Source of the DNA: a virus | Lineage: Duplodnaviria; Heunggongvirae; Uroviricota; Caudoviricetes | Virus record (IMG/VR): IMGVR_UViG_2671180673_000008 | Direction: 5' to 3' (one strand) | Length of the DNA stretch: 12,303 nt | Shown here: positions 1 to 12,303 of the stretch, piece by piece | Layout of the letters: each line of letters starts with the position of its first letter | Numbering within the stretch: position 1 is the stretch's first letter | Notes under the pieces: model-generated | Databases searched by the model: none | Told to the model about the DNA's origin: nothing | The model's input: the letters and a program-made list of their open reading frames with translations, nothing else | Position numbers and translations under genes: made by a program

Positions 1-483
1 TTGCGCAAATCGGTCCAGCCGTTCAGCGTCTCTGCTGTCGGTTAGCTCAAAATCAGTGAACTGACAGGTATGAGGATCATATCCCATATGTAGTCGCCAT
101 TCAGCGCTGCCGCCCCCGGGCGCACTGATTGCTGTTCCATCGACAAGACGCAATCTCTTTCCGCTTGTACAACCCGTAACTGCGGCGCGTACAGCAAGTG
201 TTTGTGCGGCAAGTATGCCAAACCAGTCGGCGGCATTCCGCAGCCGCTTCAGGAGAGCCAAGTCAGATAATGTTGCAACGTCATGGAGCTGAGCCCATGC
301 AGTGACTTCACGTAATGACATCCCCCCGGGGCCGTAAGCCAGCCCCAGACGTAGCAGAGTTGCAGCATCACGAATTTCGCGGCGGCGGGTTAGAGCCCCG
401 GCATTACGTGCCGAAGTATCCAGTTCTTCGGGCTTACCAATATGGGCCAGAATTGCTGACCAGTTATCGTGAGAGTAATTCAT
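1..483 (-). CDS. insL: IS186 transposase (InsL-like), N-terminal 161 codons; 3' part outside window
   Basis: Hand translation from ATG at 483..481: MNYSHDNWSAILAHIGKPEELDTSARNAGALTRRREIRDAATLLRLGLAYGPGGMSLREVT..., open to position 1. Absent from the ORF track because it runs off the edge. Confidence 0.75.
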   Translation of the reverse strand, partial: MNYSHDNWSAILAHIGKPEELDTSARNAGALTRRREIRDAATLLRLGLAYGPGGMSLREVTAWAQLHDVATLSDLALLKRLRNAADWFGILAAQTLAVRAAVTGCTSGKRLRLVDGTAISAPGGGSAEWRLHMGYDPHTCQFTDFELTDSRDAERLDRFAQ

Positions 484-538
484 CGGCACGTTAAATCATA
501 TCAGGCGTAATACCACAACCCTTAAGTTAGCGCTTATG
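1..538 (-). mobile_element. IS186-like (IS4 family) insertion sequence, partial; continues beyond the left window edge
   Basis: Minus-strand reading of 484..538 gives CATAAGCGCTAACTTAAGGGTTGTGG..., which I recognise as the IS186 terminal inverted repeat, followed by the transposase start at 483. Element boundary placed at 538/539. From memory, not searched. Confidence 0.75.
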
Positions 539-574
539 GGATTTGCTCCCCGCCTTTTTTATGGATGAAATAGG

Positions 575-1072
575 ATGAACCCAATAACACTACAAATCAT
601 CAGCAATGCTATTGTTCTGCTTGGCGTTTTGGTTGCCATTGGAACCATTATCTACAATGTGCGTACCGCAAAAAAAACTCAAACGGCCAACTTTCTTTTT
701 GAGAGTCGGCAAGATATGCAATATATAGAGTCATTGCATACCCTGAAACAAGTGCATCGTTCAGGCAAATCATTTCGTTCTTATGTTTTTCCTTGTGATG
801 GTTGCATAATAACAGATGAAGAAATGGCCGAGCGTCGAAAATTTCAATATATTTTAAATTTTTACGAGCGAGTTGCTGTAAGTATTCGTGAAGGTATTTA
901 TGATGAAAAAATGATAAAAAGAACATCTTACACAACAGTTGTAGAGACATATGATATTGCCGAGCCATTAATTAAAGCAATCAGAGAAAGCATTAATTCG
1001 GATACTACATATCAAGAATTCGAATGGTTAGTAAGAAGATGGAAAGCTAATCCTTTACGGAAAAACAAATAA
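575..1072 (+). CDS. hypothetical protein, 165 aa, one N-terminal transmembrane helix plus a ~130-aa soluble domain; first gene of AT-rich cargo cassette
   Basis: ATG at 575, weak SD (GGA ~9 nt upstream). N-terminal hydrophobic stretch ITLQIISNAIVLLGVLVAIGTIIY. Markedly AT-rich compared with the gpA region. No family recognised. Confidence 0.6.
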   Translation: MNPITLQIISNAIVLLGVLVAIGTIIYNVRTAKKTQTANFLFESRQDMQYIESLHTLKQVHRSGKSFRSYVFPCDGCIITDEEMAERRKFQYILNFYERVAVSIREGIYDEKMIKRTSYTTVVETYDIAEPLIKAIRESINSDTTYQEFEWLVRRWKANPLRKNK

Positions 1073-1111
1073 TGTTTTACCCTTTAATTTACAAGTAACA
1101 CAGGGGGAAGT

Positions 1112-1954
1112 GTGACACAGAATCCGTTTTCATTTTATGACTTTTTGGGCTATCTAATTCCAGGTGGGTTATTCCTGTTTATCCTTTTTTTGTTTTCTAT
1201 TGAAATTAACCCTGTTTATATAGAAGGTATTCTTAACCATATCCTGAAATATAAAGAAATAATAAGTGTATTTATATATGTGGTATTAATCGTTCTATCA
1301 TATATTTCAGGTCACTTCATATCTATTCTATCATCCTGTTTAATTGAAAAATACATGAACAGTAAACTTGGGTATCCTTCAATTTATCTGTTTTCTAAAA
1401 GAAGCTCCCTGAAAATAAAACGACATAATACTAAGTTCAGTATAGTTAATTTTATTCGTGGAGTTTTTTTATTTCCTGTATCAGCTTTTGATAAAGCAGA
1501 ACATCATAAAACCACACTGCATTCTATACTTATTAAAGTCTTTTGGCCGCAAATACGAGATGGTTATATAAATGTTTTTTCTGTATCTACGCTATATCGA
1601 CGTAAGGGCTTGAGGGGCGATCTTTTTCGCCTTGCTTATCATTATGTGTATGAACATTCTAAAAATCATCAGGTGAAAATGCAAAACTATGTTGCTTTGT
1701 ATGGTTTTTGTAGAAACATTACATTTGTTTTTCTCGCTTCAGTCTGGTTGCTTATGTTCCTGCTCCTTCTATCCTTTTTAATAGATATAAATATCAGACT
1801 GTTACCTTTTTGTTTTCTTCTCTTGTTTTGTATTGCTGCATCCCGAGTATTTTATTATGGTTTTGTTAAGTATTATCGCCGCTATTCTCTTGAGGTTTTA
1901 ATGGCATTTGCGGTACTTCAGCACGATAAAAAAACTTCGGCAATTTCATCATGA
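1112..1954 (+). CDS. hypothetical polytopic membrane protein, 280 aa, about 4-5 predicted TM helices; second gene of cargo cassette
   Basis: GTG start at 1112 preceded by GGGGG 5 nt upstream. Several long hydrophobic segments (e.g. LGYLIPGGLFLFILFLFSI, ITFVFLASVWLLMFLLLLSFLI). Very AT-rich. 40-nt gap from upstream gene suggests an operon. Confidence 0.55.
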   Translation: MTQNPFSFYDFLGYLIPGGLFLFILFLFSIEINPVYIEGILNHILKYKEIISVFIYVVLIVLSYISGHFISILSSCLIEKYMNSKLGYPSIYLFSKRSSLKIKRHNTKFSIVNFIRGVFLFPVSAFDKAEHHKTTLHSILIKVFWPQIRDGYINVFSVSTLYRRKGLRGDLFRLAYHYVYEHSKNHQVKMQNYVALYGFCRNITFVFLASVWLLMFLLLLSFLIDINIRLLPFCFLLLFCIAASRVFYYGFVKYYRRYSLEVLMAFAVLQHDKKTSAISS

Positions 1955-1965
1955 TTTGAAACATT

Positions 1966-1988
1966 GGCACCCTGTTAGCAAGGGTGCC
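1966..1988. terminator. perfect 8-bp stem / 7-nt loop hairpin between convergent transcription units; putative bidirectional terminator
   Basis: GGCACCCT gttagca AGGGTGCC, arms exact reverse complements. Sits in the 83-bp gap between the stop of the 280-aa gene (1954) and the stop of parR (2038). No strong U-tract on either side. Confidence 0.5.
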
Positions 1989-2037
1989 AGAATGATGTGT
2001 TGGTCTGTATTTTATTAGTTCACATACAATTATCAGA

Positions 2038-2352
2038 TTATTCTGGGAATAAGGTCTGAATATTCTTTTTTATTTTATAAAAATTGCATTCAACTCCGCT
2101 AGGCTGATTATCCTGGTATGTTTCCTTGATGCTAACGGTATTGAAGGGGAGGTTGTCCTCTGGCCATTCGGCCATCCAGTAGGCAAATGCTGGGTTGCGC
2201 TTTATGAGCGCTAGCCCAGCCAGAAAGGCCGCGCGTTGCGCGCGGCTGCGTTCGGAGGCTGGCAGGCTATCGAGGTAATTGCACGCCTCCTGTTCACTCT
2301 TGACGGCGGCGGGCTTCAGATAGAAACTTATCCGTCTGGTTGGTGTCGTCAT
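2038..2352 (-). CDS. parR: ParR-like centromere-binding adaptor (plasmid R1 ParR/StbB family), 104 aa
   Basis: From internal ATG at 2352: MTTPTRRISFYLKPAAV...LDSLPASERSRAQRAAFLAGLALI resembles R1 ParR (...TIAFKLNPDV...LDSIPQGERSRLNRAALTAGLALY) as I remember it. AAGGAG 8 nt upstream. Starts 4 nt after parM stop. The 149-aa track ORF (2038..2487) overlaps parM and is taken as an over-extension. Confidence 0.7.
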   Translation of the reverse strand: MTTPTRRISFYLKPAAVKSEQEACNYLDSLPASERSRAQRAAFLAGLALIKRNPAFAYWMAEWPEDNLPFNTVSIKETYQDNQPSGVECNFYKIKKNIQTLFPE

Positions 2353-2356
2353 TGGT

Positions 2357-3316
2357 TTACTCCTTGTCCATTGCGTACAGCCCATTAACCAGAGCAAACT
2401 GTGGCACCCCGTCCGCGATGAAAGTCGCATTAACTCCGCAGACTTCGCGGATAGCGGGTGCCACAATCTCCGCCCCTCCACCGACAACCATCACCCGCCC
2501 GTAACCCGAAAAAACCGCCAGCGCGCGGATCACGCGTTGTTTCAGTGTTTCTTCCTTTTCACGAATAACCGCCATCAGGCTGGCGTAATGCGCGTCATTG
2601 TGGATGTGCTGGCGCAGCCAGGCTTCATCATGGCGATGTTCGATAATGGTATTGGCGATGTGGTGACTGGTGCGCATACCGTTAGTGGCCATCACCGACA
2701 GTACGGCATCGGCCATCAGGGAAACGCCTACGTGTGGATCGCAAAACACCTGGCTGATACCTGCCAGTTGCCCTTGAACCTTTGCCACATCCAGCGTGGT
2801 TCCGCCTAAATCCACAATCAGCAGGGATTCAAACGGACTCATGTCAGCCAGTGCTTTAAAGCCAGCCGGAATGGATTCAGGCATAACCCGCACGTTACGG
2901 ATAGTGAATGCTTCGCCGTTCTGGTATTCCACCGGGCGCATAACGTTCGCTTTTTTGCGGTTGATGTTGGCCATGTCCGGCTGTGCGTTTGTGTCGAAAT
3001 ACTCGCTCAGTGGCAGGGTGACAACCACATCCACCTCCTGTGGCGTGATGCCTGATTTGACCAGCGCGTGATGAATGGCGATTACATTCACATCGCTGTA
3101 CTGGTATTGCGTGTCGGTCGTCTGGACAAAGCGATCGCTAACCGGATCAAAACCATAGCGCACGCCATCAAGCATGTAGTTCGCGGGCTGCATGCCACCG
3201 AACGGCGCAGACCATTCCGACTTGAAGCTGTTCGGGCTGATGGCGTTGCGGCGTTCGCCATTCTCAGTCCATGCCAGCTTGATGTTGGTGGAGCCGTCGT
3301 CGATACAAATTTTCAT
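2357..3316 (-). CDS. parM: ParM/StbA-like actin-fold partition ATPase, 319 aa
   Basis: N-terminus MKICIDDGSTNIKLAW...ISPNSFKSEW...YSDVNVIAIHHAL closely matches R1 ParM (MLVFIDDGSTNIKLQW...ISPNSFKREW...YSDVNVVAVHHAL) from memory. AAGGA RBS about 9 nt upstream of ATG at 3316. Confidence 0.8.
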   Translation of the reverse strand: MKICIDDGSTNIKLAWTENGERRNAISPNSFKSEWSAPFGGMQPANYMLDGVRYGFDPVSDRFVQTTDTQYQYSDVNVIAIHHALVKSGITPQEVDVVVTLPLSEYFDTNAQPDMANINRKKANVMRPVEYQNGEAFTIRNVRVMPESIPAGFKALADMSPFESLLIVDLGGTTLDVAKVQGQLAGISQVFCDPHVGVSLMADAVLSVMATNGMRTSHHIANTIIEHRHDEAWLRQHIHNDAHYASLMAVIREKEETLKQRVIRALAVFSGYGRVMVVGGGAEIVAPAIREVCGVNATFIADGVPQFALVNGLYAMDKE

Positions 3317-3345
3317 GTCGCTTTTCCTTATGTTGATTAATTAAT

Positions 3346-3386
3346 CGTTTACGGGATTCTGAAATCCCGTTTTTGCCTGTTTTGTG
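3346..3386. repeat. hairpin-repeat copy 1, intergenic between gpA and parM; candidate parC-like centromere/operator or + strand terminator
   Basis: cgTTTACGGGATTctgaAATCCCGTTTTTGCCTGTTTTGTg. Contains perfect inverted repeat ACGGGATT/AATCCCGT followed by a T-rich tract on the + strand. Confidence 0.6.
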
Positions 3387-3392
3387 CGCGCT

Positions 3393-6215
3393 TCATATAT
3401 CGCTGCGCGTTTTTTGCTCATTTACGGGATTCGTAAGTCCCGTTTCTGTCTGTTTTTTGTTTCCACTGGTCAGGCCACCCCGCAGCAGGTCTGCTTTGCG
3501 GCTGGCGCGTTCAGTGGTTTCACTGATTCTCTGTGCGTGCTCTGCGTCGCGGATGGCGCGCAGCATGTCAGAAAGCACGGTAACGGGTGTTTTCATGGTG
3601 TTCTGGCCCTGCTGAAGTGTGGATGCCAGGCGTGCGGCGGCTTCAGGGTCTGATGCCCCCAGCTGTGCCAGATAGCTGGCGACCGGGTTATGGCGGATCT
3701 CCGTGCTGCTTACGCCATGATTACGGCTCAGGCGCTGCCAGAGCTGCGTGATTCGGCTGTCCGGGCGGGTATCCGGTTTGCGTACAATTTCAAATCCCTG
3801 CGGTGCAATGATGCTGCCGTCAACGTACAGACTGCCGCCCCGTAACAGGTGCTGCATCTGTTGTTCACCGATATGCAGGCCGAGAGATTCAGCAGACTCC
3901 CGCCATTCTTTAGCGAGTAATTCGTGGTTATCAGGCAAAGGCCGCTGCTGTTTGCGGCTCTGTGTCCAGCTCTGCATTTCATCGCTGCTGTTTTTTGCCT
4001 GTTTGTCACGAAGCGAACGCATCAGCGCCCGGCGTTCGTGTCGTTTCAGTGAGCGCATCCATTCGTTCACTTCAACGCCGTCAGGGAGCTGCGGCCACGG
4101 TGCTGGCCGTTCTTCCGGCTGTTCTGTCCCGTTGTTGTCCGTTTCCTGTACACGGGGACAGTTATTGCCACGAGTCCAAGGGGCGGCAGGGCCGCCCTGA
4201 AGGTCAAAACCATTTTCGCGGGCGCTGTCTTCCGCTTCCGGTTTACGTCTTACCAGCTTCCAGTTATCCGGATGCGTGCACACACGGGAGGATTCCCCGA
4301 TGAGTGGTGACCAGATCCCGTAAATCTGTACGCTCTGTTCGCCGTAATCGTTCAGCTCATCTGCGAGGTCGTAGGCGGTGCGAATCAGGTAGTCCTTGCG
4401 TGGAACAAGCACGCCACCCTGTTTTTCAATGTAGGTGGCAAAACACCCGGCATCGGCGGCAGCGAGTACCGCATCCATTGCATCATCTTTCAGCCGTTGC
4501 GGGCCTTCCGGATTGCGTGCCATCTGGCTGGCAAGGCGGCGCAGTTCACGCCACACCTGACGGGAGGGGATGCCAAAGAACTGGAACTGACGGACCCGGT
4601 GAAGGCGCGCCCAGCCGATGGCGCGCTCCACGCTCTCGGCCATTGATTTTCCGGTTTCGTGGTCCACGCGTGGCTTGCCCGTTTTCGGGTCGATGCCATC
4701 CACGGCGCGGCTGTCCAGGTTCTTTCCGATGTAGGTGGCGATGTAGCTGGTTGGCGTGCCTTTTGAGCCGTCGACATACTCCACCTTAAAGCGCGGAGTA
4801 ATATCATTGCCCAGCTCGTGGCGGTCTTCCTGAATGGCAATATCGCGGGTATGGGACACAATGGTGTCGATTTCTTCCGGATGTGCAAAGACCATCATAT
4901 GCCAGTGCACGGTGCCGTCATGATGAGGCTCCACCGTGCGGATGCCATACCAGCGCAGGCCGTCGCGGTTCAGTTTTTTGCGGACCGCCGCAAAAAACGT
5001 GTTAACCAGGTAATCGCTGGAGTCGCGCATTGTGGCCCCGTTCCATTTGGGATTCGGATGACCGTTCTCCGTTGTGGCGTGGTATTTTGACGGGCAGGTG
5101 ACAGTCAGAAACACCGCTTTGTCGCCACGGGCTTCGGCCAGAAGTTCCAGTCCCTTCATGGTGGCCATCATTTCTGCCTTACGGTGAACCGGGTTACTTA
5201 CTCCCGCGTAATACACTGTCTCGAGATCAATCGTGAACCCGTCTTCATTTTCCAGCATGAAACTTTTCAGGAAATCGCGTGTTTTCTCGCGCTGTGCGCG
5301 AAACTCGCTTAACGCGTCCTGGCTCAGATAGGGTGATGTTTTTCTGGAAACCAGACAGGCGGCGCGGAGTTGTTCTTCTCTCCACTCGCAACGTAACAGC
5401 CACAGTTTGCGTTTCCACCATTCCGCACAGGTCAGGCGAAGGATTGCGCCCGGCAGCAGCTCCGTGTCCGGTTCGTTCCTCCGGTCTTTGTCTGTTGTCA
5501 GTGCGTCATAATGTGGAGGCATGGCGTGCAGGTGTAACGCCATGCGGGCCAGCATCTGATACGCCTTCAGGGTTACATCCATGGTCAGCTCGCCATCGGT
5601 CGCGCCAAAGCCATCGCAGAGTTTTTCGAAGGTGCTGCTGAACATCGCCGCCGTCATGGTGGCCAGCGTCTGTATCTGGTGTTTGTTGAGCTGCGGCAGG
5701 TAAAGCAAATCGTCCAGGCGTTCGCGTCCGGCAAGGGAGCGATAACCCGGTGTCAGCCAGCGTCCGTCAGTGCTATCCAGACGTTCGAATATTTTGCGCA
5801 GGGTTCCGCGTGCATAGCGTTCCGCCTGCCAGCTCTTTTTGCCTTTCCGGCGATCGGCTTCCTGTTTTTTGCGCAGGAAGGAGAGGTGGCGAATAAGCGG
5901 ATCGCGCAGATAGGACGGCAGCAGGCGCAGCGAGGCCATGGCTTCATCCACCGCGCCACGTGCCTGTTTTCTGGCGTCTCCTGCCAGTGTGATGGTTTTG
6001 TCCTGTTTTTCCTGTGCGTCCAGGCTTTTATTAATCAGGTTGCCCAGCGGCGTGGCTGAGAACGCCGCATCAGCCATTTCCTGGCGGCGCTCGTTCTCTG
6101 CCCGGTAGGCATCCAGCCAGGAGGAAAGCGCGGATTCAGGAGCGGGGATCCCCGTTCCTTCACGCCCCACTGCGTGGCGCGGTTGTTGCCAGTCCCTGAG
6201 GTACTCTGCCGTCAT
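3393..6215 (-). CDS. rolling-circle replication initiation endonuclease, phage P2 gpA family, 940 aa
   Basis: Conserved blocks recalled from P2 A: LTVTCPSKYH, TVEPHHDGTVHWHMMVF (HUH metal-binding motif) and TSYIATYIGKN (paired catalytic tyrosines). ATG at 6215 lies 6 nt after the stop of the upstream ORF. Confidence 0.85.
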   Translation of the reverse strand: MTAEYLRDWQQPRHAVGREGTGIPAPESALSSWLDAYRAENERRQEMADAAFSATPLGNLINKSLDAQEKQDKTITLAGDARKQARGAVDEAMASLRLLPSYLRDPLIRHLSFLRKKQEADRRKGKKSWQAERYARGTLRKIFERLDSTDGRWLTPGYRSLAGRERLDDLLYLPQLNKHQIQTLATMTAAMFSSTFEKLCDGFGATDGELTMDVTLKAYQMLARMALHLHAMPPHYDALTTDKDRRNEPDTELLPGAILRLTCAEWWKRKLWLLRCEWREEQLRAACLVSRKTSPYLSQDALSEFRAQREKTRDFLKSFMLENEDGFTIDLETVYYAGVSNPVHRKAEMMATMKGLELLAEARGDKAVFLTVTCPSKYHATTENGHPNPKWNGATMRDSSDYLVNTFFAAVRKKLNRDGLRWYGIRTVEPHHDGTVHWHMMVFAHPEEIDTIVSHTRDIAIQEDRHELGNDITPRFKVEYVDGSKGTPTSYIATYIGKNLDSRAVDGIDPKTGKPRVDHETGKSMAESVERAIGWARLHRVRQFQFFGIPSRQVWRELRRLASQMARNPEGPQRLKDDAMDAVLAAADAGCFATYIEKQGGVLVPRKDYLIRTAYDLADELNDYGEQSVQIYGIWSPLIGESSRVCTHPDNWKLVRRKPEAEDSARENGFDLQGGPAAPWTRGNNCPRVQETDNNGTEQPEERPAPWPQLPDGVEVNEWMRSLKRHERRALMRSLRDKQAKNSSDEMQSWTQSRKQQRPLPDNHELLAKEWRESAESLGLHIGEQQMQHLLRGGSLYVDGSIIAPQGFEIVRKPDTRPDSRITQLWQRLSRNHGVSSTEIRHNPVASYLAQLGASDPEAAARLASTLQQGQNTMKTPVTVLSDMLRAIRDAEHAQRISETTERASRKADLLRGGLTSGNKKQTETGLTNPVNEQKTRSDI
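3418..3460. repeat. hairpin-repeat copy 2, inside the last ~22 codons of gpA
   Basis: TTTACGGGATTCGTAAGTCCCGTTTCTGTCTGTTTTTTGT. Imperfect direct repeat of copy 1, about 73 bp away, with inverted repeat ACGGGA/TCCCGT and a T-tract. Confidence 0.6.
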
Positions 6216-6221
6216 AGTGAT

Positions 6222-6587
6222 TTACTTCGTCATGCCATTCAGGGTGTCGCGGCAGACTGTAGCCAGCCGCTGAATTTCCAGCACGGTGTCTTCTGTGTCG
6301 GCATGGCGATGTGTGATGCGGATGCTGTCGGCAATCACATCGACGATTGCAGAGGATGGGCGCTGGTAAATGCCAATAACGGACGGGGTGCCACCTTCAA
6401 TGCGGTAAAGCCTGTAATTTCCCTCGTGGCTGTCAATCATGTAGCGACCATCAATAACAATCTTTCCGTCAGCGAGCTGCGGTACAGGCAGGGATTTCAG
6501 GTACATGTCATAACGATCACGCACGCGAGCGGCAAGATCACGTTCTGTATTGAGCAGGTATTCAAGAAAGTCGTTGGCGAGAATCAT
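6222..6587 (-). CDS. hypothetical early protein, 121 aa, immediately upstream of gpA
   Basis: ATG at 6587 with AGAGGA about 9 nt upstream. Stop 6 nt before gpA start. No family recognised. Confidence 0.6.
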   Translation of the reverse strand: MILANDFLEYLLNTERDLAARVRDRYDMYLKSLPVPQLADGKIVIDGRYMIDSHEGNYRLYRIEGGTPSVIGIYQRPSSAIVDVIADSIRITHRHADTEDTVLEIQRLATVCRDTLNGMTK

Positions 6588-6659
6588 TGCGGCAATCCTC
6601 TTGTTACAGATGTGCGAAGGCCTCCCGCCGCAAGGTGCAGGAAAGGCCCGGAACAGGAA

Positions 6660-6890
6660 TTAATGGAGTTTGTTTTGCTGCTGGATGAGCTGTTGAAGCT
6701 CGTGCAGATCATCCGCCAGATAGCTGAAAACAGAGGCGGAATAAATGTTTGATAGTGCGTGGCTGCGCTCATGCAGCATATTGATGTGCATGATTTGCGC
6801 GACGCGTGATGCGCGGGAAAGTCTGCGGTTGATTTCAGTCTGGATGTGACGACGCTCCGCGATAGCGCGGTGCTGTTTGCGGTTTGCCAT
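6660..6890 (-). CDS. hypothetical small basic protein, 76 aa, possibly DNA-binding
   Basis: ATG at 6890 with GGGG about 9 nt upstream. Arg/Lys-rich N-terminus (RKQHRAIAERRHIQTEINRRLSRASR). First ORF after the structured non-coding island. Confidence 0.5.
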   Translation of the reverse strand: MANRKQHRAIAERRHIQTEINRRLSRASRVAQIMHINMLHERSHALSNIYSASVFSYLADDLHELQQLIQQQNKLH

Positions 6891-7069
6891 GGTGTGGCCC
6901 CTTGTGTAGTAAGTTGTGAAAACTCACCATCCAGAGCTGCGAAACTGTGGGTGGCGAGACGTACGAGGTTCGCAGTACCGGCTACACAAGAACCCGGCCC
7001 GACCGAAGTCGGCCCCGTACGCCCCGCCATAATTCTGACGCGAAAAAAACGTGGCAATACAGTACGCAC

Positions 7070-7090
7070 AAAAAAACCGCTGGCGCGGTT
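7070..7090 (-). terminator. intrinsic terminator on the - strand inside the early gene string
   Basis: Minus-strand reading AACCGC gcca GCGGTT followed by TTTTTTT (+ strand AAAAAAACCGCTGGCGCGGTT). 6-bp GC-rich stem, 4-nt loop, 7-U tract. Confidence 0.6.
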
Positions 7091-7212
7091 GTGCGCTTGT
7101 GTAGTCAGCAGGCTGCGAAACCCGGCACCCGTTTTATGAGGTGCAGCGGAAATGTAACCTGACTGATTGCGGCATGGCAAGCGGTTTTTTTGTGTGTGCA
7201 TGCTCTGGTTTC

Positions 7213-7512
7213 TTACTGGTTCAGAAAAAAATCAAAAACCTTGTCAATACGTTGCAGCAGCTCTTGCTGTATTGCTTCCGGCGTTTCCGGTTCGCCTGGC
7301 ACCTCCAATGTCGCGCAGAAATCAGCGATTTCATGATGGAGCGTCAGGCGAATGGCAGGAGCCGTGGTTCTGGCGTGCTCCAGCTCATTCAGCAGTGCCA
7401 GCACAGCAGACGGCGAGAGCATTGCGCGAAATGCCAGTAATTTTTGAGGCGTTGCCATTCGTTGCAGGGCAAATGCCAGTTCGCGTAGCTTCTGGTGGTT
7501 GATGGTGCTCAT
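7213..7512 (-). CDS. hypothetical early protein, 99 aa
   Basis: ATG at 7512 overlaps the upstream stop as ATGA (translational coupling). Ends just before the non-coding island. Confidence 0.55.
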   Translation of the reverse strand: MSTINHQKLRELAFALQRMATPQKLLAFRAMLSPSAVLALLNELEHARTTAPAIRLTLHHEIADFCATLEVPGEPETPEAIQQELLQRIDKVFDFFLNQ

Positions 7513-7775
7513 GCTCTGGCTTCCTTCAGTAGCTGGTTAAACATGTGAGTAAGTGGATTGCTACACCCGAACGGCATCGGGTTTACGTGGTAAGAAGCCT
7601 GGCCTCCAGTTTTGCGAGCGCGACCACCTGTGCTGCGGTTTGTTCTGATGACTAAGCCGCCGCGCCAAAGTTGGCGTAACTCAGCATTAATGGCTGTGGT
7701 TGGAGTATTCAGTGCTGCGGCGATCTCTCCGCCGCTACACCCCGGATGAGTAGCGATGTAGTCCAGAATGGTCAT
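7509..7775 (-). CDS. hypothetical early protein, 88 aa
   Basis: ATG at 7775 overlaps the upstream stop as ATGA. No family recognised. Confidence 0.5.
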   Translation of the reverse strand: MTILDYIATHPGCSGGEIAAALNTPTTAINAELRQLWRGGLVIRTNRSTGGRARKTGGQASYHVNPMPFGCSNPLTHMFNQLLKEARA

Positions 7776-7975
7776 CTGCGTGGCTCCTGTACCTGTCGGA
7801 TAAGATTCACCCGCGCCACGTTGGTGGCGCAGAAGTAAGTGCCGTCAGTGAGGTAGATGTGGTGTGCATCCTTTTCCGAACGATGTTTGTCGATAGTGGT
7901 AATCAGGCGTTCGTCGACCTCGTATTCGCGCCCTCTGGAGGTAAAGCGAACGACGGGAAAATGCTTAATTGCCAT
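7772..7975 (-). CDS. hypothetical early protein, 67 aa
   Basis: ATG at 7975 with GGGGG RBS. First of three translationally coupled genes. Confidence 0.5.
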   Translation of the reverse strand: MAIKHFPVVRFTSRGREYEVDERLITTIDKHRSEKDAHHIYLTDGTYFCATNVARVNLIRQVQEPRR

Positions 7976-7998
7976 TGCGCCCCCTTTGTCCAGTAACC

Positions 7999-8415
7999 CT
8001 ATGCGTTAAATACGGCACGTTGCGCGTCATCAATGAATACAGCTTGAGAGCGTTCTATCAGGCGGAGATTTGTCAGAAGCTCTGACTCCTTTGTGTGGTA
8101 AGGCGTTATCAGGTATTTGCCGTGCAGTTCGGCAATAATGGTGTATTGCGTCATTATTGCCGAACCAAGAATGTAAATGCGGCGTCCAATGCTGGACGGA
8201 TTCATGGCTGCAACTGTTGACTGTGTTTTAAGAGTGTCGATTTCTTTGCCCTGTTCCTCAATAATTTTGGCTGCGTCAGCGGTGATTTTTGCGATGGTCA
8301 GTGCGTGAAGTGCTGCCATATGTTGGCTACGCTTCACGGCATCTTTAGCCATTTCATCTTCCGCTTCTGATATTTTTTTTAATGTGTTGATAATGCCTTC
8401 TTCTTTTGCGTTCAT
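7999..8415 (-). CDS. hypothetical early protein, 138 aa
   Basis: ATG at 8415 with GGAG 6 nt upstream. Preceded by a ~90-bp AT-rich intergenic region that may hold an internal promoter. Confidence 0.6.
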   Translation of the reverse strand: MNAKEEGIINTLKKISEAEDEMAKDAVKRSQHMAALHALTIAKITADAAKIIEEQGKEIDTLKTQSTVAAMNPSSIGRRIYILGSAIMTQYTIIAELHGKYLITPYHTKESELLTNLRLIERSQAVFIDDAQRAVFNA

Positions 8416-8507
8416 TTTATATCTCCATTATTTACGTGTGCGAATACCTCCGTTAATACGGATGGTTTTCACGTTTTCTTATTTAATTTGATGTTTTATT
8501 TGTATCG

Positions 8508-8621
8508 TTATTCATCAGAGAAAAAACGCTCGATCTTTTTCACTGAATTAATAATTCGCATAATCCCAATGGCGCAGACCACCGAAATAATCAGAACAAG
8601 CCATGAGATAAATATACTCAT
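8508..8621 (-). CDS. small hydrophobic protein, 37 aa, single predicted TM helix; not in ORF track
   Basis: Hand translation from ATG at 8621..8619: MSIFISWLVLIISVVCAIGIMRIINSVKKIERFFSDE, stop TAA. Start overlaps the stop of the upstream 80-aa gene as ATGA. Confidence 0.45.
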   Translation of the reverse strand: MSIFISWLVLIISVVCAIGIMRIINSVKKIERFFSDE

Positions 8622-8860
8622 GCAATATTCCCCAGCTTATACGGTTCAATATGTTCCCCGCATTCTGCGGCACAGATCAGCTCGGAAAGTTCGTTAAGTG
8701 CATCCAGATCATCAGCGTAAAAAGCCACGTCATACAGACTCCGGATTGCCCTGGTCAATGAGTCACGGGCTGCACGTTCAGCATGAGCGCCTGATGCACT
8801 TAAGCGAAAATAAAAACGCTCAAGTGCTTTATTAATGAGAGTTTTATATTCTTTGCCCAT
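8618..8860 (-). CDS. hypothetical protein, 80 aa
   Basis: Internal ATG at 8860 (MGKEYKTLINKALERF...) with AAGGG about 8 nt upstream. The longer track ORF (to 8911) would overlap the preceding gene. Confidence 0.5.
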   Translation of the reverse strand: MGKEYKTLINKALERFYFRLSASGAHAERAARDSLTRAIRSLYDVAFYADDLDALNELSELICAAECGEHIEPYKLGNIA

Positions 8861-8871
8861 CGCAACGCCCT

Positions 8872-9150
8872 TTAATCTGCTTTCTGAATTTCTGCTTCTG
8901 AATCCATACAAATAATTTCGATATAGGGTTCATCGCCATTAGTCTTACGTGCTTTTTCCGCTTCGCTAATGATTTCGTGTACAGTCTGGTACGGAAGTTC
9001 TACGGTCAGGCGCGTGCCGTTCAGATAAACGTAAGTAGCTGCATTTTTTTCGGATGGAACGACTCCATCAATAGCTGATGCGCGTAATAACAGTTCACCG
9101 CGAAAATCAATAAAACGAATAAATACACCTTGTGCATGCTCTTTGGTCAT
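8872..9150 (-). CDS. hypothetical protein, 92 aa
   Basis: Internal ATG at 9150 (MTKEHAQGVFIRF...) with AGGTG just upstream. The track ORF start at 9210 is a TTG codon overlapping the previous gene. Confidence 0.5.
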   Translation of the reverse strand: MTKEHAQGVFIRFIDFRGELLLRASAIDGVVPSEKNAATYVYLNGTRLTVELPYQTVHEIISEAEKARKTNGDEPYIEIICMDSEAEIQKAD

Positions 9151-9160
9151 AAAGCACCTG

Positions 9161-9511
9161 TTATAAATCAGCCTGTTTAATAAAACTTTGTCCGCGAAGC
9201 AGACGATCAACTGTGCGAAGTGCTTCGTACAATGTGAAATCCTGCCCGAACTGATTGTCGCCGTTGCTCAGTGCAAAAATGCGGTTTCCGGTAAATGGGT
9301 TGCGCTGGCATCTGTGAACCACGATTCCTGCTTTTTCAATCAGCCAAGTGTGTTCACCAATTTGTTTTACTGGGTAGCCATCCGGCGTTGCGTGTGTTTC
9401 GCTCAGGCTGTAGCGAGAGTTGCTACGTGATGCACTGGTAGCGAAACGGTTAGCATGGCGTTCCGCACCGTTGCGGAAGCGCTGCTGTGAAGAATTGCGC
9501 TGTAGTTTCAT
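9161..9511 (-). CDS. hypothetical protein, 116 aa; first gene of the second leftward transcription unit
   Basis: ATG at 9511. Divergent from the 63-aa + strand gene across the AT-rich 9512..9648 region. Confidence 0.5.
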   Translation of the reverse strand: MKLQRNSSQQRFRNGAERHANRFATSASRSNSRYSLSETHATPDGYPVKQIGEHTWLIEKAGIVVHRCQRNPFTGNRIFALSNGDNQFGQDFTLYEALRTVDRLLRGQSFIKQADL

Positions 9512-9648
9512 ATTAAAACTCTGTACCTTCGGTAAGGTGTACTCGTGTCACCTTGTATTGATTTGTGGTATTTTTTTTGTGTGTCTAGGACTTGGACTGG
9601 CCGGTTCAGGTCCTGGCTTATGTTTAATTAAATTGTTAAGAGGTTTTC
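9512..9648. promoter_or_regulatory. divergent intergenic control region
   Basis: 137 bp, AT-rich, T8 tract, imperfect inverted repeat (AGGACTTGG...CAGGTCCTGG), between divergently oriented start codons at 9511 and 9649. Promoter elements not confidently placed. Confidence 0.4.
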
Positions 9649-9840
9649 ATGTCAGAAGATAAAAAAGTTGTTAATTTGTTGAGTGAACTTAGTGCTGCTC
9701 TGGATAACATTAACCCTCCCAGGGTAAAAACGACGGGTGATAAAGACGCATTAAACGCAGAGATTCATATATTACTGGCGTTAGTAACTGACAAAATTCA
9801 GCGTAAATACCCACCTGTCACACAACTGGTTGATTTTTAA
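9649..9840 (+). CDS. hypothetical small protein, 63 aa, opposite in orientation to the flanking early genes
   Basis: ATG at 9649 with AAGAGG 5 nt upstream. Ends 9 nt before a perfect hairpin. Confidence 0.55.
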   Translation: MSEDKKVVNLLSELSAALDNINPPRVKTTGDKDALNAEIHILLALVTDKIQRKYPPVTQLVDF

Positions 9841-9846
9841 TTTGAT

Positions 9847-10269
9847 TTATGCCGGGCTGCTCCCGGCATCTTCTAGCTGCCATAATGTCTCGTCACCTGA
9901 TAGAGCAAAACGAAATGAGTGAAGTATATCCTCCCGAGAGAAGCTCACGGCTACAGCTGCGGGAAAGTCAAATATAATCCCACCTTCATTTTTAAAACGA
10001 TTACGCAATTGATAGGCTATCGGTTTGATTTGTGCAGGAAGAGTATCTATATCTCTTCCATTGACAACAGAATCTTTGTTTTCAAGTACTGATTTAGCGA
10101 TTAGATATAGATGCCAGTAACTGGTTACAATTGTTACTCCTGTGATGTGTCGTAAATTAATTGCAATTCGTCCGTTATTATGTTTTTCCGCAAGGTATTT
10201 CAGGTTATCAATTAATGCTTGGTCATTTTTTGAAATAGTTATTGTGAAATCTGACGTGTTTGTTTTCAT
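9847..10269 (-). CDS. hypothetical protein, 140 aa, second gene of the cox-like operon
   Basis: Internal ATG at 10269 (MKTNTSDFTITISK...) 4 nt after the cox-like stop. The 221-aa track ORF overlaps the upstream gene. Confidence 0.5.
   Translation of the reverse strand: MKTNTSDFTITISKNDQALIDNLKYLAEKHNNGRIAINLRHITGVTIVTSYWHLYLIAKSVLENKDSVVNGRDIDTLPAQIKPIAYQLRNRFKNEGGIIFDFPAAVAVSFSREDILHSFRFALSGDETLWQLEDAGSSPA
9849..9869. terminator. 8-bp perfect hairpin between convergent genes; putative bidirectional terminator
   Basis: ATGCCGGG ctgct CCCGGCAT. Overlaps the stop codon of the - strand 140-aa gene. Flanks are A/T-rich on one side only. Confidence 0.4.
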
Positions 10270-10273
10270 ACGA

Positions 10274-10795
10274 TTAGTTGCCTCTGTTGTTTCTGAGTTG
10301 GTCCAGTTTTGAGCTTCTGCCTGTATAAACTCGCTTACCGTTAATGGTCTGGCAGTCTTCTTTATTAGCTGGAGAGAACTTCCTTTTCTGGCGGTCATAC
10401 GTCCAGTAACTTTTCCAGTTGTGCCATTCTGGGGGCTCGTGCTCTGGTAGCTCATCAGCCAACTTGTCCCACTCTTTGGCGTTAAACCACCATACTCCGT
10501 CTGAGTTTTCATCTTCCGGGTTTGTGCGCGTCTTGTGTCCCGGCATTTGACCGCGATGAATGGCTACGCGCAGTGCAGATTTTGTTAGCCCAATATATGC
10601 CGCGCCTTTTTCCAGAGAGCAAAGCCCGGCGATCGGACCATCCAGCCGCAAAGTCGCTCCTTTTTTGTAGGAACGCTTTTTCTTGTTTTCTTCGTGCTCG
10701 TCGTCGTTGGCGGCATCAATGGATCCGCTGAGTGCGTCACTTTCCTGAAGTGGTTGGTGGTCAGATAACTCTTTATCGGCAATGAAGTCCCGCAT
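10274..10795 (-). CDS. Cox/excisionase-like HTH protein with long N- and C-terminal extensions, 173 aa
   Basis: ATG at 10795 with AGAGGA 8 nt upstream. Divergent from the repressor across an operator palindrome. Central segment AAYIGLTKSALRVAIHRGQMP looks like the HTH region of P2 Cox as I recall it. Confidence 0.55.
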   Translation of the reverse strand: MRDFIADKELSDHQPLQESDALSGSIDAANDDEHEENKKKRSYKKGATLRLDGPIAGLCSLEKGAAYIGLTKSALRVAIHRGQMPGHKTRTNPEDENSDGVWWFNAKEWDKLADELPEHEPPEWHNWKSYWTYDRQKRKFSPANKEDCQTINGKRVYTGRSSKLDQLRNNRGN

Positions 10796-10856
10796 TTGTT
10801 ATCCTCTTGCGTTGGTGCGCTTGTCGCGCCTTGTGATGGTTTGTTTTGGCTTGTAA

Positions 10857-10909
10857 AGATAACCAAAAGGTTATCTTTGTGCGAGAGGTTAATACTCAAA
10901 TGGTTATCT
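10857..10909. promoter_or_regulatory. immunity-region operator: perfect 20-bp palindrome plus an extra half-site over the repressor start codon
   Basis: AGATAACC aaaa GGTTATCT at 10857..10876. A third GGTTATCT at 10902..10909 overlaps the ATG at 10900. Confidence 0.6.
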
Positions 10910-11241
10910 TGTCAATAGACTACGCAAAAAAGTTACGTCAGATACGTAAGGCGGAAGGGTTAACACAAAAGCAGTTTGCGGATATTACTGGGTTGTCTTT
11001 GGCAACCATAAGGAATTACGAATCGGGGCAAAAGAACGCTAGAGCAAAAATCGTTGAGGCGGTTCTGCAAGTCGATCGCTTTGAAAAATACATGCTGTGG
11101 CTAATAAAAGATAAGACGCTACCTGTCGCCGGGCAGATTGCTCCGGCTCTCTCTCTTGATGGATCTATTCAGTCGGAGGGCGATCAGGTTTCAATCGGTA
11201 TTACCCAAAAATCACCCCGATCAGGCCGCAATGTTGGCTGA
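10900..11241 (+). CDS. XRE-family HTH repressor (phage C/CI-type immunity repressor), 113 aa
   Basis: HTH signature LTQKQFADITGLSLATIRNYESG. ATG at 10900 with GAGAGG upstream. The track ORF start at 10846 is a TTG codon. Located immediately upstream of int on the same strand, as in P2. Confidence 0.7.
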   Translation: MVILSIDYAKKLRQIRKAEGLTQKQFADITGLSLATIRNYESGQKNARAKIVEAVLQVDRFEKYMLWLIKDKTLPVAGQIAPALSLDGSIQSEGDQVSIGITQKSPRSGRNVG

Positions 11242-11310
11242 CTCTACACATTGAGCGAATTACATATCGCAAGGAGTGTTTAGTTAATTTATCCGTTGGA
11301 GGGGCTAATC

Positions 11311-12303
11311 ATGTCGATTAAGCAACTCAAAGACGGACGTTATCAGGTCGATGTCAGACCGCAGGGGGCGGAAGGAAAGCGGATTCGAAAAATCTTTGCC
11401 CTGAAATCAAAGGCTCAGGAGTTTGAGAAGTATGTGTTACAGAACTTTCATGACAAGCCATGGCAGGCTAAGCCAGCTGATCAGCGGCGATTATCAGAGC
11501 TGCTTGATGCGTGGTGGATGCTTGATGGGCGTAATCAGGCTTACGGGGATAGCTACAGGGTTAGGCTAGGGAAGGTTGTTCGTGAAATGGGAGATCCTCG
11601 CGCCAGTCAGATGACGCGAAAATTTATGCTTGAATATCGGTCAGAGAAATTACAGGCCGGATTAATGCCGTCCAGTATTAATCGTGACTTATGCGTACTG
11701 TCTACCATGTTCACGGTGCTGATTGAAGCTGAGGTCTTTCACAACACGAACCCTGTACGCGGTATACGAAAACTGAAAGTTCAGAACACAGAGATGGCCT
11801 TTCTTTCTGATGATGAGATTGAACGGCTTCTTGAGCGACTGGAGGGTGATGCGCGTCGTGTTGCCATTCTGTGTCTTTCTACTGGTGCCCGATGGAGTGA
11901 AGCATCGGAACTACGTGGAGAGCATATCGTTGGCAACCGGGTGACGTTCTTTAACACCAAAAACGGAAAATCCCGTTCGGTTCCTGTGGCGGATTCGGTC
12001 GTGCCTCTGATTAAAACCCGTCGAACGGGGTTATTGTATCAGGTTGATTATCTGAAGTTCCGGGAGATTCTTCAGGAGGTGAAACCGGATTTGCCGAAGG
12101 GGCAGGCTACGCATGTCATGCGTCATACATTTGCCACACACTTTATGATGAATGGCGGAAATATTGTTACGTTGCAACGAATCCTGGGGCACGCAACGAT
12201 TCAGCAAACAATGACGTACGCTCATTTTTCGCCGGACTTTTTACTGGACGCGATCAACTTTAATCCGCTGGCTGAAAGTGTCCATAAACTGTCCATCGAT
12301 TAG
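11311..12303 (+). CDS. int: tyrosine site-specific integrase, P2 Int-like, 330 aa
   Basis: ATG at 11311 with GGAGG 8 nt upstream; the track start at 11296 is TTG. N-terminus MSIKQLKDGRYQVDVRPQG resembles P2 Int. C-terminal catalytic residues present (HVMRHTFATHF...LGHATIQQTMTYAHF). Stop TAG is the last codon of the window. Confidence 0.85.
   Translation: MSIKQLKDGRYQVDVRPQGAEGKRIRKIFALKSKAQEFEKYVLQNFHDKPWQAKPADQRRLSELLDAWWMLDGRNQAYGDSYRVRLGKVVREMGDPRASQMTRKFMLEYRSEKLQAGLMPSSINRDLCVLSTMFTVLIEAEVFHNTNPVRGIRKLKVQNTEMAFLSDDEIERLLERLEGDARRVAILCLSTGARWSEASELRGEHIVGNRVTFFNTKNGKSRSVPVADSVVPLIKTRRTGLLYQVDYLKFREILQEVKPDLPKGQATHVMRHTFATHFMMNGGNIVTLQRILGHATIQQTMTYAHFSPDFLLDAINFNPLAESVHKLSID

Follow-up and report, generated by a model that had tools for sequence, protein, structure and literature searches.

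IS186 inserts at 5'-GGGG(N6/N7)CCCC-3', a target seldom found in E. coli, which the element can enter in either orientation and of which some copies are struck many times (PMC5009759). Among its hotspots are fimA and menC in mutation-accumulation lines (PMC5009759) and, according to saiSree et al. 2001 as cited in PMC6925257, the lon promoter in E. coli B. The locus described here lies at the left edge of a 12,303-nucleotide stretch of tailed-phage DNA (hereafter the window; IMG/VR record IMGVR_UViG_2671180673_000008). It resembles the lon, fimA and menC hotspots in the element involved, in a palindromic, GC-flanked target with a 7-bp core, and in insertions that occur in both orientations, probably through repeated independent hits, and that part a promoter from its gene. 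Where those hotspots involve a chromosomal promoter or coding sequence, the target here is a predicted terminator hairpin within the leader of prophage cargo genes; this prophage hotspot was not found in the literature searched.

Cargo genes with an anti-phage role, such as old and tin in P2, occupy the gpA-gpQ hotspot of P2-like phages, which adjoins cos and lies between replication gene A and portal gene Q. The cassette downstream of the IS sits at this cos-proximal hotspot in a P88-like (P2-family) prophage, but unlike the P2 cargo it is known from sequence, with a weak Csx27-like PADLOC match only. The very gene arrangement seen here, DUF4760, StbA, Plasmid_stab_B and two hypothetical proteins, is listed with identical protein accessions (WP_001068329 and others) for the P2 gpA-gpQ hotspot in the supplement of Rousset et al. 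2022 (PMC9122126), a paper in which we found no test of the DUF4760 cassette. Literature searches by the cassette protein accessions or by DUF4760 returned no relevant paper.

The leader of the cassette is comparable with the trpL, pheL and hisL attenuators and the tnaC arrest-peptide leader, each with a promoter, a short leader ORF with a strong Shine-Dalgarno sequence and a terminator before the gene. Unlike in these systems, the leader ORF stops ~20 nt ahead of the hairpin, no antiterminator helix was found, and the leader peptide is conserved, ending in DEFDGF-stop, and is not rich in one regulatory amino acid. We put at about 0.85 the probability that the whole locus is explained by an ordinary IS186 insertion in the leader terminator, which displaced the promoter and most likely silenced the cassette.

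The IS186 copy and its target site

The relevant features of the window are the following.

1-538, minus strand: right-hand 538 bp of the 1,339-bp element IS186; the window begins within the element
1-483, minus strand: N-terminal 161 codons of InsL, the IS186 transposase, with the ATG at 483 and the frame open to the window edge
516-538, no strand assigned: 23-bp terminal inverted repeat of IS186 at the transposase-proximal end, the exact reverse complement of CATAAGCGCTAACTTAAGGGTTG
539-549, no strand assigned: right copy of the 11-bp target duplication GGATTTGCTCC, which occurs once only in IS-free EC958
541-560, plus strand: split-terminator remnant, with loop ATTTGCT at 541-547, 3' arm CCCCGCC at 548-554 and T6 at 555-560; the hairpin is intact in EC958
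563-568, plus strand: GGATGA, ribosome-binding-like motif of the DUF4760 gene, 6 nt before the ATG
575-1072, plus strand: DUF4760 gene, 165 aa, first gene of the cassette (Pfam PF15956, E 1.8e-34; phrog_2284)
1112-1954, plus strand: second cassette gene, hydrophobic 280-aa protein (phrog_12528)

Positions 1-538 are the end of an IS186 copy. A preliminary description had called this segment IS186-like, and it aligns with the E. coli K-12 IS186 copy between pdeA and nupC at 537 of 538 positions. The sole mismatch, at position 261, gives V75L in the transposase, one substitution relative to WP_001300563.1 as encoded in OX637964. The full IS186 in OX637964 is identical to the K-12 copy (1339/1339), and the complete copies at the same site are 1,339 bp long and encode WP_001300563.1. 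Two hallmarks of IS186 were found, namely 23-bp perfect inverted repeats and an element of ~1.34 kb encoding the InsL DDE transposase, with the CATAAGCGCTAACTTAAGGGTTG repeat at both element ends in the loci L001 and L003 and in K-12. By BLAST, the IS portion was placed 9,119 times in 2,462 of 5,426 complete E. coli genomes, always at an annotated IS4-like IS421-family transposase; RefSeq likewise names K-12's own IS186 copy an IS4-like element of the IS421 family, and the 161-codon transposase fragment weakly matches the IS4 family profile of NCBIfam. In the window, the transposase gene is oriented away from the cassette. The terminal inverted repeat at 516-538 and the ATG at 575 bear out the earlier placement of the IS terminus at 538, 36 bp (539-574) before the start codon, and no related genome was found to share this junction without an IS.

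The pre-insertion sequence, GGCGGGG-ATTTGCT-CCCCGCC-TTTTTT, is supplied by IS-free P88-like (P2-family) prophages such as that of ST131 strain EC958, which reads ...TAATGAGGCGGGGATTTGCTCCCCGCCTTTTTTATGGATGAAATAGGATG across the site. It comprises arms GGCGGGG and CCCCGCC, loop ATTTGCT and a following T6. The flank GCTCCCCGCCTTTTTT, in which the preliminary description had seen the 3' half of a GC-rich terminator stem, is the 3' part of this hairpin; the IS-free prophages restore a perfect hairpin with T6, and the earlier suggestion that the IS had entered a terminator thus holds. The intact EC958 hairpin folds at -19.4 kcal/mol, versus -7.6 ± 2.4 for shuffled sequences (z -4.86; 0 of 200 shuffles as stable), shows the 7-10 bp GC-rich stem, 5-7 nt loop and T6 on the transcribed strand expected of an intrinsic terminator, and was detected by a terminator scan of the IS-free locus. 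We regard it as a strong predicted intrinsic terminator. The same scan did not detect the split hairpin in the window, and no terminator fold was found at either IS junction, in the window or in the full IS-bearing loci.

The intact site GGGGATTTGCTCCCC fits the IS186 target GGGG(N6/N7)CCCC, with a 7-bp core; no other match to this motif occurs in the 13.5-kb IS-free locus. The window does not reach the left IS end or the other copy of the duplication, and both were read in genomes with an identical right junction. There the duplication, which the preliminary description had proposed to seek at the other IS end, is indeed present: the 11-bp GGATTTGCTCC directly flanks that end in OX637964, LS4, AST19, E100341, H1827/12 and IMG/VR contigs. 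In OX637964, which has the window's junction, the left boundary is ...GGCGGGGATTTGCTCC followed by CATAAGCG and the right boundary is CGCTTATG followed by GGATTTGCTCCCCGCC; the junctions are identical in every IS-bearing copy inspected. To the left of the window, the window's own genome may carry an IS-mediated deletion or rearrangement.

The event is an ordinary, textbook IS186 insertion at a consensus hotspot that is a terminator loop. A complete IS186 transposed by cut-and-paste into the consensus GGGG(N7)CCCC, a target that comprises both arms and the loop of the predicted intrinsic terminator hairpin, and staggered cleavage generated the 11-bp duplication. The K-12 copy between pdeA and nupC offers a close parallel. 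There too, the element occupies the loop of a GC-rich terminator hairpin (CCGGGG-AATTAT-CCCCGG followed by T6), and its duplication, like the present one, covers the loop plus two stem bases per side; the BLAST match to this copy runs 29 bp beyond the IS end because of the similar terminator loop. At the K-12 site, by contrast, the core measures 6 bp and the duplication 10 bp, and the flanking chromosomal genes are convergent, with no downstream gene uncoupled. Terminator hairpins that are GC-rich and have a loop of 6-7 nt offer IS186 a ready-made target, a pattern followed by two of the cases examined, the present site and the K-12 copy.

The native leader of the DUF4760 genes

Backbone homology among P88-like phages stops ~165 bp upstream of the insertion site, and beyond that point the sequence, including the hairpin, travels with the DUF4760 gene. 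By protein homology, we collected 12 intact DUF4760 loci from Xenorhabdus, Kluyvera, Enterobacter, Dryocola, Klebsiella, Atlantibacter, Rahnella and Pantoea, and added a Citrobacter phage locus to the leader comparison. A promoter-like element, a mini-ORF and a hairpin lie upstream of DUF4760 genes in nine other genera, with the promoter weaker or unclear in some. The order of elements is a promoter-like element, a 5' hairpin, a Shine-Dalgarno sequence, the mini-ORF, ~20 nt, the terminator, (A/C)ATGGATGAAA and the DUF4760 start. This layout is common to all compared loci except that of Pantoea, which has the mini-ORF and the terminator hairpin and is without GGATGA and the AACCUCU pairing described below. 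The promoter-like element, TTGAC(T/C)-17-TA(A/G)TTT, is clear in E. coli, Citrobacter, Xenorhabdus, Kluyvera, Enterobacter and Dryocola and weaker or unclear in the remaining loci; the native element scores 8/12 to the sigma-70 consensus. Straight after the T-run, ATGGATGAAA is kept in most homologous loci, and its GGATGA is the likely ribosome-binding motif of the DUF4760 gene.

The hairpin is conserved as a structure despite changes in its sequence. A hairpin with a U-run occurs in 13 of 13 leaders from other genera or phages, the stems of which show compensatory changes or a wholly different sequence. The stem of Citrobacter phage Shae_phiSM, GGCGGAG/CTCCGCC, is an example of compensatory change, while Pantoea and several IMG/VR loci have unrelated stem sequences in the same place. 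RNAalifold recovered the terminator helix from the aligned leaders.

The mini-ORF of the E. coli leader has 11 codons and encodes MKKMYDEFDGF. All 12 intact DUF4760 loci have an ORF that ends in DE(F/Y)D(G/W)F-stop, measures 9-12 codons from the ATG next to the Shine-Dalgarno sequence, and is preceded by a strong Shine-Dalgarno-like motif. Within the conserved motif, third codon positions vary in six of six codons, first positions in one of six and second positions in one of six. Such variation at third positions, with the first and second nearly constant, indicates selection on the peptide. DUF4760 identity falls to ~38% while the peptide stays MKKFDEFDGF.

Of 13 minimum-free-energy folds, 9 have the mini-ORF Shine-Dalgarno sequence paired with AACCUCU, which lies in the ~20 nt that follow the mini-ORF. 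In the folds, this helix and that of the terminator are independent of each other, and inspection turned up a single rival pairing for the terminator base, CCUC/GAGG over 3-4 bp. A classical attenuator was rejected, as no mutually exclusive antiterminator appeared in the minimum-free-energy folds of the 13 leaders or by RNAalifold. The search of Rfam gave no family for the leader, the match to SorX being sub-threshold (19.3 bits against a gathering score of 46.6). In the 12 homologous loci, a -35/-10 pair is conserved upstream of the mini-ORF, and the stretch from mini-ORF to gene shares no promoter-like sequence; by this comparison, DUF4760 must therefore be transcribed through read-through of the predicted leader terminator. 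The conserved mini-ORF leader appears to be undescribed.

Short frames with the same ending occur in other phages. When IMG/VR was scanned with degenerate codons for DEFDGF-stop, at least 120 loci came up, DUF4760 leaders among them; they were chosen by the pattern itself and serve as leads, not proof. In epsilon15/phiV10-like phages, MHDEFDGF-stop precedes the small terminase gene, with a hairpin five nt after the stop. Elsewhere, MKDEFDGF-stop overlaps the stop of the upstream gene; a terminator-like hairpin comes next, then a large convergent ORF, taken to be the large terminase. Another P2-type cassette has MKKKRMNDEFDGF followed by a stop. In a T4-like contig, MNDEHPDF-stop and MNDEFDGF-stop occur in tandem just upstream of an ORF, whose product, we assume, resembles T4 gp47. 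At one locus, DEFDGF forms the C-terminal end of a longer ORF. We did not count it as evidence that 91 of the 118 listed hits lie in open frames of at most 25 codons, random frames being short anyway. A literature search for 'DEFDGF' found nothing related.

It is possible, and we put it forward tentatively, that the hairpin hit by IS186 is one half of an undescribed phage regulatory micro-gene with a peptide that acts in cis or in trans. The unit would consist of a Shine-Dalgarno sequence, an ORF of 8-13 codons ending in DEFDGF-stop and a GC-rich hairpin a few to ~20 nt downstream. It precedes DUF4760 genes in at least 10 enterobacterial genera, and its peptide is more conserved than the protein after it. 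Acting in cis, the mini-ORF would bring a ribosome to its stop codon, or stall one there, and that ribosome would control how the hairpin folds, and with it read-through or translation of the next gene; in trans, the product would be an acidic decoy peptide ending in Phe.

Effect of the insertion on the cassette

The DUF4760 gene is annotated at the same coordinates in RefSeq, and its DNA is 100% identical to that of IS-free EC958. We read a hydrophobic N-terminal stretch of its product as one membrane helix; searches of PADLOC, NCBIfam and PDB gave no match to the protein. The 280-aa protein encoded by the second gene is probably located in the membrane and had no match in Pfam, NCBIfam or PDB. 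We rejected the cassette as a known anti-phage defence system, the only PADLOC result being the weak similarity of the 280-aa protein to Csx27 (E 1.1e-5). What remains of the window covers the early arm of a P2-family prophage, with ParR/ParM-like genes, a 940-aa replication endonuclease, regulators and an integrase, and its nearest sequenced phages are P88-like (Xuanwuvirus, Peduoviridae).

The insertion parts the promoter-like element and the leader from the gene by 1,339 + 11 bp (1.35 kb), leaving before the ATG at 575 the 3' arm of the hairpin, the T-run and GGATGA. With the hairpin split, neither junction can fold a terminator. Transcripts from the native promoter would enter the IS antisense to the transposase gene and, after ~555 nt, would meet a terminator-like hairpin, GCCGGAAAGGGAGCTCCGGC followed by T6. 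This hairpin belongs to the IS strand that the native promoter would transcribe and lies outside the window, at positions 5354-5373 of locus L001. Being untranslated, the antisense RNA within the IS may also be exposed to Rho. A standard scan found no outward sigma-70-like promoter in the last ~160 bp of the IS, and a relaxed scan gave 7/12 at best; both relied on simple consensus matches, which would miss weak, activator-dependent or non-sigma-70 promoters. With the promoter displaced and no outward promoter picked up by the scans at the IS end, an IS in the window's orientation most likely silences the DUF4760 operon or strongly reduces its expression. The preliminary description had proposed that the native promoter was replaced or displaced: displacement stands, by 1,339 + 11 bp, whereas replacement by a promoter carried on the IS is not supported, the best score being 7/12.

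Were any transcription to leave the IS, expression could in principle rise because the terminator is lost. On this alternative, terminator removal combined with outward or read-out transcription, or with a hybrid promoter at the junction, would lift DUF4760 above its IS-free level. Insertion sequences of other families create hybrid promoters, and at this site the predicted terminator between the native promoter and the DUF4760 gene is destroyed; in the five genomes with the IS in the opposite orientation, transposase-sense transcription is aimed at the cassette. Activation is nevertheless unlikely: the IS copy in the window has its transposase gene directed away from the cassette, no outward -35/-10 pair in its terminal 160 bp scores better than 7/12, the 36-bp flank has no -10-like hexamer at a usable distance, and the literature searched yielded no report of an outward IS186 promoter. 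In the opposite orientation, no strong terminator-like site lies near the exit of the IS; transposase-sense read-out could there reach the cassette, and the two orientations may therefore differ in their effect.

A second alternative, that the insertion is neutral because DUF4760 has its own promoter downstream of the insertion point, draws on the cassette genes being intact and identical to the IS-free copies. We consider it improbable, as the 36 bp from IS to ATG consist of the 3' arm, T6 and the ribosome-binding-like motif with no promoter-like match, and the 12 homologous loci conserve the -35/-10 pair upstream of the mini-ORF and nothing promoter-like after it. Least credible of all, and rejected, is disruption of a phage cos packaging site: the hairpin GAGGCGGGGA shares a 10-nt identity with the P2 cohesive end GGCGAGGCGGGGAAAGCAC and the gpA-gpQ hotspot is cos-proximal in P2-like phages (PMC9122126), yet the 13.5-kb locus neither contains a P2 cos match within 3 mismatches nor aligns significantly with the P2 cos junction, P88-like backbone homology ends ~165 bp upstream while the hairpin moves with the DUF4760 cassette, and the ends of the linear P88_4B11 record map ~205 bp upstream, in conserved backbone.

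Recurrence and implications

The cassette occurs in 289 complete E. coli genomes, and by junction-specific queries the site is uninterrupted in 280. The IS is present in the window's orientation in 4 of the 289 and in the opposite orientation, at the same site and with the duplication, in 5 of 289, two of these records being one strain, LS4; some of the nine IS-bearing genomes may also share ancestry. Two cassette haplotypes, 9 positions apart, each occur with the IS in both orientations; haplotype-II prophages are remnants that carry the replication gene as a pseudogene. Among IMG/VR contigs, the IS was also seen in a third variant of the leader. As both orientations are found in each of two haplotypes, the simplest reading is that there were probably at least four independent insertions. 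We infer that the site is a mutational hotspot struck repeatedly in both orientations; recurrence alone is no proof of selection. In the window, cassette DNA at 539-2100 is 100% identical to that of IS-free EC958, which argues that the insertion is recent.

An IS186 insertion that displaces the promoter and most likely silences the cassette thus adds one further documented hotspot for this element. Comparison with the IS-free prophages also exposed the native control region of the cassette, with its promoter, 11-codon mini-ORF and terminator, and the conserved mini-ORF leader is the only part of the analysis that might be new. Should the leader prove to be a regulatory micro-gene, IS186 insertions here would be natural knock-outs of a control element that works in cis or in trans. 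IS-bearing and IS-free strains provide natural, isogenic-like pairs for testing the leader and the DUF4760 genes. Judged from their sequences, ~3% of E. coli genomes with this common cassette would have it uncoupled from its promoter, and attempts to infer accessory or defence gene content by presence alone should allow for such uncoupling.

Leader mini-ORF and conserved elements upstream of DUF4760

The IS-free locus of E. coli EC958 (ST131) and the window together place three elements upstream of the DUF4760 gene, the first gene of the cargo cassette:

EC958 locus 5806-5840: three direct repeats TTGTGCA(A/C), AAATTGTGCAAATTTGTGCACTTTTGTGCAG, at the border of backbone and cargo
EC958 locus 5941-5976: mini-ORF MKKMYDEFDGF, with a strong Shine-Dalgarno sequence, located after the cassette promoter and before the terminator
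Window 561-578: five-codon ORF ATGGATGAAATAGGATGA, beginning directly after the T-run (T6) that follows the split terminator stem

The mini-ORF is conserved in 12 of 12 intact DUF4760 loci of other genera, with substitutions of the synonymous type. It is absent from the window because the IS has pushed it past the left edge. Its C-terminal motif, DEFDGF, may be analogous to acidic C-terminal tails that end in phenylalanine, such as the DDDIPF tail of SSB.

Mini-ORFs of the form x-DEFDGF-stop were also observed in unrelated phage contexts, usually with a GC hairpin downstream of them, among the matches listed from IMG/VR (L041-L155), loci that were themselves chosen by this pattern. Examples among those matches are epsilon15-like phages (L045/L048), a P2-type cassette (L059), a T4-like contig (L054), which carries MNDEHPDF-stop and MNDEFDGF-stop in tandem, and L050, where a longer ORF ends in the motif at its C-terminus.

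In Kluyvera, Dryocola, Enterobacter and Klebsiella (L022, L024, L030, L025), the -10 element of the cassette promoter is overlapped by a palindrome, TTACC-N5-GGTAA, which precedes the start of DUF4760 by approximately 150-180 nt; the E. coli version is degenerate. Epsilon15-like phages (L045/L048) have two copies of this palindrome ahead of their small-terminase gene, downstream of the mini-ORF hairpin. It may serve as an operator or form an RNA hairpin. E. coli, Citrobacter, Xenorhabdus, Kluyvera and Dryocola all retain the TTGTGCA(A/C) repeats where the phage backbone ends. The repeats lie just downstream of the mapped ends of a linear P88-like record.

The stop codon of the five-codon ORF overlaps the DUF4760 start codon (ATGA), an arrangement that could be read as a coupled upstream ORF. 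In other genera the nucleotide motif ATGGATGAAA is kept, but the reading frame and product of the ORF are not. The motif is more likely to mark a ribosome-binding region than to reflect a coupled ORF.

IS186 copies and their insertion sites

In K-12 MG1655, the resident IS186 copy between pdeA and nupC likewise interrupts a terminator hairpin within its loop (CCGGGG-AATTAT-CCCCGG-T6), and the duplication there measures 10 bp. GC-rich terminators whose loops span 6-7 nt look like natural targets of IS186. The window's own IS186 copy has a C-to-A difference on the plus strand at position 261, which makes residue 75 of the transposase leucine instead of valine (V75L); the difference was found neither in K-12 nor in any of the four complete genomes that have the window's junction (0/4).

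The haplotype-II cassettes of AST19, E100341 and H1827/12, one of two cassette haplotypes, sit in remnants of prophages, where the annotation marks the replication endonuclease gene as a truncated pseudogene. Despite this, IS186 occurs in these remnants at the same site as in the window and in both orientations.

Cassette cargo, possible partition genes and prophage mosaicism

The second cassette protein (280 aa, window 1112-1954) weakly matches the PADLOC model for Csx27 (E 1.1e-5), a protein that PADLOC links to type VI-B CRISPR-Cas systems; this was its only family match.

Window positions 262-7388 are identical to OX637964, a complete genome sharing the IS junction, and a dense patch of SNPs relative to that genome covers 7389-8053 and beyond. 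No complete genome in the set exceeds 98.7% identity across the whole window. From this patch and this identity, we infer that the window's prophage is a mosaic, absent from the complete-genome set.

In this P2-family prophage, a further pair of genes separates the cargo cassette from the replication gene:

Window 2038-3316, minus strand: ParM (StbA) actin-like segregation protein and its Plasmid_stab_B partner

The pair suggests a plasmid-like partition module within the phage.

Follow-up and report, generated by a model that had tools for sequence, protein, structure and literature searches.

The window analysed here is the whole of a 12,303-nucleotide stretch of viral DNA, and near its left end lie two adjacent genes, termed A and B (Table 1). 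They occupy the gpQ-gpA (Q-A) hotspot, the cargo site between portal gene Q and replication gene A, of a P88-like (Xuanwuvirus) P2-family E. coli prophage. In the RefSeq annotation of JJ1887 the gene order is portal, hypothetical gene, A, B, stbB, parM and gpA. The A-B gene set is common cargo of the P2 hotspot: of 5,426 complete E. coli genomes, 289 (~5%) contain prophages with this arrangement, and many of these are ST131. Table S5 of Rousset 2022 (PMC9122126) lists the exact set about 160 times, and it is absent from the tested systems in Table S2 of the same study.

Table 1. Features of the A-B locus and its flanks (positions in the window)
Feature	Position	Strand	Basis and remarks
Partial IS186/IS421 (IS4 family)	1..538	-	Sequence; RefSeq in identical loci; junction mapped against IS-free locus
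Remnant of the module's own intrinsic terminator	539..560	+	Native sequence in JJ1887, junctions mapped
Tiny ORF, MDEIG*	561..578	+	Sequence, alignment; TGA overlaps the ATG of A (ATGA)
Gene A, DUF4760, 165 aa, ATG start	575..1072	+	Pfam PF15956 E = 1.8e-34; phrog_2284
A-B spacer, 39 nt, carries SD for B	1073..1111	+	Sequence; equal spacing in L039, a diverged copy of the locus
Gene B, 280 aa, 4 TM, GTG start	1112..1954	+	phrog_12528; SD GGGGGA 4 nt upstream
Perfect 9-bp hairpin between convergent B and stbB	1965..1989	.	Sequence; kept in L039
stbB/parR-like partition protein	2038..2352	-	Pfam Plasmid_stab_B E = 1.9e-28 and RefSeq; neighbouring hotspot cargo, outside the cassette
ParM actin-like segregation ATPase	2357..3316	-	Pfam StbA_N 2.7e-82; ParM_N 1.1e-68 (described as ParM C-terminal domain)
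gpA replication endonuclease, right edge of hotspot	3393..6215	-	Pfam Phage_GPA 4.9e-131

Much of the original prediction for this locus, made from the sequence without database searches, was borne out. It had described two co-oriented genes of 165 and 280 codons, and RefSeq annotates the same two coding sequences as ORFs A and B. Hydropathy gave one TM segment for A and four for B, in agreement with the predicted single helix plus soluble domain and polytopic protein. The cassette is indeed far more AT-rich than its flanks (GC 27-38% over about 600-2000 against about 55%, i.e., 53-60% in ParM and gpA and 55-57% in the left flank), and both genes, on the plus strand, converge with StbB, ParM and gpA on the minus strand. 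The cargo position assigned to the genes, downstream of gpA, was right as to the P2 gpQ-gpA hotspot, but parM and parR (stbB) separate gpA from the cassette. The hairpin said to close the cassette has nine perfect pairs, TGGCACCCT / GTTAGCA / AGGGTGCCA, and the 91-nt stretch around it folds with z = -2.7; on the plus strand no U-tract comes after it, and it went uncalled in the terminator scan. Neither protein had been recognised, and neither matches a functional family in PADLOC, NCBIfam, Pfam or PHROGs, where DUF4760, unknown-function PHROGs and weak Csx27 matches were the only returns.

The left boundary did not stand. Position 539, taken as the edge of the module, is the junction of an IS186/IS421 copy that had been overlooked. 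Its transposase runs from an N-terminus at 483 leftward past the end of the window, its terminal inverted repeat spans 516-538, and RefSeq labels it 'IS4-like element IS421 family transposase' in identical loci. The terminator remnant to the right of the junction consists of the target-site duplication GGATTTGCTCC (539-549), the 3' arm TCCCCGCC (547-554) and a T6 run (555-560); the intact terminator region in JJ1887, near coordinate 975,480 of that genome, reads GAGGCGGGGATTTGCTCCCCGCCTTTTTT. The insertion therefore lies within the terminator, and in the window the terminator 5' arm, a micro-ORF and the promoter are found across the IS from A, with the leader and promoter ~1.4 kb away from A and B. 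Native control of both genes is broken in the window, and a scan for consensus promoters found none that would read out of the IS end in the direction of A.

Gene A encodes a DUF4760 protein, with PF15956 scoring 119.3 bits against a gathering cut-off of 25 and aligning residues 12-156 with profile positions 2-141 of 141. Hydropathy places the TM segment at residues 8-26, N-out, followed by a cytoplasmic domain of 139 aa that is all-helical in the AF2 model (pLDDT 92.5). The gene evolves under a dN/dS of 0.07. In PADLOC-DB 2.0 there was no significant match to A (best PDC-S35, E = 0.014), and PDB sequence searches with family profiles of A and B returned chance matches only. In the literature search, DUF4760 was mentioned only in an unrelated context and the protein accessions gave nothing relevant.

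In loci with an intact leader, A is preceded by a strongly SD-led micro-ORF of 9-12 codons whose product ends in D-E-F-D-G-F (consensus D-E-[F/Y]-[D/E]-[G/W]-[F/L]). This was seen in 60 of 63 unique upstream regions and in 3 of 12,600 shuffles. The motif codons alternate synonymously at all positions (GAA/GAG 31:29), and Pseudomonas, Acinetobacter and Alteromonas phages have related micro-ORFs although their A proteins are only 26-37% identical. An intrinsic terminator, i.e., a hairpin with a T-run, follows the micro-ORF at 54 of the 60 loci and lies ~18 nt past its stop codon in most, and the motif ATGGATGAAA is kept directly after the T-run in many aligned loci. A short SD-led ORF and then an intrinsic terminator, both upstream of the gene, constitute the layout of an attenuator. 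Covariation is seen in the terminator and in a hairpin that spans the stop codon of the micro-ORF: 92.5% of cells are paired, where slid controls reach 39-57%, and compensatory changes occur at 7 of 12 pairs. The search for alternative leader structures gave a 5-bp hairpin over the stop codon, a weak CCUC/GAGG pairing and no clear antiterminator. Six distant loci keep the micro-ORF and lack a clear terminator, so that attenuation is a putative step which may not be general. The order of micro-ORF, terminator and DUF4760 gene is nevertheless kept from Enterobacterales to the Pseudomonas, Acinetobacter and Alteromonas phages, and was not described in Rfam, where the native leader gave sub-threshold chance matches only, or in a literature search for the DEFDGF peptide motif, which returned nothing relevant. 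Comparison across loci indicates that the conserved partner of A is the upstream micro-ORF, not B.

The terminator stem shares GAGGCGGGGA with the P2 cos sequence, and for this reason identity with cos was considered. It was rejected: with up to 3 mismatches allowed, the locus contains no P2-type cos, and A is accompanied by this hairpin in settings other than P2 phages as well.

Gene B belongs to a family with 1,097 cluster representatives and has a dN/dS of 0.28. Its TM segments lie at about residues 12-30, 48-68, 206-224 and 230-250 by hydropathy, with a basic cytoplasmic loop of 137 aa. The PADLOC Csx27 profile matches 37 of 49 B-family members, weakly (best E = 1.3e-8), and the NCBIfam profile CAS_Csx27 (NF040557) matches 9 of the 49, also weakly (best 4.1e-6). 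For B itself the sole PADLOC match is Csx27, at a weak 1.1e-5 over profile positions 4-179 of 206; it has no NCBIfam Csx27 match and falls below every curated cut-off. These matches fit a reading of B as a distant member of a Csx27-like membrane-protein superfamily. In PMC11662929, Csx27 is cited as having been reported to dampen Cas13b interference and as a proposed nucleic-acid channel. With B, this membrane family would reach into prophage cargo sites that adjoin abortive-infection genes.

The original prediction read the two genes as one cassette of a membrane-anchored sensor and a membrane effector, and stated that lack of joint conservation in other genomes would refute it. Outside one E. 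coli lineage the genes are found apart. Of 29 A loci in genomes and phages, none had a B homologue within 6 kb. Among IMG/VR loci, B was absent from 36 of 45 A loci (both genes at 9) and A from 65 of 72 B loci (both genes at 7); all loci with both genes came from the one E. coli lineage, with B at >= 96% identity, and the phage database gave the same picture. Citrobacter phiSM, the nearest relative among phages, has A without B on the same backbone, with portal, ParM and gpA 98-99% identical. A also occurs alone in P2 hotspots of Xenorhabdus, Kluyvera and Dryocola, in other prophages and in chromosomes, and its homologue in Pseudomonas phage D14E is directly after cI. B homologues at 45% identity stand alone directly upstream of xis/int in lambdoid prophages, and more distant ones occupy lambdoid cargo spots beside AIPR or PIN_8 genes; elsewhere, B is a stand-alone cargo gene of lambdoid prophages with its own AT-rich upstream region.

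The two genes also differ in their histories where they are found together. When the window is compared with L039, nucleotide identity is 99.0% for A (dS 0.039) and 89.2% for B (dS 0.276), with near-identical flanks, and across the paired lineage B identity is either 89.2% or 97.5%, against 99.0% for A. These values argue against a single shared history, and B has been swapped independently of A within the paired lineage. Thus neither co-occurrence across independent lineages nor one shared history, as expected of an obligate pair, was found, and the sensor-plus-effector reading fails on the very point by which the original prediction proposed to judge it. On the sequence evidence, A and B are separate mobile genes and not a two-part system. 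The native unit of A is the gene with its micro-ORF and terminator, rather than A plus B counted from the IS junction.

The account that we favour, with moderate confidence, is that two prophage cargo modules, each a single AT-rich gene that is mobile separately from and unrelated to the other, happen to be stacked in the gpQ-gpA hotspot of one P88-like lineage; this confidence applies to the account as a whole, including the leader and membrane roles proposed below. The first module would have the fixed order promoter, SD-led micro-ORF, intrinsic terminator (in most loci) and DUF4760 gene. Its protein would be anchored in the inner membrane through a single N-terminal helix, with the helical domain facing the cytoplasm. 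The micro-ORF and terminator may keep A low in the lysogen; the leader could then gate transcription of A through the behaviour of ribosomes at the micro-ORF stop codon, or it could supply a peptide partner in excess of A. The second module would be B, a Csx27-like 4-TM protein that is stand-alone cargo elsewhere. A and B are probably co-transcribed in the E. coli lineage; a scan of the A-B spacer found no promoter-like or terminator-like site. Each protein may act alone at the inner membrane against other phages, by superinfection exclusion or abortive infection. For both A and B an anti-phage role at the membrane is likely, and a defence or lysogenic-conversion role, as originally predicted for the cassette, is plausible for each gene separately, although in PADLOC neither matches a validated defence family.

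The leader of A can also be read as one half of a toxin-antitoxin-like addiction or abortive module, in which an abundant, labile acidic peptide would hold A inactive, the terminator would set the excess of peptide, and loss of expression through phage shut-off or element loss would free A to damage the membrane. We regard this as possible but unlikely. The fixed gene order, the selection on peptide sequence, the terminator placed between micro-ORF and A, and the ability of the unit to move alone into prophages and chromosomes are consistent with such a module. In the window's phage the unit adjoins the parMR plasmid-maintenance genes, and the many invariant Arg, Lys and Glu residues of A, among them R45, R68, R137, E98, E111, E148 and E150, would be suited to bind an acidic C-terminal peptide. 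However, the peptide could work solely in cis as a nascent chain, and no known toxin-antitoxin family in Pfam, NCBIfam or PADLOC is matched. IS insertions between the peptide ORF and A are tolerated as well, but since they remove the promoter of A as well, this is not decisive.

One or both genes might instead serve lysogenic conversion or host physiology outside phage competition, e.g., in envelope or stress functions for the ST131 host, which we consider improbable. The P2 hotspot does hold non-defence cargo, including partition systems and cytolethal distending toxin (Rousset 2022, PMC9122126), and machine-learning predictors flagged only 15-32% of P2 unknowns as defensive (PMC13586616). 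In Rahnella and Enterobacter, A is a stable chromosomal gene, and for this reason a housekeeping-like or addiction role fits as well as defence. Against a purely physiological function, both families are overwhelmingly found in prophage cargo sites across genera, B-family genes adjoin AIPR and PIN_8 genes, and B alleles turn over rapidly.

The fold of A suggests a more specific role. With the A model, Foldseek ranked OsEDS1 first (probability 0.98, TMq 0.55, E = 0.28) and every non-EDS1 match had TMq <= 0.31; by two methods, the plant EDS1/PAD4/SAG101 proteins were the only standout structural neighbours. The matched region is presumably the helical EP domain (Pfam PF18117), for which structural homologues outside the EDS1 family were reported to be lacking (PMC6377607), and A shares its fold at the fold level only. 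Sequence identity between A and EDS1, PAD4 or SAG101 is 6-12%, A has no Pfam match to PF18117 at E <= 1, and a PDB profile search with the A family returned no EDS1-family chain at E <= 10. Unlike these plant proteins, A carries no lipase-like domain and has a TM anchor. The similarity offers a testable lead on a domain reported to be without relatives beyond plants.

It is a long shot that DUF4760 is a membrane-tethered prokaryotic and phage counterpart of the plant EP domain, i.e., a receptor for either the co-encoded acidic micropeptide (..DEFDGF-COOH) or an ADP-ribose-type nucleotide, with ligand occupancy setting an abortive or exclusion response at the membrane, and that the micro-ORF and terminator form a new peptide-based switch for a prophage immunity gene. 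If true, this would place the EP domain, so far regarded as confined to plants, alongside TIR, NLR, cGAS-STING and gasdermin among the immune components common to bacteria or phages and eukaryotes. The narrower proposal that A is an EP-related receptor or sponge for a TIR-type ADP-ribose-derived nucleotide, either triggering a membrane effect or soaking up a host immune signal, is very doubtful. It draws on the unique structural neighbourhood of A, on the reported confinement of EP relatives to the EDS1 family and on the TIR-plus-TM systems known from the same P2 hotspot in phage AC1 (PMC9122126). It is weakened by the absence of a link at the sequence level and by the capacity of all-helical domains to converge on similar folds; moreover, the loci inspected have no TIR, SIR2 or cyclase gene beside A, and the 120 listed relatives of A (120/120) are single-domain proteins with no DUF4760 fusion among them.

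Finally, a single two-component abortive-infection system with A as membrane-anchored sensor and B as polytopic effector is highly improbable: the two membrane-protein genes are co-oriented neighbours, 39 nt apart and not separated by a terminator, an arrangement kept in the 289 E. coli genomes, in L039 and across three B alleles, but pairing is limited to one phage lineage, each gene stands alone elsewhere, even in the nearest relative phage for A, recombination replaces B independently, and the neighbour that A keeps throughout is the micro-ORF. Some functional coupling of A and B specific to the E. coli lineage is conceivable.

A and B resemble validated P2 gpQ-gpA cargo (old, tin, DUF4238, 3HP, DprA-PRTase and the AC1 TIR+2TM+1TM system; PMC9122126) in locus type, small size and AT-rich foreign composition, and AC1 is likewise built with small TM proteins (PMC9122126). 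Unlike those hotspot systems, A and B have no sequence match to any of them in PADLOC. Csx27, an accessory of type VI-B1 CRISPR-Cas13b, and the B family are both small polytopic inner-membrane proteins without a solved structure. B differs from Csx27 in its length of 280 aa with the 137-aa basic cytoplasmic insert and in its surroundings, with no cas13b or CRISPR array nearby and prophage cargo sites as the only contexts seen.

Temperate and other phages encode stand-alone membrane exclusion proteins such as HK97 gp15, P22 SieA, T4 Imm and lambda RexB/SieB. A and B are like these in being small inner-membrane cargo proteins of temperate phages, but they have no sequence or fold relationship to them. 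The leader of A recalls leader-peptide attenuators and arrest peptides, such as TnaC, ErmCL and the cat/cmlA and ARE-ABCF leaders. As in TnaC- and ErmCL-type leaders, a short SD-led ORF with conserved C-terminal residues lies directly upstream, a terminator precedes the regulated gene, and a conserved hairpin spans the stop codon. The A leader differs from them in that an alternative antiterminator helix was not found and some loci have no terminator. It differs also in the gene that would be controlled, which is a prophage membrane protein here and a resistance or metabolic gene in the known leader systems.

The window covers the left part of a prophage of the P2 family, 100% identical to the one that JJ1887 and other ST131-type E. 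coli carry integrated next to dmsA. As originally predicted, it carries two plus-strand genes, here called A (a DUF4760 gene) and B, that are convergent with the minus-strand gpA-parM-stbB operon and AT-rich (27-38% GC vs. 53-60% in the phage backbone). The ORFs and hydropathy analysis support the predicted one-helix and polytopic proteins: A has one N-terminal TM helix with the remainder cytoplasmic, and B has four TM helices flanking a strongly basic 137-aa cytoplasmic loop. The predicted cargo position is the gpQ-gpA hotspot described in Rousset et al. 2022 (PMC9122126). The hairpin said to close off the genes has its perfect stem; no U-tract follows it on the plus strand, and a terminator scan did not call it. 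The supposed module start at 539 is really the edge of an insertion sequence that had been overlooked.

Features of the window and their positions
Feature	Position	Strand	Details
IS186/IS421 element end	1-538		junction at 539
MDEIG* ORF	561-578		begins directly past the T-run; TGA overlaps ATG of A (ATGA)
Gene A	575-1072	+	165 aa
Gene B	1112-1954	+	280 aa; GTG start; Shine-Dalgarno GGGGGA
Hairpin	1965-1989		9 bp, perfect; between B and stbB
parM/parR(stbB) partition pair	2038-3316	-	inside hotspot
C4 antisense RNA	6947-7034	-	Rfam gathering-level match, 83.2 bits; early-operon gap without annotated genes
isrK Hfq-binding sRNA	7070-7144	-	Rfam gathering-level match, 65.2 bits; same gap
cox, early genes, gpA (940 aa), ParM, StbB/ParR-like protein	right-to-left order after int/repressor	-	
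int and C-like repressor	right end of window	+	

A and B are two independent modules stacked in one hotspot. E. coli, Salmonella, Enterobacter, Citrobacter and Klebsiella very commonly carry B homologues of roughly 45% identity, which occur alone in lambdoid prophages, immediately upstream of xis/int or following yfdQ/yfdR-like genes, and have no DUF4760 gene nearby. Conversely, an 88% identical A homologue lacks B in the same P2 hotspot of Xenorhabdus, and in Citrobacter phage phiSM, whose portal, ParM and gpA are 98-99% identical to those of the window phage, A lies by itself, flanked by the portal gene and parR. Further lone A homologues follow cI in a Pseudomonas phage or lie in prophages of Providencia and Klebsiella and in Enterobacter and Rahnella chromosomes. 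None of 29 A loci had a B relative within 6 kb. In IMG/VR, B was missing from 36 of 45 A loci and A from 65 of 72 B loci, and every locus with both belonged to one E. coli P88-like lineage. Even inside this lineage the genes have different histories: between the window and a diverged metagenomic copy (L039), A and both flanks are approximately 99% identical (dS 0.04) vs. 89.2% for B (dS 0.28), with 97.5% for a third B allele. The 'two-gene defence system' of the original prediction therefore does not stand; a pair not kept together in other genomes was what that prediction itself had named as grounds against it. Each is nevertheless a real gene, because each is under purifying selection (dN/dS 0.07 for A and 0.28 for B), and together they are present, always chromosomally, in 289 of 5,426 complete E. 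coli genomes.

Some neighboring variation was also seen. B is represented by three or more alleles (nucleotide identity 100%, 97.5% and 89%) in loci that are otherwise nearly the same (window, L039, L054 and L055), with amino-acid changes concentrated in the cytoplasmic loop (91-155) and TM3-TM4 (211-241). Compared with phiSM, ParM is 99% identical and StbB only 52%, which places a variable-region recombination boundary in or beside stbB. Outside the window, in the locus with the native leader (L001, 12789-13313), the portal gene and the A leader are separated by WP_000236495, an opposite-strand gene for a hypothetical protein of 174 aa; this is additional uncharacterised hotspot cargo, and a 46% identical copy adjoins gpA in Trabulsiella (L037).

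The module of A includes a conserved micro-ORF and an intrinsic terminator. At the locus without the IS, the 100 nt upstream of A contain, in order, a strong Shine-Dalgarno sequence, an 11-codon micro-ORF (MKKMYDEFDGF) and, 20 nt past it, a GC-rich hairpin and T6 run (GAGGCGGGGA-TTTGC-TCCCCGCC-TTTTTT) ending 14 nt before the ATG of A. An ORF with the ending [D/E/N][E/D/Q][F/Y/W/G][D/E/W][G/W/D][F/L/C/I/V]-stop occurred in 60 of the 63 different upstream regions vs. 3 of 12,600 shuffles. Alternation among synonymous codons at every position shows that the peptide itself is under selection. Related micro-ORFs precede DUF4760 genes just 26-37% identical, ending in ..EEYEGI (Pseudomonas phage), ..NEGWDF (Acinetobacter phage) and ..DGWDDI (Alteromonas phage). 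A perfect-stem hairpin with a T-run, starting a median of 18 nt past the stop codon, lies between micro-ORF and A at 54 of 60 loci; the six without it are distant. Covariation was found both in the terminator stem and in a 5-bp hairpin around the micro-ORF stop codon: paired cells make up 92.5% of the leader stems vs. 39-57% in slid controls, compensatory changes occur in 7 of 12 pairs, and none of 500 shuffles attained these values. In the stop-codon hairpin (L001 13970-13990; leader alignment columns 51-64), the Asp and Gly codons covary at their wobble positions with bases just past the stop, changing from UA to CG at two pairs. We hold with high confidence that A and B are independent and that A has this leader architecture.

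The leader would hold A low, either as a cis-acting nascent-peptide switch or by producing the peptide as a partner in excess of A, and these readings are not mutually exclusive. No convincing antiterminator was found in the leader, Rfam has nothing resembling it, and the peptide motif had no literature match; as far as our searches show, the DEFDGF micro-ORF and terminator are undescribed as a switch. The overlap of the tiny MDEIG* ORF with A, together with the ATGGATGAAA motif that many Enterobacterales loci keep there, may point to translational coupling or to a conserved RNA element. Chromosomal, non-prophage units of micro-ORF, terminator and DUF4760 gene occur in Enterobacter sp. R4-368 (L010) and Rahnella (L045 and L046), with a GGDEF gene approximately 1-2 kb away in both genera, which may be coincidence.

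In the window, IS186/IS421 lies within the leader terminator, flanked by an 11-bp target duplication (GGATTTGCTCC), and the micro-ORF and promoter are displaced 1.4 kb to its far side. No promoter-like site was found reading from the IS end toward A. In this strain the native control is broken for A and, downstream of it, B; the two genes may now be silent or transcribed by read-through from the IS. Only 4 of the 289 genomes have this insertion; in at least five others the same nucleotide carries the IS in reverse orientation, indicating at least two independent insertions in the GC-rich palindrome. Thus, either the terminator is an IS186 hot spot or leader disruption is selected. E. coli LS4 and ST131 isolate 46 have the element at the identical nucleotide with the same duplication, strains differing in orientation; one of the two orientations directs the transposase gene toward A and B.

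A and B are two stand-alone prophage membrane cargo genes, each of which may act singly, at the inner membrane, when phages compete with one another. We favor this overall explanation with some reserve, and an anti-phage role is put forward only tentatively. The locus is already catalogued but uncharacterised, its gene set being absent from the table of tested systems in Rousset et al. 2022 (PMC9122126). Neither protein matched a validated PADLOC defence family or a named NCBIfam family, and DUF4760 is nearly missing from the searchable literature. The prior for hotspot genes of no known role is mixed: 6 of 8 unknown P4 loci tested conferred protection, a defensive role is predicted for only 15-32% of P2 unknowns (PMC13586616), and the P2 hotspot also holds non-defence cargo (PMC9122126).

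The AlphaFold2 model of A is confident (pLDDT 92.5) and all-helical. Foldseek against the PDB placed OsEDS1 first (probability 0.98, TMq 0.55), with other EDS1 chains at TMq 0.55-0.56 and the next best outside this family at 0.31 or below; the E-value of 0.28 is not significant. A thus appears to have an EDS1-family-like fold, presumably that of the helical EP domain since A is all-helical. The likeness is at the level of fold, with no sequence-level support, and homology is unproven. The DUF4760 relatives listed are all single-domain, and no TIR or similar gene adjoins A at the loci examined. Such a fold for DUF4760 is undescribed in the sources we searched.

The B family (1,097 cluster representatives, no Pfam model) has sharply conserved motifs on the cytoplasmic face (NPFSxYDFLGYxIPGG, GH, EKYMN and YPS, and further DLFRLAYHY, QNYVALYGFxRN and GFVKFYRR). 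Its genes are AT-rich cargo, each with its own AT-rich upstream region. Distant members occupy lambdoid replication/nin-region cargo spots beside an AIPR or PIN_8 gene; a Mu-like prophage carries another. Two such loci (L107 3581-6879 and L108 4235-7282) fall in the DnaB/DUF1367-YbcO cargo region, where the neighbor is AIPR (abortive infection) or PIN_8. A 288-aa homologue (P0134), on more than 1,000 contigs, sits in an E. coli cryptic prophage near zur/dinF/lexA (L002-L005, 8001-8867), a degraded lambdoid element, with a yfdR-like gene on one side and, on the other, a TorI-like excisionase and then a SocA_Panacea-domain gene. Csx27 profiles from PADLOC and NCBIfam matched 37 and 9 of 49 family members, respectively, and other membrane-protein models gave singleton matches only. 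Csx27-like proteins are, to the extent of our searches, undescribed as prophage cargo. B is not a Csx27, because cas13b is absent from its setting, but the specific matches of two independent profiles suggest that it descends from a Csx27-like ancestor as a distant member of that membrane superfamily.

Follow-up and report, generated by a model that had tools for sequence, protein, structure and literature searches.

A ParM/ParR-type partition cassette beside gpA in P88-like prophages of Escherichia coli, and its possible action on circular phage genomes

The window, by which we mean the whole 12,303-nucleotide stretch of phage DNA analysed here, carries a parM-parR cassette downstream of the replication gene gpA. 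We read this cassette as a complete, selectively maintained type II (ParM/ParR/parC-type) segregation module acting on circular phage genomes, with a probability of about 0.5. Its family membership, motif integrity, purifying selection, synteny, two-site cis architecture and chromosomal location are directly supported. The observation itself and its reading as plasmid maintenance were already published in 2022 (Rousset et al., PMC9122126); our additions are the P2-associated clade, the purifying selection, the two conserved ends of ParR and a conserved two-site candidate centromere.

All elements of the locus lie on the minus strand, at the positions given by an earlier note on this DNA, which had described a ParM/ParR locus directly downstream of gpA. 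The gpA gene (3393-6215, 940 aa; Pfam Phage_GPA, E 5e-131) encodes a replication endonuclease and is context, outside the cassette; it ends 76 bp upstream of parM and is transcribed in the same direction. The product of parM (2357-3316) is a 319-aa actin-fold ATPase, the predicted filament-forming motor of a type II partition system, which matches Pfam StbA_N (E 2.7e-82), the ParM C-terminal domain (E 1.1e-68), PHROG 691 'partition protein' (E 6e-90) and, over its full length (residues 2-316), the structures of R1 ParM (1mwk and others; E 1.1e-92, ~50% identity). Its ATPase motifs are unbroken (DDGSTN, MPES with E147, DLGGTT with D169, and GGGAE), and in the alignment the phosphate 1, catalytic Glu, phosphate 2 and adenosine motifs are identical to those of R1 ParM. 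E147 and D169 correspond to E148 and D170 of R1 ParM, residues of its nucleotide binding and hydrolysis motifs. The parR/stbB gene (2038-2352) encodes a small ribbon-helix-helix adaptor of 104 aa (Pfam Plasmid_stab_B, E 1.9e-28; PHROG 2515, E 3e-54), whose N-terminus also weakly matches pB171 ParR/StbB (2jd3, E 0.012). NCBIfam gave sub-threshold matches only. Family membership, which the earlier note had exposed to refutation by searches, is upheld by the Pfam, PHROG and structure matches. The parR start is an ATG at 2352, served by an AAGGAG ribosome-binding site and four bases past the parM stop codon, and its translation is apparently coupled to that of parM; a 149-aa ORF opening on TTG is an unlikely gene and was set aside in favour of this ATG. 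The genes are correctly annotated in RefSeq. Between parR and the cargo genes that converge on it there is a hairpin (1966-1988). A search of the window for the P2 cos sequence gave no match.

The region with parR, parM and the 3' end of gpA is 100% identical to the chromosome of E. coli JJ1887, where the matching element is a P88-like (Xuanwuvirus) P2-family prophage of the ST131 lineage, inserted between serS and dmsA. This prophage has an integrase, a repressor, Cox and a full P2-type head/tail module, which agrees with the integrated P2-like element, equipped with integrase and repressor and with a co-oriented ParMR, that had been proposed from the window, and supplies the structural genes to be sought in the rest of it. 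Among 5426 complete E. coli genomes, 1304 carry the parMR locus, at 1442 chromosomal and 2 plasmid places, and the same gpA type is found at 1545 places as against 1444 for parMR (~93% co-occurrence). parMR appears to be a nearly fixed backbone module of the P88-like phages. The earlier note would have doubted a partition role for a common, fixed component of P2-like phages with a known non-partition role; the locus is indeed common and nearly fixed, in one lineage, while we know of no non-partition role for it. The plasmid collection held seven matching records, with one complete phage-sized circle, one partly matching record of 26.8 kb and large records of 0.2-1.4 Mb. No plasmid-type (Rep) initiator is annotated in the complete P88 genome or the JJ1887 prophage. 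P88-like phages also carry Hok/Gef, a plasmid-style stability determinant.

A search of genome contigs for related loci gave just three near-identical ones, and the diversity described here is drawn from a protein search and contig look-ups. In an NJ tree, 16 of 109 ParMs cluster with the window protein, and the ParMs of IncI plasmids, of integrated-plasmid and conjugative elements and of phage D6 fall outside this cluster. By this tree, the P2-associated ParMs form a phage-specific clade of their own; plasmid ParMs are at most 52% identical to the window protein. Two ~50% identical ParM homologues on megabase contigs belong to an integrated plasmid and to a conjugative element, not to P2-like phages. 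The order gpA, parM, parR, cargo, portal is common to prophages of Hafnia, Plesiomonas, Serratia and Enterobacter and is also found around a divergent E. coli copy (93% ParM identity). Among Xuanwuvirus copies, purifying selection on parM is strong (dN/dS 0.01-0.14), and within the lineage ParM is 97-99% conserved, compared with 82-98% for gpA. Next to this conserved ParM stand at least three ParR alleles, 52-62% identical to one another, in which both predicted functional ends (N-terminal DNA-binding and C-terminal ParM-binding) are conserved and the linker varies. Plasmid and phage ParRs share an N-terminal strand, RRISFYLKP, and a C-terminal motif, N-I-x-x-L-F-P; in the wider form [KR]-x-N-[AI]-x-x-[LMF]-F-P, the latter is found in IncI and P2-associated ParRs and, more weakly, in D6. 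The motif finding rests on the IncI, D6 and phage ParRs and does not depend on the R1 ParR sequence included in one alignment.

Repeats announced at 3346..3460 by the earlier note were found upstream of parM as two 42-nt direct repeats (3345-3386 and 3418-3459; 83% identical, 73 bp apart). Inside each lies a 20-bp palindrome, ACGGGAyTnnnnAATCCCGT, that occurs at two places only in the 41 kb of prophage and flanks, where 0.01 would be expected by chance. The proximal candidate ParR site (3351-3370; parC-like), palindrome ACGGGATTTCAGAATCCCGT with a GGG-N10-CCC core, starts 52 nt upstream of the parM ATG; the distal candidate (3424-3443), palindrome ACGGGACTTACGAATCCCGT, lies 73 bp away within the last gpA codons. 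In three lineages with diverged flanks, the upstream region has two, and only two, GGG-N10-CCC sites with a spacing of 72-73 bp (at -125/-52 in the window, at -131/-59 and -128/-55 in the other two), for a background rate of 0.07-0.46 per kb. The position and core of the proximal site are kept in the Plesiomonas and Hafnia relatives, and in Hafnia the sites remain beside parM despite a different ORF upstream. Because this two-site spacing is conserved in three diverged lineages, the pair is likely to be a minimal centromere. Two observations count against this: the Serratia and Enterobacter relatives have another upstream repeat architecture, and there are two candidate sites compared with the ten iterons of R1 parC. 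With so few candidate binding sites, the complex may serve regulation instead of acting as a centromere. A 12-bp palindrome (3335-3346; GATTAATTAATC) immediately upstream of the parM ribosome-binding site contains a conserved ATTAAT(C)AA box, whose ATTAAT is invariant across the three-lineage alignment. This palindrome could act as an operator or as a weak -10 element, and the box may mark a weak autoregulated promoter; a promoter at the box is not claimed here, the -10 match being at best 4/6 and the -35 matches poor on hand inspection. Between gpA and parM, no sigma-70 consensus promoter was called and no terminator found on the coding strand.

In the mechanism that we propose, ParR dimers would bind both GGG-N10-CCC palindromes, which lie on either side of the gpA stop codon at a distance of ~7 helical turns, and the conserved ParR C-terminal peptide would capture ATP-ParM filaments, which would then push paired parC-bearing DNA molecules apart. 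Since the element is nearly always integrated and has no plasmid-type replicon, the substrate is most likely the extrachromosomal circular phage genome after infection or induction. Segregation would spread replicating circles or supply copies to both daughter cells, and the stable maintenance of a plasmid prophage is an unlikely role. In P2-type phages, monomeric circles are both the replicating form and the substrate of packaging. The cassette closes the early (lytic) operon and no terminator precedes it, a gene order which, taken alone, suggests that it is expressed with that operon. We infer that ParR binds the candidate sites, that the cassette is expressed early and that the phage benefits from it. 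Hok/Gef in P88-like phages fits a longer episomal phase and counts against a purely transient circle as substrate. More specifically, though only as a tentative proposal that we hold with less confidence than the general one, a widespread integrating P2-family lineage may have taken a ParMRC clade into its own service, together with a minimal two-site centromere, to move or segregate monomeric replicative circles; this could serve a transient carrier or pseudolysogenic episomal phase, or allow both daughter cells to be lysogenised or productively infected. Of the two possibilities raised by the earlier note, an episomal phage-plasmid-like state and a cytoskeletal function used by the phage itself, the second is plausible and is the reading that we prefer. 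A literature search found no experiment on this locus, which the P88 and PhiSM papers do not analyse.

Several other explanations were weighed against this segregation model. The episomal state would make the element a facultative or stable plasmid prophage, kept as a low-copy episome by ParMRC. In its favour, low-copy plasmids and phage-plasmids are typified by a full partition cassette, and D6, a phage-plasmid, relies on an StbA/StbB pair with 48% identity. One circular 'plasmid' record of 34.5 kb moreover consists of an entire P88-like genome, and the lineage carries Hok/Gef. The distribution speaks against it, however: of the 1444 places in complete E. coli genomes, 1442 are on the chromosome, so that neither extrachromosomal lysogeny (2/1444 on plasmids) nor low-copy extrachromosomal carriage of the cassette is what we see, and of the traits of a phage-plasmid the partition system is present and a plasmid-type replicon is not annotated in P88 or the JJ1887 prophage. 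The element has an integrase and a repressor, and its sole replicon, gpA, would be under repressor control, such that, judging from P2 biology, a repressed episome would not replicate. Phage-sized circular records were moreover rejected as evidence for an episome, since integrase-bearing P2-like phages without ParMR, such as pENTAS02, give the same type of record, and paPv10, a true P2-like phage-plasmid, has RepA and an ATPase and no integrase. We therefore regard a plasmid prophage as unlikely. Somewhat less probable again is that the palindromes are Rho-independent terminators for plus-strand transcription arriving from the convergent cargo, or protect the gpA/parM mRNA, in which case the true ParR site would be elsewhere or lost. 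They do resemble intrinsic terminators, which counts against the centromere model: on the plus strand each shows an 8-bp stem followed by a T-run, was called terminator-like and folds at -10 to -11 kcal/mol. Yet Plesiomonas and Hafnia keep just the GGG-N10-CCC cores, in unchanged position and spacing, and a stable stem is weak or absent there (no more than -4.6 to -6.5 kcal/mol for the distal site of Plesiomonas); cores kept without a stable stem fit recognition by a protein, not RNA hairpins. Terminators would also give no rationale for the constant 72-73 bp spacing, and the hairpin downstream of parR already separates it from the convergent cargo.

The two remaining explanations seem to us less probable than these. 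In one, the cassette would serve lysogenic conversion or exclusion, the prophage ParR/ParM hindering incoming plasmids or related phages through incompatibility or defence. It does lie in the gpA-to-portal region, a defence-rich hotspot (Rousset et al., PMC9122126), and diversifying selection could yield the pattern of variable ParR alleles beside a conserved ParM. PADLOC, however, returned no match for ParM or ParR, so that their identity as a defence system was rejected, and the ~93% co-occurrence with the gpA type does not fit defence cargo of the gpA-gpQ interval: the cassette is lineage-fixed and always beside replication genes, with the variable cargo distal to parR. Cross-reaction with plasmids is unlikely, given how far their ParMs have diverged and that the IncI and D6 upstream regions have no GGG-N10-CCC sites; and the DNA-contacting N-terminal strand of ParR and its sites are conserved across alleles, contrary to what escape from incompatibility would produce. 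Marginally less probable still, the cassette could be a relic with no current role, or act on the host chromosome at the integrated parC. Truncated or frameshifted parM genes are common in the prophages of some clones, in clusters (P0009, 649 members; P0017, 555 members) whose size counts against a working cassette, and the JJ1887 prophage itself shows decay: its tape-measure gene is frameshifted and its tail fibre gene contains an IS1. Against a relic stand the strong purifying selection on parM, the synteny and cis sites kept across genera, and the intact cassette of P88, PhiSM and similar isolated phages that form plaques or can be induced.

The question of why an integrating phage needs plasmid-segregation machinery bears on roughly one in four complete E. 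coli genomes, the pandemic ST131 lineage among them. If the cassette positions or segregates replicating phage circles, a classical integrating coliphage would pass through a cytoskeletal step in its life cycle, and the concept of phage-encoded cytoskeletons (PhuZ, AlpC) would extend to ordinary temperate coliphages, with effects on models of lysogenisation and of the carrier state; to our knowledge, it would be the first Gram-negative counterpart of the AlpAC system of CGP3. If plasmid-like persistence were true instead, P2-like phages would join the phage-plasmid continuum.

Close known counterparts are R1/R100 ParMRC and the StbA/StbB of IncI and IncF plasmids, which have the same parM-then-parR order, the same Pfam families and repeats upstream of parM. 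R1/R100 ParM is ~50% identical over its full length with intact ATPase motifs, and the IncI ParRs share with the window ParR the N-terminal ribbon-helix-helix region and a C-terminal N-x-x-x-L/M-F motif. The window cassette differs from these plasmid systems in residing in an integrating prophage and belonging to a separate clade, and its ParR is shorter (104 aa, as compared with 113-140 aa in aligned relatives), part of the middle helical region being missing. R1 parC consists of ten 11-bp iterons flanking a promoter, unlike the candidate centromere of the window, which has two palindromes and no consensus promoter inside. The P1-like phage-plasmid D6 is the only other phage with a ParM-family protein in a collection of 50,697 records (StbA/StbB, 48% identity); it too has a small partition protein after ParM, and its annotation cites similarity to 'phage P88 StbA'. 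It is, however, a 91-kb extrachromosomal plasmid prophage with extra ParA-like genes and unrelated upstream repeats (TCTCA-type). Arsenophonus nasoniae paPv10, a 33.8-kb circular extrachromosomal record, combines P2-type structural genes and a gpA module with a RepA-type initiator and an AAA ATPase, and has no integrase and no ParM; the window element lacks such plasmid features.

For the locus itself, Rousset et al. (2022; PMC9122126) listed the exact gene arrangement of the window in a table and described a 'putative plasmid partitioning system' in the gpA-gpQ hotspot of about a quarter of P2-like phages, treating it as hotspot content and plasmid maintenance as speculation. Our account differs in that the locus appears lineage-fixed beside gpA, with the variable cargo beyond it, and in that plasmid maintenance is unlikely. 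The functional model that we favour for the window ParMR, by analogy, is the AlpC/AlpA/alpS system of CGP3, an integrated prophage of Corynebacterium glutamicum, in which an actin-like AlpC and a co-transcribed DNA-binding adaptor AlpA, with its sites upstream of the operon, are induced early; without them the excised circular phage DNA does not replicate efficiently (Donovan et al. 2015, PMC4446434). CGP3 belongs to another host phylum and phage type, and the window proteins are close relatives of ParM and ParR, not of the distant Alp family; the likeness is one of arrangement and proposed function.

The feature claimed by the earlier note, a ParM/ParR locus following gpA in an integrated P2-like element, proved right in every particular, from its Pfam, PHROG and structure matches to its repeats. 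The genes in question are all on the minus strand, with gpA first (3393-6215, 940 aa; Pfam Phage_GPA, E 5e-131) and, after a 76-bp gap, parM (2357-3316, 319 aa; Pfam StbA_N, E 2.7e-82, and ParM C-terminal domain, E 1.1e-68). The parM product also matches PHROG 691 ('partition protein') and aligns over its full length with solved R1 ParM structures (E 1.1e-92, ~50% identity), with intact phosphate-1 (DDGSTN), catalytic (MPES, E147), phosphate-2 (DLGGTT, D169) and adenosine (GGGAE) motifs. parR (2038-2352, 104 aa; Pfam Plasmid_stab_B, E 1.9e-28; PHROG 2515, E 3e-54) starts at the ATG at 2352, four bases past the parM stop codon and served by an AAGGAG ribosome-binding site; this start was preferred over a 149-aa TTG ORF from the mechanical ORF list, which is unlikely to be parR. 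The ParR N-terminus weakly matches the pB171 ParR structure (2jd3). The gpA protein itself is longer than that of P2 (761 aa), only ~31% identical to it (over residues 77-744), and carries a long C-terminal extension that matches mainly PHROG 6857 (function not known).

The segment spanning parR, parM and the gpA 3' end (2000-3480) matches many E. coli chromosomes at 100% identity, ST131 JJ1887 and O25b:H4 among them. In JJ1887, it belongs to a ~39 kb prophage between serS and dmsA; besides genes for an integrase, a C-type repressor and Cox, this prophage carries gpA and the portal, terminase, capsid and tail genes of a full P2-type module. In the chromosome region 940000-958000, the JJ1887 copy looks defective, with a frameshifted tape-measure gene, an IS1 in the tail fibre gene and a shortened late control D-like gene. 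Among isolated phages, the locus matches P88-like phages only (genus Xuanwuvirus, Peduoviridae; 14 records). A 97%-identical P88-like parM locus was also seen on a 226-kb contig labelled as the Gram-positive Vagococcus sp. WN89Y (NZ_JBQPOM010000071.1), most likely a contaminated or mislabelled assembly.

The earlier note had envisaged a phage-plasmid-like state as one of two readings, and the evidence speaks against a stable plasmid prophage. Of 5426 complete E. coli genomes, 1304 have the locus, which occupies 1442 places on chromosomes and only 2 on plasmids; the element carries an integrase and a repressor; no plasmid-type initiator is annotated in complete P88 or in the JJ1887 prophage; and the sole replicon, gpA, is part of the early operon, which the repressor controls. 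Judging by P2 biology, we infer that a repressed episome would not replicate and, if parMR depends on read-through from the early promoter, would not express it either. One 34.5-kb circular 'plasmid' record, a complete P88-like genome including the integrase, would suit a plasmid state, but pENTAS02, an integrase-bearing P2-like phage without partition genes, was deposited likewise, and such phage-sized circular records probably reflect excised circles. What appears to be a genuine P2-like phage-plasmid, Arsenophonus nasoniae paPv10 (NZ_CP123514.1, 33.8-kb circular), has instead a RepA-type initiator and an AAA ATPase (region 31562-33245) and lacks both integrase and ParM; several similar records of 33-36 kb exist in Arsenophonus. 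Nevertheless, some episomal phase is favoured by a Hok/Gef-family toxin gene adjoining ogr at the far prophage end of P88-like phages (34928-35068 in P88, 7614-7754 in the JJ1887 locus and 1291-1431 in a further locus, L012). By its family, this gene would be a second R1-type stability determinant, P88-like phages having homologues of both plasmid R1 stability loci, parA (parMRC) and parB (hok/sok). As an explanation, the phage-plasmid state is weakened.

Plasmid ParMs are at most 52% identical to the window ParM and that of the phage-plasmid D6 48%, while a protein search recovered intermediates (54-62%) in Hafnia, Plesiomonas, Serratia and Enterobacter. All intermediates with enough context lie in P2-like prophages in the order gpA, parM, parR, variable cargo, portal, gpA being accompanied by one or two extra ORFs in some relatives. 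Two ~50%-identity homologues on chromosome-sized contigs were rejected as P2-like, lying rather in an integrated plasmid and a conjugative element. In a neighbour-joining tree, the P2-associated ParMs form one clade (16 of 109) that leaves out the tested IncI plasmid, integrated-plasmid, conjugative-element and D6 ParMs; on this phylogeny, the ParM of P2-like prophages is a phage-specific clade. The cassette is also lineage-fixed rather than variable cargo: complete E. coli genomes have 1545 places with this gpA type and 1444 with the parMR region, and among 384 phage records with a gpA homologue this ParM is found only in the 14 Xuanwuvirus records. The truly variable genes lie beyond parR: DUF4760 and a membrane protein (window), HicAB (two Serratia prophages), a KAP NTPase, and small ORFs (P88). 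parM dN/dS is 0.01-0.14 in all 15 pairwise comparisons, and its amino-acid identity (97-99%) exceeds that of gpA (82-98%). On long contigs, ParM also forms large clusters whose members are truncated at the C-terminus or frameshifted (P0009, P0017 and P0006; one cluster of 649 members has 224 aa before a frameshift, another of 555 members has 188 aa), and in phage 503458 (H54/H55) the parM match is split into 4 pieces, indicating that parM is inactivated in some prophage clones.

ParR is more mosaic. At least three alleles exist, only 52-62% identical to that of the window (2038-2298, compared with 9820-10131 in P88 and with two further loci, L003 and L005), and DNA homology to P88 ends inside parR at ~2298. 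Conservation across all alleles is confined to the predicted N-terminal DNA-binding part (strand RRISFYLKP and the next helices) and the last ~8 residues (N-I-x-x-[LF]-F-P), while the linker varies. Both ends are common to IncI and other P2-associated ParRs, with a weaker version in D6, as would be expected if ParR is a working adaptor that binds DNA with its head and ParM with its tail.

Upstream of parM lie two 42-nt direct repeats (3345-3386 and 3418-3459; 83% identical, 73 bp apart), each enclosing a 20-bp palindrome that occurs at only these two places in 41 kb (chance expectation 0.01), the distal one within the final codons of gpA. Its GGG-N10-CCC core is present in exactly two copies in the 260 bp upstream of parM, at -125/-52 in five Xuanwuvirus copies, -131/-59 in Plesiomonas and -128/-55 in Hafnia, always spaced by 72-73 bp in diverged flanking sequence (background 0.07-0.46 per kb). 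In Hafnia, a different ORF lies upstream, yet the sites remain beside parM, showing that they are part of the cassette and not of gpA. An ATTAAT(C)AA box directly before the parM ribosome-binding site is conserved too. The Serratia and Enterobacter subgroup has another arrangement (inverted arms of ~14-20 nt, 26-28 nt apart), and the IncI and D6 upstream regions contain unrelated iterons. That the palindromes are terminators only, and not ParR sites, is suggested by a T-run after each on the plus strand, where a scan flagged them as terminator-like, and by folding energies of ~-10 to -11 kcal/mol on either strand. We consider this unlikely, because in the Plesiomonas and Hafnia counterparts the stems are weak and only the GGG/CCC cores persist, at fixed spacing, a picture more in keeping with recognition by a protein than with an RNA hairpin. 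The two GGG-N10-CCC sites are the best parC/operator candidate. R1 parC has ten iterons, relative to which this would be a minimal centromere, ~0.75 kb from the ori, which homology to the nick site annotated in P2 would place near 4180.

On the other side of the cassette, two plus-strand cargo ORFs (575-1072 and 1112-1954; GC 0.29-0.37 vs ~0.55 for the phage backbone) are convergent with parR. One product is a DUF4760 protein; the other, 280 aa long, hydrophobic and probably membrane-spanning (PHROG 12528), weakly matches the accessory protein Csx27 of CRISPR VI-B in PADLOC (E 1e-5). This cargo is likely a hotspot passenger and possibly a defence candidate. An 8-bp GC-rich hairpin at 1966-1988 (GGCACCCT/AGGGTGCC, 7-nt loop) separates parR from the 1112-1954 ORF; probably a bidirectional terminator, it went unflagged in the terminator scan because it lacks a T-run. 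Upstream of gpA, Rfam gathering-level matches to C4 antisense RNA (83 bits) and the Hfq-binding sRNA isrK (65 bits) on the minus strand (6947-7034 and 7070-7144) directly precede a 76-aa minus-strand ORF (6660-6890) annotated in P88 as 'derepression protein', which together resemble a control module of the P1/P7 immI type, with antisense RNA and antirepressor, in a P2-like early region.

The observation and the main interpretation of the earlier note are prior art, given Rousset et al. 2022 and existing annotations: the feature is real, correctly identified and already known. In a study of 18,150 E. coli P2-like prophages, Rousset et al. (Cell Host Microbe, PMC9122126) examined the region between gpA and gpQ, reported a putative plasmid partitioning system in roughly one fourth of P2-like phages and speculated on plasmid maintenance. 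Their Table S5A lists the exact arrangement of the window, cargo included (DUF4760, StbA, Plasmid_stab_B and two hypotheticals), with protein accessions that the identical JJ1887 copy also bears (WP_000686485, WP_000211282). RefSeq names are in place (ParM, 'plasmid partitioning/stability family protein'), the D6 record remarks on likeness to 'phage P88 StbA', and the PhiSM paper counts the gene as a 'fitness' factor but does not analyse it; a literature search found no functional study of the locus. The new points are modest: a P2-specific ParM clade, near fixation in Xuanwuvirus, ParR mosaicism with conserved functional ends and the two-site GGG-N10-CCC architecture.

Altogether, a cytoskeleton serving the phage is a plausible reading of parMR. 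In all contexts examined, the cassette points the same way as the early operon, and neither a coding-strand terminator nor a consensus promoter was found between gpA and parM, so parMR is expected to be on with the early operon, after infection or induction. In the most likely mechanism, ParR would bind both palindromes, which are 7 helical turns apart and hence on the same DNA face, and its C-terminal peptide could seed or capture ParM-ATP filaments that would drive sister phage circles apart. Monomeric circles are both the replication product and the packaging substrate of P2-type phages, which makes plasmid-style segregation mechanistically sensible. An experimentally studied precedent exists in the Corynebacterium glutamicum prophage CGP3, where actin-like AlpC and its adaptor AlpA are induced early, bind upstream of their own operon, link circular phage DNA to filaments and are needed if the phage is to replicate efficiently (PMC4446434).

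Follow-up and report, generated by a model that had tools for sequence, protein, structure and literature searches.

The repeated element at approximately positions 3340 to 3465 of the window, by which we mean the whole 12,303-nt (12.3-kb) stretch of DNA analyzed here, is probably a parC centromere, belonging to an R1-type ParMRC (type II) partition cassette that is carried by a P88-like temperate phage. A parC-like placement upstream of parM had been proposed in an earlier sequence-only reading, and the position of the element, its architecture, its linkage to parMR, and the conservation of its motif across lineages all argue for this assignment. Most likely, the repeat pair is a component that this known type of system would be expected to have; its layout and the element that hosts it are unusual.

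The host element is a P88/Xuanwuvirus-type P2-like prophage in which gpA, ParM, and an R1-type ParR are all encoded on the minus strand, in the order gpA, parM, parR, with parM and parR directly consecutive. A P88-like prophage bearing this cassette was present in 1371 of 5426 complete Escherichia coli genomes, O157:H7 strains among them, and the element occupied 1531 chromosomal sites versus 2 plasmid sites. Residues 6 to 57 of ParR weakly matched the structure of pB171 ParR (2JD3), and the protein was 36 to 41% identical to plasmid ParR/StbB proteins. The partition genes of P88-like phages are mentioned only in passing in the literature found, where centromere annotation is absent (PMC6456863), and no description of a centromere was found in the literature on P88, phiSM, and CP-933T. 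The features of the region are as follows.

3393..6215, minus strand: gpA-like rolling-circle replication endonuclease, 940 aa (PF05840, Phage_GPA, 4.9e-131); its reading frame enters the distal repeat block
3418..3459, minus strand: distal block (copy 2), within the last 22 gpA codons; parM-sense strand, CAAAAAACAGACAGAAACGGGACTTACGAATCCCGTAAATGA
3424..3443, unstranded: palindrome 2, ACGGGAC-TTAC-GAATCCCGT, two inverted WWWACGGGAY-type half-sites
3387..3417, minus strand: core between the blocks, 31 bp, holding the gpA stop codon TGA (3393-3395) and a CGCGC-N13-GCGCG palindrome
3345..3386, minus strand: proximal block (copy 1), intergenic; parM-sense strand, CACAAAACAGGCAAAAACGGGATTTCAGAATCCCGTAAACGA
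3351..3370, unstranded: palindrome 1, ACGGGATT-TCAG-AATCCCGT, centered 44 bp upstream of the parM ATG
3328..3461, minus strand: helically phased A-tract array, with ends at 3452, 3442, 3420/3421, 3409, 3379, 3369, and 3347
3317..3344, minus strand: parM leader, with a conserved TTAATCAACATAAGGA element and the Shine-Dalgarno sequence AAGGA at 3329-3325
2357..3316, minus strand: parM, actin-like segregation ATPase (PF06406, 2.7e-82; PF21523, 1.1e-68)
2038..2352, minus strand: parR, StbB-type ribbon-helix-helix adaptor, 104 aa, ATG at 2352 (PF10784, 1.9e-28)

Anatomy of the repeat pair

The sequence-only reading had described two repeats of about 40 bp straddling the gpA stop codon, and this description was borne out. 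The two 42-nt copies start 73 bp apart and are identical at 35 of 42 positions (83%), which makes them the best short-range direct repeat in the whole window; 200 dinucleotide-preserving shuffles averaged 25.3 matches and reached 29 at most. The parM ATG lies 29 bp past the end of the proximal block. Each copy carries one palindrome of the general form ACGGGATT-N4-AATCCCGT with 8-bp arms. Palindrome 1 has 8 perfect pairs, and palindrome 2 has 7 Watson-Crick pairs plus one that forms a G.U wobble on the plus strand and a C.A mismatch on the minus strand. The GGG/CCC pairs of palindrome 2 were invariant across 67 haplotypes, while its loop was variable. As candidate repeat units there are two 42-bp blocks, four half-sites of the WWWACGGGAY type, and 7 units of phased A-tract/AAAC, the AAAC sub-iteron being our own parsing.

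The ends of the A-tracts are spaced by multiples of ~10.5 bp, and the 10.5-bp A-tract periodicity reaches its window-wide maximum, considering either strand, at this element (power of 0.34 versus a median of 0.01). The same phasing peak was obtained at R1-type parC (0.46 in L001 and 0.35 in L115) and in the region preceding parM in prophage lineages of Serratia and Enterobacter; it was not seen in the Plesiomonas upstream region. Judged by this sequence proxy, the element probably shares the intrinsic curvature of R1-type parC.

Copy 2 had also been credited with encoding the gpA C terminus, in addition to its other roles. The coding statement is literally true: copy 2 and the next 22 nt encode the last 21 gpA residues, with the stop codon lying between the copies. 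A third function looks unlikely, as the tail is frameshifted or deleted in ~6 of 68 haplotypes. Since such frameshifts occur, including one further case in an isolated phage, the tail is dispensable as protein, and the overlap with gpA looks incidental. When the gpA C terminus was compared with that of a relative without parMR (L243), gpA of the latter was found to stop exactly at the would-be start of copy 2. The gpA frame would have run beyond this ancestral stop into the distal block, to end at the TGA in the core.

Linkage to parMR and conservation across relatives

Divergent prophage lineages were drawn from protein and genome collections. The repeats travel together with parMR across recombinants. 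In L072 and L242, a different upstream open reading frame is joined exactly at window position 3457, the start of copy 2, and L243, whose gpA has the same C-terminal domain, lacks parMR as well as both hairpins. The absence of the repeats from this parMR-less relative lends further support to the centromere assignment. L244, a parMR remnant without the repeats, is a deletion derivative from which gpA is missing as well. In IMG/VR, the exact palindrome pattern lies within 200 bp of a parM start in 80 of 86 loci. The two-copy state was found in 82 of 83 close loci, with L024 as a single-copy derivative. Because the two copies (83% identity) differ far more from each other than orthologous copies do, the duplication is an old one that has been maintained.

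The AAAAACGGGA core motif, in noncoding DNA, has persisted in prophages of E. coli and Serratia and in those of the Enterobacter type, at a ParM identity of only 54 to 59%, and ACAGGCAAAAACGGGA of copy 1 is identical in the Serratia prophage L087 (ParM 59% identical). In Hafnia, a CGGG-N10-CCC palindrome is kept, equally far from parM. The repeat of Plesiomonas is a different one, 26 nt long, present in two copies 72 bp apart and ranking as the top repeat of its locus, and the gpA stop codon likewise falls between the two copies. The sequence between the blocks differs among relatives (GCGATATATGA or CATAAAACATGA). All plasmid relatives with ParM ~50% identical carry, ahead of parM, a core flanked by iteron blocks.

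Within the E. coli clade, the constraint on the repeats is only modest. The segregating-site fraction was 0.24 to 0.38 in the repeats versus 0.44 to 0.60 at third codon positions; nucleotide diversity was comparable, and about neutral for copy 1. The within-clade signal of purifying selection is weak because divergence is low. By eye, no association was seen between the N-terminal type of ParR and the repeat variant. Both ParR types occurred with both loop variants, and therefore these polymorphisms are not specificity determinants.

No recognizable parM promoter in the core

The proposal that the repeats also serve as an operator was not confirmed, since no sigma-70-like promoter was found on the parM strand from 3800 to 3316. 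At a threshold of at least 9 of 12 consensus positions there was no match in this interval, and the best candidate reached 7 of 12; in the E. coli lineage likewise, neither the core nor the DNA ahead of parM yielded a convincing candidate. A weak promoter may be formed with its -35 element inside the palindrome loop. R1-type parC has a clear promoter (TTGACT-16-TAAACT) in its core. An autoregulatory operator makes up half of how parC is defined, and as far as can be read from the DNA, that half is missing here. With no promoter in the core, parMR is probably read through from the early (gpA) operon, and with no separate promoter for parM, a polycistronic gpA-parM RNA is likely.

Alternative explanations for the repeats

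The repeats could act, primarily or secondarily, as tandem intrinsic terminators on the plus strand that shield gpA and the early operon from antisense or convergent transcription, a role that we consider quite improbable. Their terminator-like appearance, pointed out in the sequence-only reading, is real. Both hairpins with their T-rich tails were picked up by a plus strand terminator-pattern scan, the stems have 8 pairs (4 G-C) and 4-nt loops with a U-rich tract directly after them, and they fold at about -10 kcal/mol as RNA on either strand. Since R1-type parC gave no terminator-like match, the pattern is not something that every parC produces incidentally. However, the T-tails are simply the opposite strand of the phased A-tracts, already accounted for under the centromere reading, and the suggested antisense termination is unsupported as a function: neither hairpin stands at the 3' end of a co-oriented unit, and no co-oriented gene unit feeds into them. 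The transcripts to be stopped would originate from the plus strand accessory genes at 575-1954 or from antisense starts inside parMR. The nearest plus strand genes end at 1954, 1.4 kb away, and the intervening 1.4 kb is antisense to parR and parM. Directly after these genes there is a strong GC hairpin (1966-1989), but it has no adjacent T-run, and no canonical hairpin-plus-U-tract terminator was found there. The stem of copy 1 has plus strand A.C mismatches in 28 of 68 haplotypes, 14 of these at two pairs, and no compensatory substitutions in the stems were found among the haplotypes. In Plesiomonas and Hafnia, GGG-N10-CCC alone is kept, with little or no extended pairing. In addition, the presence of the repeats covaries with parMR and not with plus strand genes, and the downstream genes differ in Serratia, Hafnia, and Plesiomonas.

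A role at the RNA level, in which the hairpins would serve the processing or stability of the minus strand gpA-parM transcript or set the gpA:ParM ratio, seems highly improbable, although a polycistronic RNA is likely and minus strand folding is equally good (-10.7 and -9.0 kcal/mol, with z-scores of -3.9 and -3.1). All common variants of copy 1 retain G.U pairs on the minus strand, but copy 2 shows the opposite, with 35 cells mismatched on the minus strand and G.U pairs on the plus strand only. Given this opposite strand bias of the two copies and the lack of double substitutions, the covariation test does not discriminate. On the minus strand, neither hairpin is followed by a U-tract, and Rfam 15 gave no match at E <= 1 within 3300-3500 on either strand. 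The hairpin structure, unlike the DNA motif, is not conserved in Plesiomonas or Serratia, and an RNA function leaves the 10.5-bp phasing unexplained.

We give scarcely any credence to a functionless scar, whether from a 73-bp tandem duplication or from a recombination joint left when par was inserted behind gpA. Neither invariant GGG/CCC positions nor A-tract phasing would be expected of a scar. The conservation of the core motif across lineages with 54 to 62% ParM identity and the nearly universal two-copy state in close loci also speak against it, even if the single-copy derivative, the several recombination junctions at the repeats, and the about neutral diversity of copy 1 fit such an origin. 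Moreover, Plesiomonas shows the two-copy layout of 72 to 73 bp again, in a repeat of another sequence. The repeats are ruled out as the P2 ori/nick site because the gpA relative without parMR (L243) lacks them; a search for the P2 gpA cleavage sequence allowing up to 3 mismatches gave no match, a result of little weight because the query sequence may be inaccurate.

Proposed mechanism and implications

Taking the element as a candidate parC, we infer that ParR dimers (ribbon-helix-helix) would bind cooperatively to both 42-bp blocks. Each block would offer an inverted pair of WWWACGGGAY half-sites within helically phased A-tracts, and the blocks would lie 7 helical turns apart on DNA that is presumably bent intrinsically. 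The resulting ParR-DNA complex would capture the growing ends of ParM filaments, by which circular phage DNA would be moved or separated. The parMR genes would be made only after infection or induction, via read-through from the early operon.

Because the element is almost always chromosomally integrated, the classical plasmid-stability role does not apply as such. A tentative and rather unlikely extension is that the cassette is a phage-adapted, promoterless ParMRC system, its centromere fused to the end of a replication gene, that acts on P2-like phage DNA and not in prophage-plasmid stability. If so, parMR would be made only with the early operon and would position or separate monomeric circular replication products or a genome not yet integrated. 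The chromosomal parC, carried by roughly one in four complete E. coli genomes, could then also titrate ParR or exert partition incompatibility against incoming relatives. With a defined cis site, the purpose of a plasmid-type actin segregation machine in an integrating phage becomes testable. The candidate site would also provide a natural ParR-type centromere with palindromic half-sites and phased A-tracts and without an operator promoter.

Comparison with known partition systems

The parC site of plasmid R1 (ParMRC, type II partition) was reportedly described by Dam and Gerdes in 1994. The present element resembles R1 parC in lying directly upstream of a parM-parR operon, in the products of that operon (47% identity for ParM and 36 to 40% for ParR), in its two blocks flanking a core, in its A-rich, helically phased, and presumably curved DNA, and in the ATAAGGA leader common to R1-type parM and parM here. 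In contrast, the 159 bp of R1 parC are made up of plain 11-bp direct iterons, 2 x 5 of them, and a 39-bp core with an autoregulated promoter, whereas the present site (~115 bp in total) has 2 x 42-bp palindrome-bearing blocks and a 31-bp promoterless core in which the upstream reading frame has its stop codon. Furthermore, its distal block lies within a coding region, and its host replicon is an integrating phage. The centromere of pSK41 has four 20-bp repeats. As reported previously, R1 parC has two repeat blocks around a core just upstream of parM and is strongly curved (Hoischen et al. 2008, PMC2241845), and other ParMRC centromeres (pB171 parC1/parC2, pSK41, and the Clostridium perfringens parC families; PMC9426499) have lineage-specific repeats next to parMR. 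In these families, recognition is by ribbon-helix-helix ParR, and the layout is retained as the sequence rapidly diverges. Their repeats are direct and lie in plasmid promoter regions; palindromic half-site pairs or a coding overlap is not a described form.

Searched for divergent ParM, the phage database yielded nothing beyond the P88 clade and the P1-like phage D6. The only studied parallel found was the AlpAC system (AlpA/AlpC/alpS) of the CGP3 prophage of Corynebacterium glutamicum (Donovan et al. 2015, PMC4446434; PMC5539076). It differs in that its actin-like lineage and adaptor family are unrelated (AlpA does not belong to PF10784), its host is Gram positive, and its site is located in the promoter region; its function was demonstrated experimentally there, and we infer it here. 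Common to both is an integrated prophage with genes for an actin-like filament protein and a DNA-binding adaptor, whose known or presumed binding site lies just upstream of the operon. AlpAC is expressed early after induction, and circular phage DNA is linked to the filaments.

Identity and anatomy of the element upstream of parM

The best explanation of the repeat-bearing element at ~3340-3465, and quite a likely one, is that it serves as the parC centromere of an R1-type ParMRC cassette carried by a phage. Neither database annotation nor the literature searched yielded a description of the site. Interest lies mainly in how common the cassette is in E. coli chromosomes and in what role it may have in an integrating phage. 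The flanking genes are as follows:

6215..3393, minus strand: gpA-type replication endonuclease, 940 aa (PF05840, 4.9e-131)
3316..2357, minus strand: ParM (PF06406 and PF21523)
ATG at 2352 (realistic start), minus strand: StbB/ParR-type protein (PF10784, 1.9e-28)

The two copies, at 3345-3386 and 3418-3459, are 42 nt each, 83% identical, and offset by 73 bp. They form the top short-range direct repeat of the window, with 35/42 matches; the best of 200 shuffles reached 29. Each copy contains the palindrome ACGGGATT-N4-AATCCCGT, with a folding energy of ~-10 kcal/mol on either strand, followed on the + strand by a T-rich tail; both were picked up by a terminator-pattern scan. The gpA stop (3393-3395) falls between the copies, and copy 2 lies within the last 22 gpA codons. 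Thus, the sequence-only reading of two hairpin-plus-T-tract repeats straddling this stop was borne out as written.

In parM sense, the block consensus is CA(A/C)AAAACAG(A/G)C-A(G/A)AAACGGGA(C/T)-loop-(A)ATCCCGTAAA(T/C)GA. The half-site pattern WWWACGGGAY has four matches in the window (0.33 expected), three of them within the element, whose remaining, fourth half-site is GAAACGGGAC. The exact match outside the element, TTTACGGGAT at 4315-4324 (-), falls within gpA at a distance of 860 bp upstream of the element and may be due to chance.

On the parM-sense strand, A-runs of at least 3 end at 3452, 3442, 3421, 3409, 3379, 3369, and 3347, giving spacings of 10, 22, 11, 30, 10, and 22 bp, each near a multiple of 10.5. 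A motif-free measure of phasing was obtained by Fourier analysis of A-tract ends in 126-bp windows, taking the power at 10.5 bp. The peak of the entire window on both strands was at 3328-3461, with a power of 0.34 versus a median of 0.01 and a best value of 0.12 on the other strand. In the R1-type loci L001 and L115, the same statistic peaked locus-wide just upstream of parM (0.46 and 0.35, respectively).

Linkage of the repeats to parMR

In two related loci, L072 and L242, another ORF lies upstream, and homology to the window restarts exactly at 3457, in the first bases of copy 2. The comparison of gpA C-termini in relatives lacking parMR, as the sequence-only reading had suggested, was provided by L243 (E. 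coli 14EC001). Its gpA has the same C-terminal domain, both hairpins are absent, and the protein ends in ...GNSEKKK*, with the stop aligned to the first codons of copy 2. This comparison shows that the repeats belong with the partition cassette and that the gpA frame in the window ran on beyond its ancestral end. Natural recombinants thereby answer whether the repeats go with gpA or with parMR. In the IMG/VR loci, the exact palindrome pattern was within 200 bp of the parM start in 80/86 cases; four of the other six are contig ends or truncated genes. In the phage database, parMR is present in every record that shares the ~140 C-terminal residues of this gpA. One parMR remnant without the repeats, L244, is missing gpA as well; the junction of its deletion is inside copy 1.

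As a side observation, the last ~140 gpA residues are swapped in L072 and L242 for a separate Cys-rich ORF, which also reads into copy 2. The gpA extension corresponds to 3460-3816 (residues ~800-920).

Conservation among and within lineages

P2-like prophages from four further groups show the same gpA-parM-parR order: Hafnia (ParM 62% identical, with one additional ORF), Plesiomonas (62%), Serratia (58-59%), and an Enterobacter-type lineage (~54%). The noncoding DNA upstream of parM has diverged among the groups, with particular features kept. ACAGGCAAAAACGGGA is common to the Serratia prophage L087 and the window, and the Serratia and Enterobacter-type loci keep the arms AAAAACGGGAACGAWATAGAAAAAT and inverted ATTTTTCTRTTTCGTTCCC around a variable core. 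Hafnia keeps CGGG-N10-CCC at an equal distance from parM. In Plesiomonas, a distinct 26-nt repeat, GCGGGACAAC..., occurs twice with 72-bp spacing, and the gpA stop lies between the copies as in the window; it is the top repeat of its 9-kb locus, and its score was matched by 0/500 shuffles of the 260-bp upstream region. Retention of a short motif and of the layout amid otherwise changing sequence fits a protein-binding centromere. Since Plesiomonas and Hafnia are without extended pairing, a requirement for the hairpin is argued against.

Within the low-divergence E. coli clade, segregating sites amounted to 0.24-0.38 in the repeats versus 0.44-0.60 at third codon positions, with similar nucleotide diversity. 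The invariant palindrome positions are the GGG/CCC cores; the loops vary freely (TTCAGA, TTAAAA, TCACAA, CTTACG). No compensatory double changes were found at any stem pair among the clade's haplotypes. In copy 1, the pairs produced by common variants are G.U when read on the minus strand and A.C when read on the + strand, and those of copy 2 show the reverse; therefore, neither strand is favored for RNA structure.

The variable core in the Serratia and Enterobacter-type loci (L087 3887-3940; L161, L162, and L367 upstream of parM) always holds a small GC hairpin of differing sequence (GCCGCCAGCGGC, TAGCCAGACGGCTA, AACTAGCAGGACGGCTAGTT), which could reflect compensatory maintenance of structure. 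In addition, the C-terminal half of ParR (2038-2352 (-), loci L003-L090) is of at least four very different types with ParM 97-100% identical, and all types retain the N-terminal strand RRISFYLKP and the final residues ..NIQxxFPE. Mosaic exchange seems to have occurred inside parR.

Comparison with R1-type parC and other systems

The R1 parC consists of two sets of five 11-bp iterons with 39 bp between them, which contain the promoter; it spans 159 bp and shows strong curvature, with roughly one ParR dimer bound to each iteron (PMC2241845). L001, an IncF plasmid with R1/R100-type StbA/StbB, has this textbook layout upstream of parM, with A-rich 11-bp iterons (AAAACCCAAAA and similar) in two blocks flanking a core with a clear promoter (TTGACT-16-TAAACT). 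Plasmid relatives with ParM ~50% identical likewise have iteron blocks around a core. In contrast to R1 parC, the element has palindromic half-site pairs instead of plain iterons, its core lacks a recognizable promoter, and its distal block is contained in the upstream gene's 3' end. Phage ParR shares 36-41% identity with the ParRs of these plasmids and aligns weakly with the ribbon-helix-helix domain of pB171 ParR (PDB 2JD3). Among integrated prophages, the nearest functional precedent is AlpAC of CGP3. The adaptor of this system binds upstream of the operon that encodes it and, during replication, connects the circular phage DNA with actin-like filaments (PMC4446434).

Terminator, coding, and operator roles

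The sequence-only reading had also raised possible antisense-terminator, coding, and operator roles for the repeats. A + strand terminator is possible as a minor rival to the centromere or as a side effect, and the terminator-like appearance is real. However, the T-tails are what the phased A-tracts look like on the opposite strand, the repeats have no co-oriented gene ending nearby, a GC hairpin at 1966-1989 is present between the convergent genes, and the copy 1 stem is weaker on the + strand in 28/68 haplotypes.

Copy 2 does encode the gpA tail, which reads ...GNKKQTETG(L/F)TNPVNEQKTR(S/R)DI in most haplotypes. However, A-run single-base indels frameshift it in loci L032, L071, L035, and L079/L082, an indel of this type is also found in Chuche, an isolated phage, and L024 has lost one copy through a 73-bp deletion between the two; these are several independent events. 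Tail diversity at codon positions 1/2/3 was 0.064/0.021/0.039, without the usual third-position excess, compared with 0.023/0.024/0.067 just before the tail. Judging from this variation, the tail peptide is dispensable, and the coding overlap appears to have arisen as a by-product of the fusion rather than as a third function.

The operator role was unsupported, because a search of the parM strand between 3800 and 3316 gave no sigma-70-like promoter (best relaxed match, 7/12) and the core between the copies is not conserved among relatives. The parMR genes are probably transcribed by read-through from the early operon.

Phage and genomic context

The window is 100% identical to Escherichia phage vB_EcoM-569R5 and 97-98% identical to phage P88/Xuanwuvirus, which are P2-like temperate phages. 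The phage integrates, since a tyrosine integrase and an HTH repressor are encoded at the far end of the window. The region was found in 1371/5426 complete E. coli genomes, O157:H7 strains among them, with 1531 of its places on chromosomes and just 2 on plasmids. One copy of the gpA-parC-parM junction was within the IncC plasmid pC-Ec2-KPC.

Upstream of gpA in the early region, minus-strand Rfam matches to C4 antisense RNA (83 bits, E 1.4e-15) and isrK (65 bits, E 2.1e-12) lie at 6947-7034 (-) and 7070-7144 (-). Such elements are of the P1/P7/P4-type RNA immunity/antirepressor-control kind, here in a P2-like phage. Two low-GC, convergent accessory genes on the + strand (575-1072 and 1112-1954) encode a DUF4760 protein and a membrane-like protein of 280 aa for which PADLOC gave a weak Csx27-like match (E 1e-5). 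The GC-rich hairpin GGCACCCT-N7-AGGGTGCC at 1966-1989 separates them from parR. Relatives carry other cargo in this position, namely, HicAB in L087 and an AAA ATPase with an S8 peptidase in L243. Finally, the genome contigs L089, L116, L117, and L157, labeled Vagococcus, Streptomyces, Clostridiales, and Micromonospora, hold enterobacterial parM loci near-identical to E. coli phage or IncF sequences, which are probably assembly contamination.

Follow-up and report, generated by a model that had tools for sequence, protein, structure and literature searches.

A probable P1-c4/P4-CI-type antisense-RNA immunity module in the early operon of a P88-like Escherichia coli prophage

The window examined in this study (the whole stretch of DNA analysed, 12,303 nucleotides in length) carries an island at positions 6,891 to 7,212 that very probably represents an antisense-RNA immunity module of the P1-c4 and P4-CI type. 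The early operon in which it lies belongs to an E. coli prophage that is P88-like (Xuanwuvirus, P2-type). The module is a known kind of phage RNA switch, which is unannotated in this location and exhibits some variant features. The processing of C4 RNA, the repression it exerts, the promoter and the efficiency of the terminator described below are deduced only from the sequence and from homologous systems.

RESULTS AND DISCUSSION

Two structured RNAs reside in tandem

Searches with Rfam models, consensus scans and structure prediction yielded the following features.

7151..7180, minus strand: predicted internal sigma-70-type promoter (consensus scan, conservation)
7070..7144, minus strand: IsrK / P4 SeqA-like small RNA (Rfam RF01394, fold)
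7068..7090, minus strand: IsrK intrinsic terminator, AACCGC-GCCA-GCGGUU followed by U7 (Rfam, consensus scan, fold)
6947..7034, minus strand: C4 / P4 CI-type antisense RNA (Rfam RF01695, fold)

The isrK model (RF01394) matches positions 7144..7070 of the minus strand along its entire length (model positions 1-77 of 77) with 65.2 bits, compared with a gathering score of 50. The RNA is composed of two 5ʹ hairpins and a linker that stays single-stranded, and it ends in an intrinsic (rho-independent) terminator, whose stem (7090-7075) and U run (7074-7068) constitute the minus-strand terminator that had already been recognized by a sequence-only reading of the island. The suggestion in that reading that the island might hold an attenuator is likewise supported. 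Two other identities were considered. A c4-a1b1 assignment (RF03163, positions 7157..7105) was rejected because its score of 20.5 bits falls below the gathering score of 46.7 and because the same stretch is better described by isrK; P4 itself reaches 44.1 bits with this model. A weak match to STnc410 (16 bits, E 0.8) was taken as chance.

The predicted promoter includes a -35 element (TTGCCA, 7180..7175), an 18-nt spacer and a -10 element (TACATT, 7156..7151) that ends 7 nt before position 7144, and the start site predicted near 7144 is the first base of the isrK match. Among 23 distinct loci, the TTGC of the -35 element and the T, A and final T of the -10 element are invariant while the spacer diverges, which supports the earlier proposal that the island might contain an internal promoter. 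By homology with PLE of P4 and PisrK of Gifsy-1 (PMC4825925, PMC10111431), we infer that this predicted promoter is active.

The C4 antisense RNA model (RF01695) matches positions 7034..6947 of the same strand with 83.2 bits (gathering score 45), again over its full length (model positions 1-87 of 87). This RNA has a minimum free energy (MFE) of -47.7 kcal/mol (z -4.5), and both its MFE and centroid structures equal the family structure. In this tRNA-like architecture, a long closing stem encloses two hairpins, one with the c(UUCG)g loop (6999-7012) and one with a loop of 12 nt, and the junction is single-stranded. The first of these hairpins had been described as CCGAC-CGAA-GTCGG with a GNRA loop; the hairpin is indeed present, but the loop on the minus-strand RNA is c(UUCG)g rather than GNRA. 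Full-length matches to two Rfam families, each above its gathering score, thus bear out the option of a small RNA that the sequence-only reading had included among several. A candidate second promoter directly before C4 (7057..7029) was dismissed, as it is not conserved and a distant clade exhibits TCGTCA and a 6-nt spacer deletion. The lack of a conserved promoter directly in front of C4 is consistent with the RNA being cut from a longer transcript, as would be expected from its analogues.

The repeat words of the island pair and co-vary as RNA

The loop and junction of the C4 RNA carry two short elements (a' and b'), and each has a candidate target on both sides of this RNA.

7113..7119, minus strand: b1 target, located in the hairpin 2 loop of IsrK; RNA sequence UUCGCAG
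7096..7104, minus strand: a1 target, located in the linker of IsrK; RNA sequence CUACACAAG
6982..6990, minus strand: a', with sequence CUUGUGUAG, within the hairpin 2 loop (12 nt) of C4
6969..6975, minus strand: b', with sequence CUGCGAA, within the single-stranded 3ʹ junction of C4
6937..6943, minus strand: b2 target, UUCGCAG on the RNA
6898..6909, minus strand: a2 target, CUACACAAG at 6909..6901, overlapping the Shine-Dalgarno sequence AAGGGG at 6903..6898

On the DNA, these elements appear as the word CTTGTGTAG at 6901-6909 and 7096-7104 of the plus strand, its reverse complement CTACACAAG at 6982-6990, CTGCGAA(AC) at 6937 and 7113, and the complement TTCGCAG at 6969-6975. No further copy of either word was found on either strand of the 12.3-kb window. 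The positions and orientations of the three copies are those reported previously, whereas the gaps between half-sites, given as 26, 6 and 6 nt, are correct only for the inverted copy (6 nt); the copy at 6901 has a gap of 27 nt and the copy at 7096 a gap of 8 nt.

The shortness of the words is what might favour an origin of the repeats by coincidence, although the chance of this is negligible. Nine-mers present at least three times within 250 nt number two in the window, where Markov-1 shuffles predict 0.10 such clusters, and dozens of loci show both conservation and co-variation of the repeats. The view of the sequence-only reading that the cluster exceeds chance is therefore upheld. The second clustered 9-mer of the window is an operator-like repeat near position 10856.

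That same reading favoured iteron-like sites for a protein, and CTTGTGTAG/CTGCGAA could in principle form an array of iterons or operators recognized as DNA by Cox, C, a MarR-like protein or the 76-aa protein encoded downstream. Three bipartite copies do occur within 220 bp between segments of the operon, and one inverted plus two direct copies of a DNA site would also co-vary. We nevertheless regard this explanation as very improbable. An antisense RNA defined by Rfam has its loop and junction where the inverted copy lies, a2 coincides with a Shine-Dalgarno sequence, and the spacing between half-sites differs among the copies. Moreover, the manner in which the copies change is that of antisense partners. 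Covariation analysis, which had been suggested as a check on the island, revealed that the three copies vary in concert among 23 distinct loci of the P2 type. Among these loci, 99.2% of positions are paired between a1b1 and a'b', with compensatory changes in 12 of 16 pairs, and 97.8% are paired between a'b' and a2b2, with compensatory changes in 11 of 16. None of 500 shuffles reached the observed pairing values, and slid controls were 28-54% paired. When the non-Watson-Crick positions in 80 loci were counted, there were 35 G.U, 1 A.C and 8 other combinations. This asymmetry would be meaningless for a DNA site and argues for RNA pairing rather than a protein-binding site.

The a/b copies are also the most variable columns of the module. 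Entropy in the P88 clade is 0.68 at the a/b sites compared with 0.20 in the rest of the module, and five P88-like relatives have a near-identical backbone in which the a/b elements are swapped in all three copies. The repeat types change in this way while the comparable neighbours (the products of the epsilon-like gene, ORF121 and gpA) remain 96-100% identical, which is a further point against recognition by a flanking protein.

A broader sample of 47 loop types from IMG/VR, which is biased towards UUCG-type C4 RNAs because the sampling pattern demands a UUCG loop, gave a similar picture. An exact complement of at least 7 nt to a locus's own loop was present upstream for 68% (a) and 96% (b) of types and downstream for 79% (a) and 100% (b), whereas loops taken from other loci found such complements in 3-7% of cases. 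The pattern misses P4 itself, which has CUCCGG, and the GAAA-loop variants L128 and L129. A contig scan with the epsilon-like alignment produced only 4 loci and added little diversity. For the window's own sequences, duplex energies are moderately better than those of shuffles, with 3-88 of 1000 shuffles being equally good.

The position of a2 suggests how pairing might affect expression. It ends 10 nt before the AUG (6890) of the epsilon-like gene, and in most of 86 distinct loci the corresponding end lies 9-11 nt ahead of the start codon.

A conserved reading frame traverses the RNA module

The RNA features overlap with or precede the following coding features.

6584..7201, minus strand: eta/Ash-like frame of 205 codons (ORF list, PF10554, conservation)
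6660..6890, minus strand: epsilon-like (‘derepression protein’) gene, 76 aa (Pfam PF25738, BLASTP)
3393..6587, minus strand: downstream genes expected to depend on the module (ORFs, family matches)

The 76-aa ORF matches Pfam PF25738 (E 6e-8) and is 29% identical to P4 epsilon by BLASTP (E 4e-9). It is followed by a 121-aa ORF (ORF121, 6587..6222, minus strand), which has no similarity to P4 ORF151, and by the gene for replication endonuclease gpA (6215..3393, minus strand). From the operon layout and the precedents of P4 and P1, ORF121 and gpA would be expected to depend on the module.

The ATG of the eta/Ash-like frame (7201) precedes the internal promoter and follows the stop codon of the preceding gene at a distance of 11 nt. 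The frame crosses IsrK, the terminator, C4 and a2/b2, continues through the epsilon-like gene out of frame, and ends at a stop codon that shares the ATGA at 6587-6584 with the start codon of the next gene. The earlier description of the island as non-coding is thus accurate in so far as an RNA module resides there, but it overlooked this conserved frame. From -130 to +130 around C4, the frame is open in 84% of 95 distinct loci, compared with 5-7% for the other two frames. It is open through 19 of 19 distinct epsilon-like genes, compared with 0 of 19 for the other alternative frame, and its stop codon overlaps the following ATG in 17 of 19. An open eta frame is not improbable for any single epsilon-like gene (p 0.06-0.76, synonymous shuffles), and E. 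albertii L131 and some non-P2 loci carry an interrupted frame.

These observations raise the question of whether the island is simply the N-terminal part of a functional protein of the Ash or transcriptional-regulator type (205 aa, 7201..6584), with the repeats being secondary. In addition to being open and conserved, the frame matches Pfam PF10554 (Ash) over residues 16-108 with 26.0 bits, which is at the threshold; PHROGs ‘transcriptional regulator’ families match with E values near 1e-15, and RefSeq annotates an ‘ash family protein’ in relatives. However, the family matches extend only over residues 4-112, which is exactly the region of isrK, C4 and a2b2, and they are therefore explicable by conservation of the RNA. 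The most variable codons are the a/b sites, which change in an RNA-complementary manner. The C-terminal half of the frame shares its DNA with the epsilon-like gene, which is read in a different phase, and in this overlap the eta-like amino acid sequence is less conserved than that of epsilon and the excess of third-codon-position changes falls in the epsilon frame. Furthermore, RefSeq labels the frame a truncated pseudogene in relatives, and the immunity factor of P4 is an RNA, with eta being important through the act of its translation (PMC10111431). A protein-coding function as the main role of the island is consequently unlikely. Rather, much of what Pfam Phage_ASH and several PHROGs ‘regulator’ families describe appears to be a translated RNA module.

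Comparison with the P4, P1/P7 and Gifsy-1 systems

The closest parallel is the immunity region of P4 (PLE - seqA - cI/CI RNA - seqC - kil/eta - epsilon - ... - alpha). The seqA and CI RNAs of P4 match the same pair of Rfam families (isrK and C4) as the window, and the two families occur in the same order and orientation. Both systems also have target sites on both sides of the antisense RNA, a long eta frame that runs from upstream of the internal promoter through the RNA module, an epsilon homologue immediately downstream and a replication gene further along the operon. The two differ in that the host here is a complete P2-type phage (C/Cox switch, integrase, gpA, ParM) and not a satellite. 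Alpha primase-helicase and the satellite genes sid, delta and psu are absent from the window, and gpA, ParM, Cox, a C-like repressor and integrase are found instead. The nested Kil/Icd-like gene that is the direct target of C4 in P1 and P4 is lacking; an NCBIfam search found no Icd-like domain in the 205-aa frame, whereas P4 has one. The epsilon-like ORF, which is predicted to be under direct control of C4 here, is out of frame with eta, a2 lies on the epsilon-like Shine-Dalgarno sequence itself, and the eta-like frame runs across the epsilon-like gene in another phase to end on the next ATG. Because there is no Icd/Kil-like gene and the replicase is gpA, not alpha, the consequences proposed for downstream genes are an extrapolation from these systems.

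The specificity elements differ as well, being CUUGUGUAG/CUGCGAA here and CCUGUGAAG/UCUCAC in P4. The b type alone is common to the window and the islands L128 and L129, and another locus, L124, carries the a' type CUUUGGUUG. Cross-immunity with P4-like satellites was considered and set aside, as no sampled satellite-type locus has both the a and b types of the window.

In the immI region of P1/P7 (c4 - icd - ant1/2), as in the window, a' and b' of C4 are complementary to upstream a1/b1 elements and to a2/b2 elements at a ribosome binding site; C4 controls an anti-repressor, as it is proposed to do here. A change of specificity in P1/P7 requires co-variation of loop and target (Citron & Schuster 1990, cited in PMC2864571 and PMC8198154). 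Unlike P1/P7, the window places an intrinsic terminator (that of IsrK) between a1b1 and C4 and has its module inside a P2-type early operon, before a replication gene; homologues of icd and Ant1/2 were not found in it.

The isrK - orf45/STnc1160 - anrP region of Salmonella Gifsy-1 shares with the window a full-length isrK with a terminator and a promoter, the latter being a predicted one in the window. Its downstream C4-like RNA opens with AUGG, which is the start of orf45, and the corresponding AUG here (7030) is in the eta frame. The Gifsy-1 anti-repressor is controlled via read-through and translational coupling (PMC4825925). By comparison, the anti-repressor here is epsilon-like and not AnrP, the frame passes over the start of the anti-repressor to the next gene, and the host is a P2-type rather than a lambdoid phage.

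A proposed mechanism

Based on the homologues in P1/P7, P4 and Gifsy-1, the module would probably operate as follows. The internal promoter would fire near 7144 whatever the state of the early promoter Pe, and most transcripts would end at the terminator to yield IsrK. Transcripts that read through would be processed to a stable C4 RNA, with RNase P cutting the 5ʹ end. C4 could then pair with a2/b2 and thereby block translation of the epsilon-like gene, and it may also block the 121-aa ORF and gpA via polarity or premature termination. The a1/b1 sites on IsrK would provide a second target, which, following P4, might aid termination or, following Gifsy-1, might titrate C4. The precedents disagree on this point, with a1/b1 aiding repression in P4 and IsrK activating in Gifsy-1 (PMC4825925).

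Transcripts from Pe, in contrast, are proposed to be translated in the eta-like frame from the ATG at 7201, as is suggested by the conservation of the frame and by the precedent of P4 eta, the mechanism of which has been summarized (PMC10111431). Ribosomes crossing the terminator, C4 and the target sites would make Pe transcripts insensitive to C4. On reaching the ATGA overlap, these ribosomes would stop and couple translation into ORF121 and gpA.

The disagreement between precedents bears on what the module is for. As in Gifsy-1, its main role could be to turn on an anti-repressor rather than to confer immunity, such that the short IsrK RNA accumulates under some condition, pairs via a1/b1 with the C4 region or with the read-through mRNA and relieves the block, and the epsilon-like protein inactivates the prophage's own C repressor to cause SOS-independent induction. 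We consider this possible, but not the more probable reading. The same isrK family is present with an anti-repressor-like gene downstream, and Gifsy-1 IsrK activates its downstream anti-repressor in trans and is required for spontaneous induction (PMC4825925). The read-through RNA is also predicted to fold with a1b1 paired to a'b' in cis, which resembles ‘structure A’ of the same study and agrees equally with the pairing in the immunity module, and P88 itself was obtained by induction (PMC5285337). Nevertheless, P4 epsilon targets the repressor of a helper phage, the homologous seqA aids repression in P4, and the module stands before the replication gene, as it does in P4. An induction switch also overlaps with an immunity module and does not exclude it.

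A possible promoter-dependent gate

One additional feature may be relevant to transcripts that begin at Pe.

7177..7197, minus strand: upstream arm ACACACAAAAAAACCGCUUGC, with a hypothetical role (complementarity)

This arm (7197..7177) is complementary to 7084..7064, which includes the 3ʹ arm and U tract of the terminator, over 21 nt (90%). It is conserved, and only transcripts initiated ahead of the internal promoter contain it. We tentatively suggest, with considerable doubt, that in P2-type (helper-type) phages the module is a gate whose state depends on the promoter from which a transcript originates. RNA made from the internal promoter would be terminated or silenced by C4, and it could express nothing but the epsilon-like anti-repressor, on condition that IsrK wins the competition with C4. 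Pe transcripts would have two means of bypass that are missing from the internal ones. The first would be translation of the eta-like frame, which hands ribosomes to ORF121/gpA via the ATGA overlap, and the second would be pairing of the 21-nt arm with the 3ʹ half of the IsrK terminator.

If such a gate exists, the helper lineage itself would possess a near equivalent of the immunity and derepression cassette found in the P4 satellite. The a/b types, which are hypervariable and reassort, would then represent an RNA-based heteroimmunity code common to helper-type phages, satellites and lambdoid phages.

CONCLUSIONS

The region occurs in 1400 of 5426 complete E. coli genomes (approximately a quarter), and annotation either leaves it blank or describes it as an ‘ash family’ pseudogene or protein. 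In a survey of P4-like satellites, Phage_ASH served as an ‘epsilon’ marker. Reading the region correctly gives it a regulatory function, whereby a P2-type phage would possess, in addition to its C/Cox protein switch, an RNA immunity layer that guards anti-repressor-like and replication genes. Since the specificity loops diversify and reassort on near-identical backbones, these loci offer a natural system for RNA-based heteroimmunity, and the module may plausibly connect the evolution of helper phages with that of their P4 satellites.

Two structured RNAs reside within the repeat island

A search of the island (6891-7212) against all Rfam families yielded two minus-strand matches, each spanning the whole model and exceeding its threshold, which bears out an earlier suggestion, made from the sequence alone, that this region might hold a small RNA. 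The elements of the resulting module, all on the minus strand, are as follows.

7180..7175 and 7156..7151 (-): predicted internal promoter from a consensus scan, -35 TTGCCA and -10 TACATT
7144..7070 (-): isrK, full-length Rfam match, 65.2 bits (gathering score 50)
loop of IsrK hairpin 2 (-): b1 (UUCGCAG), direct copy, complement of b'
IsrK linker (-): a1 (CUACACAAG), direct copy, complement of a'
7034..6947 (-): C4 antisense RNA, full-length Rfam match, 83.2 bits (gathering score 45)
12-nt loop of C4 hairpin 2 (-): a' (CUUGUGUAG), inverted repeat copy
C4 3' junction (-): b' (CUGCGAA), inverted repeat copy
6943..6937 (-): b2, direct copy, complement of b'
6909..6901 (-): a2, direct copy, complement of a', running into the Shine-Dalgarno sequence AAGGGG

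The Shine-Dalgarno sequence lies 10 nt before the AUG of the epsilon-like gene, a 76-aa ORF (6660..6890, -) named for the phage P4 gene. The repeats that first drew attention to the island are thus the antisense and target elements of these RNAs. The 9-mer CTTGTGTAG is present at 6901 and 7096 and its reverse complement at 6982, whereas CTGCGAA(AC) is present at 6937 and 7113 and its complement at 6969. Neither word occurs in the rest of the window, and a cluster of three copies of a 9-mer within 250 nt is expected only approximately 0.1 times per window. The half-site gaps, given previously as 26, 6 and 6 nt, are 27, 6 and 8 nt. The stable hairpin at 6999-7012 is the first inner hairpin of C4; its loop is not of the GNRA type as had been proposed, because the transcribed minus strand reads c(UUCG)g. 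The minus-strand terminator is also present and forms the 3' end of IsrK. When C4 is folded alone, the predicted fold is the family structure (-47.7 kcal/mol, z -4.5).

The window represents a P88-like (Xuanwuvirus, P2-type) E. coli prophage whose integration site adjoins dmsA. The genes around the island, all on the minus strand, are cox, small early ORFs, a MarR-like ORF, a 99-aa ORF, the island itself, the 76-aa ORF, a 121-aa ORF (ORF121), the 940-aa replication endonuclease gpA and ParM. The island stretch is present in 1400 of 5426 complete E. coli genomes. Positions 6891-7212 carry no RefSeq feature, and in some relatives RefSeq labels the region as a truncated 'ash family protein'. Directly downstream of gpA (2038-3316, -) reside ParM (319 aa, matching both of the Pfam ParM domains) and a small partition/stability protein; actin-like genes for plasmid segregation would not be expected in a P2-type prophage that is integrated in the chromosome. 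Separately, the divergent cox/repressor intergenic region carries a perfect palindrome, AAGATAACC-aaaa-GGTTATCTT (10856-10877), and a third GGTTATCTT (10902-10910) that overlaps the ATG (10900) of an HTH repressor-like ORF. The repeats at 10856-10910 are probably the operator of the lysis-lysogeny switch.

Antisense and target elements co-vary as RNA partners

Among 120 IMG/VR loci with a C4 core, which represent 47 different loop combinations, an exact complement of at least 7 nt to the locus's own loop is found upstream for 68% (a) and 96% (b) of the combinations, and downstream for 79% (a) and 100% (b). Loops taken from other loci find a complement of at least 7 nt in just 3-7%. In five P88-like relatives the backbone is nearly the same but the a and b elements differ; a change in one copy is matched in the other two, and the a element reassorts independently of the b element. 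When 23 distinct P2-type loci are aligned, a1b1 and a'b' pair in 99.2% of cells, and 12 of their 16 pairs show compensatory changes; for a'b' and a2b2 the values are 97.8% and 11 of 16. These pairing values were reached by none of 500 shuffles, and slid controls gave 28-54%.

A DNA site present as one inverted and two direct copies could in principle co-vary as well, and therefore non-Watson-Crick positions were counted. Across 80 loci there are 35 G.U, one A.C and eight other positions, whereas transitions in a DNA repeat would yield G.U and A.C equally. This asymmetry points to selection on RNA pairing. The covariation check proposed by the sequence-only reading hence finds that the three copies do co-vary, but as RNA partners rather than DNA sites. 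The a and b columns are the most variable of the module (in the P88 clade, entropy 0.68 versus 0.20 elsewhere in it), neighbouring proteins are 96-100% identical across differing a/b types, and for the majority of 86 distinct loci a2 ends 9-11 nt ahead of the start codon. The parts are observed directly, as are their complementarity and co-variation.

A conserved open frame spans the RNA module

The earlier description of the island as non-coding holds only in part: an RNA module is present, but a 205-codon frame (7201..6584, -), here called eta-like, spans the island. Its residues 16-108 (6878-7156, -) correspond exactly to IsrK, C4 and a2b2, and match Pfam Phage_ASH (PF10554) at threshold. 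The frame also matches PHROGs 995, 6928, 821, 29966 and 3960 ('transcriptional regulator/repressor'), several at E ~1e-15, and PF10554 and these PHROGs cover solely the translated isrK, C4 and target-site module. In P4 (8329-8521 of the collected locus), Phage_ASH likewise matches the old 'cI ORF' over the CI RNA, and the C-terminal part is Icd-like (Kil). A survey of P4-like satellites took PF10554 as an 'epsilon' marker (PMC8628076). However, P4 epsilon itself belongs to PF25738, and PF10554 covers the RNA module, so PF10554 marks the RNA module and eta frame rather than epsilon.

The eta-like frame is open from -130 to +130 of the C4 core in 84% of 95 distinct loci, compared with 5-7% for the other two frames. 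P2-type loci conserve its ATG, which precedes the internal promoter and follows the stop codon of the preceding gene, whichever that is, by 8-11 nt. Across each of the 19 distinct epsilon-like genes the eta-like frame continues without a stop, although the two are read in different frames; the remaining alternative frame is open in 0 of 19. In 17 of the 19 the eta-like frame terminates in an ATGA on the start of the next gene. Where eta-like frame and epsilon-like gene overlap, substitutions fall preferentially at third codon positions of the epsilon frame, and the peptide read in the eta frame shows the lower conservation. Because the open frame is conserved yet protein-level selection resides in the epsilon frame, the eta-like frame looks to be selected for translatability and not for its product. 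One natural exception was encountered in Escherichia albertii, where the frame is broken at +169 from the C4 core, inside the epsilon-like gene.

A conserved AUGG at the C4 5' end contains the AUG that starts 'orf45' in Gifsy-1; in the window this AUG (7030-7028, -) is in the eta-like frame. Read-through transcripts from the internal promoter could also be translated from this AUG as far as the ATGA at 6587-6584.

A predicted internal promoter and an upstream arm

Conservation favours the proposal that the island holds an internal promoter: four bases of the predicted -35 (TTGC) and three of the -10 (T, A and the last T) are invariant across 23 loci whereas the spacer diverges, and the -10 (7156..7151) ends 7 nt ahead of the first base of the isrK match. 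A second promoter-like site in front of C4 (7029-7057, -; TTGCCA, 17 nt, AATTAT) was rejected as not conserved, with TCGTCA and a 6-nt spacer deletion in a distant clade. C4 would then arise by read-through and processing, which fits the absence of a conserved C4 promoter. Gifsy-1 STnc1160 is described as being made in this manner (PMC4825925).

The 21 nt directly after the ATG at 7201 (7197..7177), which end in the -35, form an upstream arm complementary at 19 of 21 positions to 7084..7064, the terminator 3' arm and U tract. Over the 23 loci, 89% of cells retain this pairing; a distant clade shows two compensatory pairs, and Trabulsiella a U.G wobble. The helix was not seen in lambdoid or P4-type loci, and is specific to the P2-type among the loci compared. 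Only RNA begun upstream of the internal promoter carries the arm; such RNA is predicted to fold with the arm helix and to lose the terminator hairpin (z -3.6), whereas internal-promoter RNA is predicted to retain it. Tentatively, the arm could serve as a promoter-specific antiterminator or processing site, although there is a kinetic objection in that it competes for the last-made arm of the terminator.

Relationship to known modules and a proposed mechanism

In the same Rfam search, P4 CI RNA matches C4 (74.9 bits) and P4 seqA matches isrK (60.8 bits). Pfam places the 76-aa ORF in the 'Derepression' family, and its alignment with P4 epsilon shows 29% identity (E 4e-9). Given the same Rfam pair and an epsilon homologue, the order in the window (IsrK, C4, target sites, epsilon-like gene, replicase) parallels that in P4 (seqA, CI, seqC, (kil), epsilon, alpha). 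The repeat layout is also that of P4 seqA/seqB/seqC, as presented in PMC4825925 and PMC10111431, and of the a1b1/a'b'/a2b2 elements of P1 and P7 c4 (Citron & Schuster 1990, as cited in PMC2864571 and PMC8198154). On sequence grounds, the RNA genes belong to described families, and the system is related to the P4, P1/P7 and Gifsy-1 modules. An incomplete literature search found no description of this module in P88-like or other P2-type phages.

The window is not a P4-type satellite: it lacks alpha, sid, delta and psu, and carries gpA, Cox, a C-like repressor, an integrase and ParM. No icd/kil and no Ant were found in it. The eta-like frame, apparently selected for translatability, agrees with accounts of P4 eta, which begins upstream of the promoter PLE; eta is said to be translated on upstream (PLL) transcripts alone, and this translation to keep immunity-dependent termination from occurring (Forti et al. 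1999, as cited in PMC10111431). Unlike P4, the window has no Kil/Icd-like nested gene, and its eta-like frame continues across the controlled gene to end on the one that follows.

Two E. coli chromosomes carry isrK and C4 (2807-3034) in satellite-like islands with integrase, HTH, AntA/AntB, an 'Ash' frame of up to 355 aa and a TOPRIM/DUF927 primase. The first 34 nt of IsrK and the b type (CUGCGAA/UUCGCAG) are identical to those of the window; the islands depart from it in their a type (CCUUGUACG) and in the loop of the first C4 hairpin, which is GAAA. Half-sites seem to be exchanged between classes of element.

By analogy with the P4, P1/P7 and Gifsy-1 modules, the internal promoter would make IsrK, and some transcripts would read through the terminator to provide RNA from which stable C4 is excised. 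C4 would then pair with a2/b2 and shut off the epsilon-like gene, and might also silence ORF121 (6587..6222, -) and gpA by polarity or premature termination. The IsrK sites would be a second C4 target, either helping repression (as in P4) or titrating C4 (as in Gifsy-1). Frame conservation further suggests that transcripts from the early promoter would be translated in the eta-like frame and carried past the terminator and antisense sites, and that this translation may then couple into ORF121 and gpA.

Follow-up and report, generated by a model that had tools for sequence, protein, structure and literature searches.

The early region of a P88-like phage carries, directly behind the gene of a DUF4754 protein, a 37-codon open reading frame (the micro-ORF) that is very probably a real, translated gene. 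Its product, referred to here as the micro-protein, is expected with good confidence to be a single-pass membrane protein, a prediction drawn from hydropathy, sequence conservation and structural modelling. The main gain is the confirmation of an already annotated “hypothetical protein” as a gene in its own right. To the existing records are added a family definition, an obligatory DUF4754 partner, a set of conserved residues and a likely early-lytic expression that is coupled to that of the partner. The micro-protein is an uncharacterised member of a familiar kind, the small single-pass membrane proteins of phages, and in this respect it is not surprising. The whole stretch of DNA that was analysed, 12,303 nucleotides in length, is referred to as the window, and the features discussed are collected in Table 1.

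Table 1. Features of the micro-protein gene, its neighbours and the early operon, in window coordinates.
Feature	Position	Strand	Remarks
Micro-protein gene	8508..8621	minus	37 codons plus TAA; encodes MSIFISWLVLIISVVCAIGIMRIINSVKKIERFFSDE
Start and stop codons of the micro-ORF	ATG 8621-8619, TAA 8510-8508	minus	
ATGA overlap of the micro-ORF start with the DUF4754 stop	8618..8621	minus	Likely translational-coupling site
Shine–Dalgarno (SD)-like GGGGA, in the DUF4754 3′ end	8629..8633	minus	8-12 nt 5′ of the micro-ORF ATG
Predicted transmembrane (TM) helix IFISWLVLIISVVCAIGIM, codons 3-21	8559..8615	minus	Hydropathy, column conservation, AlphaFold2 helix
Juxtamembrane tail RIINSVKKIERFFSDE, codons 22-37	8511..8558	minus	Amphipathic and positively charged
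T6 run, codons 32-34 of the micro-ORF	8521..8526	minus	
Upstream DUF4754 gene, 80 aa	8618-8860	minus	ATG at 8860
DUF4761 gene	9161-9511	minus	
cox	10274-10795	minus	Pfam Phage_Cox, 31.2 bits
HTH repressor	10846-11241	plus	
Integrase	11296 onward	plus	
Rolling-circle replication protein A (GPA)	3393-6215	minus	Pfam Phage_GPA, 437 bits
Conserved 92-nt intergenic spacer 3′ of the micro-protein gene	8416..8507	minus	Holds a stem-loop
Stem-loop core of the spacer	8449-8462	minus	Followed by GG

The window represents the early region of a temperate phage or prophage of the P88-like kind (Xuanwuvirus, P2-type). The element is arranged in the P2 manner, the C repressor and the integrase being encoded divergently from cox, DUF4761, DUF4754 and GPA. 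The minus strand also encodes a phrog_3800 protein, several small genes, a MarR-type regulator and an Ead-like protein. The 601 bases around the micro-ORF are 94-95% identical to Escherichia phage P88, whose gene order is the same. Matches of similar identity (94-95%) were obtained with other E. coli Peduoviridae, including members of Xuanwuvirus, and with the Citrobacter phage Shae_phiSM. Of 5426 complete E. coli genomes, 1355, or about a quarter, contain the 601-base stretch. The placement of the micro-ORF in a prophage early region, as originally predicted, is borne out by this cox-to-GPA operon of a P88-like phage and its P2-type layout. The genes of the early operon are tightly packed, several of them being only 4-23 nt apart. 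Three junctions are of the ATGA type: that of DUF4754 with the micro-ORF and those of two other gene pairs.

Taken by itself, the single sequence barely lifts a 37-codon ORF above chance. A mechanical list of the window holds 131 ORFs of at least 30 aa, and strongly hydrophobic ORFs of 30-60 aa that begin with ATG occur twice in the window compared with 0.13 times in mononucleotide shuffles. It is the comparative data that decide. The counterpart to a coding role is that the stretch has been kept as DNA or RNA, either as a regulatory site or as the 3′ UTR of DUF4754, and that the ORF is incidental. Points in favour of this reading are the small size of the ORF, its T-rich composition, from which hydrophobic ORFs easily arise, and the flanking spacer, which is highly conserved as well.

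Two sets of loci were compared: 84 loci ascertained through the upstream DUF4754 gene, and 100 loci found through either gene. Conservation of the reading frame among relatives was the point on which the original prediction had placed its own refutation, and the frame proved to be retained. The start codon, the frame and the overlap of ATGA with the upstream TGA are kept in 100 of 100 related loci, and the micro-ORF is intact in all 84 of the DUF4754-ascertained loci, 77 of which encode 37 aa and seven 45 aa. Across 44 distinct alleles, the micro-ORF frame is open in every one and is the only frame of which this is true. Polymorphic sites fall 6, 3 and 14 times on the first, second and third codon positions, respectively, and the pN/pS ratio is 0.21 in the micro-ORF frame as opposed to 1.63 and 0.99 in the other two sense frames. 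The micro-ORF is under purifying selection, though this is not strong. The third-position excess recurs in deeper comparisons (12/6/22 and 11/5/21 differences by codon position), and the amino-acid motifs survive at a nucleotide identity of 61-64%. These comparative data make conservation only as nucleic acid very unlikely. An incidental ORF would also have to account for a start codon, an ATGA overlap and an SD-like run that occur in every lineage, and it is a barely credible alternative.

Two competing ORFs over the same stretch were considered and rejected: a 69-aa ORF on the plus strand (8488-8697) and a 41-aa ORF on the minus strand that begins with GTG (8548-8673). Most or all alleles have these frames closed, and pN/pS is near or above 1 in them. 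The one exception is the antisense frame that shares the wobble positions of the micro-ORF.

The 45-aa alleles have lost one T from the T6 run, which results in a changed C-terminus of the form …ERFSLxNNxxNKTxx, also present in P0079 and P0081. This frameshift, found in seven of the 84 loci, occurs on several allele backgrounds, and the alleles are either tolerated or sequencing errors. The sole disrupted copy of the micro-ORF was encountered in phage 503458, whose DUF4754 gene is likewise broken by indels.

The micro-protein belongs to a tiny family that is restricted to P88-like phages from Escherichia and its close relatives, namely Shigella, Salmonella and Citrobacter. An exhaustive phmmer search of 1.84 billion representative proteins gave eight matches at E<=1e-3, all from this same family, and revealed no remote homologues. 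In E. albertii, 34 of the 37 residues are kept next to a DUF4754 protein of 76% identity. More distant relatives of 41 aa, which are among the phmmer matches, share 49-62% identity with the window peptide and retain M1, W7, L10, A17, G19, I23, I24, K28, I30, E31 and F34. In the genomes of these relatives, the micro-ORF again lies directly behind a DUF4754-like gene of 80 aa, which it overlaps by 4 nt, while the flanks differ. In these lineages, the partner has dropped to 26-40% identity and the micro-protein retains 52-64%. The family can be described by the pattern M-[SN]-x-[FL]-x-S-W … A-[IV]-G … [RK]-I-I … K-x-I-E-x-[FL]-F over a length of 37-41 aa. Within the TM segment, the invariant residues are S6, W7, L10 and G19, and the small-xxx-small arrangement [S/A]13-x3-A17-x-G19 is retained. 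In the tail, I23, I24, K28 and I30 are invariant and E31 is nearly so; the last three to four residues vary.

The micro-ORF had been described in the original prediction as unannotated, which is correct for the ORF track from which the prediction started and does not hold for public records. In the record of P88, it is gp07, a “membrane protein” (YP_009113050.1) of 89% identity to the window peptide. RefSeq holds the identical peptide from strain MIN10 as a “hypothetical protein” (WP_000021666.1), and in phage vB_EcoM-569R5 the CDS is listed as a “putative membrane protein” (URC09552.1). These entries are the same gene in the same position, with the same length of 114 nt and the same 4-nt overlap with DUF4754, and there is no difference of substance between them and the micro-ORF. 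The exact peptide is found on at least 1000 contigs of a large protein collection, and its UniRef name is “Prophage membrane protein”. The public records carry automatic labels only, with no experiment or family definition behind them. Searches of Pfam, PHROG, NCBIfam and PADLOC with the window peptide and a 41-aa relative assigned no family and returned only chance-level matches to TM segments. A literature search on the peptide, on P88 and Xuanwuvirus, and on DUF4754 found no paper on either the micro-protein or DUF4754. The papers on P88 deal with tail fibres and with prophages of C. rodentium, and Xuanwuvirus is mentioned in passing only.

The peptide read in the original prediction is exactly the minus-strand translation of 8508-8621, and its description as a 37-aa protein comprising a single TM helix plus a charged tail agrees with each of the measures applied. 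The best 19-residue Kyte–Doolittle window has a value of 2.81 and covers residues 3-21. Residues 22-34 of the tail have an Eisenberg moment of 0.81, a value reached in 1.7% of shuffles. AlphaFold2, supplied with an alignment of 12 sequences, models the micro-protein as one helix over residues 2-35 with a mean pLDDT of 89.7. The hydropathy, the amphipathic moment and the modelled helix are mutually consistent. As there are no charges ahead of the TM segment and four behind it (R22, K28, K29 and R32), the positive-inside rule suggests that the protein probably sits in the inner membrane with its N-terminus out and its C-terminus in. The conserved small residues of the TM segment suggest helix–helix packing.

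The upstream partner is a member of the DUF4754 family (PF15946), with a Pfam match over residues 1-80 of 80 (E=2.8e-54; 181.7 bits against a cutoff of 27), and has been assigned to phrog_2549. The mechanical ORF list extends this ORF back to a TTG at 8911. AlphaFold2 gives a pLDDT of 88.8 and two DSSP helices, 4-48 and 52-66; the product is confidently folded in the model and is predicted to be all-helical and soluble-looking. A PDB sequence search and Foldseek searches of PDB and BFVD returned no relatives at E<=1e-3 and only generic helical bundles, and the partner therefore offers no functional hint. The sole PADLOC match was at chance level (E=0.012). In a shallow set of 80 viral loci, DUF4754 has a pN/pS of 0.006, a value that is biased low because the loci were picked as best matches to the DUF4754 protein.

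The micro-ORF and DUF4754 occur together, joined by the ATGA overlap, at each locus that was found through one or the other. This linkage raises the question of whether the two products act as one unit, in which the cytoplasmic amphipathic tail of the micro-protein would bind the soluble, helical product of DUF4754 and hold it at the inner membrane, the two being synthesised in roughly equimolar amounts. The linkage is strict down to a partner identity of 26%, the pair persists where the flanking genes vary between loci, and the tail has an invariant hydrophobic face together with K28 and E31, all of which would fit a membrane anchor. Against this, an identical allele of the micro-protein adjoins two very different DUF4754 alleles, 82% (L099) and 40% (L098) identical to the reference, which indicates that the two proteins are not tightly co-evolving and would be unexpected for a co-evolving interface. 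In two further loci (L087 and L088), the DUF4754 gene is frameshifted and the micro-ORF is still intact. An anchoring role is considered unlikely.

Expression of the micro-ORF is probably early-lytic and coupled to that of DUF4754, as judged from the arrangement of the genes. The overlap of the ATG with the upstream stop, claimed in the original prediction, is located at 8621-8618 with TGA as the stop codon. Together with the SD-like G-run in the 3′ end of DUF4754, this overlap points to coupled translation. An SD-like, purine- or G-rich run is present in every lineage (GGGGA, GGGAA, GGGAG, GAGGAG, GAGGTGG or AAGGGGA) and is retained although the DUF4754 C-terminal codons that it overlaps differ. 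A scan of the sense strand from cox to the micro-ORF found no promoter-like site. Promoter-like matches over the region number 4, against 6.0 expected by chance, and include one 9-of-12 match on the antisense strand that is within the chance level. In annotated P2, the promoter Pe, with the repressor operators O1 and O2, lies ahead of cox. It may be inferred from this layout that the micro-ORF depends on the early lytic promoter and is not expressed in the lysogen.

The original prediction named toxins, host-takeover factors and superinfection-exclusion proteins as possible roles, and the computed evidence does not firmly discriminate between them. The mode of expression bears on whether the peptide could act as a superinfection-exclusion or defence factor that stops incoming phage DNA at the inner membrane, in the manner of T4 Imm, in the lysogen or early in infection. 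Exclusion factors are commonly small inner-membrane proteins. The family is lineage-restricted and, with the pN/pS value given above, fairly fast-evolving, as is often the case for genes in conflict, and the prophage is very common among the complete E. coli genomes. A gene downstream of cox would, however, lie in an operon that is silenced by the C repressor in P2-type lysogens, and the scan found no promoter-like site of its own; with this arrangement the gene would hardly be expressed in the lysogen, which speaks against both superinfection exclusion by the prophage and a type I toxin–antitoxin system. The lysogenic-conversion genes of P2-type phages are normally found in separate cargo slots. 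The PADLOC defence models gave no match to either variant of the micro-protein. A role in exclusion is regarded as having a low probability.

The peptide could also damage the membrane directly, through oligomerisation that depolarises or permeabilises the inner membrane in the way of TisB or Hok, or of a holin or pinholin, and so shut down the metabolism of the host or time early events of the lytic cycle. In size, N-terminal TM helix and charged tail, the micro-protein resembles type I toxins, among them TisB, Hok, Ldr, Ibs and prophage-borne cases, which are similar in architecture and carried by mobile elements (PMC12648545). The small-xxx-small motif could drive self-association. A 41-aa relative matches TatA, itself composed of a TM segment and an amphipathic helix, very weakly (NF003393, E=0.11); as the match reaches 12.4 bits where the cutoff is 104, and concerns this relative only, an assignment to TatA/TatE was rejected.

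The genetic setting differs from that of a type I toxin, whose hydrophobic peptide with one TM segment is the one feature found here; a cognate small RNA with its own promoter and a stand-alone, blocked locus were not found. The micro-ORF is one gene among several in an operon, overlapping its upstream neighbour, instead of forming a tightly repressed locus of its own. Rfam at E<=1 over 8400-8700 gave no match that could represent an antisense-RNA partner, and the lone antisense promoter-like match is within chance; a small RNA outside the described families may still exist. Assignment as a holin or pinholin was likewise rejected, as the gene lies between cox and gene A in the early operon, far from any lysis cassette and with no lysis genes in its neighbourhood. 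Depolarisation at an early stage would be counter-productive for a phage that has yet to replicate. A membrane-damaging peptide is accordingly judged improbable.

The micro-protein also resembles the small single-pass membrane regulators of bacteria, such as AcrZ, MgrB, MgtS and KdpF, in its length of under 50 aa, its predicted lone TM helix and its short, charged tail (PMC12648545). These regulators are a functional class and not a homologous family. Of their traits, a length of at most 50 aa applies to the micro-protein, whereas the single TM helix, its insertion in the inner membrane and the topology are predictions. There is no sequence relationship between it and these regulators, and the micro-protein differs from them in being phage-borne and encoded in an early lytic operon.

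In terms of position, the micro-ORF is equivalent to fil and dhr of phage 186 and to orf78 of P2, which lie between the switch gene (cox or apl) and the replication module. In 186, fil and dhr are small early genes of host takeover; the annotation gives “overexpression blocks cell division” for fil and “inhibits host DNA replication” for dhr, and places the terminator tR1 behind them. That of P2 has orf78 and B at the equivalent place, followed by a terminator. As with the micro-ORF, these are small overlapping genes with a structured intergenic spacer behind them. Homology to fil and dhr of 186 or to orf78-83 of P2 was rejected, with phmmer scores of about 0 bits. Fil, dhr and orf78 differ further in having no segment of TM grade, their maximum Kyte–Doolittle values being 1.26, 0.49 and 0.17, respectively. 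No small hydrophobic ORF was found in the early operons of P2 and 186. The three genes are positional analogues only.

The working model brings these observations together as a small membrane modulator of the early lytic phase that is made jointly with DUF4754; taken as a whole, including its mechanistic step, it has about an even chance of being correct. The micro-ORF would be transcribed within the early lytic operon that runs from cox to the replication gene A, and ribosomes that end the 80-aa DUF4754 gene would then translate it. Coupled translation in an early operon implies that both proteins would be made together, early after induction or infection. The product would be a single α-helix of about 35 residues, comprising a 19-residue TM segment with almost no N-terminal overhang and an amphipathic, Arg- and Lys-rich tail, and would lie in the inner membrane in the orientation given above.

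In the step that follows, the TM helix may pack against another membrane protein, of host or phage origin, or against itself. The candidate contacts are S6-W7 at the outer interface, [S/A]13xxxA17xG19, and I23-I24, K28, I30 and E31. Packing is suggested by the invariance of these residues and by the fact that characterised small membrane proteins act by packing against other membrane proteins (PMC12648545). In this way, some membrane function of the host or the phage would be modulated in the course of the lytic programme. That the micro-protein is such a modulator, acting through helix packing and not as a pore former or an anchor, is put forward tentatively and by analogy; a catalytic role is unlikely.

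Little work has been devoted to small membrane proteins, a class in which several members have turned out to regulate or inhibit, with high potency, proteins far larger than themselves. Should the micro-protein target a host membrane protein, it would be a compact inhibitor of natural origin and would hint at what happens to the cell envelope early in the lytic cycle of P2-type phages. A more specific reading is that DUF4754 and the micro-protein form a dedicated two-component early module, limited to P88-like phages, in which the micro-protein would bind a specific inner-membrane protein of E. coli and disable or re-purpose it. The target may be a component of division, transport, signalling or membrane-bound defence. 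This reading is speculative and, on balance, not expected to be correct; if true, it would amount to a new phage micro-inhibitor that roughly one in four sequenced E. coli strains carries.

Behind the micro-protein gene, the conserved spacer contains a stem-loop that is not a canonical intrinsic terminator. An extended version of the stem-loop was dropped, as only the inner 5 bp are conserved and the outer pairs fail in many sequences. The homology to P88 stops just past the stem-loop, with the alignment ending at query position 516, or approximately 8435 in the window.

The micro-ORF encoding the predicted membrane protein is followed by a 92-nt spacer that is highly conserved and contains a core stem-loop. 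This structure consists of a 5-bp stem (UCCGY/RCGGA) and a variable 4-nt loop, and GG comes after it. Among the distinct sequences, 23 close the loop with C-G and seven with U-A, a single compensatory change; conservation is absent from the outer pairs. The sense RNA of the spacer has a folding energy of -15.8 kcal/mol, with a z of -5.1 over 40 nt. As the stem-loop lacks a U-tail in the sense direction, a canonical terminator was ruled out; on the opposite strand, a T-rich run comes next. Homology to Escherichia phage P88 stops shortly past the stem-loop, and this end of homology may represent a module boundary.

In P88, gp08 lies directly after the spacer, whereas in the window this position is taken by a 138-aa gene (phrog_9338). 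The gene, which is found in the window and in some relatives and is missing in P88, is apparently cargo that was inserted here. Just 5′ of it, on the same strand, is a promoter-like site (8456-8427). The window also differs from P88 in carrying an insertion between DUF4761 and cox, which holds a 140-aa gene oriented like the operon and a 63-aa gene oriented against it, both lacking a Pfam family. Early transcription must read through this insertion before reaching the micro-ORF. The coordinates of these and the remaining features are collected in the table.

Coordinates of the features discussed, in the window or on the contigs named
Feature	Position	Strand	Evidence or remark
DUF4760 protein	575-1072	+	119 bits
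280-aa protein	1112-1954	+	multi-spanning by eye
Plasmid_stab_B protein	2038-2487	-	98.6 bits
ParM/StbA actin-like ATPase	2357-3316	-	StbA_N 274.9 bits, ParM_N 230.8 bits
C4 antisense RNA	6947-7034	-	Rfam
isrK Hfq-binding RNA	7070-7144	-	Rfam
c4-a1b1 target	7105-7157	-	Rfam, weak match
138-aa gene (phrog_9338)	7999-8415	-	no Pfam family
92-nt spacer 3′ of micro-ORF; core stem-loop	8416-8507; 8449-8462		high conservation
T6 homopolymer, micro-ORF codons 32-34	8521-8526	-	
Terminator-like hairpin, 14-bp	9585-9616		
63-aa gene, cox-DUF4761 insertion	9649-9840	+	
140-aa gene, cox-DUF4761 insertion	9847-10269	-	
L087, Logan contig	1501-1830		frameshifted DUF4754 lineage
L088, Logan contig	601-930		frameshifted DUF4754 lineage

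The 3′ part of the micro-ORF contains a T6 run, and alleles with T5 at this site encode a 45-aa protein with an altered tail. Such alleles occur in several allele backgrounds (7 of the 84 viral-contig loci), and 45-aa proteins of this type also form distinct database clusters (P0079 and P0081). Recurrent slippage or recombination could have produced the T5 alleles, or they could be sequencing errors at the homopolymer. A further variant is seen in the lineage of L087 and L088, where a 1-nt frameshift in the upstream partner gene DUF4754 results in its being called as a 109-aa fusion that crosses the micro-ORF region in a different frame. The micro-ORF of this lineage is intact (MSIFISWLVLIISVVCAIGIMRIIHSVKEIERFFSDE) yet has no gene call. 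Another related locus, L004 (NZ_JBQPOM010000071.1, 2501-2740), is labelled Vagococcus sp. WN89Y, a Gram-positive genus, and has an intact micro-ORF alongside a DUF4754 gene whose identity to the copy in the E. coli prophage is approximately 97-98%. Its presence in a Vagococcus assembly is most likely due to contamination or mis-binning.

Elsewhere in the early operon, Rfam recognises a C4 antisense RNA at 83.2 bits (E=1.4e-15) and an isrK Hfq-binding RNA at 65.2 bits, together with a c4-a1b1 target that scores weakly. These matches look like a P1/P7-type antisense immunity module within a P2-type early operon. The RNAs fall within a mechanical 205-aa ORF (6584-7201), copies of which in relatives are named “ash family protein” by PGAP; its match to Pfam Phage_ASH is barely at the cutoff (26.0 against 26).

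A plasmid-type partition cassette (2038-3316, minus strand), made up of the genes for the ParM/StbA actin-like ATPase and the Plasmid_stab_B protein, adjoins the replication gene and is unusual cargo in an integrating P2-type prophage. Two cargo genes on the plus strand (575-1954), encoding the DUF4760 protein and the 280-aa protein, occupy the distal end of the early region. In PADLOC, the 280-aa protein weakly matches Csx27 (E=1.1e-5). The two genes may constitute a cargo cassette of the defence type, in the slot that holds tin and old in P2.
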